A stretch of DNA of 64,000 nucleotides, from the NCBI GenBank assembly GCA_023920165.1, contig CP089278.1, positions 744,001-808,000 of the forward strand. Direction: 5' to 3'. Below, piece by piece: positions 1 through 64,000 of this stretch. A model generated the notes under the pieces. The model was not told the DNA's origin. It saw only the letters and a list, made by a program, of their open reading frames with translations, and made no database searches. Position numbers and translations under genes: made by a program. How positions within the stretch are numbered: the first letter of the stretch is position 1; every line of letters begins with the position of its first letter. The stretch is from Curvularia clavata (taxonomy: Eukaryota).

Positions 1-13
1 AACATCATCCGTG

Positions 14-2021
14 ATGCCAACACCCTCTACAGGCCCTCCTAAGCCTCGAAAACCCCGCCCGTCGCGAGCGCGAGTAAGTCTATGCCTAACAAGGCTATGT
101 AGCTGAATCCACTGACGGGTCATTCTCCGCTGTTAATAGGGTCTGCGCACAACCACCGGATGGTAAGTTCGTTAAGGCATCACTGAAACACGTCGCAAGA
201 CCTGCTGGGCCACGACGCGGCGTGGCCTTTGTAGACTCCAGCTAACGTATCCAGTCTCACTTGTAGACGGAGAAGAGTAAAATGTGACGAACTCAGGCCT
301 CGATGTGCAACATGCACAAAGTCAGACCGAGAATGCTTGTACTCATCCTCAAAAGATGCAGTGGCGGACACACCAAGTAACGCCTCGGGCTCTGTACAAT
401 CAACATCGCCTGCGCACGAAGATGCTTCTTCGTCTGCTGCTTTTTCACCGGGCTCTGCAGCCTCCTCTCGGAGACCTATTCCCCGTGAAATCGACCCTCA
501 GGTCTGGCAGGCCTCGCCTGAGCTCTTATTTGAATCCCCGTCAACTGTTATCAATTCTCTGCCATCGCCCAACTCGGCACCACTAGCGTACTACGACTTG
601 CTTGCCGAAGATGCCATGAACAATATTGACAAGCACAACCTCAATCTGGACCTGGAAAGAACCACGTTTTCACGCCCTTCAAGCCCGGAGATAGCAAGCC
701 CGGGGATAGGAACACCGAACCCCGATTCTCAGCTTGGCCGACAAGACCGATCGGCCGAAGATGCTCAGATGCAAGAACAATGGAACTCTACTGACATCTT
801 ACCGATAACAGAAGATGAGCTTGTTCTATTCAAACACTATGTGAGCGTCATTGGACCCATTCTGGACCTGAGTGATCCGTCCAAGCAATTCACGACAGTA
901 GTGCCTGCTCTTGCTGTTCACAATGTGGGCCTGCTAAAATCCCTGCTCGCAGTGGCTGCGCGTCACATGGCGCTCTTGAGCGAACCGCAGCTCCACCAAC
1001 TCAACCTCCAGGATCCTGTACCCACATCTGATACCACCAGCGCCAATCATTTACGAAACCCGCTCCTCCGAGCTGCGACACAATACTACTATGAAACTCT
1101 GCATTACCTCTCTAAAAATCTCTTCTACTCGTCGTACTCGAGGTCGAGGGAGATCATCTCAACATCCATCCTCATTAGCACATATGAGATGTGGGATTCC
1201 GAGGGCCAGTACAGCAACGGAGCATGGGAGAGGCATCTTCGCGGTATATTCTGGATTCAAAGAAGCCAGAATAACAACGGAGAATGTAAGGACCCACTGC
1301 GAAGAGCTGCATGGTGGCAATGGCTGCGTCAAGACTCGTGGGTTGCTTTTCGCGAAGGGCGACGCGTCCTGACAATATGGAGACCGACCAAACGTTTGAT
1401 GGATCTGACGCCTGATGGACTGGCTCTGCGTATTGTGTACATTTGCGGACGATGTATAGACTTTGCTGCAACTGAGAAAAAGTATGATATAGCCACGCGC
1501 ATTGAGCAAGCTGGAAAGCTACTGCAAGCCCTTGAAGACTGGCGCAAGGCGCTTCCGTCTTCATTCCAGCCTCTGTATCAAGGGCCCCAATTGATGCAAG
1601 GTGAGGCATTCCGGCCAATCTGGATCCACCCGCCTTCGTTTGCAGCTGCTATCCAAAACTTTCACATTGGAAGGATCTTGGTGCTGATCAACCAACCATC
1701 GATTGGAGGTATTGATGAGTTTCGAGTTCGACAGCGGGCATTGGATGAGAGTGTGGAGATCATCTGCGGTATTGCCCTGTCGCATCAATCAAAGGAGCTG
1801 CCGAGCGCCATGATCAACTTTCAGGCTATATACACTGGTAAGCCTTGGAATTTCACGTGTCGTGAAACTATGCTTACAACCATTTAGCTGGGCTATGCGT
1901 ACAAGATCCTGTCAAACAGGCAGCCATCCTACATCTTTTGGAACAGACTCTTGACATCACTAGATTCCCACCTAAGTCATTACTCGCAGACCTTGCCAGC
2001 TATTGGGGAGCTGAATCGTGA
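14..2021 (+). CDS. Zn(II)2Cys6 fungal transcription factor with C-terminal fungal-specific TF domain (4 exons)
   Basis: ATG at 14. Removing introns ~74-139, ~163-254 and ~1838-1887 gives ...[32 protein letters not shown] (six-Cys binuclear cluster) joined to ORF 337..1887 (LLKSLLAVAARH, WERHLRG, WWQWLRQD motifs). The last exon ends GAES* at 2021. Confidence 0.9.
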
Positions 2022-2663
2022 TTGAAAGCACGCGTCTGAAGTCCTAGCTTGAGCCGCCTTCGGCCAAGGTGACACCGCGCTCCGCGGCCATGGAGAAGCT
2101 TGGACCTAACCATTCTGCTAGGGCGGGCTCCGTTCGATCGGATACGATATGTACGGCATTGCTAGTGCCGAAACGCATGACAAGTGTAACAACACATTAG
2201 CACCAGTGCGTTCTGAGTATGCCGGTGCGGGAACAAGGAACCTCCAGCCGTGCTCCCGCTCTCCACACAGTACGCTTTGGCTTCGCGTGAGGCTCTGAAA
2301 GATGGGGTAGAAGCGGGGTGCATATTGCTGGATATGGGCTTTCCCGGTGGTCTCATATCTGTGCCTCGTAACGAGGTGTTTCCGAGGCACAATGTACCCC
2401 GCGTAGCAGTTCTCCTGCGTGTGTTTCCCCAGCATTTTCGTGCATGAGAAGGGTCGGGCTGCTCGACTCGAGCACCAATCAGCGCTCAGCATCTCCGCAT
2501 CTCCTCCGAACCGCCCTCTCCTGCACAATCATGTCATTGTGTATAGTTTGAGTTGCGGGCCTTCTCGAAAATGCCGACTACAACTGCCAAGCTCTAGCGA
2601 TCAACCTTACTGGCACACTCTACTCACTCCTCTTTGAAGACACTCTTATCCATATTCACCATC

Positions 2664-3626
2664 ATGGCTGTAACCAAGGAAAACCGCACGTTGGCCATCC
2701 TCAGTGCCGCTGAGGCTGGGGGTTACGGCGTCATGGCCGCCATTGCGTAAGAAATCACCTCTCGACGTCTTGCGCACCACTGAATCCCCCAGGTACAACT
2801 TGGAACACTTGACTGCTCTGGTCCGCGCAGCCGAAGCAAAACGATCGCCTCTCATAATCCAACTATTCCCGTCGACGCTCAAGCAACTCCCTCTGCTCGC
2901 TCACGCCGCTGCACACGCCGTAAAAATATCCACCGTACCACTCTCCCTACACATCGACCACGCCCAGAATGTCGAACACATCCGAGAAATCATCGACACA
3001 CTTCCTGTCGATTCCGTGATGGTAGACATGTCTCATTACGACGAGGCCGAGAACCTAGAGAAGACGAGGATACTGACAAAGGAATGTCACGACCGAGGTA
3101 TTGCAGTCGAGGCGGAGAGCGGAAGGATCGAGGGAGGGGAAGATGGTATTGCTGACACTGGCGATCTTCAGGGTATGATTCTCATGCCTCAGACTCCTTG
3201 TTCATCACTGACTTCTGAGTAGCGCTCTTCACGTCCCCCGAAGACGTCGACAACTTCATCGCCGCCGGAATCGATATTCTCGCCCCGTCCATCGGCAACG
3301 TGCACGGCGACTACGGCCCCGCCGGCCCAAAGGAAGGCCAATTACACTATGACCGTCTCGAATCGATAAATAAACAGGTCAATAAGCGCGTAAGGATTGC
3401 GCTACATGGCACCAATGATTTTCCGCCAGAGGTTATGCAGCGCTGCATCCGATCGGGTGCTATCAAGCTCAATGTGAATAAGTTGTTGCTTGAGGCGGGA
3501 AATGAGGTGTTGAGAAAGAATGCGCCGACGACGCTATTGGCGAAGTTAATTGATATGCAGATGGATGCGATACAGAGGGAGACGGAGAGGTGGATGGATA
3601 TTTGTGGGAGCAGCGGGAAGGCGTAA
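2664..3626 (+). CDS. Class II (metal-dependent) fructose/tagatose-bisphosphate aldolase-family protein (3 exons)
   Basis: MAVTKENRTLAILSAAEAGGYGVMAA start; motifs LHIDH, VMVDMSH, VEAESGRIEGGED, SIGNVHG, ALHGT, KLNVN; introns near 2747-2793 and 3173-3222. Confidence 0.9.
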
Positions 3627-3916
3627 AACTGGGGCTGTTGGGTTGGAGGAGAAAGAGATGCCCGATCGTAGTTGCATGTATACATAGATAGTGTTATCGC
3701 CTTTCAAAAGTATTCGCACAAAAACAACGAGTTATTATTAGAATTGATAAACAACTCTCGCCAGACATCTACTACTCTACAACACTGCTCATGTGACACA
3801 AGCGCACCCCATGGCATCTCCCCATCAAAAATAAATAAATCGCAAAACACGTCTACAGATACATCCATACAGGGATGCAACAGACGACTCGACGACAGCA
3901 AAAAAGAACTCAGATG

Positions 3917-4003
3917 AGGTCTTGCCCGGAATCGAACCGGGGTTGCCGGAAGACTCTGACGCTGTATCAGAATCCGGAGTGATAACCGCTACACTACAAA
4001 ACC
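3917..4003 (-). tRNA. tRNA-Gln(CTG) with 15-nt intron (3952-3966)
   Basis: Minus strand reads GGTTTTG TA GTGTAGCGGTTATCAC T CCGGA TT CTG A [intron] T TCCGG CAAC CCCGG TTCGATT CCGGG CAAGACC T. All stems pair, the T-loop is GTTCGA, and the intron lies after position 37; 72 nt after splicing. Confidence 0.93.
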
Positions 4004-4684
4004 GATGTTTATTTCCTGATTAGAAAAATATATATAGTTACACAACAACTCATTGCGCTTGCAAGTGCTCATTTCTCGGTCACTTCGTAGACATCTAGCA
4101 AGATGAAAAAGTTTTCGCGCATGTCGGGGCGCCAGATGTGGGGCTGAGGTGGAGTTTGGAGGGGTAGGTCCTGTATATGCAGATTGAGCAACAGAGAAAC
4201 GACCGGGCGAAGAAAAGCGCGGTGTATGACAAAACTAGTTGACAGGACGTGATTTGTGTGTGGATGTGATTCTAAATGGTAGGAGATGCGCGCGGACCTG
4301 GCTTGGAAGGAGTGGTGAGAGTGCGACGGATGCTGGCTGTGGGTATGTTGCCGCGACATGGTTTGTGAGGAGAGGACGGAGCGTTCAGAGTGCTTGTGCG
4401 GGCGAGGTGCGTGGTAGGTAGTAGAGAGGGAAGGGAGAGTGGGGACAGCTGGGTAGGTTGTTTGGGGAGGAGAAGGTTCTGGGCAGTGAACGTATGCATC
4501 TGAGACAGGCTTGCGTTTGCCTCTAGTTTGAGCAAACTATACAGTCCCAATATACCACCCCGTAGCTCGAAAATAGAGTAAATATTTTCGGAGATAGGTT
4601 ACAGCCTTGCGAATTAAACGCCATGATCTATGCTATGCGTTTCTAGCTTCCCGAAGGAGAGGTGTATCTATTCCTGCAACACGT

Positions 4685-6532
4685 CTATGAAAACGAGGGC
4701 TGGAGCTTCCCAGACACCCTCTCCATCACTCTGACCGGCAGCAAACTATCATAAACGTGGTTGATCCACTCACAGCAAACGCGTCGCGTATATGCCGGAT
4801 CAATAATCTCTTCAACGCCAAACGCATTCGCAGTGCGAACAGGGTTCATCAACCGCTTGTACTCGGCTTCAAGCTCAGCGTAACGCTTGTCACGCGCTTC
4901 TTTCCCTTCTTTCCTCTCGACTTCTTTAAGTTCAAAAGAATGTCCGACTTCGATACCACCTTCCAGCGGCAAGGAACCCCAAGTGCCAGAAGGCCAGGCA
5001 ACACGCATGCGAGGATCACGGCAATCTAGCATGACGCCTCCTGCTACACCGTATACCCGGCGCACGATGACGTTGAAGATGGGCATAGTTGTACTGTAGT
5101 ATGTCGTTGCAAGTGTGATGCCATGTCGCATCGTGGCATTACGCTCCGCAACAGTGCCAATAGCATATCCTGGAATGTCGACGAATTGGAGGAGCGGGAT
5201 ATTGAAGACATCCAGGAACTTGAGCATACGAGTAATCTTTTGTGATCCCAATGCATCGAGTGCACCCGCGTTGACCTCGCAGTTAAGCGATACAATACCG
5301 ACTGGGTTTCCTCCCAGACGCGCCAAACCAACGATAGCCGTGGTCCCCCACAGGGCGCCAATCTCGAAGAACGACCCTTGATCCACTACTTCGGCGATGA
5401 TGGCACGGGGATTGTACATCCTATTTTTGGCTCGCGGGATGATTGATCGAAGTTTTTCTGATGTTCGATCGATCGGATCGGTGCAGTCGATTACAGGAGG
5501 TAGTTTTGTGCCGCAATCAGGGAGGTAACTTAGTACCGTTCTGATCTGTTCGAAACAGCCGGCCTCATCGGGTGCGAGGTTGTCGATTGTGCCGTTTGTG
5601 CAGTGTACGGCAGGGCCTCCAAGATCTGTCAATGACAGTTCTTCTTCGAACGTAGCGTTCTTGACAACATTTGGCCCTGCGTTGAATAGCGCTCCAATGT
5701 CGCCAGCCATGACAGAAAAGTGGCAAGACACAACACGAGCTGCTCCCAAGCCGATAGCTGGTCCTAAAACCGCACCTAGATTCGGTATGCCGGCATTAAG
5801 TTGGCTGACGACATGTTCGAAGGCAGGTAGAGGAGGGATGTACGAGTATCCCCAAGAGCGAATTGTAGTCACAGAGCCTCCTCCGGACGAGCCGTCTACG
5901 AGTTTGACAATGGGAAGCTTGAGCGCAAAGGAGAGTTTCTCCATATAAAGCTATGTTCATGAGCGACTCTGCAGAAGAACGAATTCTTGGACGTACCGTC
6001 TTCTCCATCAGTGAGCCATCGGCATGTCCAGCACGTATTGAAAAGTCGTCCGCTGTAAAAACAATCTTTCGTCCTCGCAATTTTCCAAAACCTATGATGG
6101 ATTAGCATCTACTGCAACCAAACCTGTATGAGCCATACCCTGGACATTATTTGACGGTACATATTCCTCTGGCTCTTCTTTTGACGGCCCCAACTGTTTC
6201 CACTTGACTGTACCACTGACACTGCCCACCTCCTGGAAACTGCCCTCGTCCAGTAATTGCTCAACTCTTTCACGAACCCATAGTTTCCCAGCCTGCTTCT
6301 GCCTCACATAGCCTCGATTCTTCGGATCAGGTGTGACGGCAATCTTCCGAAGTGTTGCAATTTGCCCAAGTATATCCGAGTAGTCGGCCGGTAGATCTGA
6401 ATCTGCGCCCTTTCTCCGTCGTCTTCTAGGCGTCTCAGGCGCGATGTGCGAACTGACCTGAGCGAGCCTGGCTTTCGCAGCTTCAGATGACGTCGACGCG
6501 TCTTTTGGGGGATTTTGCTCGTCACCAGCCAT
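4685..6532 (-). CDS. Carboxyltransferase (beta) subunit of a biotin-dependent acyl-CoA carboxylase (PCC/MCC/GCC-beta-like), 3 exons
   Basis: ORFs 6092..6595, 5796..6080 and 4685..5944 splice together; motifs GKLWVRERVEQLLD, ADDFSIRAG, LVDGSSGGG, LFNAGP, DLGGPAVH, FVDIPG, VRRVYG, EEIIDPAYTR. Confidence 0.9.
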
Positions 6533-6984
6533 TGCAATGGAGAGGAGAGTTGGAACAATTGCACTACAAGGCTCCAGAGAGGAGACCCTGTTCAATTGTC
6601 ATATTCGAAGTAGATAACCTGACACACGCTCAGACAATTGTCGCGGTGCAAGGTTGGGGTAAGGCCGGGGAACCGAGGCATCTGGTCGTTCCCCCGCTTA
6701 CCCATGCCCTTCTCGGGATAGCTGACGGTAATTCCGAATGTCGCGCCCATGTCACCGCAACGACGACCCTGAAATAATCGACATATCATGTATGCTTCGG
6801 TCAATATGTAAAGAGCCTCATACTTAGTATACGTCGCATCTTACACGCTGTGAACTCCGAGACACTGCTATCTCACCCTGATTCTCATTGATTTGTATTC
6901 CAACTTATTTCCTTCGACCATAGAAAATACGATTTCTGGTGCCATTTGATAGAAGTATCACTTGGTCTCTCGGGAGCAGAGAAA

Positions 6985-9042
6985 ATGGACCGTCCGTTGC
7001 AAAGGCCCATCCAGCGACTTTTGGTCGCCAACAGAGGAGAAATTGCAACAAGAATCATTTCCACAGCCCGAGAACTCGGTATTGAGACGTACGCTATTTA
7101 TACTGCTGGCGACGACTCGCATGCTGCAAGAGCAGCTCATGCAATCCAGCTCGAGTCGGCAGCTACTTTCATGAGCATCGATGGCCTCATTGAAATCATC
7201 AGGCAACATCAGATCGATGCTGTGCACCCTGGATATGGCTTTCTTTCCGAGTCTGAGAATTTTTGCAAGAGAGCGTGGGAAGAAGCAGGTGCAGTAGTTG
7301 TGGGCCCTGGATGGGGTATCCTCAGTAATACCGGGGACAAGCTAAAGGCGAAACAGCTTGCTGAGGGATGTAAGTCACGTGGGTACAAGCGATACAATCT
7401 CCGTGAGACTGATTTCTATACAGGCAACGTTCCGACATGTCCAGCACTTGAGAACCCCACCAACAGGATCGAAGATATACAGCAATTTGCCTCACGGGTG
7501 GGCTATCCCGTCATGGTCAAAGCTGTAGATGGAGGTGGTGGTCGTGGAATCCGACTTATTCGTAGCGAAGATCAACTCGCGTCATCAGTGAAACGAGCAG
7601 TCGAAGAGAGCCCGTCCAAGACCGTGTTTGCCGAGAAGGCAGCAGTCGACGGCTTCCGACATATCGAGGTCCAGATTATCGGCGACGGCACCGGCAATGT
7701 GACGCATCTGTGGGAACGCGAATGCAGCATCCAACGGCGTTATCAGAAAGTTGTAGAGCTGGCGCCGAGCGTTGTAGCCGAGCGGTCGTTGATTGCGAAC
7801 ATTATCGAAGCCGCGTTGAGAATGGCAAGACATGTTCGTGAACATTGAACCCCATTCTGACAAACAAGACTGACTGTTGATTAGGTTCAATACTTCTCCC
7901 TAGGAACATTCGAATTTCTTGCCAACCCAGTCTCGAAAGAATACTACTTTCTAGAAGTCAATCCACGGCTACAAGTTGAGCATACCATCACCGAATGCAT
8001 ATCCATGACCGACATTGTCAAAGCCCAGCTCCTACTCGCCCAAGGAGCTACAATCGAAAGCTGTGGTCTCCCAAGCACCCCCAGAGACCCCAAGACGCCG
8101 CCGACTGCACATTCAATCCAGCTGCGCATTACAGCCGAAAATGTACAAAGCGACTGGTCTCTCTCGATTGGAAAAATCACCTCTTTCCAATTCCCCTTTG
8201 GCAATGGCATACGCGTTGATACGCACCTCGCCAGCAGCCGTCCAACCATCGTAACCTCCGACTACGACAGTCTTTTGGCCAAAGTCATCATCACAGCCTC
8301 CACCTGGCCCGACGCCGTGCGCAAAGCCCAGCGCGCCCTTTCCGACACGCAGATCAGTGGCGTGAAAACAAACATCGCTATGCTCCAAGCCGTAGCCTCG
8401 CACCCAGACTTCCTCGCCGGAAACTGCGACACACAGTGGCTTGAACGAAACCAAAGCGCACTGTTGCAACAAGCTCAAGCCATCTCCTCTTCATCCTCCT
8501 CCAATAACCTCTCCACGGGAGCGACATCCACGCCCACAACTCTCTCTACCCCAAGCACCACCCTCTTCCGGAAAGGCGACGCATGGTCTCTCGCCCTCTC
8601 GCCTGCCTCCAACCCCTCCCAATCTACACCGCACCACCTCGAACTAACCCGCATCCACCGCAACGACTTCCCTTCCTCCCTGACCGCCTCAATCCTGTTC
8701 ACCTCCCCTGGCGCCACACCAACGCCCTACACCCTGACTCTCACGTCGACCTCGGCTAGCGCCTCTGCCGCAACAGCCCAGCACCGCCGCGGCAATCCCG
8801 CCGACGCCTCGCACGTTGTGATACCTTTTCCAGGGAAGCTAGTTGAGGTGCTTGTGGAAGAAGGGGATGTGCTGGAGCAAGGGGATGTAGTGTGTGTTGT
8901 GCAGCAGATGAAGATGGAGTTGGAAGTGAGGAGTGCGCGGAGAGGAAGGGTGAGTTGGGTTGTGGAGGTTGCAGAAGGGGAGGATGTGGGAGAAGGGACG
9001 TTGGCGGCGGTTGTCGAGGTGGAGAAGAGTGCGAGATTGTAA
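6985..9042 (+). CDS. Biotin carboxylase + biotin-carrier (alpha) subunit of an acyl-CoA carboxylase, 3 exons
   Basis: LLVANRGEIA, HPGYGFLSE, KAVDGGGGRG, RHIEVQ, ERECSIQRRYQK, LEVNPRLQVEH, YDSLLAK. C-terminal biotinyl domain with QQMKME (biotinylated Lys); ends -KSARL. Confidence 0.92.
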
Positions 9043-9125
9043 CGTTTATGGCTTTGTTTTCGATACGTAGAGAGAAATATGTATGTACTAATCTGTATAT
9101 ATATATATCTTTGTTGAAAAGGGCG

Positions 9126-9797
9126 CTACATTATCTCGCATGTAACCCTCGTATGAACATTTCCCCTCGTCGCTCTACTGTATGGGCACACTTCTTGCGC
9201 TTTGTCCACGACTTTCTTTAGATCTTGCTCGGATAGGCCGCGTACTTTGACGAGTAGTTGTACGCGCAGACCCAGGTCGAGATCTTTCATGTTGCCGACG
9301 AGTTCGACGGTGGATTCGACAATGGAGTCGGAGGGGGTAGTGGGCATTTTTATGCCCATGGAGGCGGCGGAGGCGTTCATGGCGGATTGGAAACATGCGC
9401 CCTGAAGGGTGAAGGGGTGGGTTAGCATGTCTGGCATTGTGAAATGGAAAAGGGAAGGACGTACGTAGCCTGCAGCGAAGAGTTCTTCCGGGTTGGTTTT
9501 GCCCTTGTCGCCGGCGCCGCCAAGGGCTTTGGCCATGGTCAGATCGACCTTGAGGTTTTCGCCGTCGACGTGGCTATATTTGGTTTTGTTAGCTTTCGAC
9601 GCGGAAATAGATTACATTAGAGATGTAGAACGATTCTTTGCGTACCCTGTTCGTGCCCCGACAACTTTGGCGTGTGCCGAGTAGAGGCTAGGTGCGGTCT
9701 CGGTGTTCAGGAAGCGGCGGCATGGCGGTGCAATGATGCTTCGCTGCGAAACGCGAAGAGCATGGCGAAGCGTTGGTACAACAGATTTACTGGCCAT
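9126..9797 (-). CDS. ohr: Ohr/OsmC-family organic hydroperoxide peroxidase with probable mitochondrial presequence
   Basis: Spliced product has ARTG, TNPEELFAAGYGACF (peroxidatic Cys) and VCPYS (resolving Cys). The N-terminus MASKSVVPTLRHALRVSQRS... is Arg/Ser-rich and lacks acidic residues. Confidence 0.9.
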
Positions 9798-10374
9798 TGT
9801 GTTAAAAGATTTCATGAGCAGAAATGTTTAACAGTTGAGAACCAGGAAAGAAGATTGAAATATAAACAATTGTGTGAGAGGAAAGCTAATTAACTCCAGG
9901 TTACGTAGACTCAACAGTAGAGCGAAAGTTTGGGAGCTATGACAGCTGTGACGTTGCTGCATCCGTCCGGCTCTGCTCTGCATGAATGCAAAAGTCATGA
10001 CGTTTGCGAGAGAGCTTCATTGTGGAGCTTAGCGGGTTAGCGCGAGGTACTCCCGCCGCTAGGAAGCGAAATCTGGGGGAAGGGTAAGCTGGTGTGGAGC
10101 AAGCAGCGTGGAATCTCAAGGTAGGCAAACCGATCAAAGAAGTAGCAAATTTTAGATGTTAAACATTGTATACTACGCAAGGCACAACACTTCGTTGGTG
10201 ATCATAATGCCGGAGATTGTTGCAGGTGACATGGCACACTGACAACACTGTGTTGGGATAACGCTAAGAAAATGGAAAGTGTTATAATAGAGAAAAGAAC
10301 AGAGCGCGATATTTTGTGATCAACAATAGAGATTCTAAGCTTTTTGTGCAGTGCTTCGTGTTTCATGACATTGT

Positions 10375-11686
10375 TCAATAATCTAATGTCTTTTTGATAG
10401 CGTCGTACACCCCTAATCAGGTTAGAACAAGGTAAAGCCATGTGAGACAGTGGAACAACTTACGTGTAACGTCCGGAATGATGAATTGCTCAAACATGAG
10501 CCCAGTGTGTGTTGCCCAACCGGTAACCCTCTTCACTGGAGCCTCTAACCTCAGGAAAGCCTTTTCTTGGATGGTAGCAGCAACCTCTGCGCCGACGCCA
10601 GCGTTCATCATGCTCTCGTGGACTACAATGGCTCTGCCAGTCTTTTTGACGCTTTCCAGAACCGTCTCGCGATCCCAGGGGTAGATGGTTCGCAGATCGA
10701 TCAACTCGACACTGCATCCAAAGTCCTTCTCGGCAGCTGCTATGGCGGCAGAGCAAGTATAAAGTGGGGTGCCGTAGGATATTATTGTCACGTCCTTGCC
10801 TGTCTTGACAACTTCAGCCTTGTCTAGTGGAAGGTGGTAGGCATCGACTGGGACTTGCTCAACAGCAGCGCGATACAAGATCTTGGGCTCCATGAAGATG
10901 ACGGGGTCTTGGCAGCGAATGGCAGAAAGGAGAAGGCCCTTTGCCTGGACGGGCGAGCGAGGTATCACGACGCGGAGACCAGGTGTGTGAGTGAAGAGGG
11001 CCTCTGGTGACTGTGTGTGGTATCTAGGCAAAAAGTCAGTTTTGGTAAGGATTCGGGTAGCTCATCACTTACAGAGCACCGTGTCCGACGCTGCCCGTTG
11101 GCATGCGTATGACCAAGCCACCACAGTTGACACCAGTTTTGCCTGACCGATACCTGTACTTGGCGGCCTCGTTGTGGATCTGGTCGAATGCGGGGAAGAC
11201 GTAGTCTGCAAACTGGACCTCTGCTACAGGCTTCATGCCCTCGGCGGCAGCACCAATGGCAAAGCCGACCAGGCCCTGCTCGCTCAATGGCGTGTTGAAG
11301 ACACGCTCTGTACCAAAATCGCCAGCCAGATTCATGGTGCAGCGGAAGACACCTCCAAACTGAACGTCCTCTCCGAAGACCATGACTCTTTCGTCCGTCT
11401 GAAGGGCATGTCGAAGGGCCTCGTTGATGGCGGTGTACAGGTTGATGCGCTTCGTCTGGCCGTTCCGTATCTCTGCGGGCAACTCGGGGTTGGAGAGGGC
11501 GGACTTGGCCGTGTGATGGAGGATTGGGGTCGTGTCGTACTCGACTGTGCCATTGAGACGTGCGCCTGGTGCAGCGGCCGAATAGGTCCTGCGTTGGATG
11601 CGGGCTTGACAGAGAGGGCGAAGCGGAGTCTGAGAGCGCAGCAGGGAACGCGACAGGGTACGGACTGAGGGAGTTTTGGAAGCCAT
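10375..11686 (-). CDS. Branched-chain 2-oxoacid (2-oxoisovalerate) dehydrogenase E1 beta subunit, mitochondrial, 3 exons
   Basis: [73 protein letters not shown]; mitochondrial-type N-terminus; last exon [10 protein letters not shown]. Confidence 0.93.
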
Positions 11687-12442
11687 TATGACCGAGGCGA
11701 GAGCAACACGTCTATCCAGCAACAGTGCAAAGAGACATGTATGCAAACCATGGTGGGCGTAAACAGGCGAGCCGACGGGTTTGCGGTTGTGCGGTTGTAT
11801 GCGGCGGCTAACCGCGGCTCTCCAGCTGGGATGCAGCGCGGAGGTGAGTTGCGGGTTCCCCGGACCGGACGGCTCGTCATGTGTTTCACCAGCCACTATT
11901 CAGCCACGGCAGTTTGAGCTACGGAGCATAGCTGCAGCCACAGCTAGCCACAGCGCATGCACAATGACGCCGAGAGTGGCTTCCAGGGTGTGTCATTGTG
12001 GTTCCCACGGTGGAGACAGCCTAGCGTAAGCGTGTATGAATGCGTGTGTGGTGGCGGCGCCTCGGCTATCTTTTTCGTCTGCATGCAGGGCTGGTTCCTG
12101 CGCATGCTTGGATTCGTAACGATGGGCAGCGTGAGCAGAGGACTTCGAGACGGTGGCAGAGACTGCCCAGCGGCGGAAGCTTGGCTGCATGTGTTGCCAT
12201 GGGCGCGAGGCTCTCTTTTGTTGGGGAAAACGCTGGGCGCTCTCTCAATGGCGGGTCCTGGCCTAGCCTGCCAGGCGGGCCGCGCACGGGCCATCCAAAC
12301 CGCTGCTTCCGCATCGCCATCATTATTTGCGCAACCACCCACCAACGGCTTCCGTCTGCCCAGCACGCTTCGCTCCTCTTATACGGCCGCCGTCTTCATC
12401 CACCCCGCGCACTACGGTGCCTGCATCTTGCTAGCTGTGGCT

Positions 12443-14856
12443 ATGGCAATGAGCGCCTCACACTCTCGGCCTGCCAATGGCCTGTCGCTCCCCGCGCTGC
12501 GCCTGGCCTTCATCGCCCTGTGCCATGCATTCGCGCCCATGGTTACCGCGCTTCCTATGCCCTTTGGCGGCATCATCACCACCCTCCACGAGGCTGACGA
12601 CGACCTGCCCAAGGACGCCGACGACCCGCAGCTCTGGCTCTTCCTGGGCATTGCTGTCGCGTTGGTTCTCGCTGGTGGTGTCTTCGCCGGTCTGACCATC
12701 GCGTGAGTTGAACCCGTCCTCCACCTGCCCCCCCTGCTAACAGCTTCTTTATAGCTTGATGGGACAGGATGAAATCTACCTCCAGGTACTTGCTTCGTCT
12801 GGCGAGAAACACGAGCGTAAGAACGCGAAGAAGGTGCTCAAGCTGCTTGAGCGAGGCAAGCATTGGGTTCTGGTCACATTGCTTTTGAGCAACGTCATCA
12901 CAAACGAAACACTTCCTATTGTGCTCGACCGGTCTCTTGGTGGAGGATGGCCTGCCGTTGTTAGCTCCACGGTGCTTATTGGTACCGTCTTTCCATTCTC
13001 TGCTCTTGTTGATCACGTCTAATGTCTACTAGTCATCTTCGGAGAGGTCGTTCCTCAGTCGATATGCGTTCGCTACGGATTGCCCATTGGCGCCGCCATG
13101 GCTCCTATTGTCCTCGGACTCATGTACATCATGGGCATTGTCGCTTGGCCTACTGCCAAACTCCTCGATTTCCTCCTCGGCGAGGACCACGGCACTGTGT
13201 ACAAGAAGGGTGGGCTGAAGACCCTGGTCAGTTTGCACCAGTCTCTGGGACTAGAGCATGAACGCCTCAACGAAGATGAGGTTACCATCATCACTGCAGT
13301 TCTGGATCTCAAGGCCAAGGCTGTCGGTAACATCATGACGCCCATGAAGGATGTCTTCACCATGTCGTCCGACACAGTCTTGGACGAGAAGATGATGGAT
13401 AGCATCCTCTCTGCAGGATACTCACGTATTCCTATTCACACGCCTGAGAACGAAAACAACTTCGTTGGTATGCTGCTCGTCAAGATGCTCATCACGTACG
13501 ACCCTGAGGATGCACTGCGCGTCCGTGACTTTGCCCTAGCCACCCTTCCCGAGACACGCCCCGAGACGAGCTGCCTGGACATTCTCAATTTCTTCCAAGA
13601 GGGCAAATCCCACATGGTCTTGGTCTCTGAATATCCCGCAGAGGCTCGTGGTGCTGTCGGTGTTGTGACTCTCGAGGACGTCATCGAGGAGCTCATTGGC
13701 GAGTAAGTCAACACACTTGACACAATCTCAAAAACCTACTAACAGCAACAGGGAAATCATCGACGAGTCAGATGTCTTCATTGACGTTCACAAAGCCATT
13801 CGTCGCATGGCACCTGCTCCCCGCGCCCGTGTTCCCCGAGGTAAGATCGTTAGCGACATGTCACGCAAGACCTCTGAGGCGCTGGCTACTGACACTGAAA
13901 CGGATGGCGAGCAAAATGGCGCGCCGGCACAGCGCAACAGGTCACTGCCAAATATGCCTGACAATCATATCAAGCCCTCATTTGTACTTCGACGACGTAG
14001 CAGCGGTAGTAAGACGGGCATGTCACCCCTACGTAGTGACGATCCTGCCGTTTTGGAACACCTCAAGCATCTCGGTCCTTCAAACGCTGCTACTCGACCC
14101 AAACAAACACGCATCAACACCGTCAAGATTAAGCCTGGCTCCACCACGACAGGTCCCGACATCCCGAAGACGATACCGGAACATGACCAAGCTCCAACTG
14201 AAACTACACAGACCGAAGGTGTCATCACGCAAGATTCGCATGCCCCTGAAGGCGGAGTCGGCGAAGGCCTTCTTTCTTCTGCAGGCCGTGAGGCTAGCGA
14301 CGGAGTCCACAGCGTGGCTGTGGGATATGGCACTATGGCATCAAGTGTTGACCGTATGTCGTGGAGATCTGGCCGTTCTGGGCGTTCTGCAAGGTCTGGT
14401 GCGGCGGAGCGTGACTACGAGAATACCTCACCTAAGAGCAAAACTCATGATGACGAGACTTCGCATCTGCTAGCCAAGAGCGACGACCATCAGAATGGTC
14501 ATTCAAGAGGCCGATCCCGATCCGTTAGCACCATAGCTTCCTTGCACTCAGTTCCTACACCGGCGCACAGCCCCGTTCGACGCCATACTGCTCGAAGTGG
14601 CAGCATCTCCGAGAACGTCGTAGACGTCGATGGTATCAAGAAAATTGTTCTTGAAACCACTAGTTCTAGCGATTCAGAAGGCAAGGGTGCTGGCAGCCGC
14701 GCCGGCACACATGAGGACAACAAGCATTCGGAAGCTGAGTCCTCACACAACGGCGGCAAAGGAGCGAGCAAAAAGAAGAGGAAGAAGCGTGGTAAGAAGA
14801 AGAAGGGAGGTGCTGCAGACGGCCACGAATCGCAACCTCTGCTCGGAGACAAGTAA
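12443..14856 (+). CDS. MAM3: CNNM/DUF21 + tandem CBS domain metal-homeostasis membrane protein (Mam3-like)
   Basis: [80 protein letters not shown]; acidic-dileucine tail ESQPLL; introns near 12703, 12982 and 13703. Confidence 0.88.
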
Positions 14857-15432
14857 TCTACTCCTCTCTGTGGCACAGTGTTAATGCATCTTGTGAACAG
14901 GTATTCTGAGTAACGTGGAGATTTCTTTTTTCAACCGTGTTGTACCTGGGCAAGTCAATCGACACAAGTCGGCATCTTCTTCCTACTCGTTCTGCGCTCG
15001 CGAAATGGATGAAAATATTTGGCATCACTAAGTTTCTGGGTTTGCGTCTCTTTTCTTCGGTTCCTGTCATTGTACGATTAAGTCGGGGGTGAGCATTTTT
15101 TTTTAAAACCATGATATTGGGTGCTGTCATTGCGAGTATAGCAATACAATGTTGCGCTTCATGTTTGCTGACTCTTGATTTTGATTGCAGTGACTTTGCG
15201 GTAACACTATCCACAGCTTGTCCTTTTTTTTCTGCATGTGAGAGAGCCCTGAGCGTGTTTTTTTCTCATCAATTTTCTATCTTGTTTTTTTCCTGCTTCT
15301 TCAACAATATCCAAATCTATTCCAACCAAACTCATCAGTTTCCAGTTGAGAGCCGCCCGTGCGAAAATCAACCTCAAAATAACAGGAAAATAAAAATTCT
15401 CCCTCATAACAGAAAGATTCTTTCAACCGCCA

Positions 15433-18400
15433 TTAGTCAAAAAGCCCATATTTCATCTTCTTCCGTGGCTTCTTCGCCTGTGAAGCAGGAGCAAGCTCCT
15501 CAAACCCCACCTCTGCATCCACCAGCTCCCTTGCTACTTTCCACACCTCCCTCTTCGCCTCATCCTCGACTATACCTTCCAACCACGCATTGGCCTTCTC
15601 AACCACCAACTCCCACGTATCTTCCTCGTCTGGCATTTTCTTTTGTAGGAAAACGACGACGAGGGCGGTCGCGAGAAGCTTTTCAGCTGAGCCTGCGTCG
15701 GGTGCTATGCCGTTGGCGAGAAGGGATTCCGATGCGGTTTGTGCGGAGGAAGGAGAGACACGGAGGTTGCTGAGGGGGAGGGTGGCGAGGGAGGGCCAGG
15801 GGCCGGAGAAGGTTTGGAGGGAGATGAGGTGGTGGAGGAGGGAGGTGGATGTGGGCACTGGGTTGGGTTAGTCACTTCTTGGTTCACAGTTTCGAGGAAT
15901 TTGTAGGTTGGGAAGTGAATGGAAAGCTGGGGGGAAAGGTATGGGAGTAGTAAGGGCTGGCTAGACTTACCTGGCGAGTTCTCCTCCTCCTCTGATTCTT
16001 CGTCTGACTCTTCCTCTTCCTTTTCTTCTTCGCGGGAGTATTCTGCGTCGTCGATTTCGGCTTCGACATCAATAAACATGTTGCGGCTTGCCTTCTTTCT
16101 CGCTGGGGGTGGGGCCTGAGAAGTATCAGCAGCTGGAACTTTGAACATCTTATTTCGCGTGTAGACTTACTGCAAAACACGCATCCTCATCATCATCGAA
16201 CAGGCCGAAGCCCATATCATCGTCTGAATCGTCGGATTCTTCGGTATGCGGGGGCGGGGGCAGGGGTGCTGGTTTCGTTACTGACTGCGACTTCAAGCCG
16301 ACCTTCAATCTAGCACCAAATGTTGACATGTCGCCGCCTCGATTCCCTCCTCTGCCTCTGGCTCGTCCCACTCCTCGTACTCGTCTTGACGTACCTGCGC
16401 TTCCATAACCGGTTGCGATGATGTTGTTAGCACCCATATACCGTCGATAACCCTGCGAACTGCGTTCTGGGGCTGGTGATGGGAAGGTTAGAACTTGGGG
16501 ACTGAATGTAGGGCAGGGCGTATAATTACGTGTCTCGAGCATCTCCCAATCCTCTTTGTCTTCATCTTTGCCGTCAATCTTTCGATTTGTCATTGCTTCC
16601 AGGGCTTTTTGACGTTTGTTCAAAATCTCGGCTTCGTTGGCTTCGACAGCAACAAACGAACAGTATTTTCCGCCTACTTGGAACTCTACTCCAAGACGAA
16701 CAGCTTCGCGTCGTGCAAGTCGGGCGTACATGCTGCCTTGCTTCTTTTTAAGCAGCTCACCAGTGTCATCAAGAATAGCGTCTGAGAGCCAGCCTTGGTC
16801 TTCTTCGAGTTCTTTGGTTGCTTTGCGTGCTGCGAGCTGGTGGATCATCTCGTCGGCATCTTTGCGCGGTTTGACTGGAATCTCGAGCTCGAGGGGACCC
16901 TGTGGGGAAGTGGCCTTGAGGACCACGCTCTTTGGTTGGAGGTGCGAAGACTCAGGGGCCATGAGCAGGTAAACACAAGTGCGATTGAACGGGAAAAGCG
17001 CGGGGATTTTGTGAGGTGTCTGCAAGAGCGTAGGGCGCTTGAGATCTGGAAGCCCTGCAAAGATGTCCTCGATTTCATCCTCTTTTGGATGCTCTTCCTT
17101 AGCGTCAGCGTCGTATAGTGAAATGGGCTGAGTCTGGGTCTGAGCCTTGTCGTTGGTGCTGTCTGCGTCTCCTATGTTCAGGCGTACGCGGAGACTATCA
17201 GCGACAGTGTCTACGCTGTCGTCTTCATACTTGACTTCAAGACGGTAGTCATTGATGTGTGGAGTAAGCGCTCCTTTCAACTAGAAAGAATATCAGTTGT
17301 GTTTTCATATACGAACTCAACCCGGGTACTCACCATGCGGACAATCTTGACATCCATCTTCTCGTTGGTTGCGACCATCTGGGCGAAGCCCCCGCCTGCT
17401 CGTGCGACGCCCTCAATCAACGAGCTCGAAACACCACTACCAATACCCAAGGGAAAGACCCTGACATCGCCAGCCTTAGTTTCTTGCCTGACATAATTGA
17501 AGAACTCCTCTTGCTGCCATATGTCGCCGTCAGTGAGCAAAATCAACTCGGTTGGGCTGTCAGTACTGCGATGTTTGAAACATCCTCGGACAGCAGCCAA
17601 AGTCTCTGTTCCACCAAAATCTGCCTGGAAAGTGTCGACATGCCTGTGGAAAGTTAGTATAGTGCTCAAGGAGTATTGATCGTGTTCATGGATCACGATT
17701 CCTGGGTAAAATTACTTACTTCAGAGCCTCGGTCAGCGTATCCTCATCATAGAGCTTGCTTTTGTCCCAAAGGAACCGATGTCCAGATCCAAAAGAGCAA
17801 ATGTTGAATGTACAACCGAGGGGTATCGACTTCAAAAACACCTTCAGTGCCGCCTTGAGAGTTACCATGCTTGATCCTTCCATGCTCCCAGAGCGATCTG
17901 CAATTAGTATGATCTCTGGTCTCTCTGATTTGAGGTTGAACCTAGGTACCAGCGTAGCCATCAAAGCGCGCTGGTTTGGCAGTGTCGGGTGAGTCTCCAG
18001 AGTCGCCTGTGGAGCACCGACGTCCTTTGCAACCACCTGGAGGACAAAATCCTGCTTGAGCTCCACGGTGTCAAGGGCGAGCGTGGCCGAACCCCGAGTG
18101 AGTGATTGCTCTTCATCTGAAGTACTAGTGGACAGTGAACCGAGTGTGACCTGAATGGGATGGGATGGAGAGATGATCTTTTTGATAGGCGCTCCCTCAA
18201 CCATATCGATATCGACCGTAATTGTCATGCCCCTGGAATTGATCGCTTCAGGTGCTGTTTTCAGAGAACCGGGATAGTCACCATAGCGCGGAGCAATATG
18301 TGTTGGAATGTTAAGGCGCACGCCATCGACTTCGGCATCGTGTTTAAGTTCCTGTACATATTTGACGGTAACCTGCACAGATGCGTCCTTGGGAATATTG

Positions 18401-18813
18401 CTGATTGTGGTTGTGAATACATCTGCAGCGTCAGGTAGCTGCTCTAGCAGCGCGGCGTTTTCTCCACGATCCTTGGCCTCTTTGTATGTTTTTCTGGCTT
18501 CGTTCTTTTCTTTCACTAGACCATAAATCGTGCGCTCACCGATTTGGCAGAAGAAATCTACGATGCTGACACCATCGTACAACGGGAAAGAATATCTGTT
18601 ACCAGGAATCAGTTATGTACATACCTTGAAAGAAAGGAGAAGAACCTACTTGATCTCCTGCAGAGATTCGTTCGAGTCGTTCATGAAAGTCTGCGTTAGT
18701 ACCGTCCGGGAAGCTGTCGATAAGATAGTTGTGTGAGCGTCAAGCTTGATCTGTGGCAAGTAGCTCCGCCCGTGATGCGAGCTGTAGACGTAACACCCGC
18801 AAATGTGAGACAT
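15433..18813 (-). CDS. VIT (vault inter-alpha-trypsin) + von Willebrand factor A domain protein (VWA5A/ITIH-like), multi-exon
   Basis: VIT: YSFPLYDGVSIVDF..GLVKEKNEARKTY..ALLEQ..DVFTTTISNIP. vWA MIDAS: DRSGSM, GGTE, LTDG. C-terminal LISLQTFSGPW block. Canonical introns include 16473-16529, 16116-16170 and 15858-15970, and the frame is preserved across them. Confidence 0.88.
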
Positions 18814-20172
18814 GATGAATATGGTTCTCGCTCAACGAGGGCAAGATTTCGTTACAAGCCAATGATGATTTATGCCGCGAATGGCGTCGCCGTTATAAAA
18901 GACACTATATCTTGAGATGGAGAGATGGATTGCAACCAAGAGAGTAAAGATACGGAGAAGGACTCGTTGCTCTATATATACTTACTGCTGTTGGCTGCCT
19001 AATACCTGGGTCTTGGCAAAGTTACTGTACCAAGAACCCCAGCTCAGCTCGGACAATCAGTAAAACCGCGAATAGGCCACCAAGCGGTAATCCCTACCAA
19101 AACTCGACACTTTTAACACGAAATATCAAAACAACTACAGACTTCTTTTAGAATCGAATACACTAGATTTAGTATTTATATTGAGATTTGATATATATTA
19201 GGTTTTAAAGAATTAAAAATGAAAACAGAGCACTGGACTTCTGTTGGAATCAAGCGCCCGTATAAAGCCACCGTGCTGCCACTATGGTTTTTTCGCGGTT
19301 TTACCGATTGTCCGAGAGCTCAGATCATTACCCTGATGCTCCACGGAAAGCACGTGACACTGTTCCGTCCCTGTATTATAAACATAAACATTGGATGTGT
19401 GAGTCAAAGGATATTACCAGGGTCAAGATGTGCTGGAATCGAGGTTTGTAGTTGTTATGGCAGACCCGAGTCGTTGGGAGGAATGAGTCAGGCCTTCCAC
19501 TAAGCAGCAAGCCGCTCCAAGCTCACCGGTATGCTGTTTACATGTTCCCTCGGCTGTGGGTTAGGATTCCCGAATCCTTTGCCTTAAAGTGACTCATTTT
19601 GGATCATACTTGGGCCCTTGTTTCCTAAACTTGCTCAAATTCCAGAATTCGCGATGGGGACCATTACATGGCGTGGCACGCTTTCTAGACGCCGTACCCG
19701 AATCCAGTAGTATAAGTACCATGACGCAACAAATAAACAATTCACAACTGTGAGAAACTGGAGTCGATTGGAACAAGACATCGGTTCAAGGTTAGTGAAT
19801 TCGTTCGCTTGATTGATTTGGGAACTGTGCAATGGTCTTGATGAGAACGTGGCGATTTTGCAGGCACCACCCATCTGTGCGTTACAAAATCTTGGCGCCT
19901 GTTTTAGAGCTCGACGCTTCAAGATTAACATACTCGTTTCACCGACTGCTTGCTGTATCTACACGTCGCGACTTTCAACTGTGTTGTTTAGAAGAAGGGA
20001 AGGATCAGCCGAAGTGTCTCATCACCCGTGTTCTCAGACGGTGATTGTGTCATGACGTCAATCCTCATCGCACATTCTGAAACGCTACATTTGTCCATAA
20101 CGATATGAGATTCATTTGAGATCTGAACATCTGTTCTCCCTTCTGCATGTTGTAATCAGTTTCTTTCTCACT

Positions 20173-21240
20173 ATGGATATTCCTGGATACAATGCGGTGG
20201 TGACTTACACCACGCCACCTAACAACTATGTCGGCGCCACGGTATTCCTCTCCTACATTGTCGCTGCATTATATGTGTCATTCACAATTACGTGGTCTCT
20301 CTACTCTCAATACACCAGCATATTCAACGCACCAGCCTCGAAGAAAGATGAAAAACTCGATGCAGCTCGCACGGCGCGGGCACGACACATTAAAATCTAC
20401 GCCTTCCTTGCTTCTTTGAGCTTTGCGTCCATATCGTACCATATGCTCATGTTTCTCGTAACGCACTACCTAGAATGGAGCGGGAACAAGACTCAAGGCC
20501 TAAGCGATGTAAAGATAGAACAATTCAAGAGATGGATGCTGGAGTCGACTCTATTCCAGGACTTTGCCCAGGATTTAGTTAAGAACGCGCCCAACGCAGT
20601 GTGGACTCAAACCGCAATTCTGGCAACGTGGTTCTGGACTATCTACGTGGCTCAGAGAGGTGAGATGAATCACATGACCCGGGTGTCAATGTCTGCTAAC
20701 AAACATGTAGCGAGAGCACGCAGATACGACGCATCCGTGATGCGCACCTACACGCTGCTGAGCCAGATTCTCCCCATGTCTTTTACAGTCTTGCTCTTCC
20801 TTATTCAACTTCATCTCTCATCTCCAGACATCCAATCTGCGAAGATTGCGCAGGATCCGGCCAAGTCCAGCTCTGTACCAAAACGACGCAAACCGATAGC
20901 TTCGTTGCAGATCCCCAATATCCTGCTCAATGCCTCTCTACTGGCTCTCCCGGCTCTTCGCACAAATTCCGTTTTCAGTGTCCTTCTACTCATGCAGCGA
21001 TCAATACTGCTTCTACCGCATTTTTCATTCATGAGTCTCAGAGACGCCGACGTGGTCAAGTGCATTACGGTCTCTGGAGGATTTGTTGTTGCAAACCTAG
21101 CCATGTTGAAAAAGGATCTGGGTGTTGGCGGAGTTTTGGGATCCCTTGGAGACGGTGGCTATGCGATCAAAGCATTAAGTTGGGATGCGATATTTGGCTT
21201 GGTAACCTACGCAGTGTTAGGATGGGCTGGTGGTGTTTGA
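20173..21240 (+). CDS. Fungal multi-pass membrane protein of unknown function
   Basis: Long ORF with several hydrophobic segments (VGATVFLSYIVAALYVSFTITWSL; YAFLASLSFASISYHMLMFL; SQILPMSFTVLLFLIQL); probable in-frame intron ~20660-20710. Confidence 0.75.
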   Translation: MDIPGYNAVVTYTTPPNNYVGATVFLSYIVAALYVSFTITWSLYSQYTSIFNAPASKKDEKLDAARTARARHIKIYAFLASLSFASISYHMLMFLVTHYLEWSGNKTQGLSDVKIEQFKRWMLESTLFQDFAQDLVKNAPNAVWTQTAILATWFWTIYVAQRGEMNHMTRVSMSANKHVARARRYDASVMRTYTLLSQILPMSFTVLLFLIQLHLSSPDIQSAKIAQDPAKSSSVPKRRKPIASLQIPNILLNASLLALPALRTNSVFSVLLLMQRSILLLPHFSFMSLRDADVVKCITVSGGFVVANLAMLKKDLGVGGVLGSLGDGGYAIKALSWDAIFGLVTYAVLGWAGGV

Positions 21241-21750
21241 GCGGTTTAAAGGTATAGACCTACCCCATAATCTAAAGCTTGAATTACAAATTAGAGGAAG
21301 GATAGAAGCCGAAAAGACTCCAGCAATGTGCTTTGATACATAACAATCCGGACTTTAGTTTTCAATGCCCTAGCGATGCATAAAATCGACCGCTGTATGC
21401 AAGACCAAAGACATTTGAGGAGCTACCGGTATAGTGCGGCCGAGGAGAGACACCTTGCATGATGACCAGTAATAGCTAGGGATTGAATTGGATCTGCGTG
21501 ATGGCTTTCCAGGTATTTACGAGGGCTTTTCAAAGGCGGTACCAGAGGACTTTGTAGATCAGGCTCCATAACTTCCAGGAATGTTCAGACTTCGGTAGTG
21601 AACAGGAGGGCTGTGGGTCGCGCGCTCTTAGCTCAGTCTCAATTCCGTCATCGATGTGTATTTCTAAAGGATTTAGCTTGCGAAATGGCAATGATACACT
21701 TTGCCCTAGGACTAAATCCCGTCGAAATATGCCGACTTATGAGTCGCTAC

Positions 21751-23019
21751 TCAGACTACATGATCGAAGGAATCCATCATATCGACAATAAAATCCCCAA
21801 CATCATTGCTTTCTTCGGGCAACAACTGCGCCGGATGCTCAAACATTTGGCCGTTGTGTTCTGGTGCTCGAAATTGAGAAAGGAAGTGTTCGGGAGGATC
21901 GATTTGCTCTGGAAATCCGGGATTGAACGCTGTCTGTTGGTAGGAAGGCGTGTGGTAATGTAGCTGCGAATTGGCATAGGGCGGGCGGTTACGAGTGTCC
22001 ATTTGGCTTGTCAGAGCTTCAGGCAGGGTTTGTATTGACCTTGGGAATTGCGGATGGCTCTGCAGCTGCCACCCAGTGCTGATGTGGCTTGAAGCAGGCT
22101 GCGACTGCATGAAGCCGCTGTAATTTTCCAACTGGTATCCTGCAAGCACTACTGACGATCCAGGTTGTGAACGTAACTGTCCGAAACCCAAATCAGGGAC
22201 TGGATTCATACCAAACTGTGTCGATACCGGTTGAGAATAGCTTTCTCGCATTGGCACAGTTGGTGGCCCCGTTGAATACGAAATTGGGTTCCTATTCGCA
22301 TCGGCCGGCCAGTACGATTGCGACGGACCCATTGATGGAGGATTGAAGCCTTCGATGCCATGAAAGTGGGCAGGGCCAACGGGGTTTTGGGATAGAAAGT
22401 GAAGCCGCGAATCCACACTGGAGTGCATTGTTTCCAAATGAACCCTTTCTCGAACGGGATGAGAAAAGGTTACATCAGTCGACTGATTCACCACAGGCAA
22501 ACTGATTCCAGCAAGGTTGTTTGGTTGCCCTAGCCTGGTCATCCTTCTACCATCGGAAAATTGTTCATGACGCGGATATCGCTGCTCCACGTGTGGTTGC
22601 CCAGAATTTCCTGGTAATTGATGTCCCAGCCGATAGTTTGAGGGTCGTTCGCCCATTGGATAAGGAAACGATGATTGATAGATGCAACTCGTGGCTCTTC
22701 GTCCCGTGGAAACGTAGTTCGCTGACATTTGCCGATTGTAACGTGGTTTCTGGTTCTCAATAACAGAAGCATTGGGCATTCGCGCAGCAGGAATCAAGGG
22801 TCGTGGTCTGCTTTGATGCACATTAGGCCGACGACTGGGAGCCTGGCCTGAACAGCGATGGGCATCTACGCCTGAAATGCCACCATTTCCAGGATGCTGG
22901 CCATAGTTGCATCTTTGAGAACCAATTGCTGGAACATACAAAGCCTGTACAATGTTAGCCATTGAGCCTTGAAGAACATCGAACGAAGTCAAAGGCCTAA
23001 ATCCAGAATTAAAATGCAA
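21751..23019 (-). CDS. Hypothetical low-complexity (P/Q/S-rich) protein; possible upstream exon 23064-23267
   Basis: 422-codon open frame, disordered composition, no recognisable domain; exon junction not resolved. Confidence 0.45.
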   Translation of the reverse strand: MHFNSGFRPLTSFDVLQGSMANIVQALYVPAIGSQRCNYGQHPGNGGISGVDAHRCSGQAPSRRPNVHQSRPRPLIPAARMPNASVIENQKPRYNRQMSANYVSTGRRATSCIYQSSFPYPMGERPSNYRLGHQLPGNSGQPHVEQRYPRHEQFSDGRRMTRLGQPNNLAGISLPVVNQSTDVTFSHPVRERVHLETMHSSVDSRLHFLSQNPVGPAHFHGIEGFNPPSMGPSQSYWPADANRNPISYSTGPPTVPMRESYSQPVSTQFGMNPVPDLGFGQLRSQPGSSVVLAGYQLENYSGFMQSQPASSHISTGWQLQSHPQFPRSIQTLPEALTSQMDTRNRPPYANSQLHYHTPSYQQTAFNPGFPEQIDPPEHFLSQFRAPEHNGQMFEHPAQLLPEESNDVGDFIVDMMDSFDHVV

Positions 23020-25396
23020 AGCACCATAAATTAGTGATTAGTTTAGATTTTGCTAATGTCGAATTAAACAGGGTGACCTACAGAGGGATGAAAACCGGAT
23101 GACGAGTTGTTAGAAACCATGTTACTTCGGCCTATTTCCAAAATAGAGCTAGTCTGGGGAGAAGGACTTTCTTTCTGTGGAGACGTGGGATCAATAACAT
23201 CTCCCTGCGATGGTAGACGCTCCTCTTGCTTCTTAGTATGATTTCGCTTTGATCTGGAGTTGGCCATGCTTGATATTACTTTCTCTTAAAGATGTGTTAA
23301 AATTCAGGAATCCCAATTTGATTTTATAGACCATGAGCTACTGCCTAACCTCCTCCAAGAATGTCGTCTGAGTACCTTCTCAACCTTGGTTGAGTCGGAG
23401 AGATATCACGAGTATGGCGCAAGATGCTACCGAGTTTTCAGAGGAGTCAAGAGACGGCCACAAGGTATTCAAAAGATAGAGCTCGATAAGAGACGCTGTG
23501 CTCTCTCACTATTAGAAGACTTCAGCCTTGCCGACGAGTCTCCAAAATTTGCAGCATAAAGAACCGTCATATCAAGATGTGAACACAGCAGGTCACCCCC
23601 AGACAAAAAATCTATTCAAGGCAACATCACGCGAGCGAAGGGATGAAAGAAAGATAGAGACGACACGTTGGTACTCCCGGCCTTGAGCAGTAGATTCAGC
23701 TTCCCCCAAGCCCATGATTTATGCGCTCATCCTCGCGTAGCTACCTCGACCTCCCAACAACTCTCCTAACGAGGTCAGAGCGTCGCTATAGCCTTCGTGT
23801 TCATAGGCTGTGAGCCTTTCTTTCTCATGGATAAGATGCTGGTCAAGAGTGCAAGCACGCGTCCTTCATCGCCACGACACACAGCACCGCCGCAGGCTTG
23901 ACCAACAATAGCTCGCTCCGCCATACTGTCCGTGTTATTAGATGGCTCCACACATGAAAAGAATCTGGGGAGCCTTTCAGCACTGTTAAAGTCAACTCCA
24001 CCAAGCTATCTGCTCTCGCGGTTATGTAGTTCTGCACCGAGCTTCTGTGGATGCGATCTCGCTAGACATTTGGTAACTACGGATAGAGGCAAATAACCTG
24101 ACCATGAGATCCGCTTAAACAAATAGACCTATAGGAAGACGTCGAATATATCATTGTCCAATCGGACCGCTTGTATCACATGTCTCAACTGTGCTTCCAC
24201 TGTGCCTCGGACAGCCGTTCGAAGGGTCCGGTCTTTGGATGAAACGGGTATGGAAAAGACTTAACGACCTCCGAGAAGATTTCTTTATCTTTCGATCTAT
24301 TTAAGCACGTTTCGGGGAGCTTGAAACCTACTGCCTATGAATAAATCTGTCGAGAAAAGAATGTTTTTTGTCCGTTTACAGTGCACGTGATATTGGCTCA
24401 TTTCCTCTACAACACACTCCTTAGACTGTTATTACCGTATCACATCAATCATGCAGCTAACACTTGCATTGAATTAAGCTGACATTGAGATAATAGTATG
24501 CGCTTAGCCATCGAGGTGGAGACTATACTATACTTCGACTGTACCTAATATTCCCTCGCTTGATAGCACTGCGACCAAAAAAAGACTAATAAAGGTAAAA
24601 AAAGTTCGATCTAGCAGGATTTCCCTCGTCTATATTATTTTGTATGAAGAAGCCATCAAATGCTCAGATTCACTAACATCTACTATTTTTAGATCCCTAT
24701 TGACTTCCTACCGTCTCCATCCCTATACCTTCGAACCTAGAATCTATAGAATTAGACTCAAGTTCACCATAGTCACACACAAAACCTCCATCTCACACCC
24801 CCGTCACCGTCACCTCCGCTACCAGATCCATCGTCTAATGGATCCACTTCACAAAACGCGCCACTCATACACATACAACCAACCCCACTTCTGAGGCGAA
24901 AAAAGGTGAATAGTACCACAAAATCACAAACCCCCATAGTCTCACGATCCCGTACCTAAACCCCAAAAAATGTCTAAATAAAATGAAATGAAAACAGAGC
25001 GAGACGAGCGCATGAAGATGACAACATCATACTCCCCAATATCACCACAACGCATCCTGAGCACAACACCTAGGGGAAAGCGATTTGGAAAAGCTAGGAT
25101 AACGGTCAGAATCTCTCTGCAATGAGTCAAATAAAAATATATTTACGTAGACAACGTATTGCTGAAAACTTAGATGAAACTGAACTGACACTGTAGCGAC
25201 AAAGTGCAGACACTGAACCGCAATCATCAGCTCTTTGCCTGTGTTCTGTGATCGTATATATCAATACCAGTATCACTTCACAAAAAGAAAACGGCTGATG
25301 TATGCTCCTTTTTTACATTATCTACTTAACATTTCAACGTCATTTATGAATCATTTACTATGCCAGTCCTCTCAGGAAAGCGTCTTCAACAACGCT

Positions 25397-26871
25397 CTAC
25401 GCACGAGACATATTCTCGCCCTCCTCCGCCTTCTGCAGACCGTACTTCTTGAGACTATTACTCCGTTAGTACCTTGAATCTAAAGGCAATTAGAAAAGCA
25501 AACTTACCGAATACTCTGAATCGCAATAAAGCCAGTCGTGTCCATTGGGCTAAAGTTATCCAAGGTATCCATCGACGCCTCCTCCTCAGAGTACAGCTTC
25601 TCCGTCTTGCTGGAGCGACCCAGCACATAGGCATTGCCCTTGTACAGCTTCATCCTGACCTCACCATTGACCCTGCGCTGCGAAAAGAGCAGACTGTTCT
25701 CGATGAACTCGCGCTCGGGCGAGAAGTACATGCCGTTGTAGAGCTGGTAGCTCCAGTTGTGAGTGACGAACTGGTCGCGGAGGTTGCGGACCTGGGCGTC
25801 CATGACGAGACCCTCGAGGTCGAGATGGGCAAGGCGGAGGATGGTCATGGCGGGGGAGTCGTAGCAGCCGCGGGACTTGAGGCCGATGAAGCGGTTCTCG
25901 ACAATGTCGATACGGCCGATGCCGTGGGTGAAGCCGAGCTTGTTGAGCGCAACGAAGAGCTCGACCGAGTCGGTGTAGGTCTTTTCGGGGGTTACGACCT
26001 TGACGGGGATACCCTTCTCGAAGTAGACGGTGATGTCGGTGGGCTCATTGGGGGCGTTCAGAGGCGAGTCGGTCATGGTCCACATGTCATCTGGGGGAGA
26101 AACGTCGGGGTCCTCGAGGATACCTGCGCTTGTTAGTCAAGTCCGAGCGAGCGGGAAAACTCGTAGTCTTACCAGCCTCGTAACTGCAGTGTGCCAGGTT
26201 GGCGTCCATGCTCCATGGCTTGGCCTTTGTGGATGTGACGGGGATGCCATGCTTCTCAGCATAGTCTAGCAGATCCTGCCTGCCCTTGAAGCGGTCGCAG
26301 AACTCTGGCATCCTCCATGGCGCAATGACCTTGATGGAGGGCTGTAGTGTGTAGAAAGCCAGCTCGAAGCGGACTTGGTCGTTACCCTTGCCTGTGCAGC
26401 CGTGCGAGACGAAACCGCAGCCTTCTTGTTGTGCGACACGGATCTGAGCGCGGGCGATGACTGGACGAGCCAGCGAGGTTCCGAGAAGGTAGCGACCCTC
26501 GTAGGAAGCATTGCACTGAACAGCGCGGAAGCAGAGCTCCTCGACGAACTCCTTTTGCAGGTCGAGGATGACCATCTTCAGCGCACCAATCTTGAGCGCC
26601 TTCTTCTCCACCTCGTCCCATGGCTCGTCCTGGCCAACGTTGGCGAGGAAGCAGACAACCTCGTATCCCTCCTCTTCACTGGTATGTTAGCTCAAGCTAA
26701 GAGTGGGAATGCTGTCCTGGCGTACCAATGAGCCATTTGAGGATTGTGGAGGTGTCGAGACCACCTAGTGACTCAAGTTAGTCCATGTGTTCCGTAGTGT
26801 TGGCATTGCTGCGAAGAAGTCTGTAAAGAAAACATACCAGAGTATGCTAGACAGACGCGTCCCTTTGACAT
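25397..26871 (-). CDS. ARG1: Argininosuccinate synthase (multi-exon)
   Basis: [90 protein letters not shown]; last exon [18 protein letters not shown]. Confidence 0.97.
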
Positions 26872-26966
26872 TTTTGCTGTTTTTGAGGGGTATCAAGTGA
26901 AGTAGAGGAGTCAATGGCAGCAGAAGAGTCAATGGTAGAATATAAGTTTACGGAAATGCGGAGTCA
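26769..26966 (-). promoter_or_regulatory. Cluster of Gcn4/CpcA-type elements (TGACTC) around the ARG1 start
   Basis: GAGTCA (=TGACTC on the gene strand) at 26908, 26926 and 26961, plus TGACTCA at 26769-26775 in intron 1. ARG1 is an established cross-pathway-control target. Confidence 0.55.
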
Positions 26967-27326
26967 TTGCTATCTTATCGGCCATAAAAAAGTTCGGTGC
27001 TCAACATCCTTGCAAGCCGATCTTCGGTGGGCGGATGACTAGCCCTACCATAGGTGAACACGCGAATCGGGTGCAGTGCCAAGTCACCAAACCATCACAG
27101 CTTTCGAGTACAGAGCCAATATTGTGTCGTAGAACAGTCATCGCATTGTATTCAAAGTGGTATATGTAACGTAACAGGCACACTTTTCCCCGGCGCCATG
27201 CATGCAATGCTTCCCAAAAAGCGTCGCGGGCCAAATATCAACAAGATAGGAAGAATGATAGTCGATCGCTAGCAAACACAGCGCAGAAAACACATGGATT
27301 ATCTGAACATGCGCTTACGACAACAC

Positions 27327-30300
27327 CTAAAAAGCACCACCAGCTACTCTCTCCCGCTCGTAAAATACGATATATGCCTTCTCATTCTGCAACCGATTGT
27401 TGGGCGGAAGGTTGCCAGGGTCAAAGTCTTGAATCTTGTCGTCGTTGAAAGATCGCCAGCATCCTCGTGATTTGTCCTTGACGAAAGCAATGTAGTGGCC
27501 ACTGCCAAGAGTGGCGCCAATATGCCAAATGACAGCATACGCGTTGTAAACATACGGCCCGTTCATTGTGGGGTCGGCCTTGACTCCAGCTAACTGCGCG
27601 GGTCCGTCCCGAGCTTTTTGCGCAACATAGGCCTCTTGCTCGGGCGTCATCGGCGGTTCGACGAACGGCCCTATATCCAGCCTCTGGAGCGGGAAGTGAA
27701 TTGGCGTGCGCACTTTGCGCGCAGTCTCTGTACGAGAAGCACTGAACCGCTTGAAATGGATTACAAGAGTGTCTGGTGCTCGAGTAATAGTAATCTTCTT
27801 TACCGCCTCGCGGTCCTTTTTGCAGCGTGGGCACCGCCATAATTCATCTCCCGCCAGCCGTTCTGGCGCGCAGTATGACTCTAAGCATTGGCGGAGATCG
27901 CACTGACCCTCCCGAGGTATCTCCACACTAATGCTCCAAAATGCCTCGTACGTTGTACTGGTTACGCCGCATGTTTGACATGTGAGCTGCGACGCGTGCT
28001 GCCCAGCGAATAGACCGCCAATGACGGACATGTCGCGATGCTGATAACGCCGCCATTCAATCATGGCTGAGTATTGTCGCGGAAAGCGCTCGCGAGTTAG
28101 CTCTTCTTGATCTGTGAGTGGCTTCAATGGCGGCTTATTCCACGTTAGATTTAGGTCTTCGTGCATGTAATCCAGGACAAACTCGAGAAATTCCTTAGCG
28201 TCTTGCTGCTCGTCGATGCCCCATTGCGAGTTGAAATGACCGCATATACGCTGTACTCAGTTAGTCGTTGCCCGTGAAGATTGATATCTGTTGAAACATA
28301 CTCTAAAGGTACTAGGGCGTACCGACGACACATCGCCCTTGTACAGGTTCGAGAGCAACGTCGCGTACGCCTCGGGAAGGATACCTTTTGTACCTTTCCA
28401 ATTATCTCGTTGTAAGTCGCGCTGGTAACGCCCTGTCAGGAACAAGTCTGAGAGTATCAAATGTCCGCTTAGGCACTGAACCACCGAGTTCATGTAACAC
28501 GTGACTCCAAAGTTCAGAAGTCCGGTCCTATGCAGTCTAAGATTGCTAAACTGCGGTTGAGAGTTGTAGACATTGTTGCGGGTTGGTTGCACGTCTCGAC
28601 GCTCGTGAACACCACTGTAGCTAACCCTAGGCACTGACGGTGGCGGTCGGGAGGGCGCAACGGGTATGGCAGGTGCCACGTACTGGTTGATAGACTGGGA
28701 TTTTGGCGGGTACATCATCGATTGCTCGGCCTCGACGTCGGGATATCGGCGCAAAAACTCCTCGGTGGAACGATAAAAGGGTGAATTGGGTTCTTCCTCT
28801 TCTTCCCCCTCTGTTGGAGGCACCTCAACAGCAGTCCGTCCTTTGCGAGCTTCTTCTAACCATTTTTGTTCTTCTTCCTGGTCCATCGGGACGTATTCAC
28901 GTCGCGATCGTCTTTGCAGATTGTTCCTGGCGATATGACCAGCAGCTGGAGACCGTCGAACAGCGCGAGCCCTCGTAGGACCTGCGGCGACCAATGCGGC
29001 AGTTGTCGACATCTTCAACGCCTGCGGACCCACCAGGTCTATCCAGGCCTCGAGGCCGCCTTTCAGAAGAACTGGCGGACGTTTAAGTGGCTTCTCGGCA
29101 TTGAACTCATGGAGTGTATCGAAGAGCCGCTTCAGTGCGGTTTCCTGTTCGGAGCGATTGGGCTTATGCATGAAATCAGTATTCTTAGTTGAGTCGTCAT
29201 AATAAACGACGACATCAAAGTCATTCCGCCGGTCGAACATGGCCTGCTCCTCGTCTGGTGATATGACAAGCCGGTCCAACAACTGCTCCGCCGAGTCACC
29301 ATCACGTAATGTCAGAGGTTCTATACACATGATGTTTCGCACGTAGACATGGCCCGTGTCGAAATCAGTCCTGTCCCGCACATCAATAGTGAGGACATTA
29401 TACATGCGGTAGTAGTCGTATAACATGCTGGCGTCGATTTCCAGTTCCACTGACTTGCTGACAGACCGCGTTCTTTCAGGGATATTGCGCTGCGCCGGGA
29501 AATACGAGTCTGACACACCATTTGCATTGGGAGCGTAGTTTGACGCGCTCGAGGCAGCCAGTGAGTTGCTACGGCCTCCGGTGCCGTTCATACTTCTCGG
29601 AGTGCTTCGAGGTGGATTGATGCTTGAGGGTCCTGAGATGTTACGTGCGGGACTGTAGGTGGGACTTGGTTCTTTAGGCAGTGAGGCGGCGAACTGTGTA
29701 TCGAGCGGCAGTTTGGGTGGCGGTGGGGGCAGAGATGAAGGCTGCATGGGCATACCGCGGGGGCCCATGGGCCTACCTGTAGAGGTGTAGTCTGCTGGAG
29801 AGGGCATCTTGACAGACAGGTCAGGGCTGGAGCGGGCAGATGATGTATCGATTGGAGACCCTCGTAGGTTAGCGAAACGTTGAGCGAGGTCGTTTATGCC
29901 ATTCACCGACGCCGCACTTTGATGAACAGCGCGCCCATGCAGCGATTGTGGCTTTGGGTGCACGATTGGTTTTCTTCGATACGAATCTAGAGACGGAGAG
30001 GGTGAAGCGCGACCGTTTGGCATACTTGTGGGTACATCAGGTAGCATGAGTTCGTCGTCTCTCCTGGCGAGGGCGGAACCATTGCGGGAGTCTGGGTTGG
30101 TCGCTGCGGGCACGGACGCAGTCCTATGATGGGCGCCGTTGCGCTTGTTGTCGTTCTTGATAATGTCCTTTATACGCATGAATCTTTCCTCGCTCGACTT
30201 GATGTCTCTCATGAGTTCGTTGAAATCGCGGTGAGCCTGGCTACGGCTGCCATTGATCTTGTCGTAGTATTCACGGTGCGAGGGAATCAAGTCGACGACA

Positions 30301-30602
30301 ATCTGGTATGCGACCATGTACTCCCAATATGCACCGGCAGGGACACGGTTGTTGAGCATGTTCTTGGCAGAGTTGAAGTGTGCGCGCGCCCGTTCTAGCA
30401 AATTGCGGATCTAGCCATGGTCAGCAACGACATACAGCGGAAGCGTCGACAAGAGTACCGTATGGTGTCTGAGTGACTCTGCCGTGTCTGTCGCAGAGGC
30501 AATAATCTCTGCAATGGGCGGGTAGGGAGCACCAGGCCCCCGCGAGTCACTGGAGCCATCGCCATTCCTTGGTGTGTCTGCGCCGTTTGTGTAGCCGTTC
30601 AT
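27327..30602 (-). CDS. DOA4: Ubiquitin-specific protease, Doa4/USP8 type (N-terminal dimerisation, rhodanese and C19 catalytic domains)
   Basis: Rhodanese IDVRDRTDFDTGHV..LKGGLEAW; Cys box GLLNFGVTCYMNSVVQCL; QQQDAKEF; His box GSGHYIAFV..FNDD..AYIVFY. Confidence 0.9.
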
Positions 30603-31199
30603 GGTGTTGACAGGCGGATGGGATGAGGACGGCCAAGGAGCAGCCGCACTCGAAGGAAGCACTTTAGACGTTGGGCACTCGCATGTTCGAGAGACCCCAA
30701 ACTGAGGCCGCACCTGCTTGGGTATCGATGGGCCGTCCTGGCAACGATGACGGGGAAGCGGGGCGGTGCCGGGGCGGAGCGCGTGGACCTGTCGGGGCGG
30801 AGACTACTGGTGAGCAACGGGGGACTGCTTCTACGGATACGGCCTGTATGTACGCGGAGAAGCAATGAATAGGGTGAAGGGCGTGGGCGTGGGCGAAGGC
30901 GAGAGGACGGGCGTAGAACAGGATGTTGTACTGTTTGGGGCTTGTCCCGGCTGCAGGCATATGATTATGGATGCGGCTCGTTGGTCTCCGCCACAGGGCG
31001 TCATCAGCCAAGACACAGGCTCCAGACTCGCAGCTTGCTACCTAACCACCACCACTACACTCGCCGCGCCACACCCCGCCCACGCTCAATCTGCTCTGCA
31101 TAGCGGCCGGTGCATTTGCATCTTCCATCCAGCTGCTGCACGACACCTAAACAAAGCGAACCATATACCAGCTAGCAACGCAACAGCTTCACCATCATC

Positions 31200-33680
31200 A
31201 TGGCGGGCTGGTTCGGGTCCTCAACCAACAGCGCGCTCGACGAGCAGATTGAGCGCGCAACTTCTTCGAGCTTGTTGGTCTTAGCCTATAGCTACTCTTG
31301 TCTTTGAAACCCCCGCTAACACAAGATAGAGAGGATATGCCGCTCAATCTCGAGATATCCGACGTGATTCGATCCAAGACGGTGCAGCCTAAAGATGCTA
31401 TGCGCTCACTGAAGAAGAGGATAGGCAACAAGAACCCCAACGTCCAGCTTGCTGCCCTAAACGTACAGTGAAACTGGTCCACCAGGCAACTCGTGTTTGC
31501 TAACCCTCCTCGAGCTTACAGATACCTGTGTGAAGAACGGCGGCGCTCATTTCATCCAAGAGATAGCGTCGCGCGAGTTTCTCGACAATATGACCTCGCT
31601 CTTGAAGGCGCCACCGTCTGTCGCTCCCAACTACGATGTCAAGAACAAGATGCTCGAACTGATCCAGTCCTGGGCGACGGCTGCAGAAGGGCGCACAAAC
31701 CTGGGCTACATCAACGAGGTGTACCAGAGCTTACAGCGCGAGGGCTATCACTTTCCTCCAAAGGAGCACATTTCTGGTAGTATGCTCGATAGTAGCGCGG
31801 TAAGTTCCTCTTGTCATGCCAACCCATTACACAAACGCTGACCTGCCTTGTTTATTGCAGCCTCCGGAGTGGACAGATTCTGATGTCTGTATGCGATGCC
31901 GCACCCCCTTCACATTCACCAACCGGAAGCACCACTGCCGAAACTGCGGAAACGTATTCTGTGGCGCCTGCTCCAGCAAGAACATTCCACTACCCCACCT
32001 CGGCATCACGGACCCTGTGCGCGTCGACGATGGCTGCCATGCAAAGCTCACGGAAAAGTCGCGAGGGGGGAATTTGCCAAGGGTGTTTGATGCCCACAGG
32101 CCTCAGAAGACATTATACCAGGGATCAATGGAGCCGCGGAATGCGCGTGTAGAGGACAGTTTCGATGCAGACCTCAAGCGGGCTCTTGAGATGAGCTTGG
32201 ACGAGGCCAAAGGGAACAGCTCGGCTGGCTTCGTGTCCCAATCGCAACTGCAGTCACAGTCCAAGTCTTCCAATGGAACTACCAAGAAGCAGCCGGAGGA
32301 GGAGGAAGATGCCGACTTGGCTGCTGCTATTGCGGCTTCTCTAGCTGATATGGAAGAACAGAAGAGGAAATACTCGACGACCTTCCGGGAGCAAGCCTCT
32401 AATGCTGATGCATCGACACCTTTTGTCGCGCCCAAGAATGACTACGAATTGACGCCCGTCGAAGCCGAGAATATCAATCTGTTCTCTACACTCGTGGACC
32501 GTTTGCAGCATCAACCCCCTGGCACAATACTCCGTGAGCCGCAGATACAGGAACTTTACGAAAGCATTGGAAAGCTGAGGCCAAAACTTGCGCGCACCTA
32601 CGGTGAGACTATGAGCAAGCATGGTAATTACAATTCAAATCATCACTAAAGCATACGCTAACCAATACAGATACCCTTCTGGATTTACACGCAAAACTGT
32701 CTACAGTTGTCCGATATTACGATCGCATGCTCGAGGAGAGACTGTCGAGCACATATAACCAGGCCAATACTATGTATGGGCTGCCTCCATCCGCACAACG
32801 ACCTGCATCAAATCTCTACCCTAGTATCCAATCAGGCGCGCCGGACAGTACTGGTGAGAACTATTATACTGGAAATGCACCTCCTTCGAACGCGTACGGA
32901 CAACCTCAATCACAGTATGGTGGAGGCTACCAGTCTCAGCAACAACCCTACCCTCAGTACGACAAGCGGCCAACATCCTATGCTGCTCCTCAAGAGCAAT
33001 TCCAGCAACCAGCACAGCCATACCCCAACTTAGCCCAACGGCCATCCAGCACCCCTTACCAGCATCCTTCGTCACCGCAGCTCCAACGTCAGATGTCGAA
33101 TCAGCAATATCCTGCGCAAGCACCACCATCATCAGTGTCAGACGCGGAAAGCGCCAGCTACTACTATGGAGACAGTAACGCGGCACAATCCTCGCAGCCA
33201 CCTATGCAGAGAACGCAAAGCTACAGTTCTCAACCTTCACAACAACAGCAACCGCCTTCTCCACAAGCATACGCTCGGGCGCCACCACAGCAGACGCCCA
33301 TTTCACCGCCACAACAGCCTGCTACCGCGTGGCAAAACCCGCCATACCCTCAGCAAGATCAGCCTCCAAATTGGCAGCAGAATCAAAACCAAGCTCCGCC
33401 GCAGCAGGCCCCGGCACAGCAAGCACCTCCTCAACAGCAACAAGCTCAGACTACACAACAACCGCCACAGCAACAACCTCAGCAGCAACCATACTGGCAA
33501 CAGCAGCAGCAACCTCCGCAACAACATCAGGCACCCCCACAGCAACAACAAGCACCTGGCTGGCAGCCAGCACCGTACGCTACTGGCGGTTATGGACCCG
33601 AGAGTTTCCCATCAGCGCCCCAGAATCAGCTTCCAGCCCAGCAAGCCAAGGTAGCTGATGAGCCGCTGATTGACTTGTAA
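31200..33680 (+). CDS. VPS27: ESCRT-0 subunit Vps27/Hrs (VHS, FYVE, two UIMs, GAT, P/Q-rich tail)
   Basis: [27 protein letters not shown] (VHS); [25 protein letters not shown] (FYVE); [12 protein letters not shown] and [12 protein letters not shown] (UIMs); terminal clathrin-box-like LIDL. Confidence 0.95.
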
Positions 33681-34902
33681 ATAGAGATGATGTCGATGAT
33701 AGTGGTAGTGTTAGTAGCTCAGTGGTGGTAGATGGAGAGGTCAGCTAATGGACGACCCAGCTGCTTATTTTAATGTGAAAAAGCTTAGAGACTGCAATGT
33801 GGCGTTTTGCGCTGATTTGTTCGTCATTTCGCTTTGAGTCTATTGCTGTGGGCGTGATTTGACGTAGCCGCTGTTTATGAAGACGGCATGGTGCAGTAGT
33901 GCATAGGGACTAGTTGCGTTGCTAAGATATTAGTTGATCGCGAAATAAACAATGTAACATCCCTCACTGCTGGTCGAGAAATAAGCAAGGCACGTACCTA
34001 AAGCAGTTCAAATCTCTGATCACACGTCTTAATACTGTGTAAGTGCTCTAAGGCTTCGCACTTGAAATAATTTTACACACTTTGAAATGCTTCTAGCCAA
34101 AAATTACGCACAGATTATAGCGTTCTTGTCTATCTTGCTAAAAGACTCTTTTCGTGCTAAAAACAAGAAATCCACCCTATAAGGCTTACCATAAGCTCTG
34201 CCTTATTTCGAACTTATAAGTAATAGGATCTGAGCAGTAGAATGATATTTCGGTAGCAGAAAGCAATCAGAAGTTCCGTGGCTACTAATGCATGCGGATT
34301 CACGCAAGCCCGGCACCCTGGTGGGTACTTTCGACCGAAGCAACCTACAGATTTGGCTAGTACAAGATCTGAATAGGCTCGACTTGACAAAGCACATGTA
34401 ATGTACTTTTATCAGTAGACAAGTGAGGCTTATACTCTTATAGGATTGTGTAGCACTCTTCTAGATGTGTCTATAAATAGTCACGTACTGACTAATTAGA
34501 TTTGTGTGAGAGGTTTGTCAGTTGCAGCAAGAACCTCAGAATAGTATTCAAACAAATCCTTGAATCTCTTCCCAAGGATCAGATGGGAGCTTTTATGCTA
34601 TGCAGATCCTCAGCCTTACTGGCCCGAGAGATACCTGAGGGGGGACCAAAGGTTGTCCTTTGGATCCCCTATCCACGTTCCATGACAATTCGGCTGCTTA
34701 GCTGTGTGTTGTTGCTTGTCTCTTGTGCGTTTTCCGTTGCCACATTTATGGTCATTGAACGCCATGTTATCAGCGTGACAAGAAGTGCAAGAAGAATCTT
34801 GAGTTTGCTCTTGTGATATAAATACTTGCTGCTCCTCAGCCATCTCTATGAAATACAGATTAGAAAAGAAATGACTATATGACAAGATAAAGAGAGCATG
34901 TA

Positions 34903-37900
34903 CTAGACTTGTGTATGAAATTTTAGGAACGTAGTACGACCTGAGGAATGCCCTAAAAAGACTGCGCTTCTGTGAACTGCAACGCAAGTGGGCCGATATT
35001 CAGAAGGAAGCCATAGCATCCGCTGTTGGTGTGAAGAAATCCACTCGTCTTGCACAAAGATCGGGGACAGCTGCGCTCTTTGGGACAGCGGCAATGGCGT
35101 AGTAGGAGAGTGGAAGCAAATATCGCCGCAGTTTGTTTGGATATACTGGCCATCTGGTGAAAAGGCGATGGTGTCGACGTTGTCAGTATAGCTGTTGAGT
35201 ACACTTCGGCATAACCCTGTCGCTATGTCCCACACCCGTACTGTACTATCCCAAGAAGCAGATGCGACCAGCTGGCCGTCTGGCGAGAAGGCGACGGCTT
35301 TGACGCTACTAGTATGGCCCTTAAGCATATCACGACATAACCCTGTTGCTATATCCCACACCCGCACTATACTATCCCAAGAAGCAGATGCGACCAGCTG
35401 GCTGTCTGGCGAGAAGACGACAGCGTTAACGTCGTCAGTATGGCCTTCAAGCACACTGCAGCATGAACTTGTCGCTATGTCCCACACCCGTACTGTCATG
35501 TCGTCTGAAGTGGACACGACTAGCTGGCCATTAGGCGAGAAGGCGATAGCGTTAACTTCTTCAGTATGGCCATCGAGCACACTGCGGCACGACCCCGTTG
35601 CTATATCCCACACCCGCACCGTGTTGTCCCAAGAGGCGGATGCGAGCAGCAGGCCATTAGGTGAGAAGGCGACAGCTTTGACGAGGCTCGTATGGCCCTC
35701 GAGCACGCTGCGGCACGCATCCCAATCCTCGTCTCTTTTCGACAACGACTCAATCCACTCTGGTATTTCGTGCACGAAAGCTTTTCGAACTATACTTGCT
35801 TCTGGGGCAAATATAAGCGCTGAAGAATATATTTGTAAAGGTGCGTCATGGAGTATATGTCGAAATCGAAGAGTAAATCGTTGAGCGTCATGGAGAAATG
35901 CAGAAAGCGCATTATTTGATGTCTATATTGCTTGTTAGGGTAATACAGTGTTAGAAAAATAAGTAAAAGCCATACCTTGACCAGCGCAGAAAGAGTCTCT
36001 AGCAAGTAAATACATTTGTTTGTCTCTCCGATTAGACTCATTGCTTCGAGCCAGTGAAGGAAATGTTTCCGAAGGAACGTATCTGCAGCACCTTTATCTT
36101 CAACAAGATTCTGGCTCTGCTTGAGATGATACACCCAGTAACGGCAAGCGTACTGCAGTTCAGGCGACAGATTACTTGTAATATTCCCTTCATCAAACTC
36201 GCTTCTCAAAGTCCCCGGCTGTAAGTCTGCCATGTTCTGTCGTAGCCCGTTAGGGCCTGACATAAGTTGAAGGCAATGAGACGCTAAGCTCTCATGTCTC
36301 GCTCTCTCATCTATCCAGAACGGGCTCTTCTCCTTCGATACGTCAACGAGAAATTCGCGGAATGACAGGTGTAGGAGCCGCACAGGCATGTCATCGCGGT
36401 CTGGTATGTTTAGAACAGAGTGTAAGGAGTCCAGGTGGCAACAGACGTCGTCTTTGGATATACCAAGAAGGCGAGCAAGCGACGTAGTAGAAAGCGGAGT
36501 CTCAAGAACCACTATGCTGCCCACAATATCCCGAAACTCATCTGCCCACCTTTCTCTATCTTCCTCGTCCTCTTCGTCGAGTAGCTGATTGAGGATAGGG
36601 AGATACGTTGCGTCGAGTTTTGAGACTTTCGCCTTCCGGTACTCCAAGACAATCTCAAGACGCTTTTTAGGATTACCGCGTCGGTCGCCTATGTATCGAC
36701 ACGCGGTAGCAGCGAAGATGAACAGTGGAATTGCTTGATCTACTAGCGCCTCAACTTGATCTCGTCTTGGCCAACCTGGGGGCAGCGATCGTTCTTCCCG
36801 TACTCGTTCAAGTTCATGCTCAAAATAGACGTGGATGTCGTGCTGAATCGTTTGTTTTGCAACCTCGTGGAGGATGAGATCTTCGAATGTGCCGTTAGGC
36901 AATTGTTTGAATCCCAGGCGGATAGGTAATTCTGGTCGGCTTGTTACGAAAACCCGCAACGATACTGATTTGAGATCTCTCGTCTGCGAAAGGAGCTGAA
37001 GGATCACCCGTATGTCATTGTCTAGATCACATTCATCCAACGCGTCTATTACGACGAGCAGTACTAAGGCTTCCGGATGTGTCATATCCAAGAGTGGATG
37101 GAGGATCAGCTTCTCAAATTGATCCTTTAGAGACTTCTCTGATATGGCTGGATCCACTTTAATCGCATTCTTGATTCCAGGTCCTAAACCCGATACACGA
37201 TGAGCCAGCTGTGAAGCAATGGTCGTGAAGAAACGAGTGGCGTTCCCGCGCTCCGCCTCACCTCTCTTGAAGAAGAAGCTAGCTCCTAATTGTTGTTTTT
37301 CGGAGAAGGACCGGGCGACTGTACGAGCAATGGTGGACTTCCCCGTTCCTGCCGCGCCATTTAACCAAAATATTAGTTTGCCGTTTTTGTCGTTTGACCA
37401 ATCGTGAATGTAACGCAGCAACTCAGTACGGGTGTTGGGGAGGCATGTCGAGTTGTGTTCTTCTACGTGCGAGTCGAAGGAAGCGCCTTTGGCGGTAGGT
37501 AATAACAGCGTGTCAGTCTTCTGGTCAATACCAAGAACAAGGGACCTAGAATGTCTTTTATCAGCCTTTGTATGCCTCTTAGAGCACACAATACTTACGT
37601 CTGATCAACTTGAAGCGCATGGTTGAAAGTATTCCCGTAACTCTCAAGGTGTTGAATCACCTTCTCTACCTCCTTGCTTGTGAAAGGCCATTTCAAAGCT
37701 CGAAAACCGAGTTTTCTCATTGCTTTTCGGTGTCCACTGGGCTCGAGATTGGCCTTGAGTCTACCCTCAAGGTCTTGCAACTGCTGCTGACATTCCTTGA
37801 GTGACTCTAGTAACCTGTGTGTAGAGGGAAGCTGCGATCCTTGCTTATCTACAAGCTGTTGAAGATCCTCAAGGATGCTTTTGATATTGGTCACTTTTTG

Positions 37901-38026
37901 TTGGAGGCGTCCGATGTCACTCTTTGCATCCTTCGCAGCGACTGAGTACTGGAAGCAGAGCGACGCGACTTTGGCGGATATATCGATGACGGCTATCACG
38001 CTTGCCGCTCCGGAAAGGCCATCCAT
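34903..38026 (-). CDS. Fungal NLR (STAND): HeLo-like N-terminal domain - NACHT - WD40 repeats (HET-E/HNWD-like), 3 exons
   Basis: N-terminus MDGLSGAASVIAVIDI..LKWPF; CLPNTR, Walker A GAAGTGKS, ASFFF, Walker B VVIDALDEC, VTSRP, LLHLSFREFL, YACRYW; the spliced frame continues through APLQIYSSALIFAP into GHT..VAFSP..WD repeats. Confidence 0.93.
35152..35712 (-). repeat. Tandem 126-bp WD40-encoding repeats with high internal conservation (4 full + 1 partial)
   Basis: GHT/SYT codons recur at ~35691, 35565, 35439, 35313 and 35187 (126-bp spacing); near-identical DNA blocks such as TCCCACACCCG and GAGAAGGCGA. Confidence 0.9.
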
Positions 38027-39311
38027 GGATACGTCGCACGGTCAGGGTGGCAATAGTCGTGGTGGCTCTGTAGAAGCAGTAGCTTAGATTCGCAAGGCGG
38101 CAAGACCATAGATAACGTCGGTGTGGAAGAAGTTGCCGCTCATCTATAAGGCAGCGAGGCTGAGAAGGATCCTGCAGCCGAACACTGCAGCGGCAAGGCG
38201 GGGTTCAAAGTGGAGGAGAAAGGCCCCTCCAAGGAGTCCATGGTGTCATTCTGTAGATTAGCGAGCTCATGTCGTCTGGTAAATAAGATAACACACTCGA
38301 AGCCTGATCTTTCCAGGTCTAAATCGACAAAGCCATCGAAGATAGTCATCACGTGACTATTTATTGGCGCTTTCAGGAAGGTTAAGGTCCGAACAGAGTA
38401 TTACAGTAGAGTAATCTCGATAGCTGAAACGCACGCTAAGAGACCTAATGCATGAATCACTGCGGAGAAACTCGGAATGCATATTAGGATATGCTCAATG
38501 CTTCCATAAGCTTGATATTCATTTTCATTAACCACCAGTATCGTCCGAATTCTCCGAGTCAAAAACACCAGTGGTAACAACTTTGCATAGATGGTTTCAG
38601 TGACTGCGAACAGAATCATCAACAGCATGCTCAAGCCGCCGTAATTTTCCGAAAACGCTGACGAGTTCATGTCATTCCATTTCATCTATACTGGCATATC
38701 GACCATATTTTCATTCCAAAGAACGACCGCTCTTTCCATTTCGTCTTATTGTCCTTTTCCGCTTTCCCCTCTCAACATGCTGCCTTCTTTTTTTCCCATT
38801 TCTCTCGCAGTATATGCTTGTTTGCCTCACACCAGCATACCTACGAAACCGCTTCGCCAAAAACCCCAGAAAATATGAGGATACAAAGATCCAAGAAAGA
38901 AACGAAGGGTATGTGCTCACTGTCCTCTCCAGGTGGAAGGAGTAAAAGTAAACGAGTTAAAAATGCTAGTATCGCTGAATAACTTTCGGAAGAAAAAAAA
39001 CAACAACGGGAAGAAGAAGAAGAAACAAAAAATCCTAACCGGAGGCTAGATGATGAAATGTAGAATAATCTTAATGTCAAGAAATGTCATGATCCAGCGC
39101 TTGTTGACATGACGAGGTGAAGAGCGAGAAGACGGGTGACTCATGACGCAATCAATCTCCCTTGCTTTGAGCATGTTTTATTTTGTCACGACCGAGAACC
39201 ACTCGGCACGGCAACCTTTTCACTCCACCTGAGCCAAAACTCGGTGAGAGAAAAAAAGGGGGGCAGCGGGACTGACGAGAAGCAATGGTACTGGGCAGAC
39301 CAACCGGCGGC

Positions 39312-41371
39312 TCAAACATACTCTGGCCAGTAGTTGTAGGGCATTATGCTTGGACCAGTCCATTTCTCGCCATAAGCGTTTGTGCGCTTACCAGCAATGA
39401 AGCCGTCATGAGCGTGCTCGAGGACCGAGATCCATGACGAGGGCTCTGGATGCTTTACCCACTAAAATCAATCATGTTAGCTTATATCATAATTACTTTT
39501 GATAATGCAGGGGACTTGTAGGGCGGCCCGCTGCAGGGCATAGGAAAAAGGTGGGGCTGGATAAGCAGTCACATGAAAGATAATGGGAATGAAAAAAATC
39601 AACAACGTACCTGGTTGTGGATGTGGTAGGTCCATGCACCACGGAAGAAATTCTCTAGCGTGCGGTTGTTGGGCGGGTACTTGTCTTCCTCTAGGACGTA
39701 GTCTGAAATCACACCAGCTTTGCGCAGCTCAGCCTCTTCGTCGAGCGTAGCCTGGAACGAATCGTGGTGTCCTGCTTTGTCGCTGTGGTTGGGAGTGGGA
39801 GCTGCTGCTGAGACTGGTACGTTGTCTTCGCCACGCTTCATGTTTGGTTCGTCGTTTGCGGTTGAGCGGAGCTCTTTGCGTTGTGCGTCTTTGAGGTCAA
39901 TGCGGTCCAGTTGAGGTCCGTCGTAGCTCTCCCACTCGTCCTTGATACCGCCAATCTTGCCCTTGAACACAGCACTATAGTCGCGAATGCATGGAACGGT
40001 GCATCGGCCCTCGCGGTCCCAGTTGAATTCCGTCCAGATGGGATCAAATGCGGCAGTCTCGAACATCTTAAACTCCTGATCGCGTCCGTCCTTCCAGGCC
40101 ATGCGGCCCAGGACACGAGGGTGGAAGTTGACGCCCATGCGGATACCGCCGTATAGTAGATACGAGGAAAGCGAAGAGTTTGCCGAAAGCGACATGATGG
40201 CTGTGTTGTAATCGCCTGGGTGGGGATGCGCAGCCCATCGCTCAGCAAAAGCGTGCTCTTTGGGCAACAGGAGAGGGCGCATATCCCTGAGCATAAGCAC
40301 ATCCATGTCGAAGTAAGCACCGCCGTAGATGTGCAGAACAATGAAGCGCACTGCATCAGACACAGCCACAGGAAGGAACGTCATTTGCTTCTGAGTAAGC
40401 ACTAGCCACTGTTGTCCACTCTTGTCTTCGATGATATTTTCAGCAACGTCCCTCTCACCCTTTGCATTGGGCAATCCGGGCTTGCTGTAGTAATTGAAAC
40501 CATTCTTGTTTTCCTTGTCGGTCGCTAACGGAATGCGGCTGGGGAATTTCCAGGCCTTGACAACAATGTCGCCTCTCTCAACCAAGGGCAAGAAGCGCGC
40601 GAAGAGGGCATCCTTGTTCAACATGTTGTAGACAGCCTTTGGGTTGCGGTCGCTGTCAAGCCATAGCCACAGGCGGGAACAAGCCAAGTTCTGAGTATAA
40701 AGATAACTCTTGATGAAGACCTCGACTCGCCAGGTCGCAGGGCCGGTCCAGTAGACGTGGTAGGGGATAATTGGGCCAGGGCAAGTTCCAATGCTGGAGC
40801 CATTGGCGGGGACGGCATCCTTGACGGAGATGTACTTGTCAAGCGTATTGCCATGTCCGTCTGCGTTTATAAAATCGGCCTTGCGGGGGTCTTGGGCGCT
40901 TGCTCGGTCGGCGGCGGCGGGCAGGCTGTAGTAGCGATCTTCTCCTTCAGCAAAGAACTTGAGGCAATCAAACGGCCTCCTCATCTTCTCGATGCCAGCA
41001 TATGTCCCCCTGCACTCCTCGATCAACATGTCGATATCTGCCTCGGTGTCGACATGGGGCCGGGGACCCAGGTAGTCGTCCTTGTTCTTGACGGCGGTAA
41101 TGGGGCGGTTGAAGACGTTGGCGTGTGGGTTGATGGTGACGGTCTTGGTGGTGCCGGCGAACTTGACCTTGACGCCCGAGCGAGTCGTTTCGATTAATTC
41201 TGTAGGCCCTGCCTTGTCGAGGAAGGCAGGAATGCCAATCTTGCCTTTTGAGGCGACGGAGGGATCGCTGACGAAGGTGATGAGTCCATAGATGGCTGCG
41301 TAGAGCAGTGCAGCCAGCACCAGGTTCTTGAGCAGGGTCAAGCCTGAGCGAAGCCTCGATACTTGAGCCAT
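39312..41371 (-). CDS. Glycosyltransferase family 32-like (DxD) type II membrane protein, 2 exons
   Basis: N-terminal TM (NLVLAALLYAAIYGLITFV); YHVYWTG; SDAVRFIVLHIYGGAYFDMDV; GAWTYHIHNQ. An intron from ~39610 joins a last exon WVKHPEPSSW..YWPEYV*. Confidence 0.82.
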
Positions 41372-42158
41372 GTTGGACAGGTCGGCAGGCACACGACCTG
41401 TAGCTGGTGTTGGCAAGTGCTGGTAGGAAGACGCAAACGGTCGGGGATTGAAGCGGGCTTCGGGTTTCCCTGTTTTGCAGCCGGCGGTGCAAGTATTATA
41501 GGAAGCGCACGAGCGGTCAGAGGGAGTTCAGGAGACGCGACAGGTGGAGCGAGGACCGAAGGCTGCGGCTGGACTGCGGGTCGAGTCGCACAAGCCCAGG
41601 GTCCACAGTGCGGGATATTATCAAACGAGAAACGGGGCGAGGCGTGCAGGCGAAGGAATCTGGGAGTAGAGACGTAGAGGGCGAAGTTTGCGAGGGCGCA
41701 GGTGAGGCCGTGGAGCGGCCGTGGGGGAGAAAGCAACGCGGCCGGCTGGTGGAGCGGAGTGGAGTGGAGTGGCACAGCAGCCAAGGATGGACAAGAAGGA
41801 GCGACGAGCCGGTGCAGAGGCGGCGTAGAAGGTTTAAAAAAAACAGGCGAGCTTTCTGGTGGACTGCGCCAGACTTGACTTGCAGCAGCGTCGCGTTTGT
41901 TCTGTTTGGGGGCGTCAAAGCAGCTAGACAATTTGCCTGCAGGCCGCGCGCCGCATGGTGCCCCGCCCGCGCCTTCCCCCTGACGGCCGACCAACATCAA
42001 CATGGCAATCCGCCCATTCAATTCTTTGTCGTGTGCCCCCGCTTCGATTTGCCCTTGGAACGCGGCCGCTCTTTTTTGCCTGACCCAAGACATGCTCCCG
42101 CTCGCCGTCCCATGACTCCCACCGACTATTCCCACCATCGCTTGCATGTCCATCTTTG

Positions 42159-43849
42159 ATGCCGCCACGCCTCTGCCAGAAGGCCCTCTCTGCCCTGCTC
42201 CCCGCGCTACCACGGCCCGCCTGTCGCGCCCCTCGGGCCCTGTCCAGGCCCTTTTCAGCTACACCAGCAGCGTCTGCTCAGCAATACGAACGCATCCAAG
42301 TCCCCTGTCGGTCCAACGGCTCCGTGACGGTTGAGTGAGTCTCCTGTTCCGTCTTGTCTTTCCGCTCATGACGTCTGCCCGTCGTGGCTTCTCCATCCTG
42401 CTGCCATCATCATGCATTGCCCAGATAGGCCCTCTGCTGTGCAATGACCTCAGATCGGCCGCCTAGCCCTGGTCACGGTTCCGCTCTGCATACGGCACTG
42501 ACTAGCACTCCTTTGCGGCATTGCCAATTGGTCCTCGCCCCCTCTCTCCGTGTCAAACCACTGCGTTTCCCCATACCAATCACGACTATGCTTCTTTCGC
42601 TTGGCCATGCTTCCAACTAACGTTTCCTCGCAGCGTCTTCCACGCAACCACGCCATCTTCACCCGTTCTGCTCTATCTGCCCCCAGGCCCTGTGCTCCCA
42701 CAGTCTGCCGACGAAGAGCACAACCTCATCACTACACTGGCCAAAGCAAGCGCTGCAACAGTAGTCCGCATCAACTACCGCGCCTCGCCAGCCCACCAGT
42801 ATCCCACTCCATGCCATGATGTATTGCTCTGCTACGACTGGGTGCGCGAGCATCTGCTTGTCGATGACTTCAATCGACCCTATCTTGCTCGTCTGGGGGT
42901 ATGCGGCGAGCTCATCGGAGGCTCTCTAGCCACGATGCTTGCATTGACCGAATGTCATGTTGGGCAGACCCGTATCGGCGCTGCCGCCGTGAACAATCCG
43001 CTTGTTGACTGGGTCTTTCCGGATGATCTTCCTATCGTGAAGCCTGAAGAGCTCCCAGAACCTTTATATGGTGACGAGACTGAATTCCCCGCCGATGAAG
43101 ATATAGCCGGCTCGTCGGCACTTCAAGAAGCCACTCGCAAGGCGCTAGAGTCTGAACGCAAGGGTCGGAAGAAGAAGTCTGCGTCCAAAGCTCAGCCGCT
43201 TACTTCGTGGCAAGCCCATGGTGACAACGCTGTCATACCTTCCTTGACCCTATCCGGAGAGCGTGACGTTCTCTTCAGTAGACCAGAAGACTACTTTGAT
43301 CGCTTTGCTTCTCCTATCCACTTCTTCCGCTCGCCCCATGCCCAACTCATCTCTCCCCAACCAGACGATACTTTCGCGTCGCAGCAGCCCAACGAGCTGC
43401 TCGACATTGAGACCCAGATTTCTCTCAGCCACTACGCAACCTTTGAGCGAGGTGTCAAGACACCCCCACCGCCATTGCCCTTACCTTACCTCAGCCGCTG
43501 TCGTGCATACGCTCGCAACTATCCCCCAGCCGGCACGCATCTGACTCTGCCTGTCTGGAACATCTCCACTGGTCTACAGAGCCCGCTTTCAGATAGTGCG
43601 CTCGAGCTGGCTAAGATGCTGCGTCGAAGTATCGCCCGCCAAACGATGAGAGCACATACAGGAAGGTCCAGATGGCATGATCTAGCGGAGAAGAAGCACT
43701 ATGAGGAGTTTGCCCACGGCCGTATCCAGGTGAATTCGCATCGAGGAGTCGGACTGTGGAGTCGGCAGGAGAGTAATCCTCAGTGGAAAGCGCAGGTAGA
43801 GAATGTGGGAGCATGGATGAGGCAGCGGTTGGATCCAGCGTTTACCTAG
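42159..43849 (+). CDS. Alpha/beta-hydrolase fold protein (HSL-like, probably catalytically atypical) with mitochondrial-type presequence
   Basis: Exon 1 MPPRLCQKALSALLP..RPFSATP..IQVPCRSNGSVTV; intron ~42335-42634; VLLYLPPG, VRINYR..YPTPCHDVL..YDWV, GVCGELIGGSLA, DRFASP. Confidence 0.8.
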
Positions 43850-44252
43850 TACTACCGTATATTCTGGTTCTTCCTTTTGTTTCCTCCTGCCTCGATCCGC
43901 AGTCTTCGATCGTTTAGGGAAATAAAAAACAGAGACATAGCAAGAATTCATGCGTTAGTACATTTTCACTGTCCATGAGCATGTGGAAGGAGGTTTACTA
44001 AATATATTGTCATTCATCGCGAGGGTGGGTATCTGGCATACACGAGAATCTTCTCAGTGATGCGAAGGAACAAAGAAAATCCCCGTCAATCGACCCATGA
44101 GCCGCTCAATCTGTCCAGTGACATGGAGCGACGCTCCTACTCTTCGTCCACCCGTTCAGACCCCTAAAACCCCTTAAACTCAAGGCGTATCGTCTGCGTA
44201 GAAACCCCACTACCTGGTGAAATACCAGCCTCGATATCGCAAAGTGCGAAAG

Positions 44253-46898
44253 CTAGGCATTGCCCACATCCTCCACCTTCGCCGCAACAGGCGCGCCAAT
44301 ACCGTACTTTTTCTGAAGATCCTTGAGCACCTTTTGCCCTTCGACGAGTGAGTTGCGCTGCCCGATGAGCTCCTTGCGCTGGTTGTAGCGGTGTGACGGC
44401 TCAGCAAGCAGACGGACAGCATTGTCATGGCCTTGCTGGTCATGCCTGACGCCAAGTCTGTTCTCGAGCTCATCGCGCAGCTCCGTCGCCAGCTTCTTGT
44501 ACCAGTGCGACTCGATGCGCATGCAGACGGAATCGTGGAACCGGCGCGCTGCGAGCATGTAGTACGTCGTGACCTGGGCCACTACGCCAACTTCAACCTC
44601 GTACGGCTCGAATTTCAATACAGCCATGCAATGCTTTTTGACCTTTTCTTCCTCTGCTGGTGTCATGGGTTTCTTTGTGCGTTGCTCTTTTGTTCTCTTG
44701 TATAGACTCAGCCGGTTGACGAGACGATGTTGCTGGTAATAGTCAAGAGACTTCTTCTTCTCTTCCTCAAAGACATCCTTGTGGAAAATGTACGGGCCTT
44801 CTTTCTCATCCTTCAGACTGTCAAGTGCCATGTTCATGTTGGGCTGGAGCAAGTCGTTGGCAAGCATATCGTCAACAATCTTCCATGTCTCGACATAGAA
44901 AGCCGATCCCTCTCGGCTTCTGAAGTACTTTTCAAATACGTCATGAATCTGGTCTCGAATCTGGGTTCTCAAAATGTCGAAGAACTGGTCGAGTGGCTTT
45001 CGCCAATGTTCAATCGCCTCCAGCATCATGCTGTTAATGACACGGGGCTCAATCTGACCGGGAATCTTCGACTGTGAATTTTCCATCAAGTGTTGTCGGA
45101 CGTCGTCAAGTCTGAAACTTTTCTTGAGGTTACTGAAGTCTGCAAATTGCATCCCAGTAGCTCCATCAAGTGGCGCTGGTGGACCTCGCTCGCCAGAAAT
45201 GTTTGCTATATCGTCAAGCTTTCGCTTTTTCGTTGGAGATTCAGAACTGCCCTTGACTGTCTCGCTTACTGCATCGTCCTCCTCGTTGCCTTCGTTTTCG
45301 CTGTCGGAAAGCGGGATTGGCTCCTTCGCAGAACCACCGGGAAGTGCTGCCTGTATATCCCAGTACACAGACTCGTCCTCCTTTCCTCTAATAACCAAAC
45401 CTGGCTTCATGTTTGCCAACGCATCAAAAAAGGACCTTTGTAATGCTTTCCAGTTATTGCGCCACGTTTTACATGGCCACTGAGCCTCGATTTCCCTACG
45501 CACTTCTTGCGAAAAGTCAAAGATGACGTCGGAGATGATACGAGTGGCATTGTGCGTGGGTGGCTCAGGAAACTGCTGGAGAGCGTTTTCGACCTCGTGA
45601 AGGCGGGTGTCGATTTCTTGTTCAATGATGGGCAGCTTCTTCATGATGTGCTCTGCTAGCTTCTGTGACAGGAACCTCTGAAGATTAACGGTGCCGAAAC
45701 GGTGTGCATAGATTTTGAATGTGGTCGACCAAATTTGATCCTTGTCAAAGAACTCTCGTTCTCGAGCACGAGCTTCTTGGTGAGTAAGCCCCTGGTTGAT
45801 CTCATCTTGACCTAGATTCTTGACAACAAAGTAGCCATGACCTAGGGCAAATCGCTTCTGCTCAAACACCTCCATGAGTTTGTCGTGACGTGATCCAGGT
45901 GGTAAGCGGTCCGGTTTAGTCAAAACACCTATCTCGAATATCAGTAAGGCATATCAATATGGTACGCAGAATACATACCGATGCATCGATCAGTAGCTTT
46001 CAGCTTTCTCGCAATACCGCCAGCTGTCGAGTTTGCAATGTCAGTTTCCAGGGAACAGCATAGAAGGACGAGCGTCTCAGGATCCTTGACATAGTCCGTT
46101 ACCAGGTCGGAAACAAATTTCACCACGAACTGGTCCTCTTCAATTTCTGCTTGTCCAATGATGCCAGGCAAGTCATAGAAGCTGAGTGCAGGTAATCCTG
46201 GCTGGGCGATTGAGATACAGACAACGTTGGGGCTGAACGCGCAACGTCCGTCCTCCCTTAGGCCCGCGAGAGATGGACGAAGAAAGACTTCGTGATCGAT
46301 ATGAGGGCTTAGAACAGTAAGCTGCGCACGAGCAATGAAGTGTTCAAGCTCGTTTGGATTCTCCGTAGTGGCGAAGGGTACGATCGTTGGCTGTGGCAAT
46401 GGGCACCAACCACGAAAGCGCCTATCGCGGCCGTTGTTGCCGTCATGTTTGTAATCTAGGCGAAGACTCACGCTTGCGTTCCAACGGGCGCGAGGATCTT
46501 CGGAACCCTCCAGGCTGATGAACAACGGGCATCGAGTACAGGTATCGTCAGACCTGGGAGTCTTGATGCCGGATATTGCTTCGATCACCGAAGACTTTCC
46601 CGCAGACTGTTCACCCAAGACGATACATTTGGGCAGAGGAATTTTCAAACGCTGTAACCCGAGGCTTTGGAGCCTGCTGATGGTTTTGATGACCTCGTTG
46701 ACATGCCGTCCCAGTGCGTCTGTATCGGGTGCTTCTGAGGAATCTCGCTGTTTATCGGGGGCTATAAGACGTGTTAGGCCTCTTCGTGTGTGAATGGGAG
46801 CACAACCTACTTATAACAGCCACCTGGTCGACTGGTCGATGATCCTCACTGAGGTGAGAGATATTCTCTCGCTTGCCGCGTCGGGCAGCGGGCGGCAT
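44253..46898 (-). CDS. Dynamin-family GTPase (Mx-like fungal subfamily) with stalk and GED, 3 exons
   Basis: LPKCIVLGEQSAGKSS (G1), TCTRCP (G2), DLPG (G3), TKPD (G4), GHGYFVVKN, and C-terminal YYMLAARRFHDSV..RLLAEP (GED-like). Confidence 0.88.
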
Positions 46899-47794
46899 GT
46901 CGATTGCGATTTCAAGTGAGTTCCTACAAGGTCGGAAGCAGGTGATAGAAGCAACGAACAAGTAGGCGTGCGGGGTTGAGCCAGGTTGATAAGAGTAAAA
47001 GAGGGTGCCAGGGTCAGGCGACAGATATGTAGGCTATGGTGACACAAACGCGCTAAATATGGGGTGCGATGATGGTGAACATGAAACGACAAGGTAGGGA
47101 GAAAAGCAAACTAGCAAATGTTGCCCTGTAGCCTACTTGCATTGAGTGAATGAGTGAGTGAGCGAGGGATACAGCGAAGGTTCAAGAAACTCGATTTTTC
47201 ATGCATATGTGGAAATGAATGATCTTGTTACAGTGTCTGACTAGGAAATGAGACATCACTTTCAGTGAGAGTTGTTTGGGTCGTGGTTTGGTAAATTTGC
47301 GCGAGTGCTTGAAGGTAAAGCTGGACAAGCTGTGCGAAATCAGGATTGAACGAGAGGCACATGAGAGACATGGACACATATTGCTCAGCGAGAAAGATGC
47401 AGCTGACAAAGATTAGTGAAGTTGTGGACATTTCAGCGGGACATGACTGTTTGCTGTTGCTCTAATCCATAGCGACGTATGGTTTTGACCTCTGGTACTG
47501 CTCTGAGGATATACACGCATCCAGAATTCATCATTTAAAAGAAATTTTAAAATCAATGATCATATGTATTACATCGACATTGGATTTATGACGGTAGTGA
47601 GCTTGGGATGAAGATGAAGGTCGTCAATGGCGGCCCCGAGGTTTCGCCGCTAGCGCCATTTCGGCCAGGGTTTCAAGAGAAAAACGTCGAAGCACATCGT
47701 CACCAGTGGCTGCCATCCGACCAAACCTCGACAGAACCCTCCCTGCACCCACTATTCGGCTTATTCGCCCTTTTTCTCGCCATATTAATACATA

Positions 47795-48385
47795 ATGGAT
47801 CACTCGCGCGATCCTTGTCCCTGGGTTATTCTCAATGACTTTGGCGGTGCCTTCGCCATGGGTGTATGTCATGCTGAACGCAGTGTCCGTGGCGCACATG
47901 CTAATGGAATCTCAGGCAGTTGGAGGTGCAGTATGGCACGGTGTTAAAGGCGTATGTACCTCTACAGGATCCCAGATGCGGCGCTGACAAGCATCTAGTT
48001 CCGCAATTCACCTTACGGCGAACGACGGATAGGCGCCATCACAGCAATCAAAGCTCGCGCACCTGTGCTCGGCGGTAACTTTGGTGTTTGGGGAGGACTT
48101 TTCAACACATATGACTGCGCAGTCAAGGGAATCCGAAAGAAGGAGGACCCGTGGAATGCCATTATCGCAGGCTTCTTCACAGGTGGATCGCTTGCGGTAC
48201 GAGGAGGCTACAAGTCGATGCGCAACGGCGCGATATCATGCGCTATCCTATTAGCAGTCATTGAAGGTGTTTCGATTGGGTTCAATCGCATGATGGCAGA
48301 CAACACAAGGCTCGACGCTCCCCCACCACCACCAACCGACGCCGGAGCATCGCCTGGTGGTGGCGGTATGGCTGTGGCTGCGTAG
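47795..48385 (+). CDS. TIM17: Mitochondrial inner membrane translocase subunit Tim17
   Basis: [75 protein letters not shown]; two short introns. Confidence 0.96.
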
Positions 48386-49120
48386 GCGGTTACGTTTTAT
48401 GGGTTGTATTTGGGAGCACGACCTACCTTCGTGCCAGAAAAAAAAAGAATTGGAAGATGGTTGGACAAGGGGTGTTCTTGGGATGTTTTGGCATATACCG
48501 CAGGCAGGTTTGGCAGCGGACGGCGTTCACACTCTCCTCAGCTTTGTGCTATATCTGTATCATATACGCGACACGACTATACAATATCTAGCGGCATCTC
48601 TAGAAGGCCATATGAAGTGTCCAGAGTTCAGAAGACAACGACGTTACTTCTGTACGGCAGTCCTGACTACGATTGGCGCATCCAACAGTACACATTGAAC
48701 TTGGCGCAGCAATCTTCAGCACAAAGTCCGGCCCGATGATTCCGATGACATCATAGGTCCACCGCTCAGATAGTTCCAGGCATCTGTAAGAGGACCATCT
48801 GAGATGTTGTATGTAAATTGTTTATTCTTCTAATTTGGCAATTCTTAAGCTAGTAGCGCTGCACTTGAATGTTCCCAAACTTGTAAGCTAGCCGCTTCTA
48901 GTTGTTAGCGTCTTTCAGTCAGCTACGCACCTACCGCCCATCATCTCTACTATTTCAAGTTGACGCCCCAAGTTTCGGCGTTCACATCATCACAATGCTA
49001 TATATACGCCACATAATATCGCACGACGGACTATGACACTTTGCAACACGACGTCTTTGCACACAAGACGCGCATTCAATCAGCCACTCGCCTGAGGTTT
49101 GCCTCATTTTCAGTGCAGCC

Positions 49121-50344
49121 ATGGCACCAACTAAACCATCAAGTTCTGTCACCTACAATATCAAAACCATCACCAAGAATTGGAAAATCAATCGCGTTCA
49201 TGAATGTTTGCCTAGGGCTCTCTGGCCCAACAAGCAATTCGAAGCGACACAATGGGATATCGGAATTCTTACCCTCTTGAGTCAGATCTCCGCTATACCG
49301 AATGCCACTATCCAGGACTTTCGGGCAAAAGCTAGGCGTGCAATCAAGGAGCGTCAAGAGCGGAACAGGACAGCAGCGGGAAAAGTGGGGTGGGTGAAAG
49401 TTACGGATTTGAAATGTGTTCTAAAAGAGTATGAAAAGGAGATTGCAGACGCAGACGCTGAGAAAAGTGCACAAGAGGAAAAGAAGTCAATAGGTGGCGT
49501 TCAATCAGATGCTATAGAATTGCCCAAAACCCCTGTGGGACCTGTCGTTGATTCAGAAGAGGAAGATTCAGAAGAACAAGGCTCTTCCGAGCCTGTTCCA
49601 GGAGGAAAATATCAGTATCTTACTCACGTCCGCCCCTTGAAAGTCGACTTGAACCCTATGGCATCTCCAGTAAGAAAAGTGGTTCAACCAAAAGCTACTC
49701 GAGGTAAGAAGCGGCAAGTGGACGAAGAAGCTACAGCCGAACCTTCTGCTGCGGAAAAGCCAAGCCTGGTACAGCAAGATCCCGATCCCCGGTCGCCAAA
49801 TGACACTGGATTCCTTTCTGATTCCGAGTCAGAGAAGTCGAAACAGAAAGAACGAAAGAAGAAGCGTCTTTCAAGGCTCGAGCAGCATCTTGTCCGTGTG
49901 CCACACTGGCAACAGGATCTAGATGACGTGGTAGGTAATAATACGCTAGTATCAAATGGAATCAGACTCGGCAATGGAGCAGTATCTGGTGGTGTTTCAG
50001 GAGATGGTGATGAGGATATAGACCTGGAGATGAATCTAGAAAATCTTCCTAGTATACCGGATAATGCAACGGTCACAGAGAGAATCGAGATGGAAGAGTT
50101 GAGACTTCGGATGGAACAGCGCGTATGGAGGATCAAGGTGCTCAGAATAAGAGAAAGGGAAGGTCGTGGGAAAGAAATCGTCGGACAGGGCGAAATTTCG
50201 GATCATGAGGTCGATCAGGATGAGGATAAGGATGAAGATGCAGATGCCGATGATGATACAGATGAGCACGCCAATGGAAATGAAAACAATGACACTGATA
50301 CTCGAGCTCAAGGCAGAGTATTACGGAGTAGGAAAGGGAAGTGA
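49121..50344 (+). CDS. Hypothetical charged/disordered protein with NLS-like basic clusters
   Basis: 407-codon ORF; TATA-like CTATATATA at ~48998; KKRQ and KERKKKR clusters; acidic tail; no recognisable domain. Confidence 0.65.
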   Translation: MAPTKPSSSVTYNIKTITKNWKINRVHECLPRALWPNKQFEATQWDIGILTLLSQISAIPNATIQDFRAKARRAIKERQERNRTAAGKVGWVKVTDLKCVLKEYEKEIADADAEKSAQEEKKSIGGVQSDAIELPKTPVGPVVDSEEEDSEEQGSSEPVPGGKYQYLTHVRPLKVDLNPMASPVRKVVQPKATRGKKRQVDEEATAEPSAAEKPSLVQQDPDPRSPNDTGFLSDSESEKSKQKERKKKRLSRLEQHLVRVPHWQQDLDDVVGNNTLVSNGIRLGNGAVSGGVSGDGDEDIDLEMNLENLPSIPDNATVTERIEMEELRLRMEQRVWRIKVLRIREREGRGKEIVGQGEISDHEVDQDEDKDEDADADDDTDEHANGNENNDTDTRAQGRVLRSRKGK

Positions 50345-50934
50345 AAGAAGATGTGGAAAGGATGAGCGATGGACGAGGACAGCGGTCCGCAGGAACACTA
50401 CCATCTTGGACTATAATAACCATATCTGAGCATTTCGAACTATCTTGTATATATTTATGTGGGAATCTACAGCTTGAAATGTCGGGACAAGAAATAGACA
50501 TCAGGTTCTTTACGCTTTACTTCTTGCACTTGCGCAGAACTCTCTAAGCAATGTTCTGATCGCTGTCTATTATCTTTACATGGTGGGTTTCAACGCGGAA
50601 AGATGCATGCTGAATTTCCAGAATGTTCGCCATGTGCGAGTTCGGGTTGCCTGTGCACAATGCTCTGGCACTCTCACAACCCGCACTTGTTGTTCATTCA
50701 CAGGTTCTCACCCAAAAATATCATTCACTGAACACATTGTCTTGGTAACAGTGTCAGATTTTAACTTTAACAATTTCTTTCTCGATATAAATTCTCGAAT
50801 TCTGTCAAGTCAACATTACTCGACCAAATTTACCCATAGTGAATAGTAAGTAATACATCAACTATCTTCTTCCAGCTTTCCAGCTTCATCCCGATCCGAA
50901 AAGAAACTCGAGCCCCAGAATAGAAACACTAAAA

Positions 50935-51612
50935 ATGCCTTTTTTAACATTCAGTAAATCAACCAATACGTCTAAGCAGTTTAACCGTCCATCAAGCAGT
51001 ACTAGTGCTACCAGTTATGCAGAGGCCCCTCAAAGCAGTACCCACTCCTCTCAGTCACATTCGCGTACGGCTAGACCCGAGCAACCTCAGTCTTACATCC
51101 AGCCCAAAGATCGTAGTCACACTGACTACCCGCCCTCCTCCCATGGTGCCACCTCCAGCCGCGGCCCACATGAAAGTTACCACCAACGTCTGGACGTTAG
51201 TCCTGTACGCGAAGCATCACGCTCACATGATTCCGGTAGTAGATACGGAGACCGCCCTGTAAGTCCCCTTGGTACCTCTCGCTTCGAGCAGTCATCGCCT
51301 TGGTCTAACCGCCATGTCCCCTCTCGCCGACCGCAAACGTCTGCCATGCGCGACGAGCATGGTTTTAGCATTCGAACCCCACATTCACAGCGTTTACAGG
51401 GTGATACTTATGGTATGAGTGCATATGCTCCCCTCAGTACGGACGAGTATGAGCATTTTGAGCCTAGAGGAAGGCAGCGGGGATACAGTGAGGCATCAGT
51501 GGATCAGAGCGGTCGTGGTGATGCGTATGGGGCGAGTCGCGCTTCGGGACAGGCATACAATATGCAGTCCGACTTCCGAAATGGAGGGTTTAGCGATTGG
51601 ATGGACTATTGA
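50935..51612 (+). CDS. Hypothetical S/R/H-rich disordered protein
   Basis: 225-codon ORF with good start context (AAAAATG); internal repeated VSP motif; no domain recognised. Confidence 0.55.
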   Translation: MPFLTFSKSTNTSKQFNRPSSSTSATSYAEAPQSSTHSSQSHSRTARPEQPQSYIQPKDRSHTDYPPSSHGATSSRGPHESYHQRLDVSPVREASRSHDSGSRYGDRPVSPLGTSRFEQSSPWSNRHVPSRRPQTSAMRDEHGFSIRTPHSQRLQGDTYGMSAYAPLSTDEYEHFEPRGRQRGYSEASVDQSGRGDAYGASRASGQAYNMQSDFRNGGFSDWMDY

Positions 51613-51827
51613 ATTATGGTCATACGCATGCTGATGGGGTGCGTATAGTATTAGGGGACATAGGCGTTTGGCTACGTCTTCATCGTTGATTTCCTTTTTC
51701 CTCAAAAGCTAACATGTCTTATCGGATCATTCTCTACGTCCCAGTCTATTTTACCTAGTGCTAAAATCAAAAATACAATAAGAAACAAAACTTGCTCTTC
51801 ATCCCAAAGCCTCCTTCTTCTTGTCTC

Positions 51828-53822
51828 CTAATGCGCTAGTGTATGCTCCGTGTCAGAATCCCTATATTTATCCTGCTCATCCTGGATGACAGGGTCATTT
51901 GGCAGATTGATAGTGCGGTCAAGTCCATGAGGTAGTCCCCTATGCCTACCACGTACCATCATCGCGCAAATAACTAATTTGCTGAATACCGTGAACTGGC
52001 CGGATAGCGCAGCAAGGTTCGTCGGGTAACCTAATGAGATTCCAACATTGCAATATGCCGAGACGACTTCAAAGAGAATAGCGAAAACGGAGAAGGCCTA
52101 TTTGAGTACAACAGTGGTTAGTGTCTTTTTTTCTCGCCATGTAATTTATAAAGCGAAAGGTACGTACCCAATCCTCGTGACTCATGACCCTCTTGCTCTC
52201 GGCACAGCAGATGCAGAAAACACCTAGAAAAATAAACCATAGATCAAAACTTAGCTGAATACGCATGATATTTATCAGGTAAGTTTTTCCGTCGGTGTTA
52301 TCATCAAGGCTTCGCTCTGTCGCGTAGCGTGCCACGGACCTGTCTTCATAACTCTCGCTCATACGGATACTTACGGCAATCGGGTAGACGGATATGTACA
52401 TCATAACGACTAGGCTAAGTTGGGTCGCTGGGTTTAAATTCGCAAGATTGAACGCCGCAGTACCTGTGTGGCGTGTACACACGGACTGAAAGAGAGCAGC
52501 AAGGATGCGGGGTCCAAGGGGGAGGACATTGACTTCGGGGTTGTCGAGGTCGAGAACAACTATGACGAGGGTATCGATGAAATTGAGAAAAACCAGGATA
52601 GCAGCAAGAACCCAGGTCACAGTGCTAGGAAACAGGAGCGTGTAGCATCGGCGAGGGCGGTCGAGTAAGAAGCGCAAAGACTCGCTTGTTGAGGAGCTGG
52701 CTGGAGTCACTTTCCACATGAGCCAGATTACCAAGCGCAGGAATACGGGATAAAATGTATTGCCAGCGAAGCCAAGGAAGCACATGACGAGCATAGGCCA
52801 GGTGGCGTCGCGAAAGGAGATCATGCCGTCTGGCGTGAGGGTAAGGCCCAGGTTGCTAATCATAGTTTGCGATGAGTACATAGCCCTGTTAATTGTTAAA
52901 AAAAGATGATATTTATCTTATCCAGCACTGTTCATACCACCATGTTGGATTTTGGCCCTGCGAAGCTAGATACTCCCTATATCTTGAGGGAGCAAGATGG
53001 ATCCACGGTATCAAGCAAATAGCACCGAACAGATGCAGACCAAAGAAATATCCTGATGTTGTTATTAGACCTCCAATGCAGAGGTGATGGGGATTGACAT
53101 ACCAGCGACAATTTTGAGGAGGATACGCAGAGCGCGATATTCGACACCACCTAACTCGTCTTGACTCAATGGACCATTTTTCTCGTGTTTGCCAGAAACT
53201 TGAAGCTCCTGTTCAGAGATTGACGCGTCAATATGACCTCCCTCGACATCACTGGTCTCTGAAACATGGGTAAGGTCTTTGATTTCCGGATTGATGCAAT
53301 TTCTCGAAGCCGTAGGTTTCCTGTATGCAGCAGCTGTCTATTCGTTACCTTCTGGCAGAAAGATCACGTTGAGCGTTGCACTTACATATCCCCTTAAGCT
53401 TCTTATTGAACCATCGTAATCTCACGACAACAACGATGATATTGACAAAGCCCAAATTGGCTAGTATGGGTGTGAAGTAAAGCCATACTTGTTGATATGT
53501 CTTGAGGGCTTTAAGATCAATACTAAAAAGTCGTTAAAAGCTCGTGTTTCGCAGACAAGTGTTTGTCACAAGACCTAACTCACGGATTTAGGCCCGAAGA
53601 TGTCGAAGCGCTAGCCCCGAAGTAATATGCGTCTATAGCTCTAATATTGCCGTATGGATATATGACAATGAAGGCCAGGATTCCAAGAGTCAGGATGTAC
53701 GCATCTATACCATGTCAGCGAAAAAATACCTTATATTCAGCTCCCTGTGACTATTGGTCCAGCAGCTTATGGCAGGCGGACTGACAATGTAGTGTGATGA
53801 AGTTGATTGGCAGCTTCCACAT
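51828..53822 (-). CDS. Trk/HKT-family cation (K+) transporter, compact multi-exon form
   Basis: NFITLHYAY; four pore loops ASTSSGLN, ISNLGLT, TRHTG, YCNVGISLG; LGGVEYRALRILLKI; FLLDRPRRCYTLLFP; MMYISVYP; RGRHRGLPHGLDR. Confidence 0.88.
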
Positions 53823-55226
53823 GGTGAGTGTTTCGTCACGCAACTAGGCGTTGCCGTATGCGGCCCAGCAGATGAGTGAATTACGATACCGCGGTACAGA
53901 TGGTACCAGTAGGGATATTAGCGTGCGAGAGAGATTGGTCCGTCGTGGGAGCGTTGGGGCAAGCCTTGTATCAAGCTGCCGCTGTTCAAAATAAAAAAAA
54001 CCCACAACCCTGGAAGTATACCTCAGGACGTGGACAAAGAGATGGAACGAGAACACGAAAGAGTGATGTTGGCAACCTGAAGGTGTTTCCCAACAGCGTA
54101 CAATCCCGGATAGCAGTCCGGTTTCGTGACAAAAGCAGCCGTCCATTTTTGAACGGAGATTTATTCACGTCGATTAGCAGCAGAACGGTTCCGCCTCCGT
54201 GCCCCGCCAAAAACCGTTAGTCGGTCTTTTTTTTACATGTAGTAGCGTTATCCGCCCACTCATGAAAGCCAATCACCAATGATGAGCAGCGGCAATTAAT
54301 TTGCGCGTGTGCGCTGGCGGCGTTATTAGCAGCAGGCATCCAGATGTGGGTCAGCACGCTCTCGTTCCGGACTTCGTGGGCAAGTACCCTGATTGGACGG
54401 TAAAGAAAATAAGCTTCCAGTGGGATAGGCTTATCTTAGCTTGAGGCTGCCTACACCGTACTCATGGTGGTATGCGTAGCCCGCTTGGTAAGGCCGAGAG
54501 AGTGCTTTTCCATTGTGCAGTGCAGACTGCACACATCGTGCACCATCATTGCATTTGTTGTCCACGTAACAGCATTCTATCTCAGCTGACATGCGATGCG
54601 TAAATACAATCACGTCAAGACATTAAAGAACTCCGACTGCTATGAGTCTTGGGATATCTGGTTATCTTAGAATGGCAAATGGAGGAGGAGGGATGGACCA
54701 TCCGTTTCGTTGGGTTGATTGAGCTACAGCAGTAACGCCAGGCGGGTGGCTTTCCTGTGCCCTTCTCATAGTCGCTTCGTACTTTTCATCTTTTTGACAT
54801 TGTAAGATTAAGGAGAACATCTTCAAAGGTGCGTATCGAGAGTCGCGTCGTGAATATTTAATGAGATAGGCAGCCTCGGTGGAGTAGGCGGTGAGCGGCA
54901 ATTGACGCGTCTAGGTGCACTGCGTGAGAACTACATTAGCTATAATGGGACTAAAGGAAGCGCTGCAGGAGACTCAAACTGTGTGTCTTGTTTTACAATG
55001 CAATGTCGCAAAAGGCGGTCAGCCAGCTATGAATTTGAGCTTGCAAGGGTTGTGTTGTGAAGTGCCTTGCGGTGAGACTTAGCTCGCCCCATGTGACCAG
55101 GCTGCAACTTGAGTGTCTAGCCTCCTAGTAACCCTGTTGTGGATTCTCCTTTCAGCATGTTCCTCGTGTCGTCTCATTATGCTTTCGCGTTCCTTTATTT
55201 TTCTCGCACAAAACTGCCCAAACATC

Positions 55227-55568
55227 CTAGAAGAGGGCGATGTTCTCACCAATCATAGTTGCGTCAGCAAGACGAATGGCTGAATCGGGTATCTCGATGT
55301 CGAAGCGGTTGGTATCCACTCCTGTATTGCTTCCGATGCCCCTATCCAAGGCCAGGTAATCTAGGAAGAGGATCCCTAATAGGAGGGCAAGTGCCATATT
55401 ATATAGGTTTTCAGATCCGACAGTAATTGTAAAGTCCATGGGTACTGCCATAGCAGCCGGTTTTGAAAATTCTTTTGACGGCGTGGCTGTTGTAGCAACA
55501 ACCGCATCCAATAGGCGGTTAGCTTGAGTAACAACAGGCCCTACCCAAGCATACATTGCCATCTTCAA
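55227..55568 (-). CDS. Possible small hypothetical protein with one hydrophobic segment
   Basis: 113-codon ORF with NMALALLLGILFLDYLAL; no other support. Confidence 0.25.
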   Translation of the reverse strand: MKMAMYAWVGPVVTQANRLLDAVVATTATPSKEFSKPAAMAVPMDFTITVGSENLYNMALALLLGILFLDYLALDRGIGSNTGVDTNRFDIEIPDSAIRLADATMIGENIALF

Positions 55569-55955
55569 TTTTCATCGATATTACCTAACGTAGGTGTTTA
55601 CTTCAATCGCTGTTTTGGCATCATAGAACGATTGGCTCCAAGGCAGAAGAAACAATTGCTACATCATGGATCACGCAATCATCTGTTTGTATGATATCAG
55701 AGAGACCTGTATGGCTTGCAGTATAAGACAGCCCCCAGAAATGTAGATTTCAAGAATTGCAGTAAACAGAAAGGGATATCGCCATATGGCGATAGTCAGC
55801 GGGCTTCATCGAATATTGTCACTACGGGAGACCAAGGCCAATCCTCCAAGCTAGACTCAATCGCGACAGTTTGCTTACAAATCACACATCGCCCTCCCCA
55901 CCTTAACTGCAAACTACGCTTAACCGATTAGTATCTTTTCAATCCAGTCATCACA

Positions 55956-56914
55956 ATGCCGACGATCAAGGCCAATGACGGTGTCACGCTTCACTACAAT
56001 ACATATGGAATAAGCTCAGATTCGCCTTTAGTCCTAGTAAGCACTCCGCTTTTCAACTATATCTCGTTCATCCGCCTAATCACATTCATCAGTTACATGG
56101 CTTTACCGGCTCGGGAGCAGTCTTTAATCGCAACATAGCCGCACTTTCGGAGCACCACCATGTTATCGTGCCTGATCTCCGCGGCCATGGTAGCTCCGAC
56201 AAACCCAAATCCGGATACCACGTCTCTCGCCTCGCAATGGACTTGAAAAATCTAATGGATCACTTGAACGTTCATGAAGGAATGGTAAAAGCCATTGGAA
56301 CAAGCTTAGGCGCAGCTATACTCTGGAGTTACAGCGAGCTCTTCACCACTAAAGCCTTCTCGCACATGATCTTTGTAGACCAAGCGCCCTTGCAGAATTA
56401 TCTTGATGACTGGGGCCCTGAATTCGGAAACCTAGGATGTAACTCACCTGAAGCACTCAAGGCGATGCAGCAAACTCTGATCAACGACCCCAAACAAGCG
56501 CATGTGGGAACGATTGCAGCGTGTCTTGGTTACAGATCGCACCCACAGCCTGGAGACCCTACACCGGATTCGGAAACATGGAGGGAAGATGAAATGTTTT
56601 TCCTGAATGAAGCGATGAAAGGAGACGGTTGGTGGTATGGAAAGCTGATGGCTGATCATACAGCGAACGACTGGAGACACCCCATTGCACACAACTTTGG
56701 TCCCGGCAGTGGAAGTACGACGCGTGTGCTAGTGGTTGCGAGTAGCAGGAGCGGATGTTTCCCTGCTGATGGTCCGCTGAAGGTTGTGGAGTTGGTCGAT
56801 GGGGGGACGGATGAGGGTTATGCCGAGGGGGTAACAGTCGATTGGGGCGGTCACTGGTGCTACTGGGAGAAGCCCGAGCTCTTTAATGAGCTAGCGCTCG
56901 AGTTCTTGCAGTGA
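55956..56914 (+). CDS. Alpha/beta hydrolase (non-haem haloperoxidase/arylesterase-like), 2 exons
   Basis: MPTIKANDGVTLHY; LHGFTGS; PDLRGHGSS; nucleophile elbow GTSLG; catalytic His in GGHWCYWEKPELFN. Confidence 0.88.
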
Positions 56915-57356
56915 GCGAATCGTGGACTGCGAGTAGTTTAAATATGCTTCTATCTCAGTATGTTCTGAAAGTCATAGCTTCCAGACTCTCACGACTTACT
57001 CTCGAGTAAACTTCATGTGATTTGTTACTGAGAAAACAAGGCCATCTTTCCGATCTTGCAATAGGAAAGATCTGACTCACAATTGACTTTTGTGAGAAAC
57101 TACACAATTCACTGGGCAACATGTAAACAGGACCAGGTTCTCATCCTAAGGCTTTGGGTTGCGATTGCGCTCGGAGTTCTATCTATTCACGGTTATCTAC
57201 TTAGCATAAAGCCAGAGTACGGACTCTACTTTTCTAGTAATTAGTATTGATCCTGAGAAGAAAGACACTCATTTACGAAAACCATCATAGACAAGCACCC
57301 ACTACTGAAAGCCACTACTCTCGTCGAATTTGGCATCGCAGCCGATGGTCTTTCAC

Positions 57357-58481
57357 CTAGTGCTCTTTCATCCACTCGCCTGCTTTCTTAGCCGCGTTCT
57401 CAGCATCTTTCTGGAAGCCCAAGATAGCGCCTAGTGCCAGGATATCATGAGGAGCATGCTCATCAATGTCCAATACAACATCATTACCCGCTTCCTTCAT
57501 CTTATTCGTCCACTCCAAAACATCAAAATACAAAATCTCACTGCCTCCGACGTTGACGAACATAGGTACTGTGGACTTGAACATCTGGTACTTGTGCGTG
57601 ACGTATGGTTGAGACAATGTTTGCTCACCCGCTGGGCCAGCATATGCACCTGTGCCCCACGCAGTAAAAGGTGGACAAAGATAGTCGGTTGCGTAGTTCT
57701 TGTTGTCATGAACGTAGGAGCAGGAGGTATCTGAGGGATCGATCCACGGAGACCAGAGGAGAGCTCCAGCAGGAGCAGGTAGATCTAGTTCAGCTCCGTA
57801 CTCGGTAATGTAACGCAAGAGAGAGATGGTGAGGTTGCCGCCCGCTGAATCGCCAGAGACTATAATGTTCTTCGCAGGGATCTTGAGATCGTTCAGAAGG
57901 TAAAGATATGAGGTCAGTACATCCTGGAGTGCAGCGGGAAATGGGTTCGACGTCGGTGAGGCTGGGAGAGTGGACAGTCGATATTGTGGACAGAAGACAT
58001 GCGTCGCTGGTGTGTTGCGAAGGAGCATTTTCGCCAAGAACCCAGTTCCCACTGTCCTTCCATCCCCATGAACGAATGCGCCTCCGTGTGTATGTAGAAT
58101 AACCTTGGTTCTGCTCTTATCACTACCAGCCGTCAATGGTGCTGGATACCACGTCGCGCCGATATCCACTGGTACCACGTCCTTGTTGCTCCTTAACGGT
58201 CCTTTGTAAGCATCAGACTTTGCCGACTTGATGACTATGAATCTCTCTTTCTCTGCACCCGGTGTCAACGGAAGTGGTGTTCCCGTTTGCAGTTTCGCGA
58301 TGTGCCACAGTGTCGAGGAGAAAATGCGCACGCTGATAGCCTGTCGGAAAGTCCATGCGGGGTGTTGACGACCAGATCCGAGGAGATATGTAACGAGAAA
58401 GACTGGAAGACGTACAAGCTCGAAGCAAATGGCTCCCAGGGCGTATATGCCCTTGATGGGCTGTTGTGTGATGTTGACCAT
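57357..58481 (-). CDS. HSL-family alpha/beta hydrolase (esterase/lipase)
   Basis: HTHGGAF oxyanion motif, PQYRL, PFPAALQD, GDSAGG nucleophile, WSPW, GGSE, APHD; single exon. Confidence 0.9.
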   Translation of the reverse strand: MVNITQQPIKGIYALGAICFELVRLPVFLVTYLLGSGRQHPAWTFRQAISVRIFSSTLWHIAKLQTGTPLPLTPGAEKERFIVIKSAKSDAYKGPLRSNKDVVPVDIGATWYPAPLTAGSDKSRTKVILHTHGGAFVHGDGRTVGTGFLAKMLLRNTPATHVFCPQYRLSTLPASPTSNPFPAALQDVLTSYLYLLNDLKIPAKNIIVSGDSAGGNLTISLLRYITEYGAELDLPAPAGALLWSPWIDPSDTSCSYVHDNKNYATDYLCPPFTAWGTGAYAGPAGEQTLSQPYVTHKYQMFKSTVPMFVNVGGSEILYFDVLEWTNKMKEAGNDVVLDIDEHAPHDILALGAILGFQKDAENAAKKAGEWMKEH

Positions 58482-59401
58482 GGTGTACCTCGCACGACTG
58501 GTGAGACCGGGAAAGAGCAACCGCTATGGCCCTTGTCTGTACAAGAAACCTTTCTGCTCTCGGGAACGTACAAGAAGAAAATCTGGGTTTTAGAAGTAGC
58601 GGTAGTTCTGCCTCTTATAGTGGACAGTGTAGGTAAGCTTGTATTGATTTTCTGGTTTTACTGATTGTAAGAGAATGTGTTCCAGGGACCTAGTAGCGAG
58701 ACCCTTGGATCTTGGAGATTGTTCTTTAGCCGAAAAGGTCCACCTGTTCATGCAGTGGCGCGAAGATGGAAAATCCAATATCAGGATTGATGTGCAATGG
58801 CTCTGAGCACATCTGACTTGAGGGACGATAGTGCGGGGAATGTTCTCCGCGGGACATTCACGTGACGTGACGTAGATTCGATTGCGAAACTACCGAGGTT
58901 GAGACAAAACCATCGCATTGGGAAAGCACGCATAGATATGCATCTAATACTGTATACTGTACTCCTCAGTATTGCCCCTGAGAGGCCCGTGGCACGCTCA
59001 GTCCAGGGGTTGTCCTAACCCAGGATAAAACGATTCTAGATACTAACAATGAGCATGCTGCCAATGCGTTTAGTTGCTTGCTTCTCGTATTCAATCACAG
59101 AGACAGGCCTACATAAATGACAAGGTACAGCGTAGACACTTCAAAAGATCAGCGCCAATCTTGCAAATGCAACTACTCGCGCAAAGCTCAATTTGTCCCC
59201 GAAAGATATACTTAGCGCGCGATCACGGTGCTCAGTGGTCCCATATATAAGAACGCACAATCCCTATTCATTGATACTTCTTCATCTTCGCATCCCTAGT
59301 TCTAAACGAGCTCTTCTCTAAGCTCTACGTCATGACAGCAATATCTACAAACGTACATACATACATGGCCCGAAAGGCCCATCATCACATTCACACCCTC
59401 A

Positions 59402-59974
59402 TTACAACTTCGCCGGCAACTTCCCATTCTTCTGCGCAGTATACGTAGCAATGATGTCCATCAACTGCGGACTAAGCACATCATACGACTGCAGCCCGAC
59501 GCTCCTGAATTTCTCCCTCACAGCATCCATCTGTGCGGGATTGAATCCCTGCTCAATGATACTGCTTACGAAGGCGGCGAACTGCGGTTCCTGCCAGCCG
59601 CTCGTGTTGCTCAGCTCGGTGTGGACAAAGTCGAGGCCCTTGAAAGGATGGTCGTTGACAATGCGACCGAAGAGATGGACGCCGCATTGCTTGCATGCAT
59701 TGCGTTGGATGGCTGCTGATTCATCGATAATGTGCAGTTTGTGACCGTTGGCTGTGACGGAAACATTGTCTTTAGGGAGAACACCGACGACGGAGAAGAG
59801 TGCGCCTTTGGGCTTCCAGCATTTTGAGCAGCCGCATGCGTGATTGTGAGCGACGTTGCTGGAGAGAGTGACTTCGACTTTGTCCGAGGGGCAGTGGCAG
59901 TAGAGTTTGCCGCCAGCAAAGTTGGGGTTGCCCTTCTTGATGCCGTTGTCGATCGCGGGATGGATACTAGGCAT
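59402..59974 (-). CDS. gfa: Glutathione-dependent formaldehyde-activating enzyme (S-(hydroxymethyl)glutathione synthase)
   Basis: Zn ligands [46 protein letters not shown]; intronless; ends -AKL. Confidence 0.93.
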
Positions 59975-60898
59975 GTTGATTTATTAATTTTCCGAGGAAA
60001 AAACTTTGTAAGTTTCTGGGTGGTGGTGTTTTTTTCTGAAATAAGGTTGAACAGGTAACAGGTCTTGGAAGCAGCACAAAGGTACCTCTGCCAGGGCTAT
60101 ATAGGAGCCTATCTCTCTGACCACCACACTACGCACCCCTCATCGGACTATCAGACCATTTTTGAATTGACCCGCCATATCAATGGCGCAATTGCTTGCT
60201 TCTTGTCTATATTGTGGACTTCTGTATGCGGAACCGCATAACCTTTCCGCTTTAGGTCACTCGGACCTTCCCCGCCTCACTGCACGAGTCGCAACACCTC
60301 GACGGCGTCTGTACTATTCGCTTCTGGAATCAACCCACTAAAGAGACTAAAGACGCAGAGTCCCCTCCGTAGCCAGAATTTAATGTCGCGATGCTCCTTG
60401 TCAACGAAAAGGTCACGTCTGAGCAAAGACATGGCTACAATGCAAGGCTCAGGGCAATGATACAAAAGTACCAGTATCTACGTGTAGGTATAGGCATTCA
60501 GCGAATCTGGCGCCTCTGATCCGAGAAGCTGCCTTGTAGGTATCACCGACGATGCGCCTTAAAATAAGCCCACATGATGACCCAAGACCCCGTTTCGAGG
60601 ACCCGAACGGCAGTTGCTCGTGTAGGCACGCCGCTCAAATTTACTCCGCCCGTATGGACACCCTATGGACTTCATCAGGGGTGATTCGGCAACTTACACG
60701 AACATAAGCTCGGTTTGCGAACGTAAAACTGCAAGGTACCAAAATACCGAAAAATTGAATTGCGAAAGGATGGCATGAGTGCAGAAAGTGCAAGTCATCT
60801 GGATTAGAGACAAAGTGAAGAGGATAAATCTAAGGTTCAATCGCATGGACAGTGATTCGCATGTTCAGTCCGTCTATACCCCACACTTTTCCTTCCCA

Positions 60899-61687
60899 TT
60901 ATATTCTTCGCCTACGTCCGATCCTTGACTGGAGTATCCGAATCTCTCTCTGCCGCCTGACAAACGTCGCATTGTGCCGCGCGAGCAATCCTCTAGCTAT
61001 CGCCTCTTCGTACTTTTCCCTTATGTCATGTAAGGCTACCTCGCTGTCCATCAGCGATATTATCTCGTCCAAATTAGCGCCGTCTGGGTGTTTGGGAACC
61101 GGTTCCCACTCGACATTTGCGTCGAAAGGTTCATGTGAATCATGGACCTCATGAAAAGCCGGATGTGTAACGAGTTGCCGCTGGCGATATGGTTGCTCTA
61201 GAGAGGGTGAGTACCATGGTAGTTTCGAACATGGGGAGAGCGGAGTAGGTGGCGATAGTGAACAACTCTCTCGCTGTACACATTCAGATTGCGAAATGGG
61301 TAGAGGTAATGATGACCGCGTATGTGAGAGCGGTGGTGAAAGTGGTGACAGTGTGGGTCGTGCCGCTGGAGTAACTTCTTGCGAAAGATAATATTGCGGC
61401 TGTAGAGTCCGATCTGGGTATAGTTGAATAGGCGCAAGCAAGCTACGACAATCCTCCTTGACCTGAGAATCTTTGTGGTCCGCTTTAGGGGTCTTCGAAG
61501 CTTCAAATATCATGTCCCTCCCAGGCAATTCCCACTTGATATTGGAATTCTGGTGCCTCGCTGTCTGTGCCGAAGTCAGGCTTTCGCGTCTTGTGTTTCT
61601 CGCCAAAAGACTCTCTTTGATAGTTTGGCTGACTTTTATACGATGCTCCTGAGACCCGAAGTACTGTACTGAGGATGCATCAACCAT
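60899..61687 (-). CDS. Hypothetical protein (P/S-rich middle, helical basic C-terminus); 5' end uncertain
   Basis: 262-codon ORF; no recognised domain. Confidence 0.5.
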   Translation of the reverse strand: MVDASSVQYFGSQEHRIKVSQTIKESLLARNTRRESLTSAQTARHQNSNIKWELPGRDMIFEASKTPKADHKDSQVKEDCRSLLAPIQLYPDRTLQPQYYLSQEVTPAARPTLSPLSPPLSHTRSSLPLPISQSECVQRESCSLSPPTPLSPCSKLPWYSPSLEQPYRQRQLVTHPAFHEVHDSHEPFDANVEWEPVPKHPDGANLDEIISLMDSEVALHDIREKYEEAIARGLLARHNATFVRRQREIRILQSRIGRRRRI

Positions 61688-62095
61688 AATGATGTAATAT
61701 AGCGGCGTGGGTGTCGTATCCTTGGCAGATCTCTGTAAGAGTTTTTTTCACCCCTCTAGGCTGAAAGGTGATCTATAATGGTCTTTAGTTGAATGAGGCA
61801 GACGTTGGTATCGTGATTTGATGATCAGAGGAGACTATCTCTGTATTCGCTGCTGCATCGCGACATCCATTTCTCGTTTGGCGTTGAGACATGTCTGTCA
61901 CTTCGAAGCACACAAAGAAGATTCGTATATTTTTGTCCACACAAAAAAGCCGTTCATGGTTCTTCCAATTTTATCGTTGACATCATCGCGTGAGCTGATT
62001 GGCTTTTGACTCCATTCCTTTGTAGTGCTCAGACATGTGCGTCGTCTTCTGAGGCGGCTCTCAAGATGCGGACTTCGGCCAGGCAAGACTCAGGC

Positions 62096-63809
62096 TTACA
62101 GGCGGTCCAAGACCGATGCAACACCATTGAATCTGCTGGTCCATCCGAAAATTATCGTCTTTGCTACATTCCTCAGATCCATTGTTGGAGCGCAATAAGC
62201 TACGATAAGGACCAGAGGTATGCAGCGCAGAATGTGGAACCCAGGGGTATGTGCCTTCTCCATCTCGGTAGCAAACTGAATAATGGCTTGAGAGTAACCT
62301 TGAGCTATGGAGGCATAATCGGCGGAGCTTTTCTCATACGATTCTATTGGTGCCTTGGATTCTGTTTGAATTTTGTACATCAGCATATTGAGTATTAATC
62401 CATTGGCCATATAGGTCGAACGAATGAACGACCCAGACGCTCGGTTAGTTGGTGCTCTGGGTGAGCTCCCTTTTGCTGGCTGCGACGAAGAATCCGGAGT
62501 CGAAGTATCGCCGGAGTTGTTAGACGGCTTTATCAAATCGGCATTCTCTTTGGCCCAATTATCAAGATCTGCAATCAATCTACACGCGAGCTCTCTACCT
62601 GGCGTAACATCAACATCGGGTGGTATTATTGTCTCGAAGATGATACGCAACGATCCTTCGATTCCTAGGCAGGCCGTGCAGTGAGGTATCATAAGCTGTA
62701 TGTCAGCGAGGACTTGGTGTGGATCTTTTGGCATATCCAAGAATGGTATGGTTAACCATTCAGGAGAGGAATATGGAGACCTTTTGTTGAAAAAAACGGA
62801 CCTGTGAGCCTACAAACTGTCAGCTGATGATATCGCAGGGTACTGCTACTTGATGACCCACATCCTGGGCACGGATAGCTTTGAAGATTGGCCAAATCGC
62901 GCCGGATCTACAGTTACTCGGTCCTCGCATTTTCATGATTTCGCCTGCAGCGTTAAGGTGAGCTGTGGAGCCAGCCGCAGTTGCTCCAGCATATAGCTCG
63001 TATAGAGCCAAGATGATTGGGACCAAAACCTCTCCCTCATCCGGAATGGTGTTTTTCTTCATCCTCGCTATTGAACTTCGCTGAGCGTTCAATGCTACAT
63101 TGTACCATCTCCAAGAATCTATGGTGATACTGGGGTCATTATGGTACTTGCCGTAGAATGCCATGGAGACTGCCCGAAGTGAGATCTTGACGACAGGTTT
63201 GGTGGCTTTGCCGAATATGCTTTGTAAATGACCAATCCACTGGACTTCAGGGGCGCGAGACTTTCCAGCTCTGTTGAGCTCTACGTAATGAGTGATGAAG
63301 GCATTATCCAATGCTTCAGGCAGGGCTTTAGACGGCTGGTTGAAGGTAGGGGGTCTGTAATGATAGCGGATGGCTGTGATTGCCTTTTCCACTTCTTCTG
63401 CACGGCTGGCCTGGATCGAAAACTCATGGTTTTGGAGGGGTATGTTTAGTGGGGTCACAGGCTGATTTGATCGGTTGGAGACCACAAGATTTGGGTCAGT
63501 CTCTACTGCAGCCCGTTCGACCGTTTTGTCACTAGCCATTGCCAATGTTCTTGCTATCTCTTTCTTTTTCTTGGTTCTTGGCCTAACAACACGCTCAGTC
63601 ATGTCAATTACTATAGAGCCTTGTTTTGGCCCAGAGCATCGAAGGCCTAGACGCTTGCATTGATTGCAGGTCTCTGGTGTCTCGTCGCACTGGAGAGGGA
63701 AATGATCAACTGCTGTCCTGAAGTTGCATATAGTACGCGATTGACGAACCTTGACGCGCCTTGTGCGACATTGGGAACAAGCCCGACTGCGCTGAGACCT
63801 CGGAGGCAT
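62096..63809 (-). CDS. Zn(II)2Cys6 fungal transcription factor, 3 exons
   Basis: MPPRSQRSRACSQCRTRRVK|CDETPETCNQCKRLGLRC after removing intron ~63690-63749; LRAVSMAFYG, LALYEL, HLNAAGEIMKMRGP middle region; joins ORF 62096..62740. Confidence 0.88.
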
Positions 63810-64000
63810 GCTGCCGATATGTCTATACACAACACAAACGAGAGAAAGTCAAGACCCGTGGGTTAGGTAAGCGATGCAAGGTTGAAGAAGTAGATGCTTG
63901 AGAACATGAGAGTGCTGATTGACATCGGCATTGATGATCGGCAGGGAATACTTCTATGAGAGATGCATTTCTCCTGTAGTGAGACTAGGCAGATTTTCCC

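Follow-up and report, generated by a model that had tools for sequence, protein, structure and literature searches.

A divergent gene pair in the Pleosporales fungus Curvularia clavata raises the question of which biotin-dependent carboxylase its products form, and in which compartment that enzyme works. The pair lies in a window of 64,000 nucleotides, the whole stretch of DNA analysed here, and consists of an alpha gene with biotin carboxylase (BC) and BCCP domains and a beta gene for a carboxyltransferase (CT). It probably encodes a peroxisomal, ATP- and biotin-dependent two-subunit acyl-CoA carboxylase that is regulated by fatty acids and uses both import routes. The two genes are built as follows.

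4685 to 6532, minus strand: beta gene, carboxyltransferase of 584 aa (Pfam Carboxyl_trans, splice joints, open spliced coding sequence)
6532 to 6139, 6091 to 5997 and 5950 to 4685, minus strand: beta exons, stop included (spliced contigs)
6138 to 6092 and 5996 to 5951, minus strand: beta introns (spliced contigs)
6985 to 9042, plus strand: alpha gene, BC, PT/BT-like linker and BCCP, 650 aa (Pfam domains, splice joints, open coding sequence)
6985 to 7369, 7424 to 7833 and 7885 to 9042, plus strand: alpha exons, stop included (spliced contigs)
7370 to 7423 and 7834 to 7884, plus strand: alpha introns (spliced contigs)

The start codons (ATG at 6532 on the minus strand for beta, at 6985 on the plus strand for alpha) are separated by 452 bp. 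Each of the four introns is spliced out in transcript contigs, with joints at 5950/5997, 6091/6139, 7369/7424 and 7833/7885, and both spliced coding sequences are open over their full lengths. The contigs come from four public runs (X1, X5, X9 and X24) whose labels call their RNA origin a guess; because the joints are free of introns, these contigs derive from RNA. Contigs from public runs also define separate transcripts for beta (4673-6657) and alpha (6764-8960). The beta protein is 92% identical to a Bipolaris protein (P0001). Divergent alpha and beta neighbours recur in 41/80 fungal loci, while alpha is absent from the flank examined in 16 of the 80.

The alpha protein carries the Pfam domains Biotin_carb_N (from residue 9), CPSase_L_D2, Biotin_carb_C and Biotin_lipoyl (9.3e-12), and BC domains top its matches in NCBIfam and PDB. 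It contains the block EVNPRLQVEHTITE and the glycine loop KAVDGGGGRGIR, which we take to be catalytic motifs of BC. By profile, the pair thus possesses the generic equipment of a biotin-dependent acyl-CoA carboxylase: a BC ATP-grasp, a BCCP with M-K-M and a PF01039 CT. Two features mark the C-terminal half of alpha.

8452 to 8745, plus strand: PT/BT-like linker domain between BC and BCCP (conserved block, 17-sequence alignment)
8905 to 8916, plus strand: biotin attachment motif QMKM, Lys codon 8911-8913 (sequence, alignment)

In an AlphaFold model the linker folds as one helix and a four-stranded sheet, with 10-residue pLDDT block means of 92, 58, 33, 51, 78, 73, 84, 79, 85 and 75; values fall below 50 at residues 207-225 (exon-3 numbering), between the helix and the strands. 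Model residues 231-380 superpose on the PT and BCCP domains of the two-subunit pyruvate carboxylase 5ks8_C with a Z of 11.8 and an rmsd of 10.7 over 127 residues. M-K-M is invariant in the 17-sequence alignment. QMKM occurs in all 31 complete locus copies and in 65 of 72 database alpha orthologues; the others have VMKM (4), MMKM (1), LMKM (1) or no MKM (1).

The beta protein is a double-crotonase type Carboxyl_trans protein (PF01039, 9e-71). Among solved structures, PCC/ACC beta chains match it best, and source records use names like 'Propionyl-CoA carboxylase beta chain, mitochondrial'; both would suit an ordinary mitochondrial propionyl-CoA carboxylase (PCC). That identity is very improbable. 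Beta scores 204-226 bits against solved PCC-type beta chains (178-226 over PccB/AccD-type chains overall), whereas a genuine bacterial PccB-type control scores 621-750 bits against the same chains, and the tree separates the beta family from true PccB by a branch marked 100*. The only NCBIfam match, mmdA, reaches 248 bits, far under its cut-off of 999. Relative to Streptomyces coelicolor PccB, beta has Ala at G182 and Val at G419, the positions of the oxyanion-hole glycines, and in the alignment with 3ibb the D422 position is Gly, within RRVYGVAGGVM; D422 of PccB is its specificity residue. By the scores and the branch, beta is not a PccB/PCCB orthologue, and the substitutions at G182, G419 and D422 suggest that it may depart from PCC or ACC chemistry. 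Also against a mitochondrial PCC, the N-terminus is not presequence-like and the BC domain of alpha resembles that of pyruvate carboxylase most closely, rather than that of PCC alpha. In the databases both subunits carry misleading names, beta the one quoted above and alpha 'pyruvate carboxylase' or 'PycA'.

A methylcrotonyl-CoA (MCC) or geranyl-CoA (GCC) carboxylase kind of enzyme, located in peroxisomes and unblocking beta-methyl-branched or terpenoid acyl-CoAs, would share its two-subunit layout with AtuC/AtuF and MCC and would benefit peroxisomal beta-oxidation; moreover, active-site residues atypical for PCC mean that specificity is not fixed by type. Yet solved MCC beta chains (134, 120, 102 and 92 bits) and GCC beta (114 bits) are the weakest solved matches, below all PCC-type chains, which excludes beta from the MCC/GCC type (AtuC, LiuB, MCCC2), and the tree groups the family with PccB-like CTs and bacterial relatives. 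No hydratase or lyase partner genes were found near the pair, and no leucine or terpene catabolic genes among its neighbours. An enzyme of this kind is accordingly improbable. Judged by scores and tree, beta belongs to a deep branch of PccB-like carboxyltransferases and is not MCC- or GCC-like. The initial annotation had read the pair as a co-regulated two-subunit carboxylase with a terpenoid or branched acyl-CoA substrate, by analogy with AtuC/AtuF, a reading that it would have dropped had orthologues lacked both signals or had the pair simply been the genome's only MCC orthologue. Co-regulation and distinctness from MCC stand, since beta scores 120-134 bits to MCC beta against 204-226 to PCC-type chains. 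The terpenoid or beta-methyl-branched substrate is unsupported, GCC beta reaching only 114 bits and the CT being of the PccB, alpha-carbon carboxylating type. With a CT of this type, a straight-chain acyl-CoA (acetyl-, propionyl-, butyryl- or longer) is a better candidate substrate than an acyl-CoA of the methylcrotonyl or geranyl type.

The closest bacterial relatives of both subunits are single-chain BC-BCCP-CT proteins of about 1100 aa. In one of them (P0259), residues 2-465 align with alpha and 562-1123 with beta, and the best solved match is LCC (PDB 4rcn, 483 bits). Beta itself matches the CT domain of LCC weakly (117 bits), and a single-chain LCC is excluded for the fungal pair by its two genes with separate spliced transcripts. 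An ORF of one homology cluster (median representative 1132 aa) is present in 76/80 bacterial loci, and acyl-CoA dehydrogenase, enoyl-CoA hydratase or CoA-transferase genes lie near the bacterial relatives in up to 10 of the 80. The partnership of alpha and beta is supported by this fusion in bacterial relatives and by the divergent neighbours in 41 fungal loci.

Where the enzyme works is indicated by one short motif on each subunit.

6443 to 6469, minus strand: PTS2-type nonapeptide RLAQVSSHI, beta residues 22-30 (sequence and conservation)
9031 to 9039, plus strand: PTS1 tripeptide ARL; alpha ends ...EKSARL, with the stop at 9040-9042 (sequence)

RLAQVSSHI lies near the N-terminus and fits the PTS2 pattern [RK]-[LVI]-x5-[HQ]-[LAIVF] (as quoted in PMC8611851). 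A homologous nonapeptide is found in 11/12 full-length database beta orthologues, and its position is kept in every one of the 73 fungal loci, among 80 related ones, in which the beta N-terminus is readable: 64 have strict R[LIV]x5H[LIVMAF], eight RAxQ[LVI]xxH[LIV] and one RLNQLSSQI. Sequence and length around the motif vary between copies. Many copies, the present beta among them, close the motif with I or V instead of the classical L/A, an ending that the glycosomal pattern allows (PMC8611851).

At the other end of the pair, ARL fits the C-terminal PTS1 pattern [SAGCNP]-[RHK]-[LIM]. Among 72 alpha-family database proteins, 61 end in x-[KRH]-[LIM] (56 in [SAGCPNT][KRH][LIM] and five more loosely), and seven of the 11 without a PTS1-type end are over-long models of 819-1448 aa. 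Of the complete locus copies, 30/31 have an x-[KR]-[LI] terminus. The -3 position is loose (TRL, NRL, IKL, EKL, WKL), three alpha copies (two database proteins and one locus) end in ALL, and the residues preceding the tripeptide are not conserved in the 17-sequence alignment.

By our own rough arithmetic, ~0.5% of proteins would have a PTS2-like nonapeptide within their first 60 residues by chance, and ~1% a canonical PTS1; the decisive argument over chance is that both signals are conserved across orthologues. No mitochondrial presequence is apparent by eye on either protein: beta is acidic at its N-terminus, and in alpha the BC domain begins at about residue 10. The initial annotation had founded a peroxisomal assignment on the two signals, which the orthologues do keep. 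Its description of the pair proves correct throughout: head-to-head genes with starts about 450 bp apart, no mitochondrial presequence, RLAQVSSHI at beta residues 22-30 (6443-6469), QMKM in place of AMKM, and an alpha ending in -KSARL with ARL at 9031-9039.

Relatives elsewhere bear signals of other kinds. In basidiomycetes, the C-terminal tripeptide is YKL on one beta and SHL or SRL on alphas; relatives in Thecamonas and Diplonema are BCCP-CT fusions ending in AKL; three further relatives end in AKL, CKL and SKM. No obvious PTS was seen on the Physarum and Synchytrium relatives. The same enzyme thus seems to bear different PTS types in different lineages, which supports a peroxisomal placement.

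A cytosolic acyl-CoA carboxylase, with PTS-like motifs that are weak, masked or conditionally used, would accommodate the variable -3 position of the PTS1 and the missing recognisable PTS in some distant relatives. Acidic residues just before a PTS1 can weaken the signal, and the present alpha has such residues at -6 and -8; moreover, the peroxisomal location is so far a sequence prediction. Against a cytosolic enzyme, both signals are kept in dozens of divergent orthologues while adjoining residues drift, other lineages put another PTS type on the same enzyme, and the promoter box described below is that of fatty-acid and peroxisome regulons. It is therefore unlikely, and a peroxisomal location of the pair is strongly predicted.

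The region between the genes adds a regulatory element that was absent from the initial annotation and is new here.

6533 to 6984, no strand: bidirectional promoter region common to both genes, 452 bp (intergenic; divergence kept in 41/80 loci)
6673 to 6678, minus strand: CCTCGG, a Far/CTF1-type fatty-acid response element (between the two transcript 5' ends)

Transcript 5' ends flank this promoter at 6657 (beta) and 6764 (alpha). CCTCGG occurs in 35/36 non-redundant alpha/beta intergenic regions, where 5.8 would be expected; no other 6-mer is spread as widely across the shared promoters. It also occurs in 13/13 promoters of unlinked beta genes, giving 48/49 non-redundant promoters compared with 6/49 flanking and 3/49 coding controls. 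CCTCGG is the sequence bound by the fatty-acid regulators CTF1/FarA/FarB (PMC5068947, PMC4117967). With the box in their shared promoter, alpha and beta would be induced alongside the genes for fatty-acid catabolism and peroxisomes.

Import, assembly, induction and catalysis of the proposed peroxisomal enzyme may be pictured as follows. One short bidirectional promoter drives both genes, and its Far/CTF1 box would couple them to fatty-acid catabolism. Beta would enter the peroxisome by its N-terminal PTS2 (Pex7 route), while alpha, presumably biotinylated in the cytosol, would follow by its C-terminal PTS1 (Pex5 route). In the peroxisomal matrix, alpha would carboxylate its own biotin through BC, the PT/BT-like linker and BCCP, and the beta subunit of the holoenzyme would transfer the carboxyl group to the alpha-carbon of an acyl-CoA from beta-oxidation. 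No reports on localisation or activity of any family member were found in the literature. One study describes only two endogenous biotin proteins in Histoplasma yeast lysates (PMC13343957), an observation that bears on the pair only if Histoplasma carries it.

Peroxisomes are known to house oxidases and beta-oxidation, as well as the glyoxylate cycle and some biosynthesis. Full-text literature searches brought up no account of an ATP-consuming, biotin-dependent carboxylase in this organelle, and the conserved import signals and fatty-acid-responsive motif point to an undescribed ATP-driven carboxylation step there. If true, beta-oxidation in the peroxisomes of many fungi would gain a further branch, converting an acyl-CoA end product or dead-end intermediate to a carboxylated CoA ester, with a peroxisomal demand for ATP and bicarbonate. 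This would bear on the handling of propionyl- and acetyl-CoA and of unusual fatty acids such as cutin and suberin monomers, and on how peroxisome-linked secondary metabolism is supplied with extender units. The database annotation of both subunits needs correction.

More tentatively, the fungal pair might belong to an old, widely scattered family of eukaryotic biotin carboxylases targeted to peroxisomes or glycosomes, which fix CO2 onto acyl-CoA in an ATP-dependent manner under fatty-acid control. The family would range from ascomycetes (PTS2 and PTS1) and basidiomycetes (PTS1 on both subunits) to Thecamonas and diplonemids (PTS1 on BCCP-CT fusions). It would sustain a peroxisomal pool of malonyl-, methylmalonyl- or alkylmalonyl-CoA, and such a carboxylated-CoA pool would imply an as yet undescribed peroxisomal pathway that consumes it.

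Among known systems, PCC (PccA/PccB, AccA3/AccD5, human PCCA/PCCB) is closest in design, with BC, linker and BCCP on alpha, a PF01039 beta and the best solved matches; by homology, alpha-carbon carboxylation is expected for the pair too. However, mitochondrial PCC has presequences where the present subunits carry PTS2 and PTS1, and its alpha has a full BT barrel, whereas the linker of the pair, modelled as a helix and four strands, may be small and PT-like. PCC is also distant from the pair by score, and the residues at G182, G419 and D422 and the BC affinity of alpha differ as well. LCC (4rcn) and the bacterial BC-BCCP-CT proteins are single chains, in contrast to the fungal enzyme split over two genes; in this uncharacterised branch no member has a solved structure, and substrate reports were not found in the literature.

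MCC (mccA/mccB; LiuD/LiuB) and GCC (AtuF/AtuC) are likewise two-subunit biotin carboxylases, and the Aspergillus nidulans mcc genes also form a divergent pair, but their beta type differs and the present pair has neither a mitochondrial signal nor leucine or terpene catabolic neighbours. For dual import, the nearest parallel is siderophore biosynthesis, where SidI (PTS2) and SidH/SidF (PTS1) split one pathway between Pex7 and Pex5 (PMC3709128). In that pathway, as with the PTS2 thiolase, the signals sit on partner enzymes; here they are on two subunits of one enzyme, which, if each is functional, would offer a clean natural case of subunits imported by two different routes.

The divergent genes beta, for the carboxyltransferase (CT) subunit, and alpha, for the BC-linker-BCCP subunit, are best read from their sequences as a two-subunit acyl-CoA carboxylase that is peroxisomal and under fatty-acid regulation. 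Import would be separate, with beta taking the PTS2 route and alpha the PTS1 route. The source of the window belongs to the Pleosporales: the largest beta exon matches proteins of Bipolaris sorokiniana and B. maydis at 93% identity and the other listed proteins from Pleosporales and Aureobasidium at 81-88%. The gene models are as follows.

4685..6532, (-): beta, start at 6532; Pfam Carboxyl_trans; from the ORF listing and reading of both strands
5950/5997, (-): beta intron joint, public-run contigs
6091/6139, (-): beta intron joint, public-run contigs, after a stated shift of the cut
6985..9042, (+): alpha, start at 6985; Pfam Biotin_carb_N, CPSase_L_D2, Biotin_carb_C and Biotin_lipoyl
7369/7424, (+): alpha intron joint, public-run contigs
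7833/7885, (+): alpha intron joint, public-run contigs

All four short introns were predicted from the sequence, and each is matched by an exact joint in contigs from public sequencing runs. Two runs from different studies that share one organism code (X1 and X5) contain separate spliced contigs for beta (4673-6657) and alpha (about 6764-8960), while contigs of X24 include three of the four joints and those of X9 both beta joints. The runs carry the label 'RNA? (a guess)', and their RNA origin is read from the joints: because these lack the introns, the splicing runs are considered transcript-derived. The spliced coding sequences are open, giving 584 aa for beta and 650 aa for alpha. The first alpha intron (7370-7423) has 54 nt, keeps the reading frame and contains no stop codon, so the unspliced gene presents a single ORF (6985-7848). 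Its retention would lengthen the BC domain by 18 residues; in the transcript contigs it has been removed.

The initial annotation described these genes accurately. The divergent starts, placed about 450 bp apart, are separated by 452 bp; the PTS2-like RLAQVSSHI occupies beta residues 22-30 (6443-6469); alpha terminates with KSARL (ARL at 9031-9039); its biotin motif is QMKM (8905-8916); and its BC domain begins at about residue 10. Neither subunit has an N-terminus resembling a mitochondrial presequence, as judged by eye only, and the first 30 residues of beta include four acidic ones.

The putative PTS2 of beta is widely conserved. RLxQVxxH[ILVM] is present in 11 of the 12 full-length database orthologues read, the exception (P0119) having an unrelated N-terminus that looks mis-modelled. 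A metagenome scan yielded 80 fungal beta loci at 61-87% identity, several of them near-duplicates, and 73 include the N-terminus. R[LIV]x5H[LIVMAF] is matched in 64 of these 73; the other nine carry RAxQ[LVI]xxH[LIV] (eight loci) or RLNQLSSQI (one). Within a region that otherwise varies, the motif precedes a conserved LPADYSDIL block by 21-43 residues, and representatives of further fungal clusters have it as well. Isoleucine or valine at the last position falls outside the classical consensus; the glycosomal PTS2 pattern, as quoted in a passage of PMC8611851, admits both. The motif is followed by a basic run, RRRRRK (6400-6420, beta residues about 38-44), kept in most orthologues as KRRRRK or RRRKK, which might belong to an extended import signal, mark a processing site or act as an NLS-like patch.

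A PTS1-like tripeptide is similarly retained on alpha. Among 72 alpha-family proteins (P0121-P0191 and P0220, from a search limited to proteins of at least 675 aa), 56 end in [SAGCPNT][KRH][LIM] and five in EKL, WKL or YKL. The remaining 11 comprise seven fused models of 819-1448 aa and four proteins ending in ALL (two), SML or MAV. Where metagenome loci reach the alpha stop codon, the ending is x-[KR]-[LI] in 30 of 31 (ARL, TRL, NRL, SRL, AKL, SKL, GKL, PKL, IKL or SKI) and ALL in one. The 5-25 residues preceding the tripeptide vary in both length and sequence. A variable tail with a kept tripeptide is the picture expected if selection targets the tripeptide itself.

Some alpha models (P0148, P0165, P0174 and P0170) are joined to unrelated domains, for example KR, PP-binding and ADH domains in Botrytis porri, or 350 additional aa in two species of Aspergillus. 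Such models are probably merged neighbouring genes, whereby the PTS1 is hidden in annotations.

The promoter shared by the two genes contains a further conserved element. In the window, the intergenic region has a single CCTCGG (6673-6678), located between the ends of the beta and alpha transcripts. CCTCGG or its complement occurs in 35 of 36 non-redundant divergent promoters, against 5.8 expected from shuffles, and in an unbiased count no other hexamer is as widespread, the runner-up being found in 27 of the 36. Each of the 13 non-redundant beta genes without an adjacent alpha also has it in its 600-bp upstream region (2.8 expected). Among control regions of the same loci, 6 of 49 stretches of 450 bp downstream of beta contain it, as do 3 of 49 coding-sequence controls, and it is not enriched over the whole 64-kb window (33 sites, 27.6 expected). 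According to passages of two papers, CCTCGG is bound by CTF1alpha/beta and FarA/FarB, which regulate cutinase, fatty-acid catabolism and peroxisomal genes (PMC5068947, PMC4117967). Together, PTS2, PTS1 and the promoter CCTCGG constitute three independent kinds of conservation, strengthening the peroxisomal interpretation proposed in the initial annotation.

In 41 of the 80 fungal loci, alpha lies directly upstream of and divergent from beta across a gap of 285-886 bp; 16 have 1.5-10 kb of upstream sequence and no alpha, and 23 are too short to tell. Loci without alpha in the available flank (up to 10 kb on each side) are L003, L010, L012, L016, L017, L021, L022, L023, L025, L027, L028, L031, L056, L062, L063 and L064. 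In several alpha-less loci, RAxQ... replaces R[LIV]xQ... at the PTS2 position.

ORF clustering of the 80 loci and the window finds nothing in common beyond alpha, beta and their shadow frames. The remaining fungal clusters are lineage-restricted housekeeping neighbours (Fcp1-like phosphatase, sugar transporter, CNNM, RTA1). In the window, the pair is accompanied by a CNNM protein, a VIT/vWA protein and the following genes.

235-1887: Zn2Cys6/fungal-specific transcription factor, upstream of beta in window coordinates
2674-3626: class-II fructose-bisphosphate-aldolase-family gene, upstream of beta in window coordinates
9126-9815: OsmC-like gene, downstream of alpha
10417-11899: transketolase-fold 2-oxoacid dehydrogenase E1-beta-like gene, downstream of alpha

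The transcription factor and the aldolase-like gene occur nearby in just 4-5 of the 80 loci, and a link to the carboxylase is therefore improbable. The OsmC-like and E1-beta-like genes are kept as neighbours only in 7-9 loci, which are close relatives. The latter probably encodes a branched-chain 2-oxoacid dehydrogenase beta subunit, and its N-terminus is presequence-like by eye.

By its alignment scores, beta is PccB-like, yet no solved chain is close to it. Against beta chains of the propionyl-CoA carboxylase (PCC)/ACC type it scores 204-226 bits, and against AccD5 178 bits, while a bona fide PccB-type protein from Mesobacillus, used as a control, reaches 621-750 bits against the same PCC chains. 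Scores fall to 117 bits for the CT domain of long-chain acyl-CoA carboxylase (LCC), 92-134 bits for methylcrotonyl-CoA carboxylase (MCC) beta and 114 bits for geranyl-CoA carboxylase (GCC) beta. In this comparison, the functional analogy to the GCC AtuC/AtuF drawn in the initial annotation finds no support. In NCBIfam, beta matches mmdA alone, far below threshold, and the ESM Atlas offers nothing beyond automatic names. Positions G182, G419 and D422 of Streptomyces coelicolor PccB, residues with roles described in the literature, align with A, V and G in beta.

The nearest match to the BC domain of alpha is pyruvate carboxylase, at 360 bits; the alpha chains of PCC and MCC reach about 280 bits. 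Roughly 100 conserved residues lie between this domain and BCCP. This linker is modelled as a helix and four strands, with strand pLDDT mostly 73-85 and values below 50 at residues 207-225; its alignment to a two-subunit pyruvate carboxylase falls on the PT+BCCP part (Z 11.8). The linker may thus be a small PT/BT-like docking domain.

Relatives outside the ascomycete pairs were collected by an exhaustive search of representatives and a word-index search. Beta of the basidiomycete Cubamyces ends in YKL, and the homologue in the chytrid Synchytrium has no evident PTS. Non-fungal eukaryotic relatives are BCCP-CT fusions; those of Thecamonas trahens and Diplonema japonicum both end in AKL, two others end in AKL and CKL (the four being P0271, P0290, P0263 and P0295), and the Physarum homologue has no obvious PTS. 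Bacterial relatives share 35-46% identity, and most are single-chain BC-BCCP-CT proteins of about 1100 aa. For 76 of the 80 bacterial loci, the match belongs to one homology cluster, whose median representative has 1132 aa. Alpha and beta align to the two halves of one such protein (P0259), a gene-fusion argument that the two work together. The best solved match of this protein is the LCC 4rcn, at only 483 bits.

A tree built by a quick method, with SH-aLRT as its only support and named MCC, PCC and GCC references absent, has a branch marked 100* that splits the family from four other Mesobacillus CT paralogues, the PccB-type control among them. These paralogues were labelled by PDB score, NCBIfam giving no label. 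A fifth Mesobacillus paralogue (L165) and the CT of the Mesobacillus harenae locus L084 are placed inside the family. Eukaryotic members group with two bacterial single-chain proteins, with weak support (86-92, open forks).

Across the 80 bacterial loci, no neighbour recurs in more than 10. Neighbours include acyl-CoA dehydrogenase, enoyl-CoA hydratase, CoA-transferase III, SDR, luciferase-like monooxygenase and HpaB-like hydroxylase. In M. harenae (L084, 4698-11260), which carries at least six full-length PF01039 genes, the stand-alone CT homologue (42% identity) is flanked in the same direction by an SSF symporter and two fatty-acyl-CoA-ligase-like genes, none of which reaches its NCBIfam cut-off; a sigma-54 activator and a branched-chain-type ABC transporter come next.

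To judge by the CT type, the favoured substrate is a straight-chain acyl-CoA, carboxylated at its alpha-carbon. Bacterial contexts with dehydrogenases, hydratases, CoA-transferases and ligase-like genes are compatible with such a substrate, without specificity. The geranyl- or methylcrotonyl-type substrate originally proposed appears less likely.

Full-text searches outside subscription journals yielded no description of a peroxisomal biotin-dependent acyl-CoA carboxylase. Main-text passages of a Histoplasma peroxisome proteome study name only MCC and pyruvate carboxylase, and seven supplementary files gave no keyword match (PMC13343957). Likewise, passages of papers on Diplonema, Polytomella, Pelomyxa and foraminifera include no peroxisomal acyl-CoA carboxylase (PMC8611851, PMC9637915, PMC8887013, bioRxiv 10.1101/2022.07.20.500910). 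Given its predicted location, the pair would represent a known kind of enzyme in a new compartment, with an uncharacterised CT branch and an unusual split of import signals between its subunits.

Follow-up and report, generated by a model that had tools for sequence, protein, structure and literature searches.

The window analysed here is a 64,000-nucleotide stretch of Curvularia clavata DNA (contig CP089278.1, positions 744,001 to 808,000). Its minus strand carries a gene for a VIT-vWA protein, a single conserved orthologue that is surrounded by housekeeping genes and lies outside any expanded or variable gene cluster. The predicted product is 100% identical to a C. clavata hypothetical protein at NCBI (P0001). 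With all introns removed the product has 948 aa; the 1009-aa NCBI model retains two in-frame introns of 57 and 126 nt. Splicing was judged from transcript contigs of a close relative, 95-99% identical, in runs X1 and X3 of two studies; these contigs show seven joints. The features of the gene are listed below.

15433..18813, minus strand: whole VIT-vWA coding region with seven to eight introns (ATG at 18813-18811, stop codon at 15435-15433).
18358..18744, minus strand: VIT domain, P0001 residues 24-134, a span that takes in intron 1 (Pfam PF08487, E 5.1e-33).
17379..17916, minus strand: vWA domain, P0001 residues 282-435, a span that takes in a 76-nt intron (PF13768, E 6.9e-26).
16473..16529, minus strand: predicted 57-nt in-frame intron, GTAATT..CAG, with a CTAAC branch (joint 16475/16530 in X1 and X3).
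16269..16394, minus strand: 126-nt in-frame, stop-free intron with an RGG patch (GTACGT..CAG; skipped in most of the relative's contigs).
16171..16268, minus strand: motif exon of 98 nt, encoding (A)PLPPPPHTEESDDSDDDMGFGLFDDDEDACFA (joints 16268/16395 and 16115/16171 in X1 and X3).
16195..16227, minus strand: the 11 codons of SDDDMGFGLFD (translation; Pfam Ribosomal_60s match).
16116..16170, minus strand: 55-nt intron directly 3' of the motif exon, with a GTAAGT donor (joint in X1 and X3; frame check).
15971..16115, minus strand: exon encoding a basic patch followed by an acidic box (NMFIDVEAEIDDAE...EEEE) with a weak likeness to the Spt5 N-terminus.
15858..15970, minus strand: 113-nt intron (joint in X1 and X3).
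15517..15849, minus strand: C-terminal helical domain, P0001 residues 872-982 (AF2 helices, pLDDT >90).
15436..15510, minus strand: disordered C-terminal extension ending ...KKPRKKMKYGLFD-stop (AF2 pLDDT <50 for residues 989-1009).

The folded body of the protein is ITIH1-like (Foldseek E 1.6e-28), and its best sequence match in the PDB is PARP4 (E 2.6e-23). In the AF2 model the N-terminus (MSHICGCYVYSS...) passes straight into the strands of the VIT domain, with no signal peptide seen by eye, and this domain is also matched by a second Pfam family (PF13757, E 6.9e-17). The metal-ion site of vWA domains follows the motif DxSxS...T...D. Across 120 sequences, D288, S290 and S292 of this site are nearly invariant and T359 and D385 are invariant. 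Pfam searches of P0001 at E up to 1 returned no NB-ARC/NACHT, LRR or thioester domain.

A linker of about 180 residues (689-866) is predicted by AF2 to be disordered, and the motif lies within it, in keeping with the flexible linker that the earlier note had proposed. The AF2 model of the full protein leaves the motif docked on no domain (pLDDT ~30) and thus gives no support for intramolecular binding. The helical domain that follows is possibly the C-terminal domain (CTD) common to VWA5A and Vwa1 and related to the MINT domain of PARP4. The corresponding part of a relative (P0066, 861-934) aligns weakly to PARP4 1575-1649, an alignment that is not significant alone, and the PARP4 MINT chain was absent among the approximately 45 matches listed by Foldseek for the whole model. 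The C-terminal extension was absent from the other 119 homologues when the C-termini of all 120 were compared. The extension places a second, partial stalk-like tail (YGLFD) at the true C-terminus of the protein; the relative retains KYGLFD-stop, and none of its 13 differences in 15400-15857 hits these codons.

The acidic tail of the ribosomal stalk proteins is among the most invariant peptides of eukaryotes, and elongation factors, Gcn2 and ribosome-inactivating toxins all use it as a handle. The serine and acidic run of the P proteins form a CK2-type site. At 16227..16195 on the minus strand, 33 bases encode SDDDMGFGLFD, which is identical to the ribosomal P-stalk tail at 11 of 11 residues and agrees with the stalk consensus SD[D/E]DMGFGLFD as it stands in the available part of its source (PMC3280276). 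The motif is held by a 376-codon open frame (16150..17280, minus strand) that is continuous with the vWA-associated region, and the flanking sequence reads RRVRGVGRARGRGGNRGG ... PAPLPPPPHTEESDDSDDDMGFGLFDDDEDA, as quoted in the earlier note. It occupies residues 802-812 of the 1009-aa form and 741-751 of the 948-aa spliced form. The motif is internal and not a free C-terminus, being followed by DDDEDACFA and about 200 further residues.

The likeness to P proteins is restricted to their tails. The Pfam family Ribosomal_60s matches the motif exon over the very end of its profile (positions 73-88 of 88) with E 1.9e-4, and the whole of P0001 at positions 72-88 of 88 with E 0.024, both under the curated 28.1-bit cut-off. 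P0001 has no uL10 hit in Pfam and no P1/P2 dimerisation domain, the match being confined to the profile end. PDB chains of P1, P2 and P0 align such that their last residue closes the alignment, with E-values of 0.08-0.5 that are weak because the match is short. A search of the 32-residue exon peptide against 1.84 billion representatives returned P0122 as the sole protein at E ≤0.001, which gives no measure of rarity, the search being underpowered to the point of missing real stalk proteins and the VIT-vWA family itself. P0122 is an unrelated RING-DTC ligase with two internal DDDLGFGLF motifs.

The motif had been proposed to be exonic, in frame and placed just before a genuine GTAAGT donor, and the contigs of the relative bear this out. 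The donor directly follows ...DACFA, and both X1 and X3 join 16171 to 16115. The upstream 57-nt frame-neutral intron, predicted in the same note, is likewise spliced in the relative, with the qualification that 54 nt are removed there. The 126-nt segment is skipped in most of the relative's contigs (joint depth 590.7 in X1 and 112.6 in X3), so the motif has its own 98-nt exon; one X1 contig (record 2, depth 179.1) retains the segment. An RGG RNA-binding patch beside the motif, also put forward earlier, did not hold up in this form. It is mostly removed with the 126-nt intron in the relative's RNA, and a joint RGG and stalk module is thus not the main product. Because runs X9 and X23, the nearest to the window sequence, leave the motif exon without cover, we infer its splicing in C. 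clavata itself from the relative. In the next exon, the acidic box finds Spt5_N as its best Pfam family at profile positions 1-32; with an E-value of only 0.24 (12.8 bits) in P0001 the Spt5-like reading remains a hint. The same box in homologue P0047 matches Spt5_N with E 0.0023.

Copies of the motif with at least 7 of 11 identities were found at the same relative position in 58 of 120 homologues, as compared to 2 of 600 shuffled controls; none of the 600 shuffled homologue sequences reached at least 8 of 11. Judged by sequence, SDDDMGFGLFD truly copies the stalk tail and is not a chance match, as had been claimed from the 11/11 identity, and the term molecular mimicry is fair as a description of a stalk-tail copy kept by orthologues. 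Within the linker only the motif columns form a conserved block (for example, G fills 76 of 90 occupied rows and F 59 of 76), the motif serine is kept in 71 of 100 rows, and the family consensus, SDEDMGFGLFD, is the E variant of the stalk consensus. Named carriers belong to Dothideomycetes, Sordariomycetes and Candelariomycetes, and the deepest split of the body tree separates two groups that both include carriers (13/48 and 45/72). From alignment and tree, the copy is old, because three or more Pezizomycotina classes have it as the only conserved island of the linker.

Conservation in orthologues, a further expectation, was confirmed as far as these 58 homologues go, but the core is altered or lost in many lineages. 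The exact SD[D/E]DMGFGLFD is present in 5 of 120 homologues, a recognisable copy is missing in 47 of the 105 homologues of at least 800 aa, and the body tree requires 15-20 gains or losses of the motif. The 95-99% identical relative has SDEDMGFCLFD, with at least two residues changed and a third difference somewhere in the exon. Other core variants are fixed within clades: MGCGLFD in Bipolaris, and MGFALMD and MGFGCFE in Alternaria. These changes, in close relatives and in whole clades, weaken the earlier idea that the motif serves as a precise handle for ribosome-inactivating toxins.

The linkers of related proteins contain copies of other conserved tails. In P0066, residues 713-745 match histone H3 residues 2-34 at 31 of 33 residues (E 4e-10). 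P0021 matches histone H3 at 732-770 (E 8e-6) and histone H4 residues 4-22 at 825-843 (E 3e-4). P0047 matches the heptads of the RNA polymerase II CTD (RPB1) at 671-737 (E 1e-17), and the linker of P0064 has FG repeats, as in nucleoporins, over the Pfam cut-off. H3-like segments were found in the linkers of 20 of the 120 homologues and H4-like segments in 18. By eye, the histone copies of relatives show K-to-M and K-to-R changes that recall EZHIP. Since histone, Pol II CTD and FG copies occur in relatives' linkers, the stalk tail can be placed as one module in a display shared across the family; since several types of tail are copied, an explanation must cover the whole set and not translation alone.

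The reading preferred here, which is tentative, is that the stalk-tail exon is one module of a tail display on the presumably intracellular, PARP4/VWA5A-like VIT-vWA scaffold and acts as a tethered bait for proteins that bind stalk tails. The motif would be a short linear motif on a flexible tether and would capture the usual binding partners of the stalk tail. These might belong to the cell itself (eEF2, eEF1A, Gcn2) or come from outside (ribosome-inactivating toxins). Capture would be coupled to a partner by the ITIH1-like VIT/vWA body, whose metal site is intact, together with the helical C-terminal domain. A ubiquitin ligase is a candidate partner by analogy with Dictyostelium Vwa1, which acts together with an F-box/RING ligase according to the available text of PMC10539598. 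Some observations count against a bait. The motif is internal while stalk proteins end in their tail, the core is inexact across relatives (15-20 tree gains or losses, 47 of 105 long homologues without a copy), and the gene occurs as one conserved orthologue amid housekeeping neighbours. For the ricin A chain, the portion of PMC6162817 that is available describes the last Asp as critical and only the final six residues as seen bound.

Within the tethered-bait reading there is a slight lean towards a role in surveillance or as a decoy, because the copied tails stem from unrelated machines and are alike mainly as conserved hubs. A decoy of ordinary abundance would presumably be outcompeted by the stalk tails of all ribosomes, and the role would therefore be that of a sensor only. 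The fuller version, in which the scaffold is a surveillance device that baits toxins, effectors or viral proteins with copies of those hub tails that are most conserved and most attacked in the cell and then engages a ubiquitin ligase or a response, is quite unlikely. If true, it would extend integrated decoys beyond the NLR world, to filamentous ascomycetes, and the optional in-frame introns would let a cell alter the set of displayed baits.

A role in translation itself has also been weighed. As an endogenous regulator, the copy would compete with ribosomal stalk tails or stand in for them; it would hold or deliver eEF2, eEF1A, eRF3 or Gcn2 and tune elongation or the starvation response. This explanation, which corresponds to the translation-factor idea of the earlier note minus its RGG patch, is somewhat unlikely. 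The identity of the family consensus SDEDMGFGLFD to the stalk consensus speaks for it, as does the retention of the CK2-type serine and acidic run (S in 71 of 100 rows). In their available parts, PMC11624264 and PMC6919976 describe the stalk tail as docking translational GTPases and interacting with Gcn2. A regulator of this kind nevertheless leaves the H3/H4, Pol II CTD and FG copies of relatives unexplained; the RGG patch, which had hinted at contact with RNA or the ribosome, is mostly intronic, and a core that is changed or lost in many lineages is odd given the invariance of eEF2.

The lineage-specific cores MGFALMD, MGFGCFE and MGCGLFD, each fixed per clade as if a private partner co-evolves, suggest instead a motif that is not a mimic. 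Such a motif could bind the protein's own vWA or C-terminal domain in autoinhibition, an adaptor, or a kinase as a CK2-type pseudosubstrate, with the likeness to the stalk due to convergence or left over from its origin. Dictyostelium Vwa1 is proposed to be autoinhibited in the available text of PMC10539598, and the two internal DDDLGFGLF motifs of P0122 hint at a wider motif class. This alternative is nonetheless unlikely: the consensus matches the stalk tail at all 11 positions, AF2 leaves the motif undocked (pLDDT ~30), and neighbouring modules are long, near-exact tail copies (H3, 31/33), which makes copying a clear theme. The numerous independent decays and losses would also suit a neutral relic, in which an exon or gene-conversion tract from a P1, P2 or P0 gene is free to drift, without function, because the disordered linker tolerates change. 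The exact match is confined to C. clavata, the closest relative being already two positions off, and a small modular exon fits capture. A relic is nevertheless highly improbable given that the motif is the only conserved linker island in at least three classes; a neutral 11-mer would not outlast flanks that can no longer be aligned.

In the openly available papers searched, there was no report of non-ribosomal stalk-tail copies, including any in a conserved cellular protein, or of tail copies in the VIT-vWA family. That a single family combines stalk, histone and polymerase tails suggests that fungi make general use of borrowed handles. Should the copies share the binding partners of the originals, the family would represent a new multi-hub regulator or a decoy-based defence, and the latter would bear on fungal innate immunity, which is poorly known. 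The family would also offer a natural test of a stalk tail working away from the chain end. In humans, the related proteins VWA5A (proposed to be a tumour suppressor) and PARP4 are poorly understood.

Several known systems can be compared to this protein. It shares with P0, P1 and P2 (PF00428) the same 11 residues, a serine-bearing acidic lead-in and a location where a flexible Pro/Ala-rich region ends, whereas here the motif is internal, sits in a VIT-vWA scaffold, has a variable core and lacks the dimerisation and uL10 domains. Plant NLR integrated decoys and the bait region of alpha-2-macroglobulin also use as bait, within a host protein, a copy of a pathogen's target or a stretch attractive to many enzymes, and target mimicry by NLRs is reportedly the subject of a preprint. 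In contrast to these, the present protein lacks NB-ARC/NACHT, LRR and thioester domains, and its family is neither expanded nor variable.

The architecture resembles that of VWA5A/BCSC-1, Dictyostelium Vwa1 and PARP4, which, in the available parts of PMC10539598 and PMC12280208, have VIT and vWA domains with flanking hybrid or helical parts, then a variable region and a helical C-terminal domain of about 100 residues. The CTD of VWA5A and Vwa1 is described in the accessible portion of PMC10539598. In those same parts of the two papers fungal VIT-vWA members are placed in a tree only and tail copies go unmentioned; unlike PARP4, the fungal protein lacks the PARP catalytic part. The closest parallels in kind are tail mimics. 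EZHIP carries a K27M-like peptide and influenza NS1 a histone mimic. As in these proteins and in the H3 N-terminal mimicry treated in the available part of PMC8166343, a conserved tail is reproduced in brief within another protein, where it would engage the readers or enzymes of that tail. These other mimics copy one tail each, whereas in the VIT-vWA family several tails are strung together in one linker.

The gene lies on the minus strand, where bases 16227..16195 read SDDDMGFGLFD, at the place assigned by the earlier note, inside a 376-codon open frame (16150..17280). A gene model built from splice signals predicts introns of 54, 76, 53, 57, 55 and 113 nt and a product of 990 aa. The motif-bearing exon, used as query, retrieved at 100% identity an NCBI entry of 1009 aa, yc1106_06871, a hypothetical protein of Curvularia clavata (Pleosporales, Dothideomycetes). 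Its annotation translates through both a 57-nt and a 126-nt in-frame intron. The flanking genes (7885-14856 and 20101-26686) look housekeeping: a CNNM/CBS transporter, a transketolase-like dehydrogenase subunit, a biotin carboxylase and an argininosuccinate synthase. Three long open frames nearby (20101-21240, 21751-23037 and 25453-26136) have no Pfam match.

Features of the VIT-vWA gene
18813, minus strand: start codon ATG (gene model)
16473-16529, minus strand: 57-nt in-frame, stop-free intron (gene model; 54 nt removed in the relative)
16269-16394, minus strand: 126-nt in-frame, stop-free intron with GTACGT..CAG ends (skipped in X1/X3 contigs; absent from the splice-signal prediction)
15971-16115, minus strand: exon after the motif, a basic patch, then NMFIDVEAEIDDAE... 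and a long Glu/Ser run (sequence)
15436-15510, minus strand: C-terminal extension of ~25 residues, disordered, a basic KKPRKK patch then MKYGLFD-stop (sequence)
15435-15433, minus strand: stop codon (gene model)

Transcript structure was read from the public runs X1 and X3. They belong to two studies but to a single coded organism (the relative), which shares 95-99% identity with the window. Both are spliced RNA, as seven GT-AG joints show; the run type itself is a guess in the database record. Exon joints occur at all predicted introns (18595/18650, 17642/17719, 17280/17334, 16475/16530, 16114/16170 and 15857/15971). Since 16269-16394 is also skipped, the motif stands on its own 98-nt exon (16171-16268) in a main product of ~948 aa. 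The motif had been called exonic, and the relative's contigs bear this out; the C. clavata exon would be spliced alike. The claim that the upstream 57-nt intron is frame-neutral holds in that it is in frame, stop-free and spliced in the relative, but the segment removed there is 54 nt, not 57. A further RNA library, X9, gave a contig that is identical throughout and whose loose end matches the exon 2/3 junction, and the motif exon lies outside the coverage of X9 and of another run, X23. The 126-nt intron encodes the entire RGG patch. It is retained in one X1 contig (depth 179 vs 591 spliced), and X3 holds the spliced form only. The patch, proposed as a module beside the motif, is thus mostly spliced out in the relative, which leaves that proposal unsupported: a joint RGG-stalk module is not the main product. 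Because the relative's RNA removes both in-frame introns (54 nt at the first), the deposited protein probably carries 61 residues too many. Together, the two in-frame, stop-free introns resemble 'exitrons', optional coding stretches within the linker. The relative's motif reads SDEDMGFCLFD (16219 D->E, 16206 G->C), with a third difference somewhere in the motif exon.

The resemblance to the stalk tail is hard to attribute to chance. The Pfam family Ribosomal_60s aligns to the motif exon over its last positions (73-88 of 88; E 1.9e-4; 22.3 bits, short of the 28.1-bit cut-off), and PDB chains of P1, P2 and P0 align to the motif weakly (E 0.08-0.5), ending on their final residue. Outside the motif the linker alignment cannot be relied on, and the main count was therefore made alignment-free, by scanning the best 120 of 1090 homologue matches with the 11-mer SDDDMGFGLFD against a control of 600 shuffled sequences. 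At least seven identities were found in 58/120 homologues and at least eight in 50/120, counts that are phylogenetically non-independent because the sample is rich in near-identical Alternaria; among the shuffled sequences, 2/600 had seven and 0/600 had eight. All copies with at least seven identities fall in much the same part of the protein (0.67-0.90 of its length). The earlier judgement that an 11/11 match is unlikely to be chance is upheld by this comparison. The stalk tail consensus SD[D/E]DMGFGLFD (PMC3280276) occurs exactly in 5/120, namely the C. clavata protein P0001 and the homologues P0035, P0043, P0049 and P0066. Fifteen of the 62 homologues without a copy are models of <800 aa that have no linker.

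The stalk copy is old, and it has repeatedly decayed or disappeared: carriers occur to either side of the body tree's deepest split (13/48 and 45/72 rows), span at least three classes and imply 15-20 state changes. The tree (a quick FastTree run, body columns only, midpoint root) requires 20 motif state changes, 15 of them forced by well-supported branches. Named carriers include Alternaria, Bipolaris, Diplodia, Fusarium, Staphylotrichum, Candelina and Candelaria, covering at least Dothideomycetes, Sordariomycetes and Candelariomycetes. Persistence in orthologues, a check named by the earlier note, therefore has a divided outcome, with retention at the seven-identity level in about half of the sample and decay or loss in many lineages. 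Within clades, derived forms have become fixed: one Alternaria group has MGFALMD, a second has MGFGCFE, and Bipolaris has MGCGLFD. Cysteine appears at a different core residue in three lineages, the relative (G->C), Bipolaris and an Alternaria clade.

Cys-core variants in the motif columns
Bipolaris P0003, P0016 and P0072: F->C
Alternaria P0004-P0012 and P0014: L->C

The rest of the protein is well defined. In P0001, Pfam identifies a VIT domain (E 5e-33) and a vWA domain (E 7e-26), and among the 120 homologues the residues of the vWA metal site vary little or not at all. In fold the body resembles ITIH1 (Foldseek E 1.6e-28), and PARP4 is the best PDB sequence match (E 2.6e-23). AlphaFold2, run with the 120-row alignment, modelled the body and a helical C-terminal domain (872-982) with confidence and predicted residues 689-866 and 989-1009 to be disordered.

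Other familiar tails were first spotted by eye in the linkers of relatives (P0066, P0021, P0047, P0064, P0048 and others) and then checked with tools. P0066 713-745 matches histone H3 2-34 (E 4e-10; 31/33 identical in the alignment shown), P0021 732-770 matches H3 9-50 (E 8e-6) and P0021 825-843 matches histone H4 4-22 (E 3e-4). P0047 671-737 resembles the RNA polymerase II CTD (E 1.3e-17) and its 805-845 Pfam Spt5_N (E 0.0023), and P0064 carries FG-nucleoporin repeats (36.6 bits, above the Pfam cut-off of 32.2). A module census with index slices as phmmer queries, at a 12-bit threshold above all of 360 shuffled sequences, counted H3-like segments in 20 of the 120, H4-like in 18, CTD-like in 2, Spt5N-like in 1 and FG-like in 1; the stalk slice, less sensitive than the 11-mer scan, found 14/120. 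Several histone copies, read by eye, carry K-to-M or K-to-R changes.

In the Curvularia protein, the acidic box of the 15971-16115 exon has Spt5_N as its best Pfam family, weakly (E 0.24) and starting at profile position 1. The C-terminal extension, absent from the other 119 homologues, ends KKPRKKMKYGLFD-stop, so that the true C-terminus of P0001 is the last four stalk-tail residues, GLFD (5 of the last 7 match, Y replacing F); KYGLFD-stop is kept in the relative. GLFD has been reported as the shortest stalk peptide to bind ricin A chain, its last Asp being critical (PMC6162817). An underpowered search of 1.84 billion representative proteins with the motif exon returned one match, P0122 (402 aa, ENA record), a ubiquitin ligase with RING and Deltex-C-terminal domains, which holds two acidic DDDLGFGLF motifs internally and another two of the form GLF[DN]D. 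Stalk-like motifs therefore occur also in an unrelated ligase. A literature search, with subscription journals and supplements outside it, found no report of stalk-tail copies in non-ribosomal proteins and none of tail copies of any kind in VIT-vWA proteins. New here are the exact 11/11 copy, the RNA evidence from the relative that it forms a separate exon, the adjacent RGG patch as an optional in-frame intron in the relative's RNA, and the second GLFD at the true C-terminus.

Trichosanthin, ricin A and Shiga toxin A1 all dock on the genuine stalk tail, and the Curvularia copy is exact, expressed, conserved and flexibly tethered. The simplest mechanism is that the tethered motif would act as a short linear motif capturing proteins that usually dock on the stalk tail. 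The linker can be read as a display of copied handles because relatives show chromatin, transcription and nuclear-pore tails in the same place; the folded body and C-terminal domain would then couple capture to a partner. The captured proteins may be the cell's own or foreign, and we lean slightly towards a role in surveillance.

Against capture, the genuine tail stands at a chain end whereas the Curvularia copy is internal, its hydrophobic core varies even among close relatives, the motif is lost in many lineages, and the gene is conserved as a single orthologue with housekeeping genes around it. The motif might instead regulate the cell's own translation factors or Gcn2; the stalk tail has been shown to activate translational GTPases and to interact with Gcn2 (PMC11624264; PMC6919976). 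It might also be an acidic-hydrophobic motif that is no mimic and binds a private partner, or serve in autoinhibition; in the AlphaFold2 model the motif (pLDDT ~30) docks on none of the protein's own domains. Finally, exon capture might have left it as a neutral relic. No block of the aligned linker is conserved except the motif columns (S 71/100, D 66/100, E+D 77/101, D 67/90, M 59/90, G 76/90, F 56/89, G 46/74, L 37/75, F 59/76, D 50/84).

Capture coupled to a partner may be compared with known systems. The partner of the Dictyostelium homologue Vwa1 has been described as an F-box/RING ubiquitin ligase, in a non-substrate relationship, and the fungal proteins have been placed in the same intracellular clade as human VWA5A (PMC10539598). 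PARP4 has the same order of parts as the Curvularia protein, and ends in a MINT domain at residues 1562-1724 (PMC12280208).
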